From: Eledone cirrhosa
Lineage: Eukaryota
Direction of reading: 5' to 3'
Length of the DNA: 64,000 nt
Assembly (NCBI GenBank): GCA_964016885.1
Contig: OZ024745.1
Coordinates: forward strand, 14,384,001 to 14,448,000
In this document: positions 1 to 64,000 of the stretch, piece by piece
How positions within the stretch are numbered: position 1 is the stretch's first letter
Layout of the letters: every line of letters starts with the position of its first letter
Notes under the pieces: model-generated
The model's database searches: none
What the model was told of the DNA's origin: nothing
Seen by the model: the letters and a program-made list of their open reading frames with translations, nothing else
Translations under genes and position numbers: made by a program

Positions 1-562
1 GGGGACAGTTTCGTTTTCATTTCCTACATAAACCGAACGCAAATGATAAACAATTACTGACTAGAAGTTAGAAATCGATCGATAGATCGAATCGATCGAC
101 AAAATCCGAAACCTCATTCACTTATTGAGTGGGGTGGAACTCGTCAAATCGAACCATGGAAACAATGTTATTATCTGAAATTGAAAGGGGCATTATTAGA
201 AACAAATTGGAGATTTCTAAAAAAATTGCCAAAATCCTCAAACAATTCAATTCAATGTAATTTAATGTTAATATAATGCTTTCTTTATTAACCACAATGT
301 TAATATAATACAATGTGGAAGTACTCCATTTAGTGTTCTCATACAAACTCATATGATTGAGTAAAACGTCACAACAAACAATTAAATTTGGATCATAATT
401 GATAATTGTTAGAATTCTAATTAATTTCAGAACCCAAGAAAAACAGGTGTGACAAACCAACATTGTAATTAGACAGAAATAAAAGACAAAAAAAAATATT
501 TTCTTGATGAATTTGTTCAGAATATGAAAGGTGCAATGTGATCATTATTATTAAAGTTGGGT

Positions 563-723
563 TATTGGTAGAGGGTCGGACGCCATGCTTTGACGTACAG
601 AGCTACGGCCCTTGCCATTCTGAGTTCAAATCCCGCCAAGGTTAACTTTGCCTTTCGGGTCGATAAAATAAAGTACCAGTAATGCACTGGGTAATTGCTG
701 GCCTTGTGCCAAATGTAGAAACA
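563..723 (+). mobile_element. tRNA-derived SINE (family A), 5'-clipped, with 19-bp target-site duplication
   Basis: B-box-like GAGTTCAAATCCC, core GTCGATAAAATAAAGTACCAGT and 3' end GGCCTTGTGCCAAATGTAGAAACA. Flanked by ATTATTATTAAAGTTGGGT at 544-562 and 724-742. Confidence 0.85.
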
Positions 724-735
724 ATTATTATTAAA

Positions 736-920
736 GTTGGGTGTGGAAGGTGGTAGAGAGTTGAACAAAATATTTTGCGGCGTTTCTTCAAGCTCTTTAC
801 TCTCTTGGTTCAAATCCTATCGGGATAAACTATACCTTTCATCCTTCCAGAGTCGATAAAATAAATAACTGTTCAAGTACTGGTGTCGATTTAATCGATT
901 TTCCCCTCTCCCAAATTATT
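736..920 (+). mobile_element. SINE family A, older diverged copy
   Basis: GGTTCAAATCC box, CCTTTCATCCTT, GTCGATAAAATAAA, TACTGGTGTCGATTTAATCG. Confidence 0.7.
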
Positions 921-1000
921 GAAATTTCGGCCGAATCAATCGACAAGATCAAAACTCATTCACTTACCAAGTGGGACGGAACTCGCCAAATCGGACCAAG

Positions 1001-1181
<181 letters not shown>

Positions 1182-1268
1182 TGTGAAAGGTAAATAGAAA
1201 TAACAACATAAACGGTACAGAATATGGAAGGGATATATTAGTTTAACGCTTGAAATAGCAGGAAGAAA

Positions 1269-1306
1269 GTATTAACGTTTCGGACGCCAGTCTTTCATCA
1301 GAATAT
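1269..1306 (-). ncRNA. minimal type I hammerhead ribozyme motif in a PLE-end fragment (1183-1305)
   Basis: Minus strand TATT-CTGATGA-AAGAC-TGGC-GTCC-GAAAC-GTT-AATA. Homologous fragment at 26892-27014. Confidence 0.6.
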
Positions 1307-1676
1307 ACACATATATAAACATAATATAGATAAACATCAAATAGCTATTATTCTGATACTATATCACATCTTTCTCCGCCTATTTTATGCAGTCATGCAC
1401 ATTCTTTGTCTTACTTTCCAAATCATCTAAACAAGAAGTAGAATCCAGTAATGAACAAACTAGCTGACGAATCATAGTTTGGACTGATCCATAGCAACAG
1501 AAAAAGGATTCCTCATTAAATCCACATTTATTTTGGGCTTTCTAGTTAGGGAAAAATTAACGCGGAGTCAAGACATTTTCACTCGTTCCAAGTTGATAAC
1601 TTTCGACAGGTGCAACTTCAAGCACGGCATTTCTACGATATTGACTAGTCTTTCCTTTCATCATATTCAAATGAGT

Positions 1677-2235
1677 AGTGTTGGAATGGCAGAATCAGTA
1701 GAGCGTCGGAAAACATGCTTTGCAGAATATAGTCACGCCCCTTCACGTTCTGAGTTCAAATGGCACCGGTGTTAGCTTTGCCTTTTATCCTTAAGGAGTC
1801 GATAAAATAAAGTACCAGTAACGTACTGGTGTCGATTAATAGACTTTCCCCTCCCTCAAAATTGTTGGCCTTGTACCTAAATCAGAAACCATTATTCTAA
1901 ATAAGTAGGGTGGTGGATTGGCAGTATCGGTAGAGCGTCGGGCAACATGCTTTGCGACATATAGTTACGTCTCTTTATGGTCTGAGTTCACATCCCACCA
2001 AGGTTAGCTTTGCCTTTCATCCTTACGGGGTCGATAAAATAAAGTACACATTGGGGTTGATTTAAACGGCCCCCACCCCAAAGCGAGACTAGCCGAGCTC
2101 ATAGATGTTATTCATATATCTTGCTCGAGGTCTACTCCTGGGTCTCCTGCTGCCAGTTGGTTTTTGCCAGTAAAATGTGTCCAGCGATTCTTTCTTAATA
2201 CATTGGCTTTTTGCCTAAATCAGAAACCATTATTT
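1677..2235 (+). mobile_element. two head-to-tail SINE family A copies (1677-1895; 1908-2235, interrupted)
   Basis: A-box TGGCAGAATCAGTAG/TGGCAGTATCGGTAG, B-box GAGTTCAAAT, 3' ends CCTAAATCAGAAACCATTATT. The flank ATT(C/T)TAAATRAGTAG recurs at the junctions. Confidence 0.8.
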
Positions 2236-3206
2236 TAAATGAGTAGATGCTTTGGAAACACTTTCAGAAAAGATAAATATTATGAAAATACTTTTCTCAT
2301 AATTGCTGATATCCTTATAATGGATGTCTTTCATCAAATATTTGATTTTGTTTTTTTCTTTGCTGGCAACATCCCACTTGATATCAAATTGACCAATGTC
2401 AACCAAAACGAAAAAGAAATAATATAAAGTGTGTCTGGAACAACCAGTAGTATATAGGCATGTCACGTTGTAACTCATAAATCTTCTACAAAATGTGCTA
2501 GCACAATATTTCAATCTTTCAAATATTTAATACAACACAGGAAATAATATTTATAAATCTTGTGATATCTACATAAGCAAAACTGCGCTCCTAAATATAG
2601 ATATTTTCAGATCTCTAATCACTTCAAGTTTTATGAATTTTAAAATAATCCGATTTAGATATTTATGAAAATATAAATTCACGTCTAAAGGGGACTTCAG
2701 GAAATGTAATAAAGAAGTTACAACATACAATGTTCGTATTTTCATAATATCTTATATATAACAAATCTAAACAAAGCAAATATAATACAACCATTTATTC
2801 TTTCAACCAATCAAAGAGTTATATGGCACAGCCTTTAGCTGCACTGATTGATATAGATAGATAAGTATTTTATTTTATCGTCAAAGATACTGCATTACGA
2901 AATTAGAGTTTATAATAATAAGGTCTCGATTCAAAAGTGTATTATTTTGGTAGTGTATAGAATTAATTAGGAAAAGAAGAGGACAAAACTGAAAAGTAAA
3001 ATATTGACAGTTGTACGCAAATACTGATGCGTAGAATGACGTCAGATAATAAATCTCTAGGAAATGTTATCTTAGCAAATATCAGCCATAAGAATACGCG
3101 ACGTGTATTGGTATATGTACAAACATACACATATATATGTATTTATATATGATACTGATAAGACTTTCTTTTTTGTATCTCTGTGTTTGGCGTGCTATTT
3201 TTTAAC

Positions 3207-3305
<99 letters not shown>

Positions 3306-3319
3306 TATATATCTATATA

Positions 3320-4665
3320 GTATATGTTGGTTGTTTACCGACACCTCAGTATGCAGATTGGAGCACTCGACGAAGGGCGCAGGTTGGTTTGGTTACTCCG
3401 GAGTAATGTAAAATAAAATAAATAAGTCAAATATTTAAAATTTGGCTTCGTTTATTACTGCTATATATATATTTCGGTGACAGAAATCTTTGGCTGTGAC
3501 CTCTTCAGGCAGTCCGAATTGGTGTGGTAGAGATGGGTACACATGTTGTTGAGGTGTTTAACTTCGTCAATACTCTGATATCCCAGGTCTGGTTGGGTTG
3601 TTATTTCTCTGAGGAACTGGAATCATATGAATTCGAACACACGTGCCAAGCAGATAAAGAAATAAGATGCAGTACAATTGGGGAAATAAAAGGCATTAAA
3701 TGAAGAAAATAAAAAATAGAAAAATGAAGAGAGAAATAAAATGAAATGAAAAGGTAAAAGACTAAAAAATAAAAATAAAATAAAGAAATAAAAAAATAAA
3801 ATAAGATAAAATTAAATAAGCAAATAAATAAACCAAAAAATTATAAAATAGTATAAGGAATAAGATAATAAAATAATAAAATGAGATAATCAAATAAAAT
3901 GCGCGTGTGTTATAACCAATCTCAAAGTTAGAAAGATTTGGAAGATATTGACAGAAGTAGAAAGGCTGTGTCAGAATCAATCTTTACACTATCATGGTGT
4001 GGTGCGTTTTAAGAGCAAATGAGACAAGGGTGGAGTGTAATACCCCATAACCCAAGTGTTAAAATCCGGAAATGCAGAGGACTACAGTTCCCATTTTGGC
4101 ATGGAGTTCATATGCGTGTATGTCAACTCACATCGTTCCAAGCACACACGCGCTGGTACAGGCTCAGGTGCATCCCCTAAGCACCCCCACACCCATACAC
4201 ACACACACACATTATAAACCCCCACACACACACATACACACACGCACACACTCACATACACCCACATGTCCACCCACACCCACCCACCCGCATACATACA
4301 TGTAAGTATCTGTGCATGTACAATGTTAAATAACAGTATCTATGTATGGACATATGCATAAGTATGCGTTGTCACAGGAGTCTATCGAGGCAGTGGTATG
4401 GTGGGGCTGCTGTCCTTATAGCTAGAGGGAAGTTCCCATCCCAATGTTTTGTTATTGTCCATATAGCTTGAGGAAGGTCCTGGCCCTGAGGTGTCTGCAC
4501 GTCCCGAAGGGGTCCCTATAGCTTGGGGGGCGTTCCCAACCTAATGTGTTGTTACTGTCACCTAGCTTGAGGGAGGTCCCGGCCCTGAGGTGTCTACATG
4601 TTCTGGAGAAGTCCCTATAGCTTGAGGGAAGTTCACATCCCAGTGTGTTGTTACTGTCCATATTA
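3320..4665 (-). mobile_element. Penelope-like element 3' portion (ORF-end repeats, 3'UTR, HHR, tail), same family as 25285-26880
   Basis: 4410-4660 encodes repeated RTCRHLRAGT..LKL, the C-terminus of the GIY-YIG ORF at 26409-26840. 3415-3640 matches 25288-25515. Ends at a (TA)n tract. Confidence 0.75.
3457..3513 (-). ncRNA. type I hammerhead ribozyme
   Basis: ACTGC-CTGAAGA-GGTcACAG..CTGTcACC-GAAA-TATATATATA-GCAGT. Stem I ACUGC/GCAGU, palindromic stem III, AUA site, followed by AATAAA. Confidence 0.8.
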
Positions 4666-5039
4666 CTACAATAAGAACTATCATTTCCAATTACAAGGTC
4701 CTCGATTCTAAACTTACATTTTGCCATGTAAATAGCTAACTCTCCAAAGTTACTTAATCATAAAATTTTAAATAAATACTGAACATTTATATAATTAAGT
4801 TTTAGAAATAAATGATTAATGAGCCATTTATACTTTTAATTACTTCCACATATCACTAATCAACAGAATTTATAGGATTTAACCTTTGCAAAGCATTAAT
4901 TTATCAAAAAGCAAATTTTTCAGTTTCTATGATTGTTCATATATCTAATCTTAAACGCTATGCCATATTATTGGCGGCGTTGGTCAACTAGTAAAGACAT
5001 AAAAGGTAGGATAATGGGAAACAGATTATTGTTCAAAGT

Positions 5040-5200
5040 ATTTCAGTTTAATTAGAAATAATAAAATCGGGCTTCACTAACCAGAAACCATCTAATAACT
5101 GATTTTATTTACTTCAGGCCTCCTAACAAAAAACATACTCCTCAGCTCGCCAACTATGTGTGGAAACTAAAAGATAACGGCACAGTCTGAATGAATTGGA
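5040..5200 (+). pseudogene. decayed Naiad-type GIY-YIG endonuclease remnant
   Basis: Translates to FRPPNKKHTPQLANYVWKLKDNG, which resembles SFRYPLRRNMTSLSAYIWSLKDN in the ORF at 48831-49448. Confidence 0.5.
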
Positions 5201-5308
5201 GTGAAAACTCTAACGAAACGTAAGTACCTGTACATGACATTGTTGTAACTAACTAACTATATATATATATAGAGAGAGAGGGAAAAAGAGAGAGAGAAAA
5301 GGAGATAA

Positions 5309-5345
<37 letters not shown>

Positions 5346-5484
5346 GAGAGAGTGAGATCAGGATTTTGCCAGTTTTAAACTAGTAAGACTATTATTCAGC
5401 AGAGTACTTTGGAATTAACTGTCGAAATGGCAAGGGCTTAGCCTTCAGGCCCCGACCCTTCCTAATCTATACATCTGTCTGTCC

Positions 5485-5562
<78 letters not shown>

Positions 5563-7211
5563 GTCATATATGAATGTTTTAGTACTCGTGAAAGAGATAG
5601 ACCAATTATAAATTAATACTCAATATATATTTCTTACAATTCGAATGGCTTGTATAGAATATAACACCGGTAATACAATGGAGTCGATTTAATCGATTTT
5701 CCCTCCCGCTAAAATTGTAGCCTTGTACATAAATCAGAAACAATTGTTACATATATATATATAACAGACCTGTGTCACTTTCAATATAACTAGTTGACTT
5801 AATTTGTCAAACTGACATACTAGTTTCTTAAAAATATATTTAAGATATCTTATAATAAATAGAGCAATAAAGAGTTGGGAAGATACAGCTTGTAGTTTGT
5901 TTAACTTACTTTTAATTAATAATTTAGTATATTTACGTTACTTAATATGTTCTTTATTCTCTACGTTTCACTAAAAATGGAAACCTAATACAATTTTAAT
6001 GAATAGTACTTGCTTAAATAGAACGGACCTGTCGAAAATGGAGTTAGAAACTGCATCGTTGATACAGCTCACCAGAAAGTTGCCGTTTACTGCTCGACAT
6101 TCGCGCCACAATAGCCTATATAACGAAACATACTAAAACATTTAATGAGTTTGTTAGTTCTTGGCAAGAGAAAAAAGTCTTCGTTTGAGCATTAATATTC
6201 TTGCTTCTTGAACCATACTTAAAAGAAAATATTCGTTAGATCATAAAACGAGTTTTAAATTAGCCTCAAAGAAGTGTTCTTAGAGAAACATTAAGGAATC
6301 AGATAGAATTTAGGGATGGTTTTCTTTTTATGTTATACTATTGTCTAATGTCGTCAACGGAGCAATCTATGGCTGAAAACCATATTATCAGGAAACTAAA
6401 TCTTGTATTAATAGGGTATAAAAGAGAACAAAAACTGGTAATTGTGAAGAGAGAGTAAAGTTATATAGAATATCAATATTAGAGCATGCTATTTCTCTTT
6501 ATATAAATTTGACCTTTGGTGTAGGGAAATTACATGGACAGAGCACACAGTGGTTGGCTTGTCTAATCTTTTCGGTTCATTTTATTTCGAAGCAAACATT
6601 TCTACTTAAAATGTATATAGTATTAAAACAATTTTATTAAAATAAAAAAATAAAAAAGCGTTTTGATTTAAAACTGTTAGGAAATTGCTTCAGCAACTTT
6701 AGAAATCTGGGTTGTAATACATAGTTTCAAGCAACAATTTTTAATTATCATGTTACGCAAAACCTCTATTGACTCTATAAGCGATTATTAAAAGTTTTTT
6801 CCTCCGAATTCCATTTCCATTGAGAGGAAATTGATTTTTTTAAAGAGAAATAATGAAACCCTCACATCGTTATGTGCAGCAATAAATGTGTCAGTGATTG
6901 ATATTATCTAAGTAGAGTAGAAACTGAGACCACAGACTACCGCACTAGATCGCTTACAATATGTAGTTTCATATTAATGGCTTCCAAGTTCAAAACTAAT
7001 GGGTATTGCTAGGGTCGACCAAAGTTTCTATCAAGCTTCTAATGGTGTTGATTCACTGATTTTATTTACGCTATATATGGCTCAGGCATGCTCAAGGGAT
7101 TCGGAATTTCGTTTCGTAATCATGACTTCCGAGGTTCCGCCCGATTGCGTGGAGTTCTGAGTGTCTTTTGTGATAACATCGGTCCAACCAAAGATTTGTG
7201 AATAAAATTGG

Positions 7212-7292
<81 letters not shown>

Positions 7293-7311
7293 GTCTATCT
7301 ATCAATATATA

Positions 7312-7363
<52 letters not shown>

Positions 7364-7914
7364 CGAGCGAGAGAGAGTGAGAGAGAGAGAGAGAGAAAGG
7401 GAGATAGAGTGAGAGAGAATGAGATAGATTAGGAGAGAGAGAAAGCGACAGAGAGACGTCAGTGTTTATCATGACTGTCTAACAATAACTTGGTATTTAA
7501 GGTTATGTGAAAAAATACGCAGTTACAAGTTAAGCTGCATAGCCAGGAAATTCTCATTTGAAATTTGACGTCAAGATAACTGAATTTACAGAACTTAGGA
7601 AGAACAAGAGACTACCGATGAGTATAAGTAACCACACTTTTAGGGAGCGGCCATTCCACCTTTATATTCCCTGCCACCACTGTATGGGAAAGAACACATA
7701 TTCATACACTTTAATTATTATATCTATTGATAGAAGATTTATTCGAGAGAGATGTCCATCAAGGTTTAAATAAACAGTTCAGTTAGACGTTCTAGTAGTA
7801 TTAATTTATACGTCAAGAACATGAAAAAAGACTGGAAGGTACAACGGCCGAAACGTGATGAATATAACATCCAATATAAGAACAGTAGTTTGACTAAATC
7901 AGTTCATAATTATT

Positions 7915-8140
7915 CTTTGTAACTTAGGCAAAATCAGCAATTCGGGAGGGAAGAGGGAAGAGGGAAGTCGATTATGTTGACTCCAGTACTTAACTGTTAC
8001 TTATTTTACCGAGCACAGATGGATGAAAAACAAACTTGACCTCGGTCGGATTTGAATTCAGAACGTAAAATGTCGGAACAAATACTGTCGCAAGGTATTT
8101 TAAACGACGCTCAACCAATTTTACCAATCCGCAGCCCTAA
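7915..8140 (-). mobile_element. SINE family A, diverged
   Basis: Reverse complement of the core (ACTTATTTTACCGA) and of the B-box (GGATTTGAATTC). Confidence 0.65.
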
Positions 8141-8577
8141 GTCAGTTCATAGTAAAGAAGAATTGTTGCTACTCTCGAGTACAGATTTGCTGCAATGCCA
8201 GCTGAACCAGTTGACAATACAGTGCTGAGAGAAAATACTGACCAATATTTGTCGGTTGTTCTGGTATTCTATCGACAAAATAATCAATACTTTGTCTACC
8301 ATTCTTTGACTCTAATTGATTCACATCTAGTCTTACCACATTTCCTCACTTCATTGTCGTTATAGTATAGCAATGATATTAACACTGAAGGAAATTTTCA
8401 TCGACTTTTATAACAAAACAAACAAAAAACTTCGATGTAAATGTAATGATTCACAGCACAGTTGAATATACGTTGAATAACAGAGAATAACTGGCTTTAA
8501 TTTCTAGAGGAAACAACAGGAAATTATTTGAAATTATTTCAAAACACAAACTTTATTACCAAAATGGAATAGAATGG

Positions 8578-8870
8578 ACATCTGTCGGTTTCGACAATGA
8601 ATGTTCCAGTTGTTCGATCAGCGAAAGAGCCTGCTAGTGAAATTAACGTACAAATGGCTTACCATCCATAGGCACGTGTACTCTTAACGTAAATCTCAGC
8701 AACATCCAGCGTGAATGTGTGACAAGGCTAGCCTTTTGAATTATATTTACAGTTCACCCAATAGATTTCCAAACAGTTTCCGTTTCCCTAACTTCACTCA
8801 CAGTAGTTGGTTTAACCCAAAACTATAATAAATACCACTTGCCCAAGGTACTAGGTATTGGGATCGAGCA
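8578..8870 (-). mobile_element. second tRNA-derived SINE (family B), diverged
   Basis: Shares blocks with 21255-21545 (TGTTCCAGTTGTTC, GTGAAATTAAC, GTGACAAGG, TTCACT.ACA, GCCCAAG..GGGAT.GA = reverse-strand B-box region). Confidence 0.6.
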
Positions 8871-10894
8871 TGAGATATCTATTTATTTAGTTACTCAATT
8901 TAAACGTCTGTATAGAGCTAGTAAGCTAGGACAGACTAGTGGAAGTACCTAGTACTTCTTAAAGTCGAGAAACCAATAACAAGATAGACAGAGATAAGAG
9001 AATAGGAAAAAAAAAGAAAATGGGGAAAGCCAACGGGTGGCAAAATAAGCATTAAAAAGATAAAGAAAAATGGAAAATAAAGGAAACTGTAGATCAGCAA
9101 TCTCTTCGTAACCTCCATGTGCACAAAGATATAGTTTATAGTAGCTAGATCTTTTACAATATATTGTATCTGCGAACTGAACTTCTTTGCCATACTGCGC
9201 CCACATTACCAAAATACCATGATAATAAATGGCAGAAAATATGACACACTATGATTTTTTAATACATTTATAATATGACTCCCAGGAGCAATGTTAACAT
9301 AGTTTACAGAGGTTAAAGGTTTTGAATAGTTTCTTTTCAAACTTTAGTATTTTCCCGACAGAATAAATGTTTTCCAGTTCCATCTGGGCAGATGCGTCTT
9401 GTGAAACATTTTCCAGTGCCAACTTTGTGGATTCGTCCTTAAACATAGGTGCTGCCACCCTCAAAGGAGATGAGTGGAAGATGATAAAAACAAAAACAGA
9501 TATTAACTAACAGATATCATTTTTTGCCAGTCACCGTTGCGACCTTCTGTGTCTCTAGTCCCCAGACTGCTGTTTTTGTTTTCCATCGAATAAGGATGAG
9601 AGCCTTACGTTTGAGAAATAATCTCTGTGAAGTGAAATAACTGATGTACTTCATATCGTTAACTGTTCTTCATGACAAAAACATTTCCCTCTTGCCAACG
9701 ACACACAGCTGAGATATGTTATCATTCAAGGATGTAGTGTGAGCCTCAGTTTGTCCGCTTTTTTTCTTTTTCTTACTTTTAATTACGTTTCATGAATTCT
9801 AAATAAACATTATTCTTTGTCATTAAAAAAGCTTTCCTTCTCTGCTTTTTGGGTTAAAATCCCCGCCAAAATGACATTTGTTTCCCCCCCCCCCTCTTCG
9901 AAGCAAGTATTTCTGTTATATTAAGATGAATTGGTCTTGTCACAGATTTGATGATAAAAATATAGGAAATGTTACTAAGAATATAAAAGAAATAGAATTT
10001 TAATGAGGAAAACTTATTTATAGTAGTTCTTACACAGTGGAAACTAATGTAGGAGAGAAATATAAACTACCAAGAATGGAAAATATATACCATTGTGATT
10101 AGGCTTTTTTATTTAGAACTAATGTGAAATAGAAACTGAGGAAGTCGAAACCCCTTTAAAAGATTTGGCATTAATGTTATGGTTTCAAAGTAATTTCCTG
10201 GCACTAAAGATATCAGTAATCAACATGCCACTAAAGATGGCAATGCACTAACATAAAAGAAATATATACATTCAGATATAAACACACGCACATATATATA
10301 TAAATAAATCACCCCTAAATTGTTTGATCCTGTAGATTGAAGAAAGAGAATTACATAACGTTAAATAGATTTCTTTGGCCCTTAAGTCCTGGTGGAGTCG
10401 TAGGGTATCTGTCCTGGATATTTTTAAAACCTGGGATGTTCCGCTCCAGGTTGGAACAGCTGATTTCTTTCGGAGAGAAAGAAAGATAGAAAGAGAAAGG
10501 AAAATTGATCGCAGTACAGAAATGTTACTTTATTGATCGACCTCGATAGTATGAAACGTAAATGCGATATCGGTTGGATTTGGACACAGTGCGCCGGAAT
10601 AAATACCGAGGCATTTAATCCGGCGCCCTGACGTGTGTCAAATAGTATCAGACCTACTTAACTTATATAAATAAGTTTGATCCCAGCACAAAATCTAACC
10701 AGATTAAACGACCAAACTAAATCTTCGAAGTCACTAACACCTTTCTTGTCAGAAAATATATAAAATTGACACTCTATCTACATATATTGAGTGGTCATTC
10801 AGTTAATATTTGAATGTTTTAAGTACTATGGCTATTTAAGCAACTATTTATATATAAATACATACAAGCACACACACACACATTTATATATAAA

Positions 10895-11091
10895 TATAAC
10901 AAAGAGGGTTTGGTAAGATACCAGGTGGACCATGACACACGACACTACTCAATACTTAGAGTAGTAGAGTGGTTAATAGGAAAAGGGTCAGGACCCCGAC
11001 GGCTGAGCTCCGGCCGTTTCGACTGCTAGGTCCGGATCTAGCTGTCGAAACGGCAAGAGCTCAGCCGTCGGGGTCCTGACTCTTTTCCTAT
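10895..11091 (-). mobile_element. short non-coding PLE-like unit: about 115-bp hairpin (10976-11091) made of two HHR 3' halves, plus tail
   Basis: GTC-GAAACGGC-aagagctca-GCCGTC-GGGGTCCTGAC on + and its inverse on -. Bounded by (TA)n. Confidence 0.65.
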
Positions 11092-11298
11092 ATATATATA
11101 TATATATATATAATCTCCCGTTAGGTTGAGATAAAATTTGGCTGTATTGGGCTGCGCTTTCTAGCAATAAACCTACCAGCCGTAAGCAACTAATCACATC
11201 CTTTCTAACTTGACTGCTGTTACGTCACGATTCTTAGCCAATTTTGAATGTATTGTTGGCGCGATCACTTTGGAAAATTAATTGTCTAAATTTGAGCT

Positions 11299-11376
11299 AA
11301 CTCCTGATGAATCCGAAGCTCTAGATGTCCCCTGTTATCAGATGTCTTAAAATACGGACGAAACCATGGTAGAGGT
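11299..11376 (+). ncRNA. type I hammerhead ribozyme motif with long stem II
   Basis: CTC-CTGATGA-ATCCG...CGGAC-GAAA-CCATGGTA-GAG. Palindromic stem III ACCAUGGU, GUA site, A.C mismatch at the base of stem II. Confidence 0.6.
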
Positions 11377-11652
11377 AATTAAATATGTACACATTTCTTC
11401 CAAGTTTATTTTACACCTAATTATGTTTAGTTGACTGTATATCTGGTCGATTTATACATGCTGTCGAAATGTTCGATAAATTCTCCGTCGTAACCGCCGC
11501 GAAGGGGCTGCTTTCGGTTATTTGTCGGAGATTTCTTCATAGGAGCCTTTATTCTTATAGCTTGGTCTAATTGATTTTTTATATGGTTAATTATGCTAAT
11601 TGGGAGAGGAAACGGTATATATTTTATCTAGTGATTCTAGAGACGTGTTTTA

Positions 11653-11763
<111 letters not shown>

Positions 11764-11878
11764 TATAATATATATATGTATATGTACTTCGGGACTGGGC
11801 ATATCAAAAGGTGGAAATAACAGAAGTAAACTTTATTCCATCATTTTTTAAACTGTTTTTGTTTCTGTTCAAGTTCTA

Positions 11879-11937
11879 GCTGTCTGATGAGGTCATAGCT
11901 GTTGAATAATGGTTAACACCGAAATATATATAACAGC
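11879..11937 (+). ncRNA. type I hammerhead ribozyme in a (TA)n-bounded PLE-end unit (11785-12080)
   Basis: GCTGT-CTGATGA-GGTcaTAGCTGTT-gaat-AATGGTTAacACC-GAAA-TATATATA-ACAGC, then AATAAA. Tail 11995-12078 is similar to the reverse complement of 3320-3405. Confidence 0.85.
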
Positions 11938-12078
11938 GACTATGAATAAACGAGATTAATTAAAGCCTATTGACGTACACTTTTTTAAAATTATTCCAGC
12001 GTAAACAGAACCACCTGCGCATTTCGTTGAGTGCTTTATCCTGCATACTGAAGTGTTGGTAACTAACCAACACATACT

Positions 12079-12159
<81 letters not shown>

Positions 12160-12167
12160 TTACATAT

Positions 12168-12375
12168 AGATCCTGAGTGAATTGGGGGCAACCACAGTAT
12201 ATAAGGTACTCCACATATAAGTAGAGTGAGAACAACGATATTTTATATAGAAATGGCTTCTACTAAACGAGAACAGTTTCATACAAATGAAATCATAAGG
12301 GCATTCGTAATGGTTTCATATGAATATAAAATAGTTTTAGTCCGGTAGAAGCCATTTCTATATAAAATTTCGTTC
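12168..12375 (-). mobile_element. decayed palindromic PLE-like unit, family of 49591-49795
   Basis: Arms TTTTATATAGAAATGGCTTCTAC...GTAGAAGCCATTTCTATATAAAA. Tail CAACCACAGTA..AAGGTACTC matches 49615-49640. Confidence 0.6.
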
Positions 12376-12519
12376 GAAATCCTCTTTCTTTTCTATTATA
12401 ATTTGAGCCAACTTATGCAGCTTCATATGCAAATGAGATTAATCACTTCATTTACACAGACAAGAAAACTATATATTCTCGACTGTTTTCAAGTCCCGCA
12501 GTAGCAAGCAGTGGGAGGG

Positions 12520-12563
12520 ACCGTCCTGACGAAGGCCACTCAAGCCTAAAATGCATAGACGGT
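12520..12563 (+). ncRNA. hammerhead-like motif with mutated core (GAAA>TAAA)
   Basis: ACCGTC-CTGACGA-AGGC-cactcaa-GCC-TAAA-ATGCATA-GACGGT, with a 6-bp stem I. Confidence 0.55.
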
Positions 12564-12727
12564 TGTCCCCCTTGCTTCTGCTGGACACCACCAGAAGGCG
12601 TTAGCCCCGGTGTATGCATAGCTATGGCTCCCTTAATCCGTATTTCTTTAGAAATACGAAATTTCTATACATATTGTATAAAGCTATGCTTGAAGCGATA
12701 CGTTTTATTATATATATATATATATAT

Positions 12728-13190
12728 AGTAATAATAATAAATTTGAAGACTAAAATCCAAAGAGGGCTCGATAAGGATAAATATATATCAAATATATAA
12801 GAACCGTAGAGCAAATATTTATTAAAATAACAGATTAAAGTTTAAGCAAAGAATCGCTGCTTTCACACTTAACGGGATCTTCTGAAACTAACAAAGTCAA
12901 TCTGTGAACGCAGAAGTAAATATTTCAAAAAACGTTGCAACCGGAAGAAGACAGGAAGACGATACTTTGGTTCGTGGAAACGTTCCCTAGCAAAGAACGG
13001 GAAAAACGAAGATAATGACGTATTATCTTCGTTTTTCCCTTCATTGCCAGAGAACGTCTCTATGAACCACCTGATAGAATATTAATCTACGACTTCTTTT
13101 ATACCATAAACGTGGTTTTGTCTTTGCGTGTAATTGTTTTTCACCGCTCCAAATAACGTATTATATTCGTATAGCAGAAGACGCGGAAAT
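12728..13190 (-). mobile_element. PLE 3'-end fragment with internal inversion, family of 47741-49390
   Basis: 12728-13017 is near-identical to 47741-48030. The sequence then folds back (centre about 13019, GATAATGACGTATTATC) into the inverse of about 48045-48170. Confidence 0.75.
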
Positions 13191-13194
13191 ACAT

Positions 13195-15772
13195 ATATAC
13201 CAAAGTATACTGTATTTCATTCGGACAGGAAGGCGAGAACTCATGGTGGGATTTCCCTGTACATCCGTGAAGATGTCACACCCATTGTACGGTTGACACA
13301 TTCCCACTCAGTGTGTGACATAGGGATAGTACATATGAAGCAACTGAAAATGGTGATATGTGTCACATATCGGCCACCCGACGCCCCTATTCATGAAGGT
13401 AAGTTTGAAGAAAGCCTCAGAAGGATGGAAGAAGTTTTTGACAAACTGGATCATAGTTTAAACATTCTGCTGCTGGGAGACTTTAACCTACCAAAGGTCA
13501 AATGGCCTGAGGGCCACCTCCTCCCTGGAATGACATCACTCGAGCAGAGACAGACAGAGGCCCTACTGGCCCTCACAGAAAGGCTGTTCATGAAACAAGC
13601 AGTACTCCTCCCAACAAGAGGCGAGAATGTCCCGGATCTCTGCTTTACAAATAACGTAGTGCTAATGCACAATGTAAAGGTGACACCAAAGATTTCCTCG
13701 GATCATAACTTAGTAGAACTAATAATATGCCATAAGTTTGTCCCGGAGAAAAAGGCCAACGGACATAGAAATCTTATTCCCAGAGACAGAAAAATCTTTA
13801 TGAGACAAGGAACTAAGCTCTCAAACCAGTTTAATGCACAACAGAACAGAAGAACAAGAAGGAACCTTATCTGAAATAGGCACTACTTGAAATTGAAACT
13901 GAACTCAAACTTTCCCATGAGAAAGAGAGGGAAGAGAGAGAAGCCAGGGCCATAGAAAATATTAAATCAAACCCTAAGGCCTTCTTTAAATTTGGAAATG
14001 AAAATGCCTCGGTACACTGCAGGATTGGGCCACTCTTCCATAAAAATGGTTCATTAACTGAGGATTCCCAAGGGATAAATGAAATACTGAATGAACAGTA
14101 CAAAAGTGTGTTCACACCCTCAGTGAGAGGCAAGCAAATAAATCCAGAGGATTCCTTTGATGCCATAACACTTCACGAGGAAATGGCGACCATCAACCAC
14201 ATAGACATAATGGAGGAAGATGTGATATTTGCCATAGAAGAAATTAGAACAAACTCAGCTGCTGAACCTGATGGATTTCCAGCAGTCCTCTTAAAAACAT
14301 GTAAGCGTGCCTTAGCGGAACCACTGACGACCCTCTTCAGAAGCTCCTTGGCTACTGGTAAACTACCCAGTGAGCTGAAATAAGGCACAATATGCCCTAT
14401 CCATAAATGAGGAAGCAGAGCGGAGGCCAAACATACAGGCCGGTCTCCCTGACATCACATTCCACCAGAAAGAAACTGATCACGTTCCTCGAAGAAAGTA
14501 ACCGCCTAACTAGCACACAGAATGGCTTTCATCAAGGAAGAAGCTGCCTTACACAGCTGTTACAACACTATGACTGGGTACTGAAACAACTGATGGACGG
14601 CTCACATGTGGACGTGATATATCTTGACTTTGCGAAGGCCTTTGACAAGGTCGACTATGGAATAATATGTCACAAACTACACCCACTCGGCATAATTGGA
14701 AAAGTAGGTGAGTGGCTGCTTGATTTCTTAAAAGACAGAAGCCAGACAGCTGCTCCAATGGGGCCATCTCAAAGGAAACATCAATAACAAGTGGAGTGGC
14801 CCAGGGCACAGTTTTGGGAGAACTACTGTTTTTAGTGGCTCTCCCAGACATGCCTTCTGTAGTACATACAACATCCCGCAATAGCTATACTGTTGACACA
14901 AAGGTAGCACAAGCAATAAAAAAACCGGCTGATGCTGTCATTTTACAACAAGATCTGGATGCCATATACAAATGGGCCAAGGTGAACAACATGCAGTTCA
15001 ATGCTGGAAAATTTCAAGCCCTACAATACCAACCTGTTAACACAACGACAGTACAACACAGCTACACCGGACCAGGAAGGATCGAAATCACTGTGTCGAA
15101 ATCGACACTAGACCTGTGGATAGACAGGAGCGACGATGCATCTTTTTCTTCATACATCATGAGGGTAGCGACAATGTGCAGACGAGTCGCTGGTTGGATG
15201 TTGAGGACTTTCCGGACAAGAGACCGAGAGACCATGTTGACACTATGGAGGACAGTTGTCCTACGCCAACTGGACTACTGGGAGAGGCTAAAAGAACTGA
15301 AACTTTACTCCTTGGAACGAAGACGGGAGAGATATGCAATGATATACATATGGAAACTCTTGAAGGGACTAGCACCAAACTTTGGCATTGAGAGCTGGGC
15401 CAACCCCCGGGCAGGACGTCACTGTGCCAAAGGTCCCGTCTTTCACATCTAGAATAAGGAGCAGATATTGAAATAGTCTGGGGTTCAAAGGCCCTCAACT
15501 CTTCAACAAGCTGCCAAGAAATTCGAGACATCTGCATGGTTTGGATGTGGATGTTTTCAAGAAACATCTCGACAACTGCTATCCTGGAAAACGGATGAGC
15601 CCACAGCACATTACGAAGGTAACATAAGGGCAGCAGCAACGAACTCCCTCTTACACCGATGGCTAGCCAGCACAGGCTGAAGATAGAACGTGTAGCAACA
15701 AGGGCGGTACCCTCGCATGGCCTCAGGCGGATGGATGGAACAAGTGAAATTAAAAGTAAAAGTAAAAGTATA
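13195..15772 (+). mobile_element. decayed CR1-group LINE ORF2 (APE endonuclease + reverse transcriptase), frameshifted and internally deleted
   Basis: APE motifs GGISLYI, YRPPD, LLGDFNLP, SDHNLV. RT motifs YRPVSLTS, NGFHQGRSC, YLDFAKAFDKV, GVAQGTVLG, degenerate YTVDTK. C-terminal YWERLKELKLYSLERRRER. (AAAGTA)3 tail at about 15753-15770. Confidence 0.9.
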
Positions 15773-15785
15773 TAAAGACACGTGG

Positions 15786-15872
<87 letters not shown>

Positions 15873-16284
15873 TTAAAACCATGAAATAAAAAATCAAGTC
15901 ATTAGAGATATACTTCACTGCTTTACGATCGTTTCTAGGTGATGATAATACATTGTAGCTATACTCCGTTATTGATCTATATAAGGTTAGTTACAAAATA
16001 TCAGATAAAGAGAATATTTACTTACATGCATATCACCAGCTGTTTTCAAAAGCAATAATAAATTTATTCAGAATTAGTAGTATGTTAGTATCATGTTCTT
16101 ATTTGGAGGGAGTTTAAGAACTAACCAATCAAATTGTTTTTTTCATATGGTGTTAAGATGAAAAGTAAAACAGTTTAGTTGAGGTCATGACCCTTTGAAA
16201 GGAATGGTTGAATGGTGTTAATAGTAAAAGGGTGAAAGCAGCGATTCTTTGCTTAAACTTTAATCTGTTATTTTAATAAATAAA

Positions 16285-16719
16285 TATATATATATATATA
16301 TATATGTAGGAGGTGAGTTTTATTGTAGTACAATAAAGCAATGCAGATATCGGATAAGAAGCACTCTACAGTTTGTAGGACTGGAGTATGCATAATATAA
16401 GATCAAAAGATGGTTAAAGGAGTTCCATATATTTTATTATGCGCATTTCAAAAACAAACATCATCATGCAATAATATTTGTGTTTTCATCAGATAAAACA
16501 GGAGGACATGATATGAAGGCTAAAAAACACTTGTGGATAGTGCAGTTTTAAATCAACATATGTTGATTTAAAACTGCATTATCCACAAGTGTTTTTTAGC
16601 CTTCATATCATGTTCTCCTGTTTTATCTGATGAAAACACAAATATTATTGCATGATGATGTTTGTTTTTGAAATGCGCATAATAAAATATATGGAACTCC
16701 TTTAACCATCTTTTGATCT

Positions 16720-16727
<8 letters not shown>
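16285..16727 (-). mobile_element. (TA)n-bounded unit: 336-bp near-perfect palindrome (16392-16727) plus about 105-bp tail, with one HHR per arm
   Basis: Centre 16559/16560, 168-bp arms, two mismatches seen. Confidence 0.85.
16621..16687 (+). ncRNA. type I hammerhead ribozyme (mirror copy on - at 16432-16498)
   Basis: TTTTAT-CTGATGA-[36-nt hairpin AAACACAAATATTATTGCATGATGATGTTTGTTTTT]-GAAA-TGCGCATA-ATAAAA. Confidence 0.8.
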
Positions 16728-16806
<79 letters not shown>

Positions 16807-16807
16807 C

Positions 16808-16882
<75 letters not shown>

Positions 16883-16906
16883 TATTTATTAATTTATTTA
16901 TATATG

Positions 16907-17053
<147 letters not shown>

Positions 17054-17379
17054 ATTTATTTATTAAAATAACAGATTAAAGTTTAAGCAAAGAATCGGTG
17101 CTTTCACCTTTATCGAGTCCTCTTTGGATTTTAGTCTTCAAATTTATTATTATTACTATATATATATATATATTCTGAATTTGTTTAGTAAGATTCTTTA
17201 TCTGAAAACGTGTGTTGAAACCGATATTGTTATACTTTACGAGGGTCATGTTGCCAATAAGAAACACACGCACCAGTTGCTTTCACTTCAATTTATTATA
17301 AATTAAATTTATAAATTTAGGAATTTATAAATTTCCGGTTGGTTGGTTGGTTCCACAACCAGATGATTGTTCATATATT

Positions 17380-17422
17380 GTCAAAGTTCTTTCGTCACAC
17401 ATTCTGTGACCCCTTCAGTGAC
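17380..17422 (-). ncRNA. degenerate hammerhead motif in the 3'UTR of the 17632-18060 PLE
   Basis: GTCA-CTGAAGGG-GTCACA-gaatg-TGTGAC-GAAAGAACTT-TGAC. A9 is altered. Confidence 0.45.
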
Positions 17423-17631
17423 CGGGGATTCTTTTCTTTGTTTTTGTGCCTCTCCTTTGTTCTGTCCTACGCCATCTTGTTTTTGTGTGTGTTGTGTGCT
17501 TAGTTTGCGCATGTGTTACATCCGGGTGTCTGTGTGTGTTTATATTTGTTTATTTATTTGTTTATTTACATGTTACTGGTTGGTAGTTTGTTCTATGTGT
17601 GTGTTGTTCTATGTGTGTTTTCATTTTGTCC

Positions 17632-18060
17632 TTAATTGTAAGTTGTGATGTTGCTGTTCCATTCATATTTTCTATTTAATTTTGGTTGGAGTTCATTTAT
17701 GTTTATTGCCTCTGTGATTTGTCTAAACATTGCGTCTTTTCTGTATGTAGATTCTATTTTTATTTCTATGTTCTCTAATTTACACTTATGTTCTATTTTA
17801 GCATGGTGGTGCAGTACAGATGATTCTTTACTATCTTGAAGCTCTCGCCAGTGTTCATTTATCCGTTCCCCCATACTACGAGCTGTCTCACCTATGTACA
17901 CTATATTTTTATCTCTACATTGTCCTTCAGTACATCTTATGCTATATACTACATTTCTATTTTTACAGTTAATATGGGGGCTTAATTTACAGATTATACA
18001 TTTCTTATCTATACAGGAAGGTCTTTGAAAAGGGTATGTATTGTTAATAAGTGTTTTTAT
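17632..18060 (-). pseudogene. 5'-truncated PLE GIY-YIG endonuclease of CCHH (non-Naiad) type
   Basis: The frame extends upstream of the called ORF: PFQRPSCIDKKCIICKLSPHINCKNRNVVYSIRCTEGQCRDKNIVYIGETARSMGERINEH...H..RQITEAINI..LNRKYEW. Confidence 0.85.
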
Positions 18061-19217
18061 GGAGGTAACTTCTTACTATATATCGTAAGAAGTTGACGGG
18101 ACCAGCTTAAGATTCAGTGCTAGTACCGGTTGCACATATATATATATATATATATATCGGATGAAGTTTGTTTACTGAAATCTCTCTCTCTATCTCTCTC
18201 CCTCTCTCTCTCTCCCTCTCTCTCTCTCTCTCTATGTATGTACGTATGTATGTACGTATGTACGTATGTATGGTTGTATGCAGACATGCATGTATATATG
18301 TATGTCTTTCGGGCCGTTGCTTGATTGATGTATTTAACCTAGTAATACCCATCTGTCTCCCTATTCCATTACTTGTCAGTGTAATTATTTTGTTTAAAGT
18401 TTCATAACGTGGTGCATACACTGGAAATACAAATTTGTATTAAGAATTAATGACCATCTTAAAATCACAAAAAACTAGTTAACAATTAAAAGATGTAATG
18501 AAGAAACATTGATCCTGAGGCGAAGAAATTTAAAGCTGTTCAGGACTGCAAAGAAAATTAAAGATAAGAACCACTGAATTGTAAATCTATTTTTTTTTCT
18601 TCATATACTTTTAGCTGTTAGAAGGCCAATTCAAGTTATTGGCCATGCGTGAAGTCTGTGTCTATGAAAGCTCTGTAAGAAAACGAAGAATGATTTTATA
18701 CTGCAGACGAAAAATAGATAAAATTATAGAGAAATTCGAATAAATAATATTTAAAAAAAAAACGAAAAATGTTTCGGTGTGATAAATCGAAATATACATT
18801 ATTAAAATACAAATCATGTCTTGAAATGAATGGAAAATTTGAAGTGGAAACTTGAAACTTCACCAGAACTAGTTTGCCAGAGGAATGTCTATATGACATA
18901 ACAAGAAGATGAAAAAATGAAAAAGAAAAATCACAGAGAAATGGCGGGGGTTTAAATGGAGGCAACAATGTGGCGGAGAGATTAAATATGGATGACATCA
19001 CAAAAATCATGATTAGAATTCGGGTTTGCCATAATTGGGTAATATGTGTAAAACATCTCCCCAAATATTCCAGCCAAAAAATTGTTCTTGGTTTTATGAA
19101 TCAAGATTTTGGTGTAAACGTTAAAATCAAAAAGAAAGGTAAAATTACGACGAGAAACGTGGTACAAGTTTCTAAGTACTAATACCAGTAATACATAGCG
19201 ACACCACACTACTACTA

Positions 19218-19845
19218 ATAATGGTTTCTACTTTAGGCACAAGTCCAGCAATTACCCAGTGCATTACTGGTACTTTATTTTATCGACCCCGTAAGGATGA
19301 AAGGCAAAGTCAACCTCGGCGGGATTTGAACTCAGATCGTAAAGGGACGTAACTATGCTGGAAAGCATGGCGTCCGACCCTCTACCGATACTGCCAATCC
19401 ACCGCCCTCTAATAATGGTTTCTGATTTAGGTACGAAATCAATTTTGATGGAGGCGAATGTCGATTAAATCAACCCCAATGCGATACTGGTACTTTATTC
19501 TATCAACCCTGTAAGGATGAAAGGCAAAGCTTACTTCGGCGGTATTACTTAAAGTGACGACACACCATTTTGTCCGACGCTCTACCAATTCTGCTAATAC
19601 ACTACCCCTTTATACTACTGCTAATAATGATTTCTTATTTAGGCACAAGGCAAATAATGTTGATTGAGGGGAAAGTTGATTAAATCGACGCCAGTGCATT
19701 ACTGGTATTTTATTCTATCAACCCCATAAGGATGAAAGACAAAGCTAATCCCAACAGAATTTGAACTCAGACGTAAAGGGACTTAACTATATGCCCCAAA
19801 GCATGTTTCCGACGCTCTAGCAATTCTGCTAAAACACTACTCCTT
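19218..19845 (-). mobile_element. three tandem SINE family A copies
   Basis: Units at about 19218-19408, 19411-19610 and 19623-19845. Each begins on + with AATAATG.TTTCT..TT.AGG.AC (reverse of the 3' end) and contains TACTGGTA.TTTATT.TATC.ACCC. Confidence 0.85.
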
Positions 19846-20879
19846 TATGCTACTACTAATAATAATATTCTATGGAGAATGTAGTGGATTACAAAAAAAC
19901 TCACATGTTCACAATTCCATGACTGAATTCTTAAAGTAATAAACCTCTATGGGTTCTATGGGGAAAACAAAGAGGAAAAAGCATATGTTTGCGCTTACAC
20001 ACAAATACACTTCTTCGCATCGAAGAGAATGACAATCACCTGAATAGCAAACATTTAAGCATGAAATACGTTCACAAAAGACATTCTGTTTCTCTTCCAT
20101 CGCTGCCACAATTTTATCTGCTAAACTAGCTAACTGTTTAAGCTCGCCATTCAGGCTCAGCTGTGCTGACATATCAAACCAATGTTTTCTCTCACCTGAC
20201 TCTTGCTGTGTATTCCCAAATACCGTAGGCAGAACTGGCAAGCCGCAGGATTCTCAACCCACCTTTATTACTCTGAACTAATACCTGTTAAGATAATTGG
20301 AAGTAAAAGTCAGTAACTTTTACGTCCCAATTCTGCGATAAATTTAGACTGAATTCCCGCGATTTAATGCCTAAATATTTATTTATTTAAGCCTTTGAGC
20401 ATAATTACTTCATTTACTAAGGATTACATATATATTTGCTACATCGACAGCACAGCATTAAATGCTTTCTTTAAATAAATGATTAACTGACAACTTGTTA
20501 AGAATGGCGTCTTCGTCGATTTCAGTGGTAAGATTTCTCTTGATCTACGATCAATTGAACGATCCTACTTGTTAAATTAACGAGTATTCTGCAGACGTAA
20601 TTCCAAAGTCGAAACAGCTTGATCTCGCAATTGCGAAGTGAACTGCTTAACCTCTCAGACATACTTCCGTTCGCTAGTTAAGATCTTTCCTGGAAAATAT
20701 ATCTAGCAACAAGAAAGCTGGATTGAGCGATACAGTTTTTAGGTGTATCCGATGCTATGTGCCACAATTGTATTGCGCGCGCGCACACACACACGCACAT
20801 ATACACTCACACATGCACACGCGCATGTTCACACACACATGCACACAAACATATGCACACACACATACACACATATACA

Positions 20880-21105
20880 TTGGAAGTGAATTGACAGACT
20901 CGTTAGAATGTCGGATGAAATATTTTGAAGTATTTTATTCCCGCTTTTTACGTTTTGACTAAAAATCCTGCCAAAGTCAACTTCTCTTTTCCTCCTGATC
21001 CTGAGGTAAGTAAAATAAAGTATAATCCAAGTAATGGGTCCGATTTAATCAATGCCCCATCTCTTCAAACTGACGGTTTCGTGTCTAAATTAAAACTGGT
21101 TATTG
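20880..21105 (+). mobile_element. SINE family A, old copy
   Basis: TTGACAGACTCGTTAGA.., AAATCCTGCCAAAGTCAACTT, TAAAATAAAGTA, TCTAAATTAAAACTGGTTATT. Confidence 0.6.
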
Positions 21106-21254
21106 TCATGTATATCTTGAGATCTAACTGCATCAGAACCACTGATTGTCAACAAGGCTGGCTATATTATGTGTTGGTTAGGTTCAGATATTCTTAACAG
21201 CAACCATATCTTTCGATTGCATGTATTATTGGATTTGTTGTAGTATAAGTTCCG

Positions 21255-21545
21255 TTGGAGTAGGAAATGCACCTCCATCGGTGTTACCGATGAGTGTTCC
21301 AGTTGTTCCAGGAATGGGCTGCTTGTGAAATTAACCATATCATAATTCTCAGGGAGATTCAACGTGACAAGGATTACAGGTACAGTCCACCCGATTGGCT
21401 CTCAGTTTCTGCTTACCCAGTTTCACTGACAATGCTTGGGTCGAACCGAGGCTATGGTAAATGACACTGGCCCAAGTGTGAATGCAGGGGGATTGAACGC
21501 GTGACCTTTTGATTTAGATGTAAAGTTGTTAACCATAAGGCAATG
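21255..21545 (-). mobile_element. SINE family B, diverged
   Basis: Similarity to 8578-8870. Confidence 0.55.
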
Positions 21546-23277
21546 CTTATTCCTATAAGTTTCATTGTTTCTGTTTATTGTATAATAATTTAAAAGCGGG
21601 AAAGTGTTGGCATATTTCATAAAAAAACAACAAAACTAATGAACCATTTAAATATATTTGAATGGGAAATCTAAACATATAAGGTAGGAAACCAACGCAG
21701 ATGTTTGGGCATATTTGTAACAATTCTGTATATTGTTCAAGAATTATAGGAATCCTATGTTTTCTAACATATTTCTTCTTTTTATTGGTTTCACTTATTG
21801 GACTGAGACCAAGGTAGGGTCCTAACATTCCGTATATTCCCTATAAAACCATAAATGCTTCTATACTCATCCATCACTTCCTTAATAGTTACACATAAAT
21901 TTGAGACTATATTTAAAACAAGTTTTAGAATATTCAACTTTGAATTACAAATAAATGAAGAGTGTTTATTTGTGTTAAAGTTACTATATTTTACATGTTT
22001 GAAACAATTTTGGCATTTTCATTTTGTATATAATTGTCATTTGTTATGGCTATTGATGGTTTGTTGAAAATAGAAATCATTTCGTTGTATTTACATTTAT
22101 ATTTATATTAAATATAAATTTATTCATGTTAGAATTTCCATGAAAATCACTCATTTATTTTCTCTCCTAATTAGAATAATCATCTTCTCTTCCTTTCCTT
22201 CTTTTTGATCTCCATTAATCATTTCAAATTTAGTCTCGGAAAATATTCAGTGTCCCGCACGTATTTTGATGGAAGTATTTATTTAAAGCTATATATGCAA
22301 GCCACTTATGAAAATATAAACTAGAAAATATAGTAAATAATGGGTTTTATATATTCACTTCAGAGTATGCATTTATGAAATACAAGAAACTAAATAACTG
22401 AGGCTCTTAAAAGCATTTACATTTCACATAGATTCGCAGATATCGCTATGAATCTATACACTTTTTTCACACTGTCCAATTTTCCAGCATGTTCATTTTC
22501 TATTCATTATGTGCAAAAAGCAGTAAATAGGATGCACAATCAATAAACATGGCACTAATTGCACTAACTCTGCAAATTCCTGCATTCCAGTATCCAATAT
22601 CAATAAGAACATGTATTTGGTTGTAAAATAAAGGTTGAAGCGAATACATATACATATATATATTTAGATAGATAAATGGCAAGTGTGTGTACGTGTGAAG
22701 GAGAAATAACGAGAGGAACAGAGATAAAGAAACAAATAGATATGGAAGGGAACAGGGAAAAGAAAAGGATACAGATAGATATAGAGGAAAGAGAAGAAGA
22801 TTGGGAATTGTGAGAAATTTGATATTTATAGTGAAATGTTAGTAAAGGCAAAACATTGTTGATGTATCTGAAATGCTATTATCGACATAACTATGCCGCA
22901 TCACTGAAATTATATTAACTGAGGCTACTCAGTGTGTAGTGTAGGAATGCTTGATATTCAACTAGCAATTACATGTATGAAGAGAGAAAAAGTGACAGAG
23001 AACATAAGATTAGCAATTGCTTTGCCACAAAGTAAATAGGTTTCCATATGAGCTGATACACATTTGTTATGCAGGTATATCTATATATGTAACCAAAACT
23101 CCAAATAATATTTAAATCAATCTAAAACGATAGTAACATCTTTAAAACAACAACTTTATTATAATTTAATAAAAAAACAATCTTTACTCAAAACAAAGTG
23201 AAATTTGTATCATACATCTCTATTTACTGCGGTCATTTCCTGTCTTACTTCTACCTCAATATTTAAAATATATATTA

Positions 23278-23462
23278 GCGGTGGATTGGCAGTATCGGTA
23301 GAGGGTCGGACGCCATGCTTTGACGCATAGAGTTACGGTCCTTGCCATTCTGAGTTCAAATCCCACCGAGGTTTACTTTGCCTTTCATCCTTATGGGGTC
23401 GATAAAATAAAGTACCAGTAATGCACTGGGCAATTTCTGGCCCTGTTCCAAAAGTAGAAACA
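23278..23462 (+). mobile_element. full-length SINE family A with about 22-bp TSD
   Basis: GCGGTGGATTGGCAGTATCGGTAG..GAGTTCAAATCCC..GTAGAAACA. Flanks AATATTTAAA(A/T)TATATATTAGC at 23258-23279 and 23463-23484. Confidence 0.85.
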
Positions 23463-24099
23463 AATATTTAAATTATATATTAGCAATTATACCTTTAAGG
23501 AAAATACAGTTCACATACAGAAGTGGAACAAATCAAACTAATTCCACATTTCACGAGTTCATAAATCTCAATTTTACGTATATTCTCGAAGACAGTGTAA
23601 ATATTTGGTCGGCTGTGGCTAGAATGTCTCAGGAAAGAATCGCTGGACAGATTTTACGGGCGAAACCAATCGGCAGGAAAAATTAAAATGAGGGAAAAAA
23701 AATGAAAATGAAAACAAGTGGTGAAAGGGTGTGAGGCGTGTAGAGGTTGTGGTGGGTGGAGGAGGTTGGAGAGGGAGAAGGAAACAGGGGTTCCGAGTGG
23801 GAAGGGCGGAAGGTGGTGTGTGTGTATGTGTGTAGGTGTACGTGTCTGTGTATGTATGTGTGGATGTGAGTGTGAGTGTTTGGGGTAGAACGAGGTTCCA
23901 TGTGTAAATGGAGTGGGGTGTAAGTCGGTGTGTGTGTGTGCGTGTGGTGGAGAGGGGGCGTGCGGAGTCTGGAGGCAGAGTAGGTGTATGTGAGGAAACG
24001 CACGTGTGTGTGTGTGTTTTTGTGTGGTGTGTGTGGATACATGGGAATGTATAGTTGCCATCCATACGTGACAGCATATATATAGATGAAAATTTCATA

Positions 24100-25055
24100 A
24101 TAATGATGGTGGTGGTGGAGGTGGTGATAGTGGTGGTGGTGATGGTGGTGATGGTGGTGGAGGTGGTGATGGTGGTGATGGTGGTGGTGGTGATGAAGGT
24201 GATAGTGGTGGTGTTCGTGGTGGTGATGTTCGTAGTGTTGGTGATGAAGGTGGTAGTGGTGGTGGTGGTGGTGGTGGTGGTAGTGACGGTGGTGGAGGTG
24301 GCAGTGATGGCGGTGATGGTGTTGAAGCTGATGGTGGTGGTGGTGATGTGGTGGTGGTAGTGATGGCGGTGATGATGTTGAAGCTGATGGTGGTGATGGT
24401 GATGTGGTGGTGGTGGTGGTGATGGCGGTGATGATGTTGAAGCTGATGGTGGTGGTTGTGATGTGGTGGTGGTGGTGGTAGTGATGGCGGTGATGGTGTT
24501 GAAGCTGATGGTGGTGGTGGTGATGTGGTGGTGGTGGTGGTAGTGATGGCGGTGATGGTGTTGAAGCTGATGGTGGTGGTGGTGATGTGGTGGTGGTGGT
24601 GGTGGTGGTGCTGGTGGTTGTAGTAGTGATGGCGGTGATGGTGTTGAAGCTAATGGTGGTGGTGGTGATGTGGTGGTGGTGGTGGTGGTGGTGATGGCGG
24701 TGATGGTGTTGAAGCTGATGGTGGTGGTTGTGATGTGGTGGTGGTGGTGGTAGTGATGGCGGTGATGGTGTTGAAGCTGATGGTGGTGGTGGTGATATGG
24801 TGGTGGTGGTGGTAGTGATGGCGGTGATGGTGTTGAAGCTGATGGTGGTGGTGGTGATGTGGTGGTGGTGGTGGTGCTGGTGGTTGTAGTAGTGATGGCG
24901 GTGATGGTGTTGAAGCTGATGGTGGTGGTGGTGATGTGGTGGTGGTGGTGGTGATGGCGGTGATGGTGTTGAAGCTGATGGTGGTGGTGGTGATGTGGTG
25001 GTGGTGGTGGTGATGGCGGTGATGGTGTTGAAGCTGATGGTGATGGTGGTGATGT
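24100..25055. repeat. (GGT)n-derived minisatellite with a higher-order unit of about 55-75 bp
   Basis: About 12 repeats of GTGATGGCGGTGATGGTGTTGAAGCTGATG(GTG)nATGT(GGT)n. Confidence 0.9.
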
Positions 25056-25118
25056 TGACCTGAACGTTTTCCCGGTGAGTGTTTGGTCGGATGGTGAAAA
25101 AACGGGATGTTATGGGGT

Positions 25119-25199
<81 letters not shown>

Positions 25200-25200
25200 T

Positions 25201-25234
<34 letters not shown>

Positions 25235-25330
25235 CCAGTGGGGTAGGATCGTGGAATTGGTGAGGAGGAAGTAGAATATATAAAAAATAAAATAAATAAG
25301 TCAAATGTTTAAAATTTGGCTTCGTTTATT

Positions 25331-25385
25331 ACTGCTATATATATTTCAGTGACAGCCATCTTTAGCTGTGACCTCTTCAGGCAGT
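25331..25385 (-). ncRNA. type I hammerhead ribozyme
   Basis: ACTGC-CTGAAGA-GGTCACAGCT-aaagat-GGCTGTCACT-GAAA-TATATATA-GCAGT. Confidence 0.85.
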
Positions 25386-26408
25386 CCGAATTAGTGTGGT
25401 AGAGACGAGTACACATGTTGTTGAGGTGTTTAATTTTGTCAATACTCTGATATGTCCAGCTCCTGGTTGGGTTGTTATTTCACTGAGGAACTGGAATCAT
25501 ATGAATTTAAACAAACGAATTTCATCGTCAAAGGACATCTTCTCCTCCCATTGGTCAGTTGTGAGAACATTCCTCAATCGAAAGTCTATAGAAATTCCTT
25601 CTGAGGCGAGGCAATCTGTAGTGGTTGTTTTTGCTATTGTTAAGTACATCTGACCTCTACTCTTATGTTGGTAGTGGTGTTGGTGTTGGAGTCAGCTAAA
25701 AAAAATGATAAAGTGGTAGAAGGAATAAGATGGTAAAGGAACAAAATAAAATCAGATAATCAAATAAAATGTGTCTGTGTTATACCCAATCTCAATGTTA
25801 GAAAGATTTGTAAGGTCACTCCTCCAATTGGTCAGTTGTGAGAGCATTCCTCAGTCAAAAGTCTATAGAAATTCTTTCTGGGGTGAGGCTACCTGTAGTG
25901 TTTGTTTTTGCTATTGTTAAGTACATCTGACCTCTACCCTTATTTTGGTAGTGGTGTTGGTGCTGAGGTCAGCCTATGTCTTGCTGCTGCTGACATTAAG
26001 AATTATCTGTGTGTATTTTTTCATCCATCCTGCCACCATTTATCGTGGTGGTAGTGGTGGTGGTGGTGGTGGGGGTGTTGGGTGTTGTGCCATGCATATG
26101 AAGAAATAGAAGGCAATAAAGTGAAGAAAACAGAAAACAAATGAAAAATAAAAAAAATGAAGATTCAAGTAAAATAAAATGTGTGTGTGTTATAAAGATG
26201 TTGGCCAAATTAGAAAGGCTGTGTCAGAATCAATCTCTAGGCTATCATGGTGTCTGCTCAGCCTGGATGGGTCCCTATGGCTTGAGGGAGTTCCCAACCT
26301 ATGGTGCTGTTACTGCCCATATAGCTTGAGGGAGGTCCGGGCAAGAGGTGTCTACATGGTCTGGAGAAGTCCCTATAGCTTGAGGGGAGTTCACATCTCA
26401 GTGTGTTG

Positions 26409-26800
26409 TTACTGTCCATATAGCTTGAGGAAGGTCCCGGCCCTGAAGTGTCTGCATGTCCCGAAGAAGTCGGTTCTGAGGTTTATCAGGTGGCTTCCAC
26501 CTCTTAGTATCTCGAGGGTCTCGTTCAGACATAGTTTGCATATGCCAGATCCCCCTTTATCGGGTGGTACTTCCCTGATTATGGACCAGGCCAGAGAGTA
26601 CGGGGTCCTGGCCAGCTTAAGCTTCCAGATCAGGTCGGAAAGAGCCGTACTTTTCCTTTTGGCCTCCTTATTGAAGGAATAGCGATGGTTATACCAACGG
26701 TCTTTAAAGCTCGTTGATATGGCTCCTATGTAGAGGTGTTCGGAGTGGGGGGTTTTAACCCTACATCCGTATATTAGGTTCTTCTTAAGGCATTCATTAC
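26409..26800 (-). pseudogene. GIY-YIG endonuclease C-terminal fragment (Naiad-type PLE)
   Basis: CLKKNLIY..LYIG..SFKDRWYNHRYSF..STALSDLIWKLK..CKLCLNE..LINLRTDFFGTCRH. Confidence 0.85.
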
Positions 26801-26979
26801 TAAGGTATTCATTACTAAGGCATTCATTACCAATCTGCATACTGAGGTGTTATACTGAGGTATATACCAACATATACTCAATATATATATATGTAAAAGG
26901 TAAACAGAAATAACAACACAATCGCTACAGTATATGGAAGGGATATATTAGGTTAATGCTTGATAGAGCAGGAAGAGGG

Positions 26980-27015
26980 TCTTAACGTTTCGGACGCTAG
27001 CCCTTCATCAGAAGA
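26980..27015 (-). ncRNA. minimal type I hammerhead ribozyme motif
   Basis: TCTT-CTGATGA-AGGGC-TAGC-GTCC-GAAAC-GTT-AAGA. Confidence 0.7.
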
Positions 27016-28138
27016 AAGAATGAGAAATAAGATAGATTGAGGGGACGGGTGGGCTGGAATTGGAAAGAATTGTCTTTAGATAAAAATAACAGGTCCATTC
27101 ATGTTGATATATATATATATATATATATACGATCGTAAAATGATGATTTTTTTCAATATAAGGAACCTGTTCTTTGTTTTTATTTCATTGTTTTTATTAA
27201 TTTATCTTGACTCTGTTTTCCTATGATTTTTATCGTTAAATTTTGAATGCATTTTCTCTTTTCATGATATCGTCTATATTTGGATTACATTGAGTTCTTC
27301 ATACGGATTGGACACTACCGTTTATTTTGGTAGATTTATTTACACACACACACACACAGATATATATATATGAAAAATTTGGGACCCCGACGGCTGAGCT
27401 CAGGCCGTTTCAACAAGTATATCCGGTGAGTAATGGTCTAACTGGTTTTTACCACCTCCACTCTGATATTTATATACGGATTTTCGTGATGTTGCTTCAG
27501 TTCCATTCCAAATTGATCACATTTCCTGATGCTGAAGAGAAAAGCCTGACGCCAGAATTATATTATGTCTATAAATCAAGACGAACTTGCCTAATTCTTT
27601 GCTACTCAATATCTATTATGTTAAACTATAGCAGGGAACCGTTATGTTTTCTTACAAGCACACACAGACACGCAGGCAGTGGTACTTACACCCAGAGTGT
27701 TGTAAAGAGTGGAGAGGAAGAGTGAAAGTAAAGTACAAATGTTGTGTATGTCTCTTATAACCAGGAAATTATAATTGAAGAACAATGCCGCATGTTGCTT
27801 AATAGGTTATAATACAAGGAGCAGTTCATATTAGTGGGAACAAGATACGCAGTCATATTAACTCTTATCTTGAAAAGAAATATTTACATGACTTAAGAAA
27901 AATCGATGAAACAAGAAATATTGAGATGTTTTGACAGATCTAATACAAGTTAGTTGTATGAGGTTAAGTAGAAAAGTTAAATACAAAAATATATAAATGT
28001 ACGTATATTAATATATATTTGTTGATATCAACTGCGCTTTTAAAATTCCCAATCAATGATTACATTGGCAAAAAAAAAAGTTCATACACTACATATGTGT
28101 ATAAATCTTTGAATAATCCTACCTGCATTGTCTCTCTC

Positions 28139-28195
<57 letters not shown>

Positions 28196-29207
28196 GTGTG
28201 TACAAGTGAAAAAGCACAGAGGGATATAGGTATATTTAATATATAAATTTAATCAACGTTATTTTCATAGTCATCATGCAAACCTCACCTTATTTCATTG
28301 ATCAGGAAACACGTGTAAGAAGTTGTTCGTGAATTGCTGTACAAATTGATGTATGTTGGAATGTAAAACTGAATGAAAAGAATAGTCTACAAATACATAT
28401 GGAAGAAATACAACATAAAGATATAGATAGTCATGTAGACATGAATATAATTATAATATAAAAGCGGTAGTGAAACTTTGAATATTACATGGAATGATTG
28501 TGTTACAGAAAAAAAAAGAACTGGAGAGTGAAAGTAGGTTAGAATATAAAATAAAGAAAGATAACCCAACAAACGACGAACGGAACTGAAGTATTTATAT
28601 AAAGATTTAAATGTTTTGGCTAAATAAAGTTTTAGAAGAGATGAAGGGAATGAGTTTCCAATGGCTATTCGATGAGACTACATAGATAACCTACTGTAAT
28701 GAAGCTATTTGTTCTGGAATAAATCATTGAAAAAGGAATGTGTTCAAGATACTTATAAAAAAGTGAGACTCAAAGAGAATTTATACACGGAAAGAAATTA
28801 TTGAAAAAGTATTGAGCTTATTGCAAAGCCGGAGAAGGATATAAACGAGGAATATGAAAGGAAATCAAAAGAAACATCAAATGTAATTGGCAAGGGAAAG
28901 AAGAATATAAGAAGAGAAAGAGAACTGATTAAGAAAGAAAAATGAATGTAAATGTAGGAGCAGATTAAAGAAAAAAAGCTAATAGCGAGAGTCGTAGAAA
29001 ATCACTCTAATCAGCTATCATAAATGAAATATATAAATTTTATTTTAGCTTCAGGAAATAGAAGGAGTAGCGAAGTAACAGAGAATGATGAAACTATAGT
29101 ATGAACTTTATTCCCCCACCTATACACATACACACGCACATACATCGACAGACACAAGCGCACTCACACACACACACATAGACATTCACCCCCCCCCCCC
29201 CCCACAC

Positions 29208-29238
<31 letters not shown>

Positions 29239-29355
29239 AGAAATTATCGGGGATAGTAGATTTAGTAAGAAGTCTTACAACCGACTAAATACTCTTATCA
29301 ATTGCTGTATACACGAATCTAACGTTTGATTAGCTGAACTAGAACGAGGTAAAAA

Positions 29356-29463
<108 letters not shown>

Positions 29464-29953
29464 ACATATATATGTACATATATATATATAGATATATACA
29501 TAAATATATAAATACACGTACATACTCATACACATACTCACATGCGCACACACATATATACATACACACACATATATATGCATATATATATATGAATAAA
29601 TATATGAATATATATATATATATGTAGATAGATAGATATACAAACAACCATTTGCACACACACAGACACACAATAATGCCATTAACTTATTGTAGGAATT
29701 ATTAGTGGATTGTTTCCCGGATTATACTTAAATAATATTTCTTTATCTAGAGTATTGGAATTGAGTTTACTTCCGATATGATTCATCACGTGTTCATATG
29801 TGTGTGTATGTGCATATTGTCATATTGTCTATCAGCATTCATGGATATTTATGTATATGGATGTACATGTATGATTATATAAGAATAAATATACATACAC
29901 GTATGTATGTATGTATGTATGTATGTATGTATGTATATCTTTCTCTCTCTCTT

Positions 29954-30042
<89 letters not shown>

Positions 30043-30227
30043 GCGTATGTGCATATATATGTATACGTTCATATATGTATTTACTTATCTATATGTGTAT
30101 ACACACACACACATATAAACATAGGAAATGTGACTTGCAGTTACTGTAGGTTCACCCGAGTGAGCACTAGATGCGTAGTTTCCAGTCAGCAAAGAGGTGT
30201 AGAACTTAGCAAAGAGCAATTATAATA

Positions 30228-30415
30228 ATTGTTTCTACTTTTTGGCACAAGGCCAGCAACTATACCAGTGTATTACTGGTACTTCATTTTATCGACCCCG
30301 TAAGGATGAAAGGCAAAGTTAACCTCGGCGGGATTTGAACTCAGTCCGTAAAGGGACGTAACTGTGCTGCAAAGCATGGCGTCCAACCGTCTCCCGATAC
30401 TGCCAATCCACCGCC
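30228..30415 (-). mobile_element. full-length SINE family A with about 18-bp TSD
   Basis: Reverse complement of the 23278 element. Flanks AAGAG(C/T)AATTATAATAAT at 30212-30229 and 30416-30433. Confidence 0.85.
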
Positions 30416-30528
30416 AAGAGTAATTATAATAATAAAATGACGATTTGTTACGTCTTCATTACATTTATTGAAGACATAACAAATCTTTTATCATCGTTAT
30501 CATTATCATCATTATTATTACTATTATT

Positions 30529-33500
30529 GGCGACCTACGTAGGAAATTGTATTATCGTGAGCTCCGCAAAGGTTGTTGTTTTCAGTTGTTTCAAATTGCC
30601 ATTTATGGAAATTTTTTGTTGTTAAGTGTTTATAAGGTCACATATATTGCTTTCGGAAAAGGACACTCGAAAAGATTGGGGCCTTGAGCCCAAAATTTAA
30701 ACTTTTATAATTATCAAACAAAAATTTTCTTTGAAAAAATCATGGACGACTCACAGCTACACCAAGCTGACAGCCTTCCTCACAAACTAATACCTTACAC
30801 CAACACCACCATTGTAAATATTACTACGTTTGCCAAGACTAAAAATATAAGCAGTAGCAATAATTTAAATTTGTCTCATGCAGACATTCATTTCCCGTCA
30901 TTACCAACAACTGCAGGTGTTAAATCCGCCCCCCCCACCACCACCACCACAGCGATAACAGAAACAACATAAAAAAAATTATTATCTCGTGACATCGAAA
31001 TGGATTCACCCAGAATCGACTCTTCCACATCGAACACCACTGACGCCACAACCACCACAACTGAAACTAAAAATAACAATAACAAAAATAACAATAACAA
31101 CAGCAGCAACAACAACAATGAGAATAACAACAAAAACATCAACACCACCGCAAATGTGTCGTTTGCCAAGCAGCCAAGAAATGCGAAACAATCGAGGTAA
31201 CTCAGGAGGAATTAAATGAAGCCAAGAGAATGGTAAAGAAAGATGGGTACAGGGTCAGCCCCCCCCCAACCTAATAAAATGGAGCATCGGCGCCTATGCA
31301 CCGTGTCTTATCGGACGATTAACCACCCACATCAGACGTGGGCAGAAATATGGAACCGTGGACGCGTTCTTTGGAACACCACAGGAGGCCAGAGAGCACT
31401 CCATGGCCCCATTAAGAAGCGACGACTCGTCCCAAGCTATTGTGGCCAGAGACTCGTGAAGATCAGGGTGACCCACGTTCCACCGGCCATCGAAATTCCC
31501 TGGCTAATGGCTGCCGTCCTCGCCAGCATCAAGGCCAACACCAAAGTAATTGAAATATCAAAAGAAAAGCAGGAGAACTGGTCCGGATCTGGGATGGAGC
31601 TCCTGATCCAAGCGGACCAAAAAAGCATTGAGGAAATCTCAGAGGTTATAGACTTCACTGACGGCAGCCACCTCACCGTAATCGTAGAAGTCCTAGGTGT
31701 GTCGTTTTTGGTGAAGGCTTTCTGCCCTCAGGCTAAAAAGTTGAGGCTACCTCTCTTACCCACCCCAGTGAGTCAACCATCAACACCACCAACAGCAGAA
31801 ATGGCAGCAACAACTGTAGCAGCAACAACAGAAGCAACTGTAACAGCAACAACCCCAGCAACAGTAGCAAAACCAACACCACCACCCACCCACCACGCCA
31901 GAACTAGCACCAGCGCCTCCCCCCTCCCCCACGCCACAACCAAAACCAACGCCTGTGGAGGATTTTTCACTCCCCGACCTATCGCAACTGGAGACAGATT
32001 GTGACGACGAGGAGTGGGAAACTGTATCAGGAAAAAAGAAAATAGAAAAAAATCCTCTTCCTTCCCCCTCCAAAAACAAAATACAGAGGGAAAGAAATAA
32101 ACTATCAAGCAAAAAGGTTAGGACAGCTATGTCACCATCCACACCATCATCACCAACCCAATCACCACAAACACCAACACCATCACCATCATTAACCCTA
32201 ACACCACCATCACCAACACCACAAAAGTCACCAAAAAGCGAAACAGAAACAAACAAACGCAAACAAAACGCAAACAAAACAAAACAACCAAAACGATACA
32301 CACTACACAGCATTAAATTTGAACAACAACCAATTATTACACTACACTCAACACAACACCAGCATCACAGAAAAAGACTACACAACACCCCAAAAGTTCA
32401 CACCACCTCCAGACATACAAATCACTCGCATCACACAGAAAACGCACACGATACTAAAACAAAAATTCCCCAAAGACATCGGAGACTTCCGACAAGCACT
32501 CTCCAGGAGGATTTATCAGGACATCCTTCCGGAGGAGGCCAGAAGCAGTGAAAAGGATGGAGAAACCATCCTTCCTCTACGAGAAGTAAGGTAAGTGGTC
32601 TTTCCCATCTTTTCCACTCCTTTTCAACATTACTTCACTCATAATAGGCAGAATAGGCAGCATAAATGAGCGTGGCTTGGATTCGTCATGGAAGCAGGGC
32701 CACCTGCTCAAAGACCTCAGGTCACTAAACATAGATGTAGCGGCCATCAGCGAGACCAGATTCTCCGAAGCACGGGCCTTCGACTACGATGTGTACGCAT
32801 CTCCAAGCCGTCCTGGATCGGGAAGGAGGAGTTGCTGTGCTTTTTCGGAGAGGTTTGGATCTCGCCATACGGGCCATCTTCCTGGACCCAGAAGGTGCCT
32901 GGACGTGACCAGCGGAGACGGGCAAGCTTTCAGGCTAGTGGCCGTCTATGCCCCGAGAGGAGCAGGGCGGCCTGATTTCTTCCGGCGTCTGGAGACCTTT
33001 CTTGGAACGTCCCGATCTTTAGTGTTAGTGGGCGACTGGAACGGGATCTTAGATGCACGCTGGGACTGTGTGGGATTAGCGGATAGGGGAGGAGGATGAA
33101 AGAGCCTCACCAACCTGCTCAGGCGTTTTGAACTGTCTGACAGGTACCGATTGGATTTCCCGAATGTGCCAATGTAGACTTGGACAAATCGCATCGGGTC
33201 ATCTAGATCATATCTAGATAGAGTATTTTGTAGGGAAATAAATAGGCTGTCCACAATTTAAGATAGTCAGCTACACGGACCACAAATTCCTGATCTGTGT
33301 GGTTGACTTAGATAGGCTTCATAGACAAGGACCCAACTACTGGAAGCTAAACGCGTCCTTACCAGCGCGCAAGGCCTACAGAGACCGGATTAGCGAACTA
33401 GATAAGCGGGCGTTGACGGGGGCCATCGTCAACAACAAGTGGTGGTTTGCTCTGAAAAGAGCGATTAGAATAGAGTCCATTAGGTTTAGTAAGGCTTTAG

Positions 33501-36230
33501 CAATAGAAAAAAAATAGAGCAGAGGGAGAACTAGTCAGAAAATTAGACGAGGCGCTTAGCAAAGGCATCGCGACCGACGAAGGCTGCGTTGTCAGAGCTA
33601 GGGTGCGTGCTCTCAGACACGAGGGGAGGAAAGCCGTTCAATGGGCCCGAGTGGCGGAGGCGCGTCGTGGCAACAAAGCCACGATCCGGTCTTTGGTGGA
33701 CCACGACGGGCGCATGCTACTCGATCCCGGGCAAATGTGTGAAGCTTTTCAGCGACACTTCGCACAGCTGTTCGGGGGGAAGCGGCGGGCCGGATCGAGG
33801 GATGGACTTTAGTGTCTACCTCGACGAACTGCCGCGGCTTTCGGCCACTGAGGCGGAGTGTTGCGAAAAGCCGATAACAGCCTCTGAAGTACGGGAAGCA
33901 ATGACTAGCTGCACAAGGGGTAAATCACCTGGTTTGGATGGTCTGCCCTATGAACTTTACGTACAGATGCCAGACTTGTTCGAGGCCTCTTGGCGAACGT
34001 CTACTGCAACTGGCAACAGAACGGGAGAATTCCCAGCTCTGTGAGGCGAGGAGCTGTGGCGCTGCTGAGAAAGTATCCGAACAAGGGGGATAACATAGAT
34101 AATTTTAGGCCCATAACTCTGCTAAACACGGAGTTCAAGATTTTGGCCAAGGTGCTAGCAAAGAGGTTGGCGCTTGTCGTTGGTGGTCTGGTGGGAAAGG
34201 CGCAGACATGCGCCATTCCCGACAGATCCATCCACGACAACCTCCACCTCATGCGATTCATCGTAGAGAGGGTAGCTAGGGAACCTGACACGGGTGGGTC
34301 TTTGATCAATTTAGATCAGTCGAATGCTTTCGATAGAGTCGACCATCGTTACCTAGTGGCAGTCCTGAGGGCGGCTGGCTTTGGGCCCCTCTTCAGAGGC
34401 TGCATCGCTGCCATGCACAGCGACATCTGCTCTGTGGTGTGAGTGAACGGTCACCTTTCGGAACCGTTCAACATCATGCGCTCGCTCCGCCAAGGATGTC
34501 CCCTCTCGTCCCTCTTTTACGTATTGACTCTCTCGAGCCATTACTGCACAAACTGGAGACGTTGAGGAGGGTCCCGCGCTAACTAGGATGCGGAAGATCC
34601 GTGTCAGCATATGCGGACGATGTCACCGTGGTGGTGTCGAACTCCAAACACATCGAGGCGATCGGCACTACACTAAGATAATACGAAGCGGTGACAGGAG
34701 CAATGATCAACCAGGAAAAGTCAGTGGGCCTGCAGCTCGGCACCTGGAGAGGCAGGCCCATGCCGTTCAACAGCGTCGTCGGGCGCTGGACGGACGGACC
34801 GGTTAAATTGCTAGGGGTCTCGTTCGGTCCGGACCTCCAGACGGACAAAAACTGGGACGAGGTGACGAGCAGGGTGGCTTCTCTCACCCAGAAATGGGCG
34901 GAGAGGAAGCTATCCCTGAAAGGTCGAGCGGAGGTGGATAACGCGTACATCGCGTCCGTCATCTACTACCGCCTAACCGTCGTACCTTGTCCTAAGCCCC
35001 GCGTGACTGCGCTGGAGCGTTTGCTCTTTCGCTTTTTGTGGAAGGGACGCGCTCCGATGTTCAGGCGGTCCATCTGCTGTCAACACCCGCCACGTGGAGG
35101 GCTGGGCATGCCGTGGCTGATGATGCGCAGACACGCGCTCAGGCTACGACATCTCCACCACTTTCTCGACGGTGCTCAGGCGTGGTCACCGTTTGCTAGA
35201 CGCGTCTTTCCCCAGCTCGTCTCCTTGACGGAGCTGCAGTCCTGGGTCAAGCGAAGACCGAGAGGGAGCGCTTGGAGACTGGAATGTCTTCAGGCGCTCA
35301 CAGCCCTCGACCAATCGGGCAATGTGATCGGTGGAAACTCCACATTGGCGTTCTATAGAGGATAAGTGGAGGGGAAGAGCGACGACGTACTTGGGGAAAC
35401 TCTAGGCGTCGACGAAAATCAACTAGCCAATCTCTTCGGAAGAACTTTTGGGCCGGGGCCTATGGACAACTTCCAGAAATCCCTGGCCTGGCAGTGCTAC
35501 CGAGGAGCTTTGCCAGTTCGGGATAAACTCTACAGGCATGGAGGTGCCGTCAGCCGGGCATGTCCGAGATGCGCGCAGGGCGACGAAACCGTCCTGCACG
35601 CACTCGTCCACTGTCCGAGCATTGCTGACTTGTGGGTTTATGTCGAACCCTGCTATCAGCTGAGTCCATCGTGAGGATTGCCCCGCCCTCTTCCTTTAGC
35701 CGGGAAGGGCAGGTAGTTTTTATCTGTCTGGTGGCAATGGCGAAAGAAATAGTATGGTGGACACGTTTGAAAGGGCTGAAGACGAGGACTTACCTCTTCG
35801 GTGATGCCCTGATTAACTTTTTCAAGTTTCATTTGAAAAGGAAAATCAGGGTAGAGAGGGAAGTGCTCTCTTCCCAGCATTTTGTTGAAAGATGGGTGAG
35901 AGAGGCAAGAATGGCCCGAGTGAATGGGCCTACTCTGAGTATGTGTCTGTAAATTAAAAGTGGAAAACTGGGAGAAGGCACTTGCCCTGGTGGTCAGGGT
36001 CACTGTGGCTTTTTAATGGGCTTTCCCCACGAATGTCCCTCGGAAGTCTCACCCCCCCCCCTATTGGGGAATTTTTTTCATTGTTCTATTGTTACATCCT
36101 CTGTTTCTTGTTTTTTTTACACGCAGAAATGCCCTTTTGTACCGTCCTGTATTGTCCTGTACTGTCCTTAATGTATACTTTATGTAAACCCTTGTGGTTA
36201 ATAAAGAAAGCATTATTATTATTATTATTA
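30529..36230 (+). mobile_element. full-length but heavily mutated Tx1/L1-clade LINE, copy 1
   Basis: Starts GGCGACCTACGTAG after (ATT)n, as copy 2 does. Fragmented ORF1 (30742-32594) and ORF2 (about 32628-35952: APE SET/VYAP/GDWN, RT, CPRC..H..C). Ends AATAAAGAAAGC(ATT)n. Confidence 0.92.
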
Positions 36231-36303
36231 AAAGTACCAGTAATACACTGGAATAATTGCTGGTCTTGTGCCAACAGTAGAAACAATTATTATTATTATT
36301 ATC
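36231..36303 (+). mobile_element. 3' fragment of SINE family A within the LINE's ATT tail
   Basis: AAAGTACCAGTAATACACTGG..CTTGTGCCAACAGTAGAAACA(ATT)n. Confidence 0.8.
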
Positions 36304-36306
36304 ATT

Positions 36307-36490
36307 CTTTTAATGGGCTTTCTCCACAAATGTCCCTCGGAAGTCTCCCCCCTATTGGGGAATTTTTCTTTGTTATTTTATTACATCCTCTGTTTTTTAC
36401 ACGCAGAAATGCCCATTTGTACCGTCCTGTATTGTCCTGTACTGTCCTTAATGTCTACTTTATGTAAACCCTTGTGGTTAATAAAGAAAA

Positions 36491-36530
<40 letters not shown>

Positions 36531-36537
36531 GTTATTA
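36307..36537 (+). mobile_element. 5'-truncated Tx1/L1-clade copy (3'UTR only) with (ATT)n tail
   Basis: Near-identical to 43269-43470. Confidence 0.9.
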
Positions 36538-37617
36538 CTCTTTGAGTCTCAGTCATTGATGTTAGTTAACTGGAAAATTTGTTGAGATGAATATCAAGCC
36601 ACTACCTGCAGCCTCAGATATTCAGGACGTATCGAAGGGTTCTTGCTGTTCCCAACAAGCATGCCTTTTGAAGCGTTCCAAAAAGCGTGAAGGGGCCAAT
36701 TTTCTTTAACCATCCCTGGAAACGTTTTGAGATAGTCCCTAGTGCGCCTATGACAATCGGGATCACTTTGACTTCATGGCAGTTCCAAATCCTTTTTACC
36801 TCCCACTTTAAGTCCTGGTATCGGTTAATTTTCTCCCTCTCCTTCTCTTGCACTCTCGTGTCGAATGGGCAGGCCACATCCACAATCAGGCACGATCTTT
36901 TTTCTTTGTCAAAAACCACCAGGTTAGGTCTATTGTGTTCCAGTTTCTTGTCCGTCTGTATCCTAAAATCCCACAGCACCTTCACCTGATCGTTTTCTAT
37001 CACCGCCTCTGGCTTATGCTCATACCACTTCTCAGAATGTGGTAAATTGTTTACTTTGCATAGGTGCCAGTGGATCACCCTGCCCATCACATCATGTCTC
37101 CAGCCCTTATAGTGAGTCTGGGCTAGGTGTTTACACTCGGATACAATGTGAGCCACAGTCTCCTTTCTCTCTCCACAGATCCTGCACAGTGGGCTAGCCT
37201 CCTCCTTGTAAATATGGTGTTTCAACCACTTCGTTTTGAGGGCCTGCTCCTGCGCAGCCATTAACATTCCTTCTGTAGCCTTTTTAAGGTCTCCTCTTTT
37301 CAACCAGTTCCATGTCTGTGGATCTCTAAATTCAGTTTTCTCAAAGAAGGTACTATGAAGGGATTTTTCCTGAAGGCTGCTCTTTCTCCTTGATGTTATT
37401 TCCTCCTTGGACATCCCCTGGCCTATTGTCCCCTCCTTCAGTACAGTTCTGAGCATTGGCTCCTTACTATCAGTCACGTATTTGTGTAGGTTGTTTTTCT
37501 CCATCTGAACACAGTCCTCTATGCTGATAAGACCTTTTCCACCCTCAGATCTCCTTAAGTAGAGTCTATCGACATCATTCCTCTTGTGGAACATGTTGTA
37601 GATAGTCAATAGCTTCC

Positions 37618-37618
<1 letters not shown>
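36538..37618 (-). mobile_element. 5'-truncated R4/Dong-clade non-LTR retrotransposon, copy 1 (CCHC + restriction-like endonuclease; ORF 36614-37609)
   Basis: LYLRRSEGGKGL, AAQEQAL, CRICGERKETVAHIVSEC, RHD, LWDFRIQTD, RP(N)LVV..D.ACPFD..K..EK..RY, VIPIVIGALG. Flanked by (TAA)n on its own strand. Confidence 0.92.

Positions 37619-37691
<73 letters not shown>
37619..37691. repeat. (ATT)n microsatellite separating Dong copy 1 and Tx1 copy 2
   Basis: Read directly. Confidence 0.95.
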
Positions 37692-37900
37692 GGCGACCTA
37701 CGTAGTAAATCGTATCATCGTGAGCTCCGCAAAGGTTTGTTATTTCCGTTTGTTAAAAATTGCCATTTATGGAATTTTTTTATTGTTAACCATATATAAG
37801 CGCACATACATTGTTTTCCAAAAAGGACACCCAAAAAGATTGGGGCCTTGTGCCCAAAATTTAAACTTTTATGATTATCAAAATATTTCTTTGAAAAAAA

Positions 37901-39873
37901 ATGGCTAATTCACCTCTGCACCAAGCAGCTGAAAGCCTTTCTCACAAATTAACAACTCACACCGACACCACCATTGTAAATGTTACTACGTTTGCCAACA
38001 CTACAAAAAATATAAGCAGTAGCAATATTTTAAATTTGTCTCAGGCAGACATTCATTTCCCGCCATTACCAATGACTGCAGGTGTTAAAGCCTCCACCAC
38101 CACCACCACCATCGCGACAACCACCACCACCACCACCACCACCACCGCGACAACAGAAACAAAAGAAGAAAAAAATAAATTAACTCGTGATGTCGAAATG
38201 AAATCAAGCAAAATGGACTCTTCCCCACCAAAGACGACTGACGTCACCACCACCACAACTGAAACTAAAATTAATATTAACGATAGCAACAACAACAACA
38301 ACAACAATGACATTATAACCCCCCCCCCTCAGTTTCGCCAGAGTAGCAAAACAATTCGAAGCATTTACGGTATCTCAGGAAGATTTAGAAAATGCCAAAC
38401 AAATGGTAAAGAAAGATGGGTACAGGGTCAGCCTCACCCCCCCACCTAATAAAATGGAGCATCGGCGCCTATGCACCGTGTCGTATAGAACAATAAATGT
38501 AAAATCGCGCGGAGTGGAACGGGCATCCGAGTCCCAAATCCAAAAAGCTTTGGGACATGTGTGGGCAAGAAAAACCCACATCAGACGTGGGCAAAAGTAT
38601 GGAACCGTGGACGTGTTCTTTGAAACACCAGAGGAGGCTAGAGAACACTCCATGGCCCCATTAAAAAGTGACGACTTCACACTCGTCCCAAGCTATTGTG
38701 GCCAGAGACTCGTAAATATCAGGGTGACCCACGTTCCACCGGCCATCGAAATTCCCTGGCTAATAGCGGCCGTCCTCGCCGGCATCGAAGCCAACACGAA
38801 AATAATAGCAATAGCAAAAGAAAAGCAGGAAAACTGGTCCGGATCTGGGATGGAGCTCCTGATCCAAGCGGACCAAAAAAGCATTGAGGAGATCCCAGAA
38901 GTAATAGACCTCACTGACGGCAGCCACCTCACGGTAATTGTCGAGGGCAGAAGACCTAGGTGTGTCGTTTGTGGTGAAGGAACCCACCTAAGGGCTTTCT
39001 GCCCTCAGGCTAAAAGGTTGAGGCCACCTCTCCTACCCACCCCAGTGACACAACCATCAACACCACCAGTAGCAGAGATGGCAGCAACAACTGTAGCAGC
39101 AACAACAGAAGCAACTATAACAGCAACAACCCCAGCAACAGTAGCAGAACCAACACCACCACCACCCAACGCTTCAGAACTAGCACCAGCGCCTACACCA
39201 TCCACCACACCACAATCAAAACTAACGGCTGTGGAGGATTTTCCACTCCCCGGCCTATCACAACTGGAGACAGATTGTGACGACGAGGAGTGGGAAACGA
39301 TATCCGGAAAAAAAAAGAAACCAAAAAAGAAAAAATTCTCTTCCTTCCCCCTCCAAAAACAAAATACAGAGGGAAACAAATAAACTAAGAAACAAAAAAG
39401 TTAGGACAGATATGCCACCATCCACACCAGCATCACCAACCCCATCAACCCAAACACCAACACCATCACCATCATTAACTCCAACACCACCATCACCTAC
39501 ACCACAAAAGTCACCAAAATGCGAAACAGAAACAAACCCACAACAAACGCAAACAAAACAAAACAACCAAAACGATACACACTACACAGCATTAAATTTA
39601 AACAACAAGCAATTATTACACTACATCCAACACAACACCAGCATCACAGAAAAAGACTACACAACAACCCCAAAATTCACACCACCTCCACACATACTAA
39701 TCACTCGCATCACACAGAAAACGTACATGACACTAAAACAAAAATTCCCCAAAGACATCGGAGACTTCCGACAAGCACTCTCCAGGAGGATTTATAAGGA
39801 CATCCTCCCTGAGGAGGCCACAAGCAGTGAAAAGGATGGAAAAACCGTCCTTCCCCTACGAGAAGTAAGGTAA
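37901..39873 (+). pseudogene. LINE ORF1 (gag-like, single CCHC knuckle, Thr/Pro-rich), split by two frameshifts at homopolymers
   Basis: Overlapping ORFs 37901-38449, 38403-39383 and 39277-39873. Knuckle CVVCGEGTHLRAFC. Copy 1 reads through the second break. Confidence 0.8.
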
Positions 39874-39907
39874 GTGGTCTTTCCCATCTTTTCCACTCCT
39901 TTTCAAC

Positions 39908-42900
39908 ATGACCTCACTCAGAATAGGCAGCATAAATGCGCGTGGCTTGGGGTCGTCATGGAAGCAGGGCCACCTGCTCAACGACCTCAGGTCACTAAAC
40001 ATAGATGTAGTGGCCATCAGCGAGACCAGAATCTCCGAAGCACAGGCTTTCGCACCGATCTTCGGCGGCTACGATGTGTACGCATCTCCCAGCCGTCCGG
40101 GATCGGGGGGAGGAGTTGCTGTGCTTTTTCGGAGAGGTTTGGATCTTGCCATACGGGCCATCTTCCTGGACCCAGAAGGTAAGTTGGTGGTGCTGGACGT
40201 GACCAGCGGAGACGGGCAAGCTTTCAGGTTAGTGGCCGTCTATGCCCCGACAGGAGCAGGGCGGCCTGATTTCTTCCGGCGTCTGGAGACCTTTCTTGGA
40301 ACGTCCCGCTCTTTAGTGTTAGTGGGCGACTGGAACGGGATCTTAGATGCACGCTGGGATTGTGTGGGATTAGTGGATAGGGAAGGAGGGTGCAAGAGTC
40401 TCAGCAACCTGCTCAGACGTTTTGAACTGTCTGACAGGTACCGAATGGATTTCCCGAATGTACCAATGTGGACTTGGACAAATCGCATAGGGTCATCCAG
40501 ATCATATCTAGATAGAGTATTTTGTAGGGAAATAGATAGGTCTAGCATAGGCTGTCCACAATTCAAGATAGTCAGCTACACGGACCACAAATTCGTGATA
40601 TGTGTGCTTGACTTAGATAGGCTTCATAGACGAGGACCCGGCTACTGGAAGCTAAACGCGTCCTTACCAGCGCGCAAGGCCTACAGAGACCGGATTAGCG
40701 AACTAGTTAAGCGGGCGTTGACGGGGGCCATCGTCAACAACAAGTGGTGGTTTGCTCTGAAAAGAGCAATTAGAATAGAGTCCATTAGGTTTAGTAAGAC
40801 TTTAGCAATAGAGAAAAATAGAGCAGAGGGAGAATTAGTTAGAAAATTAGATGAGGCACTTAGCAAAGGCATCGTGATCGACGTACTTGCGGCGAAATTG
40901 GCCCTTGACCAATTCTTCAATGCAAAGCACGAAGGCTGCGTTGTCAGAGCTAGGGTGCGTGCTCTCAGACACGAGGGGACGAAAGCCGTTCAATGGGCCC
41001 GAGTGGCGGAGGCGCGTCGTGGCAACAAAGCCAGGATCCGGTCTTTGGTGGACCACGACGGGCGCATGCTACTCGATCCCGGGCAAATGTGTGAAGCTTT
41101 TCAGCGACACTTCGCTCAACTGTTCGGGGCCAGTGGCGGGCCGGATCGAGGGATGGACTTTAGTGTCTACCTCGACGGACTGCTGCGGCTTTCGGCCACT
41201 GAGGCGGAGTGTTGCGAAAAGCCGATAACAACCGCTGAAGTACGGTATGCAATGACTAGTTGCACAAGGGGTAAATCGCCTGGTTTGGATGTTTTGCCCT
41301 ATGAACTTTACGTACAAATGCCAAACTTGTTCGGAGGCCTCTTGGCGGACGTCTACTGCAACTGGCAACAGAACGGGAGAATTCCCAGCTCTGTGAGCCG
41401 AGGAGCGGTGGCGCTGCTGAGAAAGGATCCGAACAAGGGGGATAACACAGAAAATTTTAGGCCCATAACTCTGCTAAACACAGAGTTCAAGATTTTGGCC
41501 AAGGTGCTAGCAAAGAGGTTGGCGCTTGTCGCTGGTGGTCTGGTGGGAGAGGAACAGACATGCGCCATTCCCGACAGATCCATCCACGACAACCTCCACC
41601 TCATGCGATACATCGTAGAGAGAATAGCTAGGGAACCTGGCACGGGTGGGTCTTTGATCAATTTAGATCAGTCGAAAGCCTTCGATAGGGTCGACCATCG
41701 TTACCTAGCGGCAGTCCTGAGGGCGGCTGGCTTTGGGCCCGTCTTCAGAGGCTGGATCGCTGCCATGCACAGCGACATCTGCTCTGTAGTGAGAGTGAAC
41801 GGTCATCTTTCGGAACCGTTCAACATCATGCGCTCGGTCCGCCAAGGATGTCCCCTCTCGTCCCTATTGTACGTATTGACTCTCGAGTCATTACTGCACA
41901 AACTGGTGACGTTGAGGGGGGTCCCGCGCGAACTAGGATGCAGAAGATCCGTGTCAGCATATGCCGACGATGTCACCGTAGTGGTGTCGAACGCCAAACA
42001 CATCGAGGCGATCGGCACTTCACTAAGAGAATACGAAGCGGTGACAGGAGCAATGATCAACCAGGAAAAGTCAGTGGGCCTGAAGCTCGGCACCTGGAGA
42101 GGCAGGTCCATGCCGTCCAACAGCGTCGTCGGGCGCTGGACGGACGGACCGGTTAAATTGCTAGGGGTCTCGTTCGGTCCAGACCTCCAGACGGACAAAA
42201 ACTGGGACCAGGTGACGAGCAGGGTGGCTTCTCTCACCCAGAAATGGGCGGAGAGGAAGCTATCCCTGAAAGGTCGAGCGGATGTGGCGAATGCGTACAT
42301 CGCATCCGTCATCTACTACCGCCTGACCGTCGTACCTTGTCCTAAGCCACGCCTGACTGCGCAGACACGCGCTCAGGCTACGACATCTCCACCTCTTCCT
42401 CGACGGTGATCAGGTGTGGTCGCCGTTTGCTAGACACGTTTTTTCCCAGCTCGTCTCCTTGACGGAGCTGCAGTCCTGGGTCAAGCGAAGACCGAGAGGG
42501 AGCGCTTGGAGACTGGAATGTCTTCAGGCGCTCACAGCCCTCGACCAATCGGGCAATGTGATCGGTGGAAACTCCACCTTGGCGTTCTATAGGGGATTAG
42601 TGGAGGGGAAGAGCGACGACGTACTTGGAGAAACTCTAGGCGTAGACGAAAATCAACTAGCCAATCTCTTCGGAAGGACTTTCGGGCCGGGGCCTATGGA
42701 CAACTTCCAGAAATCCCTGGCCTGGCAGTGCTACCGAGGAGCTTTGCCAGTTCGGGATAAACTCTACAGGCATGGAGGTGCCGTCAGCCGGGCATGTCCG
42801 AGATGCGCGCAGGGCGACGAAACCGTCCTGCACGCACTCGTCCAGTGTCCGAGCATTGCTGACTTGTGGGTTTATGTCGAACACCTGCTCTCACGTGTAG

Positions 42901-43211
42901 GACGGATCCAGCTGTCAGCTGAGTCCATCGTGGGGATTGCCCCGCCCCCTTCCTTTAGCCGGGAAGGGCAGGCAGTTTTTATCTGTCTGGTGGCCATGGC
43001 GAAAGAGATAGTATGGTGGACACGTTTGAAAGGGCTGAAGACGAGCACTTACCTCTTCGGTGATGCCCTGATTAACTTTTTCAAATTTCATTTGAAAAGG
43101 AAAATCAGGGTAGAGAGGGAAATGCTCTCTTCCCAGCATTTTGTTGAAAGATGGGTGAGAGAAGCAAGTATGGCCCGAATGAATGGGCCTTCTCTGAGTA
43201 TGTGTCTGTAA
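39908..43211 (+). pseudogene. LINE ORF2 (APE endonuclease-RT-CCHC), open for 833 codons and then frameshifted by a deletion
   Basis: SINARGL, AISET, VYAP, GDWN, SYLDR, TDH, YWKLN, KSPGLD, FRPITLLN, DQSKAFDRV, SVRQGCPLS, YADD. C-terminus 42414-43211 has CPRCAQGDETVLHALVQC. Confidence 0.93.
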
Positions 43212-43483
43212 ATTAAGGGTGGAAAACTGGGAGAGGGCACTTGCCCTGGTGGTCAGGGTCACTGTGGTCTTTTAATGGGCTTTCTCCACAAATGTCCCTC
43301 GGAAGTCTCCCCCCTATTGGGGAATCTTTCTTTGTTATTTTATTTCATCCTGTTTTTTACACGCAGAAATGCCCATTTGTACCGTCCTGTATTGTCCTGT
43401 ACTGTCCTTAATGTCTACTTTATGTGAACCCTTGTGGTTAATAAAGAAAACATTATTATTATTATTATTATTGTTTTTGTTAT

Positions 43484-45695
43484 TCCTTGAATCTCAGTCA
43501 TTGATGTTGGTTAACTGGAAAGTCCGTTGGATTGAATATCAAGCCACTACCTGCAGCCTCAGATATTCAGGACGTATCGGAGGGTTCTTACTGTTCCAAG
43601 CAAGCATGCCTTTTGAAGCGTTCCAAAAAGCGTGAAGGGGCCGATTTTCTTTAACCATCCCTGGAAACTTTTGGAGATAGTCCCCAGTGCGCCTATGACA
43701 ATCGGGATCACTTTGACTTCATGGCAGTTCCAAATCCTTTTCACCTCCCACTTTAGGTCCTGGTATCGGTTAATTTTCTCCCTCTCCTTCTCTTGCACTC
43801 TCGTGTCGAATGGGCAGGCCACATTCACAATCAGACACGATCTTTTTTCTTTGTCCACAACCACCAGGTCAGGTCTATTGTGTTCCAGTTTTTTGTCCGT
43901 CTGTATCCTAAAATCCCACAGCACCTTCACCTGATCGTTCTCCATCACCGCCTCTGGCCTATGCTCATACCATTTCTCAGAATGTGGTAAATTGTTTACT
44001 TTGCACAGGTGCCAGTGGATCACCCTGCCCATCACATCGTGTCTCCAGCCCTTATAGTGGGTCTGGGCCAGGTGTTTACACTCGGACACAATGTGAGCCA
44101 CAGTCTCCTCTCTCTCTCCACAGATCCTGCACAGTGGGCTAGCCTCCTCCTTGTAAATATGGTGCTTCAACCACTTCGTTTTGAGGGCCTGCTCCTGCGC
44201 AGCCATTAGCATTCCTTCTGTAGCCTTTTTGAGGTCTCCTCTTCTCAACCAGTTCCATGTCTGTGGATCTCTAAATTCAGTTTTCTCAAAGAAGGTACTA
44301 TGAAGGGATTTTCCCTTAAGGCTGCTCTTCATCCTTGATGTTATTTCCTCCTTGGACATCCCCTGGCCTACTGTCCCCTCCTTCAGTACAGTTCTGAGCA
44401 TTGGCTCCTTACTATAGGTCACGTATTTGTATAGGTTGTTTTTCTCCATCTGAACACAGTCCTCTATGCTGATAAGACCTCTTCCACCCTCAGATCTCCT
44501 TAGGTACAGTCTATCGACATCACTCCTCTTGTGGAACATGTTGTAGATAGTCAATAGCTTCCTAGTCTTCCTATCCATTTCTTTTTGTTCAGCAACATTC
44601 CATCTCAGAATTCCCGCACTGTACCTAATAATAGACACAGCTGGGGAATTTACTGCGCTTATGGCATTTCTGCTGTTCAGATGTGACTTCAATACGCTCC
44701 TTACTCTCCGAATGTATTCAGTTCTTAACAATTCCTTCATTTTTTTGTTCTTTATGCCATCAGCCTCCAGAACGCCCAAATACTTGTATCCTTCCTCAGA
44801 GTCAATTTCCTTTATCATCTCACCTGTTGGTATCTGGATCCCGTTACTTCTGCTCAACCTACCCCTCCTCATCACAATGACTCCACATTTACCAATACCA
44901 AACTGCATACATATATCACTGCTGAAAATACGGACAGTGTCAACAAGCACATCCAACTCCTTCTCACTTTTCCCGAAGAGCCTAAGATCGTCCATGAAGA
45001 GGAGGTGATTGATGGTAAGCTCTCCCCTTCCCAACTTGTATCCTGCTCTCACTTTTCGCAGCATAATGGTCAAGGGCATCAGGGCAAGGACAAACAACAG
45101 AGGGGACAGGCTATCTCCCTGGAAGATACCTCTCTTGATCTTCACGCTTCCCAAGGATACTCCAGTTGATGTCAACTCTGTCTCCCAGGACCCCATACTC
45201 CTGCCTAGCAACTGTCTGATGCTATCTGCCACCCTGAAGATCTCCAGGCTTTTGGTGATCCAAGAATGAGGCACCATGTCAAATGCCTTTCTGTAGTCTA
45301 TCCATCCCATGGCAAGATCAGTGTGTCTCCTCCTGCAATTCCCCATTACCATCTTATCAATAAGTAACTGGTCCTTTGTACCACGTGACTTCTTTCGGCA
45401 TCCTTTCTGTTCGTCCGGTAACAAGTTGTTTGTGTGGAGGTGATGGTAGATTTCCTCAGACACAATGCTCGTCAACAGTTTCCACATTACGGACAGACAT
45501 GTGATAGGTCTATAGTTGGTAACATCATTACCCTTGATTCGGTCTTTCATTATCAGAACTGTGGTACCTTTTGTCAACCACTCTGGCACCTCACCCGACA
45601 CCAAGCAGTCATTGAACATGGCCGTCAGCTTCGGGTGGAGGGATGTTAAATGTTTAATCCAATACCCCTGCACACCATCCAATACCCCTGCACAC

Positions 45696-45696
<1 letters not shown>
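43484..45696 (-). mobile_element. 5'-truncated R4/Dong-clade non-LTR retrotransposon, copy 2
   Basis: Uninterrupted ORF, same 3'UTR as copy 1, and (TAA)n on both sides. Confidence 0.95.
43559..45682 (-). CDS. RT + CCHC + restriction-like endonuclease polyprotein fragment (707 aa, N-terminally truncated)
   Basis: YRPITCL, EQKGC, WIDYRKAFD, RGIFQGDSLSP, HLLFMDD, YKYLG, CRIC..H....C, RHD, RPD. Confidence 0.9.
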   Translation of the reverse strand: MDGVQGYWIKHLTSLHPKLTAMFNDCLVSGEVPEWLTKGTTVLIMKDRIKGNDVTNYRPITCLSVMWKLLTSIVSEEIYHHLHTNNLLPDEQKGCRKKSRGTKDQLLIDKMVMGNCRRRHTDLAMGWIDYRKAFDMVPHSWITKSLEIFRVADSIRQLLGRSMGSWETELTSTGVSLGSVKIKRGIFQGDSLSPLLFVLALMPLTIMLRKVRAGYKLGRGELTINHLLFMDDLRLFGKSEKELDVLVDTVRIFSSDICMQFGIGKCGVIVMRRGRLSRSNGIQIPTGEMIKEIDSEEGYKYLGVLEADGIKNKKMKELLRTEYIRRVRSVLKSHLNSRNAISAVNSPAVSIIRYSAGILRWNVAEQKEMDRKTRKLLTIYNMFHKRSDVDRLYLRRSEGGRGLISIEDCVQMEKNNLYKYVTYSKEPMLRTVLKEGTVGQGMSKEEITSRMKSSLKGKSLHSTFFEKTEFRDPQTWNWLRRGDLKKATEGMLMAAQEQALKTKWLKHHIYKEEASPLCRICGEREETVAHIVSECKHLAQTHYKGWRHDVMGRVIHWHLCKVNNLPHSEKWYEHRPEAVMENDQVKVLWDFRIQTDKKLEHNRPDLVVVDKEKRSCLIVNVACPFDTRVQEKEREKINRYQDLKWEVKRIWNCHEVKVIPIVIGALGTISKSFQGWLKKIGPFTLFGTLQKACLLGTVRTLRYVLNI

Positions 45697-45769
<73 letters not shown>

Positions 45770-45790
45770 GTAGTAGTAGTAGTAGTATTA
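45697..45790. repeat. (ATT)n(AGT)n microsatellite
   Basis: Read directly. Confidence 0.95.
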
Positions 45791-46889
45791 TAATATATAT
45801 ATATATTTATATATATATATTTATGTATATATATAAAGGTGTATGTCCAATATAAAATTCATGTATGTAGTTTTACATAAGCATAGTATATTAGTTATTA
45901 TGATTGCATACGAGGGGGATAGAAGCTTAAGCAATAAGATTAATGCAACCTAACCCTTGATATTGTTGTAATGGTATTTCAACATTCGATCGGATATAAT
46001 TGTTGCTAATCTCATACATTATACACTTCAAATATAATTAGGTTTCCGTAACTCTTTCTTACAGTTATATAATCAATAGAATAGTGGTATAGCAGAATAA
46101 CCCCCCCCCCCATATATATATATATACATGCACACACACACACAGACAGTCTCACACACACATACACACACACATATATATATACATAGACACACAGACA
46201 CACACATATAAATATGCTTTTCTGTCTGACACTCTAACGATTCTACCAATTCGCCGCCTTGTACCCTATCGATATACTAGAAGATTATTTTAGCCAATAT
46301 CAGTGTCAAAATATTAAAAAAGAAATGTGCTAAGAAATAATGACAGATGCCAGTAATTGAATTTATGTTTTATAACTTTATTACGTGTCAGATTAAATAG
46401 AGAAACAATCTATGACATGGTCGTTTTATATTTTGATCTCATTGTGTAGTTTTTAATAAAACAGTTATATTTTATCTGATTTATAATTTAGAAGCTGAAG
46501 CTTTAATTCTCTCAGTAGATTATTCAAATGCTGTTCAACTTATTTTTAATTATCACGTGGAAGTAATTAAAGTCAGAGAATTCAATTTAATTTCTATGAT
46601 AGAATCTTGCATATTATTTTAGGCATAATATTCAGACTTAGTTAGGACAGAAAATCCTGAAGGTTCAAACAGCATATTATTATCAAAGAATAAAAGACTT
46701 CTTTAAAAGTAACCTGAAATTCTTATTCGATTAATTAAATTTGCCCTCTTGAACTATCTAGTTAATGAATATACATTTCCTGTCAGAGTATATCCCACGT
46801 TTTACATCCAATTAGAATTTCTGATGTAGATCTCAATCTGACGGCAACAGAATCATAAGTGCAATTTCAAGACGTCGATATATCGCTTG

Positions 46890-47360
<471 letters not shown>

Positions 47361-47499
47361 ATATATATAAATAGAGAGAGAGAGAGAGAGAAAGATACTT
47401 CGTTTTTGTATTTGTTTTGCAAAATTTCTTATCTGAAAACGTGTGTTGAAACATATACTGTTATACTTTGGGAGGGTCATGCTGCCAAAGTATAACAAT

Positions 47500-49429
<1,930 letters not shown>

Positions 49430-49438
49430 GAGTGGGTA

Positions 49439-49551
49439 ATAGGAACAAGTAGGACCCCGACGGCTGAGCTCAAGCCGTTTCGACGGCTAATTCTGGACTC
49501 GGAATTAGCTGTCGAAACGGTTTGAGCTCAGCCGTCGGGGTCCTACTTGTT

Positions 49552-49556
<5 letters not shown>
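49439..49556. repeat. 118-bp hairpin of two HHR 3' halves (family of 10976-11091)
   Basis: ATAGGAACAAGTAGGACCCCGACGGC...GCCGTCGGGGTCCTACTTGTTCCTAT between (TA)n tracts. Confidence 0.8.
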
Positions 49557-49590
<34 letters not shown>

Positions 49591-49592
<2 letters not shown>

Positions 49593-49791
49593 GTTATTCC
49601 GGGTTAAATCGGAGGTAACCACAGTAAGTAAGGTACTCAATACATTGCAGAGTATAAAAGTTTTAATATAGATGAGATTTTACAGGACTAGAACTGTTTC
49701 ATTCTTTAGAAATCATCAGGAATCCCTGAGATTCCTGATGATTTCTAAAGAATGAAACAGTTCTAGTCCTGTAGAATCTCATCTATATTAA

Positions 49792-49795
<4 letters not shown>
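49591..49795 (-). mobile_element. (TA)n-bounded unit: about 137-bp palindrome with two HHRs, plus about 68-bp tail
   Basis: Arms 49659-49724 and 49730-49795. Near-identical inverted, partly deleted copy at 62888-63043. Confidence 0.85.
49728..49780 (+). ncRNA. type I hammerhead ribozyme (mirror copy on - at about 49674-49725)
   Basis: GAGATTC-CTGATGA-TTTC-TAAA-GAAT-GAAACAG-ttctagtc-CTGTA-GAATCTC. 7-bp stem I, 4-bp stem III, GUA site, U.U at the base of stem II. Confidence 0.8.
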
Positions 49796-49833
<38 letters not shown>

Positions 49834-50070
49834 GGATTAAACTACAATTAAACTAGTAAGTCCATTATTTTACTCGATACTTGGGATAGAAAGAGTTGAG
49901 GCCCGATGGCTGAGCTCATACCGTTTCGACAGTTTACTCCAGATCAAATCTAGAATTAGCTGTCGAAACGGCAAGAGCTCATCCGTTGGGCATGAACACA
50001 CACACACACACATGTATATATATATATATATATATTTAAAAGTATAGAGGTGTAACACACGAGTTATGAT

Positions 50071-50446
50071 ATATTGGTAAAAGGAAAAGAAAATGCTGAC
50101 AAATTGTTCCCAGTGAAAAATAGTTTAATTAGGAATAAGTAAAAATTAGTAATAGTATTGGTTAGTATTCAGTTTTGGTTTTAAGTTTTACCGGTTGCGC
50201 ATTTATAATACTTTTCAAAAATAATTTTGAGATAGAGCGCCCGTGATGTTTGCTCTAATCTGAGATTAGAGCAAACATCACGGGCGCTCTATCTCAAAAT
50301 TATTTTTGAAAAGTATTATAAATGCGCAACCGGTAAAACTTAAAACCAAAACTGAATACTAACCAATACTATTACTAATTTTTACTTATTCCTAATTAAA
50401 CTATTTTTCACTGGGAACAATTTGTCAGCATTTTCTTTTCCTTTTA

Positions 50447-50453
<7 letters not shown>
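50071..50453. repeat. about 383-bp palindrome between (TA)n tracts
   Basis: Centre 50262, arms about 191 bp, no mismatch seen by eye. Confidence 0.9.
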
Positions 50454-50521
<68 letters not shown>

Positions 50522-50772
50522 AGTAATAATAATAAATGCGAAGACTAAAATCCGAAGAGGGCTCGATAAGGATTATATAGATATGGATAATTTGCTTATC
50601 CTTAAATCTGTTCTTATTATAATAATTGTTTCTACTTTTGGCACAAGGCCAGAATATATGATTCCCGTTCCTCAGAGAAATAACAACCCAACCAGGAACT
50701 GGGCATATCAGAGTATTGACGAAGTTAAACACCTCAACAACATGTGGACTCGTCTCTACCACACTAATTCGG

Positions 50773-50827
50773 ACTGCCTGAAGAGGTCATAGCCAAAGAT
50801 GGCTGTCACCGAAATATATATAGCAGT
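50773..50827 (+). ncRNA. type I hammerhead ribozyme in a PLE 3'-end fragment (50655-50875)
   Basis: ACTGC-CTGAAGA-GGTCATAGCC-aaagat-GGCTGTCACC-GAAA-TATATATA-GCAGT-AATAAA. Confidence 0.88.
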
Positions 50828-50868
50828 AATAAACGAAGCCAAATTTTAAATATTTGACTTATTTATTT

Positions 50869-50940
<72 letters not shown>

Positions 50941-50988
50941 ATACTTGGGGAGGGTCATATTTGTGTAATATTGCCAGAATTAATAACA

Positions 50989-51683
50989 GAACACAGACAC
51001 TGTTTGGTTGGTTTTCGCTTTTCGCTTCTGTGTCTTTTATATCGGTAATCTAATATAATATAATATACTCGGTCCTCAATGTTGCCATTGACTGACCGAC
51101 GGTCAAAAATAATACAGATACAATATAGACACAAACACATATATATAGTTTATCATAAATCTTTCGTTGCATATCTGCAACATAGTCAGTGGTGCTATTG
51201 TTTCCTCCTGTTGAATTGTATGGCTACGCCATTTTTATTCAGTCTGTCTATATATTTATTTATTTATTTGCTTGTTTGTTTATTTTATTTTGTCTTCTTT
51301 GCGCATGCGTTTGCGTGTGTGTATAGTGTTTTGTTTGATATGTGATGTGTGTTCACACATCAAACAAAACACTATACACACACGCAAACGCATGCGCAAA
51401 GAAGACAAAATAAAATAAACAAACAAGCAAATAAATAAATAAATATATAGACAGACTGAATAAAAATGGCGTAGCCATACAATTCAACAGGAGGAAACAA
51501 TAGCACCACTGACGATGTTGCAGATGTGCAACGAAAGAACTTTGTTAGACTATATATATGGGTTTGTGTCTATATTGTATCTGTATTTTTGACCGTCAAT
51601 GGCAACATTGAGGACCGAATAAATTAAATTAACCGATATAAAAGACACAGAAGCGAAAACCAACCAAACAGTGAGTGTGTTCT
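50989..51683. repeat. about 695-bp imperfect palindrome
   Basis: Centre about 51352. Arms differ by small indels. The left flank resembles the reverse complement of 62560-62632. Confidence 0.85.
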
Positions 51684-51767
51684 CAGAGTTGTGTAGGGAA
51701 GTAAGCGCGGTTAACCAAAGCACTCAATACATTGTTAGAGTATAGGCATCTTTATTATATATATAGA

Positions 51768-51818
51768 AATGACTTCTACGGGACTAGAACTGTTTCATTC
51801 ATGATATCATCAGGACAT
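51768..51818 (-). ncRNA. diverged hammerhead motif in a decayed palindromic unit (51685-51865)
   Basis: GTC-CTGATGA-TATCATGAAT-GAAACAGTTCTAGTCCCGTA-GAAG. Family of 49728-49780. Confidence 0.55.
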
Positions 51819-51879
51819 TCCCAATGATTTCATACGAATGAAACAGTTTTATTCCTGTAGAAGACACGCCCCCCCACAC

Positions 51880-51943
<64 letters not shown>

Positions 51944-52307
51944 GAAGCAATGGGAAAATGGCAGCAATAAGAGCCGATCACTATAAATAGTACTTGAGAA
52001 AATCATGTTAGTTACCATCGGAAACGGGATTGGTCATCAGCGGCATTTTAGCTCAGAGGTTAACCTATTCGGTTGGTATCCGAGAGATATCTCCCAGGAT
52101 CCTCTCTCCACACATGCTACCGTCCTTAGGAGTTGTTTACCCGATATCATTTTCAACTTGTATTTAAAAGGATCAACTGTTATTATAGTCTTTTACATTT
52201 AGAGGCATACATTTTAAATTTCACATACAAACACGAACACATACACACATAAACACACACAGACACACAGACACACACACACACACAGACACACAGACAC
52301 AGACACA

Positions 52308-52346
<39 letters not shown>

Positions 52347-52431
52347 AGACAATACACACATATATATATATAAAGAGAAAGACGAAGAGGGAGAATGTGA
52401 AAGGGACAGACATAGGGAGGGAGAGAGACAG

Positions 52432-52506
<75 letters not shown>

Positions 52507-53383
52507 AGAAAGAGGTTGAGATTGTTCCCTTGGGTTTATTAAATCTCATAAAATTGAAGTGATGGGCAATTTATGTGCCCTCATATGTGTTTAAATGTGA
52601 CCCAAGTAGGTAGGTAATGTGCAGTTTATTTCAGGTTCCTTATCACAGTTTCTATTGAACTATTCTGTAAATATCATATATGTATTCTTATAAGTTCAAT
52701 AATCCATATTTCAGTATCAATCGACTAGAAAGCCAATGCACGAAGAGCATACTACATATTCATTTTCTAATGGTGCGTGTAATTTGAATATGGAGAGTAA
52801 AATAAATAAGTTAAATTTCAAGAAGCTGCAAAATATTTTCCTTCGAGCATTAAAGATTGAAAAGGAATATTTATTGATTTCATCGATTTGTATATGTCGA
52901 TGAAATATTGAAATATTGATTGCTATACTTGCTGAGCGAAATGAAGTTAAAAAGTAAATCCAAACTTTTTGTATTTGTATGACGTTTTAGATTTCACATT
53001 CTGTTTTCTTATTTTCCCCTTCAAACCCATCTGTTTCATGCTGCAGAATACACATTCTAAACTTTTAAAAGAGATCTCGAGAAAGAAACTCTTAGTCACT
53101 GGGATAGTTTTACAGCTATAACATATACACATACATTTATCCAATGTATCTAATGAGATAGGTGTGTTTACGTCTTGGAACCGCTGTTGATGCAGAAATA
53201 AGTTAAACTGGCCCATCTACCATTCGGATTTCTCACCGATTAACCACGGACTATCTACAGACTACTACCTTTGCTCTTTCCCAATGAAGGATCAATGGCT
53301 AATACGTTGAAACATTCATTTTCCTTTCCCAACAAGCGTGAAACTAATAAAAGTTTGTGTAATTGCCTCGCTGTATTTGTCTT

Positions 53384-53477
<94 letters not shown>

Positions 53478-53673
53478 ATATATATCTATATCTATATCTA
53501 TCTATATATATATATATAAGTAAGATGTATGGTAGGTCGTATGTGAATCGCGATGATCACGTCTGACCTACCAAATATGTGACGGTAGCTAGTTAAGCTC
53601 TATGCGTATACGCAGAGCAGAAATATTAGTGAAAAAGAACAAAGGAACTATTATGACATTATAACAAGTTTAT

Positions 53674-53720
53674 TGCCGACAGCCGTTTCGTCCGACCATA
53701 TGGTGGGACTTTTCAAGGCA
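53674..53720 (-). ncRNA. type I hammerhead ribozyme, U3-A8 core variant
   Basis: TGCC-TTGAAAA-GTCCcACC-ATAT-GGTcGGAC-GAAAC-GGCT-GTC-GGCA-ATAAA. Confidence 0.8.
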
Positions 53721-56211
53721 TATAACATGTGATTGTAAGATCATTATTTACATCAACGTATCACTCAAGGCTAGCAGTTTGAAATTGTGGTATACATCAG
53801 CAGCTCCGCTTGTATAGTTGGGGTCTATATTCTAAGGGGGCTCTTTTATATTAGTTGTCGGGGTCAGGGATTGAAGGTTAAAAATTAGATAATATATAAT
53901 TTACGCATTAACAGTAAACTAAAGGACTTGGGATCCCGTAGAAGCACCTTAAAATATCCCTCAATAAGTGCATAAAGCTTACAGGCTCCAATAAACCTAA
54001 TAAACTAGAAGAAATTAAGAGGCTAATAAAATAAAAAATAAAAATATAAAGTTTCCCTAAAAAAATATAAAGTTTCCTATGAAATTCCTTCGAGAGAAAA
54101 AATTTTTTTCCGAAAGAAAAAAACTTTCTTCCCCCGAGATCATGTTTACAAATTTCAGAAAACTTACGAAGTTTTGATATTCCCTACTAAGTTGAAAGAA
54201 ACTAATCAATTAAAGGTTAATTCAAAGAGCCTTCTATAATTCTCTCAGAAAAGGCCCCTTTAATATTTTTAATAGGAACTCCGTCCGAGAGACCCTTCGA
54301 AGAATTAAAATTTTAGAGAGCCTTTAAGGATATATATAAAAACGAATTGAGGAAAATTATACATTAAAAGTTAAAAATTACGGTATTTGGGATATCCGAG
54401 GAATTTTCAAAGGGCTGCTTCAACAGATACAACTTAGGCATAATAGATACAATAATTTAAGTAATTTAAGTAATTTAATTAGGGAGCAATTCAAAGAGTT
54501 TATCAAGTTGGGCAAGATTAAAGAAAGTGGTAAATAAGAAAATACATAAGCAAAAAGACAATAATTATAAAATGTATTTTTAAGAAGGTATAAGGTAGCT
54601 TCAGTAATCTAACAATGTATTATCACAAAAAATTATTATAAAATTATTGATACAGGATTAACAAAGACATAATAATATATTCCTGCCTAATTAACAAGTA
54701 ATCAAACCACTATTAACAGTCAGGCAAAATTAGCTCAGGGATATCCCGCGCTCGGATACTTTACACACATACAGCAACACATAGGATTAGCACAGACATA
54801 ATGATATATTCCTGCCTAATTAACAAACAATCGATTAACAATTGATGGTCAAGAAAATGTACTCAGGGATATCCCGCGCACGGATATTTACATACATACA
54901 ACAGGATGAACAGTACTGGTGACCGTGTGGGCGCGATATCCATTATGCGTATGTAGTCATCTGCACAGCTCCAGGCACAGCTGGTCTTGTTTAAAAGTTC
55001 ATAGTTCACGGATCAACTGGGATTCACTATCAGCTGCGTGGACACTCTGGGAGATGTACCTGTGGATCTAATAGCTAGTGGTTGCTGGGTGTGGTCCGTT
55101 CGATCTTTTAGTTTCAGGGATTGCACGCTTTCGCGATAGACCAGCCTGCCGGTTCTAAGTCCAAGGTCTCGCTACATAGGATGTATTGGTCTACATACTA
55201 TATTGGTAAAAAAAACCAGTGTGGATTTGACTGGGGTGGTATATTACGAACTCCAAGCCCACACGCGACTGGTCAAAAGCGACGGGCTGTCCCCTCTTTG
55301 TTTGCTGTATGGGTCGGTTCCAGCTTAGATGGTGGTCGTGTTATCCATATTCCGTCAGCCCTGTATATTCAAGACAGATCAGGGTATATATTTGCGGGTA
55401 TGGTCCGGCGTCTACGTTATCCAGAGGGTCTCACTTGTGGTATTTTCAAGTTCGCATGTCATCTCCCGGTTAAGACTGCGCATGCTTCGGTGAATCTCAT
55501 GCATGGAATCTTGGGGTATCATATTACACGGGGTGACTAGCAGAAAATATATATTCTATGCTATCGCGCACGCGCTGGCCTGTGGCTACGACCGTGTCCA
55601 GTCTCGGGTAGTAGCAGACAGCAGGTAGACCAGCTAGACACACCCCTGTTCAAGGGGCACAACCTCTAACTTATCGAGTGGTCAGACTTCAAGGGAGTCA
55701 ACTCTCCAAGCCCATTAAGTCGACTGTGGTAAAATACAAAAAATTCCTATTAGTAAAGAACTAATCACTGATAATAAAGAACTAACTCAAAAGACGTGAG
55801 TGGGGGAGAATGGGGAGGGGCATCTATTTGGACGGGGGTTTACTAAGGGAGGGGGTGGTAGGTGGGTGGTTATAGGCAGGGAGCGGCCGTCATATTGGGT
55901 GTTTTGTTACTGTTTCCCTGGGCATGTTCTCGAGTTTGTTGACATACATCTCCGACGGCACCTTCCCAGATTAGTCAACGTGGGTCCAGGCACTCACAAT
56001 GTCCTACATCGCAGGCATCAGCGGCCCCCAGGGTGCCCAGCAACAATGTTGCCACCAATCCCAGGTTGGCAAGTGGGACACAGGGTCGTCTGTTCCTCAC
56101 CAGAGTCCGCATCGCCAATCGGGGAGCCGAGGCATCTATGCGGCCGGGGTTACTAAAGAGCGCCCTGTTCGCCAGCGGGGCTGCCAAGCGTAGGACTGGG
56201 TGGTGTCAGGG

Positions 56212-56688
56212 CTATGTGTCTGGTCTGAAGAAAAAGAAAGAGCTAAGTATAGTATGGGGGCAGGACGAGAAGATTTCTGATCTCCTGTTGAGCAAGTTGA
56301 GTCCTGAGAATACTATGGCATGAGATTCAGATAGGCACAGGCTACAAAACCTGCTCAACGAGCTATATGGAGGAGTTTTAGTAAGGCATCTCCAGCTTAG
56401 TGTGTAGGGGGTTTTTGTTTGTTTTAAGTTATGTATATGCCCCGCTAACGACGTGGTATTTTTAAGCTTCTCATATCGGAAGCTATGCTGGTGGGCGTTG
56501 AACCTCGTCTTGAACTCGTTAGCGGTTGATCCAACATACGTCTTAGTATACGTGCCTGTGGTTACGTTACAAGCATATACCACGTTCCTAATAAGGCAGT
56601 GTCCAGCTAGTGGGCATTTGTCCTTCCTTCTGCAATTACACTTTTTAATAGGGTCATGCTCCTCAATCAGGGGTGCATGTCCCTCCAA
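56212..56688 (-). pseudogene. Naiad-type GIY-YIG endonuclease fragment
   Basis: CNCRRKDKCPLAGHC, NVVY..TYVG, FKTRFNAHQHSF, CSLCLSE, LNRRSE..CPH. Confidence 0.9.
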
Positions 56689-56759
56689 GCAGCTGCGGGC
56701 TGCCTAGTGGGACCGGTTCTATTGCCTATTATCCCCCTGGGTCTTTCACTCAGTGGGTT

Positions 56760-57216
56760 GGTCCCGTGCATACTCTAACTTATCTAGGTCTAGTGTGGCA
56801 TCTAGAAAGTTGACTACCTTACTATTTCTATCCATAGTTATTGATAGGTTAAAATTCTTGAAGAATTTATATAGGTCCTTTCTAGTTCTTTCTAGGTTGT
56901 GCCGTTTAAAGTCCACAGTAAGCAATGCGTCGTCACGGTATAGCCCACCTCTGAGGTGTGGGAGCTGCTCGTTGAGCTCCTTGAGCAAGTACAATCCGAC
57001 GAGGTCTGTCACCTGCGCTGAGTCGCTAGACCCCATAGTGATGTCGAAATTGTTACGAGTGTTCTTGCGCGTCGACAATTCATCCTCAAATGTGATAATT
57101 GTTTTACGAGCGGCAAGGACTATGTCAATCTGGGATCTAGTGAGTCCGCCCGTCCGCATTGCCATCATGAACGCCTTATTTAGTAGTATGGGGGATATAG
57201 ACGTATAGTAGGAGTC
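56760..57216 (-). pseudogene. PLE reverse transcriptase core fragment
   Basis: DSYYTSIS, FDITMGSSDSAQVTDLVG, GLYRDDAL, VNFLDATLDL. The thumb domain is missing. Confidence 0.9.
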
Positions 57217-57227
57217 TATATATATAT

Positions 57228-57990
<763 letters not shown>

Positions 57991-58066
57991 ATATATATAT
58001 ATAGAGGTAGAACACTGGAAGGTAATATCCGTAGTGGTAGAACACTCACTCCATGGGACGAGTTTG

Positions 58067-58139
58067 GTAGAAGTAGTAACACAACAGTTAGTTCACCAAC
58101 AATTGTTCTCGGCATGGTGAACTAACTGTTGTGTTACTA

Positions 58140-58142
<3 letters not shown>
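58067..58142. repeat. hairpin with about 30-bp arms, next to (TA)n
   Basis: AAGTAGTAACACAACAGTTAGTTCACCA...TGGTGAACTAACTGTTGTGTTACTACTT. Confidence 0.8.
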
Positions 58143-58210
<68 letters not shown>

Positions 58211-61200
58211 AATATAATATAAGATCAAAAGATGGTTAAAAGAGTTCCAAGTATTTTATTATGCGCATTTCAAACTCACCTCCTACATATATATATATAT
58301 GTATGTATATTCTTTTATTCTTTTACCTGCTCATGCCATACGGCTGAGGCTATGTATACATATATGGAATATAATGTTTATTCTATATATTCAAATAAAT
58401 AATTTCATATACAAGCCTCTTGTCTGAATGGATATAATGCTAGCAAGTTCAGTTCAACAATAGATGTATTATTAGGAAAAGAAAGATGTATGTGGTAGTT
58501 GTGTCTTCTTTTTGATGTAGTTTAGAATGTGTAAGTGTCTGTGTATGTGCGTGCGTGTGTGTTTGGCTTTGTCAGCAACGTAACAGATATGTGTGTGCAG
58601 CAAAAGTACCGTCTCAAATATATCAGTAGGCTTAGGTGACATGTGTAGAGTATCAGCAAATTGTTAGGAATCACAGGCATGCATAAATAATACAGTCACG
58701 TGTTTGAAATCGTCAGAAGCTGTGAAAGCAATGATTTATAGCAACTTGGTTAAAAGTGTGTTGTTCATGTGTAGAAAGGTTGATATAGAAAGGAGATTGT
58801 TTCCGCGATATGTTCAGTGATTGTATTAGATAAAAGACTAGATTAGCATTGCCAGACATAAGGATATTTTGAGGTGTCTGATCATAACACTAGTCAGAAT
58901 GATGCTCGTATAAAATTTAAGATATATTTTAAAGATATTCTAATGAATCTCGTTAAAACTTACGTATTTTGCATAACCGCAGGGAAGTAGAAAAAAAAAT
59001 AGCAACAGATTTTTACAATGACACCTTCATTCATAGATGGAATGCAATAAAGCCTTCGTGTCGTGTCTGGTTATTAAAAGAAAATGCTTCAAGTGATAAT
59101 ATGGAACGGAAGATTGTTGTAAAATCACGAATTTATAAAAACAAATGTGGTAAGATATATCCTGAAACGAAAATTGTATTTAAATGCTAAGTCTGACGTT
59201 TTCAGAAAAATGTACCACCCAAACACCTCGTCCATACATCTAAAAACATCCACACGTAGGTGTGTATATCTGTATATAGTGCCTATTTGCAGTGTGGAGT
59301 AGAACTTATACACACTGGTAGAAAATGTTGGCACTATTGGCTAAAAAAAGTGTTGGGTATGAAAATATCGAGTCTCAAAAAAAAAATAAAAAGTTAAATC
59401 AAAAGCAAAAAGTATAGAAAGGGACAACAAAAACTCGAAGCTTCTGAAATCTGGCGAGTAACGTATTTTAACTGAGGCAGTGAAATTATATCAGTGACTT
59501 TTTGTCACGTAATACTATTCAGTACTAATAAAAAAAATAACAAAAAAGAAAATATTACAGCTTTTGTCTTCTAAAATGGCGACATTGACTCTTCCATGGC
59601 TGAATTATAATATAATTATAATAAATATATTAATTTTTCTTTAATTAATAAATGAAGAAATAATATTTCAATCAAGCAGTTATTTTGAAGACTTAACTTC
59701 TTCAAACTTTTATCAGTTGAGATATTTTCAGTATGCATTGAATGCGGCTCAAAGATTAGCATATCTTTCAATGTGAAACAGCATATTGTAAAGCACTCCT
59801 TCGTACTTTCGGGCAGATGTTAACAAAGGCCTCCTATACCAATCCGACGTTACTCTATGACTTTGCTTCACGTAAAATTAATTGAAGGAATGTGATGTGT
59901 AAAAGCCACCAAGCATTAATTAAGATGTTTAATTAAACGAATGAAGGAAACACAATATAAAAAAATTTAAACAGAAAAGAAATTAAATTTACAATTTCAC
60001 ATCATGGAGAAAATAAAATTCAGTTTTATTTTACCTGTTGATTTTTTTTCAGGACTGTCAAACTGTCATTTGATTTGATCGCATATTTATTCAGTATTCG
60101 GAACGCAGTATAAAAATTTGTAAATTTAACTTAAATTAGTTTTAAATCTCTCTTATTTTCTGTAGCTATAAAGCAGATCTGACAACTGAGAACCAAAGAA
60201 ATTTAAATATGTTAACGAAATTTGTTATTAGCGAAAAGTTTGCATTGAACTCTATCATAGCTCAATCTCTCTCTCTCTTTATCTGATACCAGTGTCTATA
60301 TATTTCTGTCTCCATTTCTCTTAATCTCCGCACACACAGATGAATACACATGTACCTATATATAGACACACATGCACACACATATCGACAAATACTGGCT
60401 GCAAGAAATATGAAGTCGATAGTTTGTTGAGCTGCGAGTTGAACGTACTTTGATTTATGTTGTCTCAGCATTGTGTATTGTCCATGACAAATATTCTTAA
60501 CTTTCTCTTGTCTACTTCACCTAACATTAAGCAGTGGACCAGAGAAAATATATAAAAAGATAACAATAAGATTTAAATACGATTAAATATATTGGATCAA
60601 AGCCTGAAGGAGCTTATCTTGAGAAAGAACGTAATTACGTATGACCTCCATCTCTGGGGGAACAATAATCTGCCTTTAAACAAATGATGTTCAAGATCTT
60701 CACTCAGTTATTTTCTTGGCACAACGGCCACACACAGAAACACGCAAACACACAAACACACACTCATACACATACACACATACACATACACACATACACA
60801 TTCACATACATGCACTCACACACTGCTATACCACACACACACACACAGTCACACAGGCACAGATAAACACACACAGACTGCACTCACACGCACACAAAGT
60901 GTCGTATATGAGCTGATGTAAGAAGTGTTTACGGACTAGTTATATGTAATTCGTCATTCCTAGAAAAGTTTACCTGCGACAAAAGAGTTACTTTGCCAGT
61001 TGTCACAGATGGAGTAACAATACTCTTTTGTTATATAGTTCCAATAGGAAATTGATGTTGGCAGAGGCTATGAGTGGAAACGTCTGACTTAGGGTCGAAA
61101 TGGTGTAATGAATAACCCTGCAGCATATTTCCTCGAACCAATTTCAAAAAGATTAGATCGATATAAAGCCAATCTCTTTATATTTACAGTATTTCTATTA

Positions 61201-61357
61201 TTTCATGTCTCAGATCATAGCAATAAGCGTTTAGTGTCCTTTTGTCAAAAGAGAATGCCGTAAAAAGTTAGTATTGATGGTGCGAACATTCAAAAAGTAG
61301 TATTTTCGTGAGAATATAAAGAGTTAATGAGACATACACTGACATCTCACACCACGA

Positions 61358-61422
61358 GTTGTTGTAGCTGTTGTTGTAGCTGTTGTTGTAGCTGTTGTTG
61401 TAGCTGTTGTTGTAGCTGTTGT
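61358..61422. repeat. 12-bp tandem repeat (GTTGTTGTAGCT)x5
   Basis: Read directly. Confidence 0.9.
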
Positions 61423-61509
61423 GTGCCACAAAGTCATTTCTGATATATATATATATAGAACTAGTTGTGGAAACGGTAAGAACTCAGCTGTCGGACTCCA
61501 ACTCTTTCT

Positions 61510-61559
<50 letters not shown>

Positions 61560-61904
61560 GTTAGTTAGGTGTGTAACTATAGTTACAGGCGGCGTTCGAA
61601 GCATTCAATGCTGTTACGTGGTCCGTCTCTTGTTGGGTTGTATAAAGAGTAGGTCTATAGTTATTCGTTTTCCTACTCCCCTCTTAAAACCACATTCAAA
61701 ATCTATATAAAGCATCCAGGGATCTCTGTCAACAGTTTAGATGTTTATTTGCATATACAAACTCGCATATCTGAGGAGATGTTGAAGAAGATAGGGCGCC
61801 GGTCATTATGACTGTACACTTAGCTGATCGATGTAGCAACAATTGTAATATGGCTATACTTCTATATAATATGCAACACTAACTTCGATTCTACTTTTCT
61901 ACTT

Positions 61905-61965
<61 letters not shown>

Positions 61966-62089
61966 GAAAAGAGTCAGGACCCCGACGGCTGAGCTCCGGC
62001 CGTTTCGACAGCTATCTCTGAACCGGAACCATAGTATCGAGTACTCTGGTGCGTTAAGGTCCACCTGGTTCGCTACCACACTTCCTTCG

Positions 62090-62142
<53 letters not shown>

Positions 62143-62439
62143 ACTTGGTAGTTATTTATTTGCAGATACTCAATTTTCAAATCCTACCAATTATTCAGGC
62201 TGTGTAACTACTAAAGAAACATTTGTAAACACTCGGAATAAATTACCTTTTTATGATGTCTACCTGTTTTATTAATCATTCTTTATCTACACTCCGGAAT
62301 ATAGAAGAATTAGAAACCGAGTTTCTTTAACTGGTCTTCCGTAACTCGTTGAGTAACCCCTCACCGTACGTCGACTCTAACTAGTGTAGTAATTAACCAT
62401 TACTGCATTTAGGATAATCCTAAGCAATTCTCGTATAAC

Positions 62440-62510
<71 letters not shown>

Positions 62511-62837
62511 CGGCGATGAATTAGTTTTGCGAGGTTTTTGATATGAAATCGTTTGTCGAAATAAACAGTGAGTGTGTTCTGTTATGAATTTTGGCAATAT
62601 TATACAAAAATGACCCTCCCCAAGTATAACAATATATATATATGTATATGCTCTAACTGCTCGCAGAATATGAGAATAACTTTTAAAAAATATTTGATAA
62701 GATTGAAATACCAAAGGAAACCGGTAATATTTAAGAAAATATAAATCCACTTAATGTAATAATTACAAAATCATTCTTTCTGTCGGATTAAAAATAATCT
62801 TTTAATATAATTTTGCGGTTTTTTACTTTAACGTTTT

Positions 62838-62889
<52 letters not shown>

Positions 62890-63042
62890 TTTTAATATAG
62901 ATGAGATTCTACAGGACTAGAACTGTTTCATTCTTTAGACTGATGATTTCTAAAGAATGAAACTTCTAGTCCTTTTATACTCTGCTATGTATTGAGTACC
63001 TTACTTACTGTGGTTACCTCCGATTCAACCCGGAATAACTTA

Positions 63043-63136
<94 letters not shown>

Positions 63137-63174
63137 CATATATATATGAGTGTGTGTGTATGTATGTATGTATG

Positions 63175-63236
<62 letters not shown>

Positions 63237-63239
<3 letters not shown>

Positions 63240-64000
63240 TAGCAACAGTACCCAGCGTTGCCTGGGTAGGCAAAATAATATCTGGTTTGGTGAAAAGGTG
63301 TTGATCTTAGCGACTGCTTCTCGATGACTCATCTATGGCCACACTCAGGCCATGCGGTGGAGGGTGGTGATGATCTCTATCACTGAGAAACGCGGGTAAC
63401 TGACGAAGGAGCATGCTGGGGGAGGGAGTTTCGAATTTGAACGAAATCGGTTGAAAAATGTGGGAGCTAGAGCCGAAAAGGCGGAAATTTGAGCGAAAAG
63501 GTGGTATTTTCGAATATTTAAGCGGCTGCCAAGCCGTTCCTGAACAACAAATCCAAAATGTAAAGCCACTATATGACGTGAAATAATCAGATCTAGCGTA
63601 GTGTAAAATTTGAACAAAGTAGGTTGATTAATGTGGGAGCTAAATCCGAAAAAGTTGAAATTTGGGTTTAAAAGTATTATTTTTGAATATTTAAGCGGCT
63701 GCCACGCCGTCCCTGAACAACAAATAAAATATAAAGCTATTACAGGATGTGCAATGATAAATTCTATTTTGCTTTAAAATTTGAACGAAATCGGTGGCAA
63801 AATATGGGAGCTAGAGCCAAAAATCTTATTTTTCGATACCTTAAAAAAAGGTGACCCCCTGTCGATTTTTATTTGCAGAGTGAATAAAAAAAAATGATAC
63901 GCTGATATATAGAAAACACTCCCCGACGACTAATCTATGAGCCTGTAAAGTTTCAAGAAAATCGGTAGTAAGATGTAGGCCCCTATAGGTAATACACAGA
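63237..64000 (+). mobile_element. Helentron-associated (HINE/DINE-1-like) non-autonomous element with internal tandem repeats; runs off the window
   Basis: Terminal ACTAGC..ACCCAGCGTTGCCTGGGT hairpin. Repeats of about 172 bp (AATTTGAAC.AA..GTGGGAGCTA at 63434, 63607, 63778). AAGTTTCA..AATCGG core near the end. Confidence 0.65.

What the first reader, a model, noticed from the sequence alone, without database searches (positions are those of the whole stretch)
30529..45790. Alternating Tx1(+)/Dong(-) stack: two unrelated LINE clades sharing and regenerating one (ATT)n target
Seen: (ATT)n-Tx1 full-(ATT)n-SINE end-(ATT)n-Tx1 3'UTR-(ATT)n-Dong(-)-(ATT)n-Tx1 full-(ATT)n-Dong(-)-(ATT)n, six insertions in 15 kb with strict orientation. 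Known: Dong/R4 RLE elements target (TAA)n, and some Tx1-clade families target microsatellites (Kibi, Koshi). Inference: this Tx1 family is (ATT)n-specific. Its ATT tail reads (TAA)n on the other strand and so builds Dong targets, while Dong leaves ATT tracts for Tx1, giving a self-extending landing pad. Tail-to-tail pairs would give convergent read-through transcripts. Different truncation points and decay levels argue for independent insertions rather than one tandem duplication.
Basis: partly seen in the sequence, partly recalled or inferred. Interest (0 to 1): 0.75.

Follow-up and report, generated by a model that had tools for sequence, protein, structure and literature searches.

The report
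Two retrotransposon kinds share ATT repeats
Six jumping-gene copies sit end to end in one ATT repeat, two unrelated kinds facing opposite ways, and the same stacking occurs across this probably octopus-like genome, likely because each insertion leaves repeat on both sides as a new landing site, with no detectable preference of the two kinds to alternate.

Summary
The stack is real. An L1/Tx1-type APE LINE (two full-length copies, one 3' piece) and a SINE end lie on the ATT strand; two 5'-truncated Dong/R4-type RLE LINEs lie on the other; seven ATT tracts frame them. It is not a duplication: same-kind copies differ 4.8-7.0% with dN/dS 0.21-0.45, yet each has closer copies elsewhere. Genome-wide, 170 of 172 sampled ends (three Tx1-type, two Dong families) touch an ATT tract, 318 of 325 ends keep the strand rule, and 69% have another LINE across the tract. 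Alternation is not preferred (odds ratio 1.36, p 0.45), so no partnership is needed: both kinds likely target the same tract from opposite strands, and each insertion adds a tract. Whether Tx1's tail builds Dong's target, and convergent transcripts, remain untested. Dong in (TAA)n, microsatellite-targeting Tx1, stacking by repeated insertion and opposite-strand sharing (TRAS/SART) are published; I did not find an ATT-targeting Tx1 sharing tracts with Dong in eight literature searches (Repbase not searchable). This scan found the same pattern before on other DNA of this genome.

The parts
30488..30528 (.). Left-most, degenerate ATC/ATT tract (likely remnant of the original target)
   Evidence: sequence
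30529..36211 (+). T1: full-length L1/Tx1-type APE LINE, decayed (ORF2 in 7 aligned pieces with 7 stops); likely the oldest LINE of the stack
   Evidence: nearest fetched copy 2.9-3.5% away over ORF2/3' end
36212..36229 (.). (ATT)6 tract
36230..36285 (+). 3' end (56 bp) of an abundant SINE, same sense as Tx1; ends in the same CTTGT loop with a 4-bp stem as the Tx1-type LINEs
36286..36305 (.). (ATT)5 ATC AT tract
36306..36491 (+). U: 186-bp 5'-truncated Tx1-type copy (3'UTR only), very young
   Evidence: identical over all 186 bases to 14 copies elsewhere among the 40 scored
36492..36537 (.). (ATT)13 GTT ATT tract, tail-to-tail junction U/D1
36538..37619 (-). D1: 5'-truncated Dong/R4-type RLE LINE (CCHC, RHD and nuclease region, open frame)
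   Evidence: nearest fetched copy 1.3%
37620..37691 (.). (ATT)24 tract, head-to-head junction D1/T2
37692..43451 (+). T2: full-length L1/Tx1-type LINE; ORF1 in pieces with a CCHC knuckle; ORF2 APE+RT 39869-42409 and zinc finger 42357-43211, split by a 112-bp deletion; AATAAA 6 nt before the tract, no poly(A)
43452..43484 (.). (ATT)7 GTT TTT GTT ATT tract, tail-to-tail junction T2/D2
43485..45696 (-). D2: 5'-truncated Dong/R4-type RLE LINE, 712-aa open frame (RT, CCHC, RHD, nuclease region), 20-bp duplication at its 5' junction
   Evidence: nearest fetched copy 1.1%
45697..45792 (.). (ATT)24 (AGT)6 right-most tract

Best explanation
Six separate retrotransposon insertions sit in one ATT microsatellite, Tx1-type APE LINEs and a SINE on the ATT strand and Dong-type RLE LINEs on the AAT strand, likely because both kinds of endonuclease target this repeat from opposite strands and each insertion leaves repeat on both sides, which would add one landing site per event. 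Shown: the anatomy, independent origin, ATT at the ends, the strand rule, genome-wide stacking, and no preference for alternation. Inferred from established target-primed reverse transcription: the Tx1-type APE nicks the AAT strand and the Dong RLE the ATT strand, and an RNA end lying in the repeat anneals to the nick (the Tx1 has AATAAA 6 nt before the tract and no poly(A)). Inferred from tract counts: long pure tracts are preferred and tract length is renewed, by insertion or by later slippage, so occupied sites draw more insertions than empty ones.
For: Independent origin: D1/D2 differ 4.8% and T1/T2 7.0%, with dN/dS 0.21 (p 1e-6) and 0.34-0.45 (p 0.007 or lower). Each has a closer copy elsewhere: D1 1.3%, D2 1.1%, T2 1.0-2.0%, U 0%, T1 2.9-3.5%. 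Across 31 tail-to-tail junctions, Tx1-side and Dong-side distances do not correlate (Mantel rho -0.11, p 0.76). Targeting: 170 of 172 sampled ends have 3+ ATT-like units, median 11; 17 of 17 full-length copies have ATT on both sides; 41 of 50 Dong 5' truncation points in view abut ATT. Beyond the tract lies the exact end of another LINE in 118 of 172 cases and a SINE 3' end in 21, which random insertion of an element carrying its own ATT ends could not give. Strand rule: 149 of 150 Tx1 ends and 169 of 175 Dong ends. Systematic 990-kb sample: a tract with a LINE on its left has a LINE on its right in 7 of 10 cases, against 3 of 39 otherwise (p 1e-4); 9 of 13 pure runs of 8+ units lie at LINE ends. 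Both orders of arrival appear at tail-to-tail junctions: by nearest-copy distance Tx1 looks older in 7, Dong older in 11, and 13 are unresolved, of 31.
Against: Only about half of 5'-truncated Tx1-type copies keep a tract at the 5' end: 12 of 29 rows by script, 13 of 25 after dropping 4 rows that are not 5' ends and re-reading one. Several of the others join the interior of a neighbouring element, which I read as deletions but did not prove. No target-site duplication of an imperfect repeat unit was seen in the copies whose 5' tract has an interruption near the junction (L213, L215, L223), so how tract is gained is not shown. The observed 69% LINE-next-to-LINE exceeds even the best simple model (58%: each insertion adds a tract, only 8+ unit tracts usable), and those models rest on 7 stacks, so regional preference or tolerance may add to it. 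Samples are the 30 best hits per search, biased to young copies and large contigs. No empty allele or cleavage assay was available.
Confidence: 0.82

Rival explanations
1. Cross-feeding partnership: Tx1's 3' ATT tail specifically creates Dong's preferred target and Dong's flanks create Tx1's, so the two kinds alternate more than chance.
For: Tail-to-tail Tx1/Dong junctions are common: 11 of 29 (second Dong family identified) and 9 of 16. An unstratified table of junctions gave 37, 19, 25 and 29 (odds ratio about 2.3, worked by hand). The first two end-selected subsets leaned the same way.
Against: With six end-selected sets the association vanishes: 42:20 against 34:22, OR 1.36, p 0.45. Dong-Dong and Tx1-Tx1 neighbours are frequent. 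Median tract lengths are similar for all junction types, 9-13.5 units.
Confidence: 0.1
2. Segmental or tandem duplication, or co-mobilisation of a Tx1-tract-Dong unit, produced the repeated junction.
For: One BLAST block runs across U-tract-D1 and T2-tract-D2 at 94%; U is 1.6% from T2's 3'UTR. Three of the junction pairs are within about 1% on both sides. One tandem run of identical Dong junctions exists elsewhere (L279-L281).
Against: dN/dS well below 1; closer copies elsewhere for every member; U is identical to 14 unlinked copies; different truncation points; no Mantel correlation, and the three close pairs have different tract lengths.
Confidence: 0.03
3. No true sequence targeting: both families carry ATT at their own ends and pile up passively in tolerant regions.
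For: Half of truncated Tx1-type copies lack a 5' tract; stacking exceeds the simple models.
Against: Truncated Dong copies start at scattered points, yet 41 of 50 abut ATT. Neighbours are met exactly at their ends and with a fixed strand rule.
Confidence: 0.05

Closest known systems
TRAS and SART in (TTAGG/CCTAA)n telomeric repeats of Bombyx mori (PMC7265360, PMC10088271; passages read)
   Same: Two LINE kinds enter one simple repeat from opposite strands and form arrays.
   Different: Both are R1-clade elements at telomeres. Here an APE and an RLE element share dispersed interstitial trinucleotide tracts, with a SINE and several sister families.
Dong (R4 clade): Bombyx Dong, DongAg, DongBg, Darwinula Dong1/2 (PMC3812793, PMC7998251, PMC3774820; passages read)
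   Same: RT plus C-terminal CCHC/RHD/RLE, single ORF of about 1140 aa in a full copy, (TAA)n on both sides; Dong-R4 is reported as abundant and recently active in octopus (PMC13282606, PMC8967140).
   Different: Sharing of tracts with a Tx1-type family was not mentioned in the passages read. No 5' HDV-like ribozyme was detected here (no Rfam match).
Microsatellite-specific Tx1 families Kibi (TC)n, Koshi (TTC)n and crocodilian (TTCC)n/(TTTC)n families (PMC4494074; passages and section 15 read, figure 3 and supplements not seen)
   Same: L1-group two-ORF APE LINE found specifically in a microsatellite; a SINE sharing target and 3' end parallels Tx1-Mar and SINEU.
   Different: Target is (ATT)n, host is an octopod, and the tract is shared with an RLE element.
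Tandem TEs by double insertion at a preserved target (McGurk and Barbash 2018, PMC5932611; passages read)
   Same: Insertion preserves the target and makes a new one, so dimers with different 5' truncations arise.
   Different: Described for dimers of one family with short target duplications; here mixed stacks of several families of two clades.

Membership tests
Tx1 clade (L1 group) | ORF2 with N-terminal APE, RT and C-terminal zinc finger; upstream ORF1 | tested here: met
   Pfam PF03372, PF00078, PF13966; APE motifs and YADD; CCHC knuckle in ORF1; intact 1152-aa ORF2 in two other copies
Tx1 clade (L1 group) | RT closer to L1 than to R2-group elements | tested here: met
   phmmer against PDB: L1 ORF2p E 1.5e-45 over residues 17-839; R2 7e-17
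Tx1 clade (L1 group) | RT phylogeny groups with named Tx1 elements rather than other L1-group clades | not testable with these tools
   Homologue searches returned no named Tx1 reference; the atlas was unavailable. The label Tx1 rests on recalled features (ORF1 zinc knuckle, target specificity).
Tx1 clade (L1 group) | Target-sequence preference | tested here: met
Dong / R4 clade | Single ORF: RT, CCHC, RH motif, PD-(D/E)xK-like endonuclease, no APE | tested here: met
   1141-aa ORF in full copy L092 with CCHC, RHD and PD..D; no APE domain. In D2 the second acidic residue of that motif reads N.
Dong / R4 clade | RT closer to R2-group than to L1 | tested here: met
   R2 E 1.7e-27 against L1 1e-10
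Dong / R4 clade | (TAA)n on both sides | tested here: met
   3' ends; 41 of 50 truncated 5' ends
Dong / R4 clade | RT phylogeny with named Dong/R4 elements | not testable with these tools
   1667 homologues found, none of those listed named as Dong or R4
Dong / R4 clade | 5' HDV-like self-cleaving ribozyme (shown for Bombyx Dong, PMC3774820) | tested here: inconclusive
   No Rfam ribozyme match in four loci with full 5' ends; no custom model built
SINE partner of the Tx1-type LINE | Shared 3' end with the LINE | tested here: inconclusive
   Same CTTGT loop with a 4-bp stem kept through different letters: 52 of 67 Tx1 ends and 90 of 161 SINE ends fully paired. Folding energies are no better than shuffles; mobilisation itself not tested.

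The most novel reading that the evidence does not exclude
Octopod Tx1-type and Dong LINEs build their own genomic niche: insertion itself adds ATT units, so most long ATT tracts in a 3-Gb genome are made by these elements, and at least six families from two endonuclease lineages plus a SINE live on a resource that each of them enlarges, a cross-clade positive feedback that concentrates tens of thousands of insertions into stacks.
Probability: 0.3. Interest if true: 0.65.

Novelty: new variant of a known kind. Interest (0 to 1): 0.42.

Why it matters
It adds (ATT)n to the target list of Tx1-type LINEs, as far as my searches reach, and shows APE and RLE elements converging on one dispersed microsatellite from opposite strands. 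Sister families at 69-76% identity that seem to end in other repeats give natural pairs for asking how an APE changes its target. It also offers a sequence-level candidate cause for TE hotspots in octopus genomes, where Dong-R4 and L1-Tx1 are reported among the recently active LINEs. The stacking principle itself is known, so the gain is moderate.

Tried and rejected
Duplication or co-mobilised unit: rejected. Preferred alternation: not supported. Target-site duplication of imperfect units: not seen. Empty allele: reads and contigs of six runs were laid; repeats swamped the long stretch and the left flank was skipped as repeat, so there is no verdict. RNA: no RNA holder listed, so expression and convergent transcripts are untested. 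A genome-wide count of junction types was not obtained, so all junction figures come from samples. Rfam found no ribozyme at Dong 5' ends. ARAGORN found no tRNA in the window. NCBIfam was uninformative. No named clade references were returned. Literature searches for an ATT/TAA-targeting Tx1 or for Tx1-Dong sharing gave no such report among the listings and passages seen. Kojima and Fujiwara 2004 and Repbase Reports were not readable; figure 3 and the supplements of PMC4494074, which list Tx1 targets, were not seen and could hold an ATT-type family.
Full report
Observation. One search lists no run of four or more ATT or AAT units elsewhere in the window. The window lies in a 3.0-Gb genome. The closest named homologue of the plus-strand LINE is from Argonauta hians, so the host is probably an octopod.

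Identity. T2 encodes APE, RT and a C-terminal zinc finger, with a CCHC knuckle in ORF1. Its best solved relative is L1 ORF2p, and two other copies carry an intact 1152-aa ORF2. It is L1-group; the name Tx1 rests on recalled features, since no named reference was returned. D1 and D2 encode RT, CCHC, RHD and a restriction-like nuclease region with no APE. R2 proteins are their best solved relatives, and a full copy elsewhere has one 1141-aa ORF. With (TAA)n on both sides this fits Dong/R4 as described in PMC7998251 and PMC3812793 (passages).

Independent insertions. One BLAST block crosses both tail-to-tail junctions, so duplication was a real rival. D1 and D2 differ 4.8%, T1 and T2 7.0%, mostly at silent sites: dN/dS 0.21 and 0.34-0.45. 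That pattern is expected of different active sources, not of neutral decay after copying. Every member has a closer copy among the fetched loci: U 0%, D1 1.3%, D2 1.1%, T2 1.0-2.0%, T1 2.9-3.5% (10% over its first 600 bases). Over 31 tail-to-tail junctions the two sides' distances are uncorrelated (rho -0.11, p 0.76). T1, with 7 stops in ORF2, is likely the oldest LINE here.

Targeting. Each genome search scored the best 40 of 121-1575 candidates and returned 30 loci. All 30 best full-length 5' ends of the window's family start directly after ATT (one being the window's own). Of 20 full-length copies fetched whole, 17 showed the 3' end and all 17 have ATT on both sides. 28 of 29 other 3' ends are followed by ATT. 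Following the neighbours revealed three more Tx1-type families on the ATT strand and a second Dong family on the AAT strand. In six end-selected sets (180 loci; 6 seed loci and 2 tandem repeats of one junction dropped) 170 of 172 ends have three or more ATT-like units, median 11. Of 85 Dong copies, 50 showed their 5' boundary and 41 abut ATT. Against this, only 12 of 29 truncated Tx1 rows had a 5' tract by script, 13 of 25 after removing four rows that are not 5' ends and re-reading one; the tract-less ones are mostly older or fused to the inside of a neighbour. The strand rule held for 149 of 150 Tx1 ends and 169 of 175 Dong ends. The seven exceptions include two stacks of opposite polarity back to back, one rearrangement and weak UTR matches. 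Four more inverted neighbours appear among the 172.

Stacking against background. In 99 evenly spaced 10-kb stretches (990 kb; one of 100 requested did not exist) there are 31 pure runs of five or more units and 13 of eight or more, nine of the latter at LINE ends. A tract with a LINE on its left has one on its right in 7 of 10 cases against 3 of 39 otherwise (p 1e-4). Five Tx1-type and seven Dong 3' ends in that sample extrapolate to roughly 5,000-35,000 and 8,500-44,000 per genome. In the end-selected sets 118 of 172 ends (69%) have another LINE across the tract and 21 a SINE end. Rough models give 16-45% without regeneration and 26-58% when each insertion adds a tract, highest if only long tracts are usable. 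They rest on seven stacks and favour, but do not prove, regeneration plus a preference for long tracts. The window's seven tracts total about 330 bp, whereas the longest LINE-free pure run in the sample is 20 units, so repeat has been gained; whether at insertion or by later slippage is open. No duplication of an imperfect unit was seen across three informative copies.

Alternation. Tail-to-tail pairs are common (11 of 29; 9 of 16), and an unstratified table leaned towards mixed neighbours. The stratified test does not: left neighbour Dong:Tx1 is 42:20 before a Tx1 5' end and 34:22 before a Dong 3' end (OR 1.36, p 0.45). By nearest-copy distance either kind can be the older at a junction (7 Tx1, 11 Dong, 13 unresolved; biased by the queries). 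So the two kinds share the resource without a detectable partnership.

Mechanism. Inferred from target-primed reverse transcription: the APE nicks the AAT strand, the RLE the ATT strand, and each insertion splits a tract in two. The Tx1 3' end has AATAAA six bases before the tract and no poly(A), which suggests an RNA end inside the repeat that can anneal to the nick (inference). The SINE shares a CTTGT loop with a 4-bp stem kept through different letters (52 of 67 Tx1 ends, 90 of 161 SINE ends). It has two or more ATT units near 39 of 81 5' ends against 1.8% background. It is likely mobilised by these LINEs, but the hairpin is weak and this was not tested further.

Known context. Passages read: TRAS and SART enter telomeric repeats in opposite directions (PMC7265360, PMC10088271); Kibi, Koshi and crocodilian Tx1 families target TC-rich microsatellites (PMC4494074, also section 15); Dong targets TAA (PMC3812793, PMC7998251) and has a 5' ribozyme in Bombyx (PMC3774820); repeated insertion at a preserved target makes tandem elements (PMC5932611); Dong-R4 and L1-Tx1 are abundant or recently active in cephalopods, with no target analysis in the passages seen (PMC13282606, PMC8967140, PMC10294476, PMC9115989). 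PMC4640811 and PMC8869645 passages added only background. Eight searches showed no ATT-targeting Tx1 or Tx1-Dong sharing, but Repbase and Kojima and Fujiwara 2004 were out of reach. Earlier notes of this scan describe the same pattern at other loci of this genome (408 notes fit the look-up, 8 shown); they are not independent support.

Verdict. Real, independent insertions into a shared ATT niche; a new target variant and a cross-clade case of known behaviours. Interest 0.42.

Noticed in passing
L096:330-6240, L107, L110, L169, L222: Three or four further Tx1-type families (about 75% identical in ORF2, different 5' heads) also sit in ATT tracts on the same strand; two were sampled (30 loci each) and begin after ATT.
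   Followed up: partly
L094, L103, L104, L106: A second Dong-type family shares the tracts; its 5' head resembles that of the first, and some full copies are preceded by (GAA)n instead of (TAA)n.
   Followed up: partly
L178:9718-9829, L172:2875-3296, L128:5606-9017: More distant Tx1-like copies (69-76%) end next to (TATC)n, (TA)n or AGT-rich repeats, hinting at sister families with other targets; single copies only.
   Followed up: no
L098: Two stacks of opposite polarity meet back to back, each internally obeying the strand rule.
   Followed up: partly
L279-L281 (G000:C1:131997049-132013075): At least three, probably four, copies of the second Dong family at about 5.3-kb spacing with identical junctions: likely tandem amplification of a stack unit.
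   Followed up: no
L097 and L109: An APE-RT element of RTE-like look (label recalled) lies between ATT-rich tracts with the same flanks at two loci.
   Followed up: no
systematic sample, e.g. L119, L134, L169, L198: Another repeat end recurs before short ATT runs at several loci: possibly a second SINE with an ATT tail.
   Followed up: no
systematic sample, e.g. L116, L147, L198, L208: Many SINE copies show apparent target duplications that begin with ATTATT and continue into unique sequence.
   Followed up: partly
window:13134-15452 (+): Decayed LINE with an endonuclease domain (PF14529) and RT-like pieces, CR1-like by recall, not flanked by ATT tracts.
   Followed up: no
window:48831-49469 (-) and 56212-57291 (-): Fragments with GIY-YIG-like and RT-like text, Penelope-like by recall.
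   Followed up: no
window:24107-25055: GGT-rich minisatellite with a 62-bp period, about 15 copies.
   Followed up: no
window:30218-30417: A full SINE of the same family lies 70 bp left of the stack in the opposite sense.
   Followed up: no
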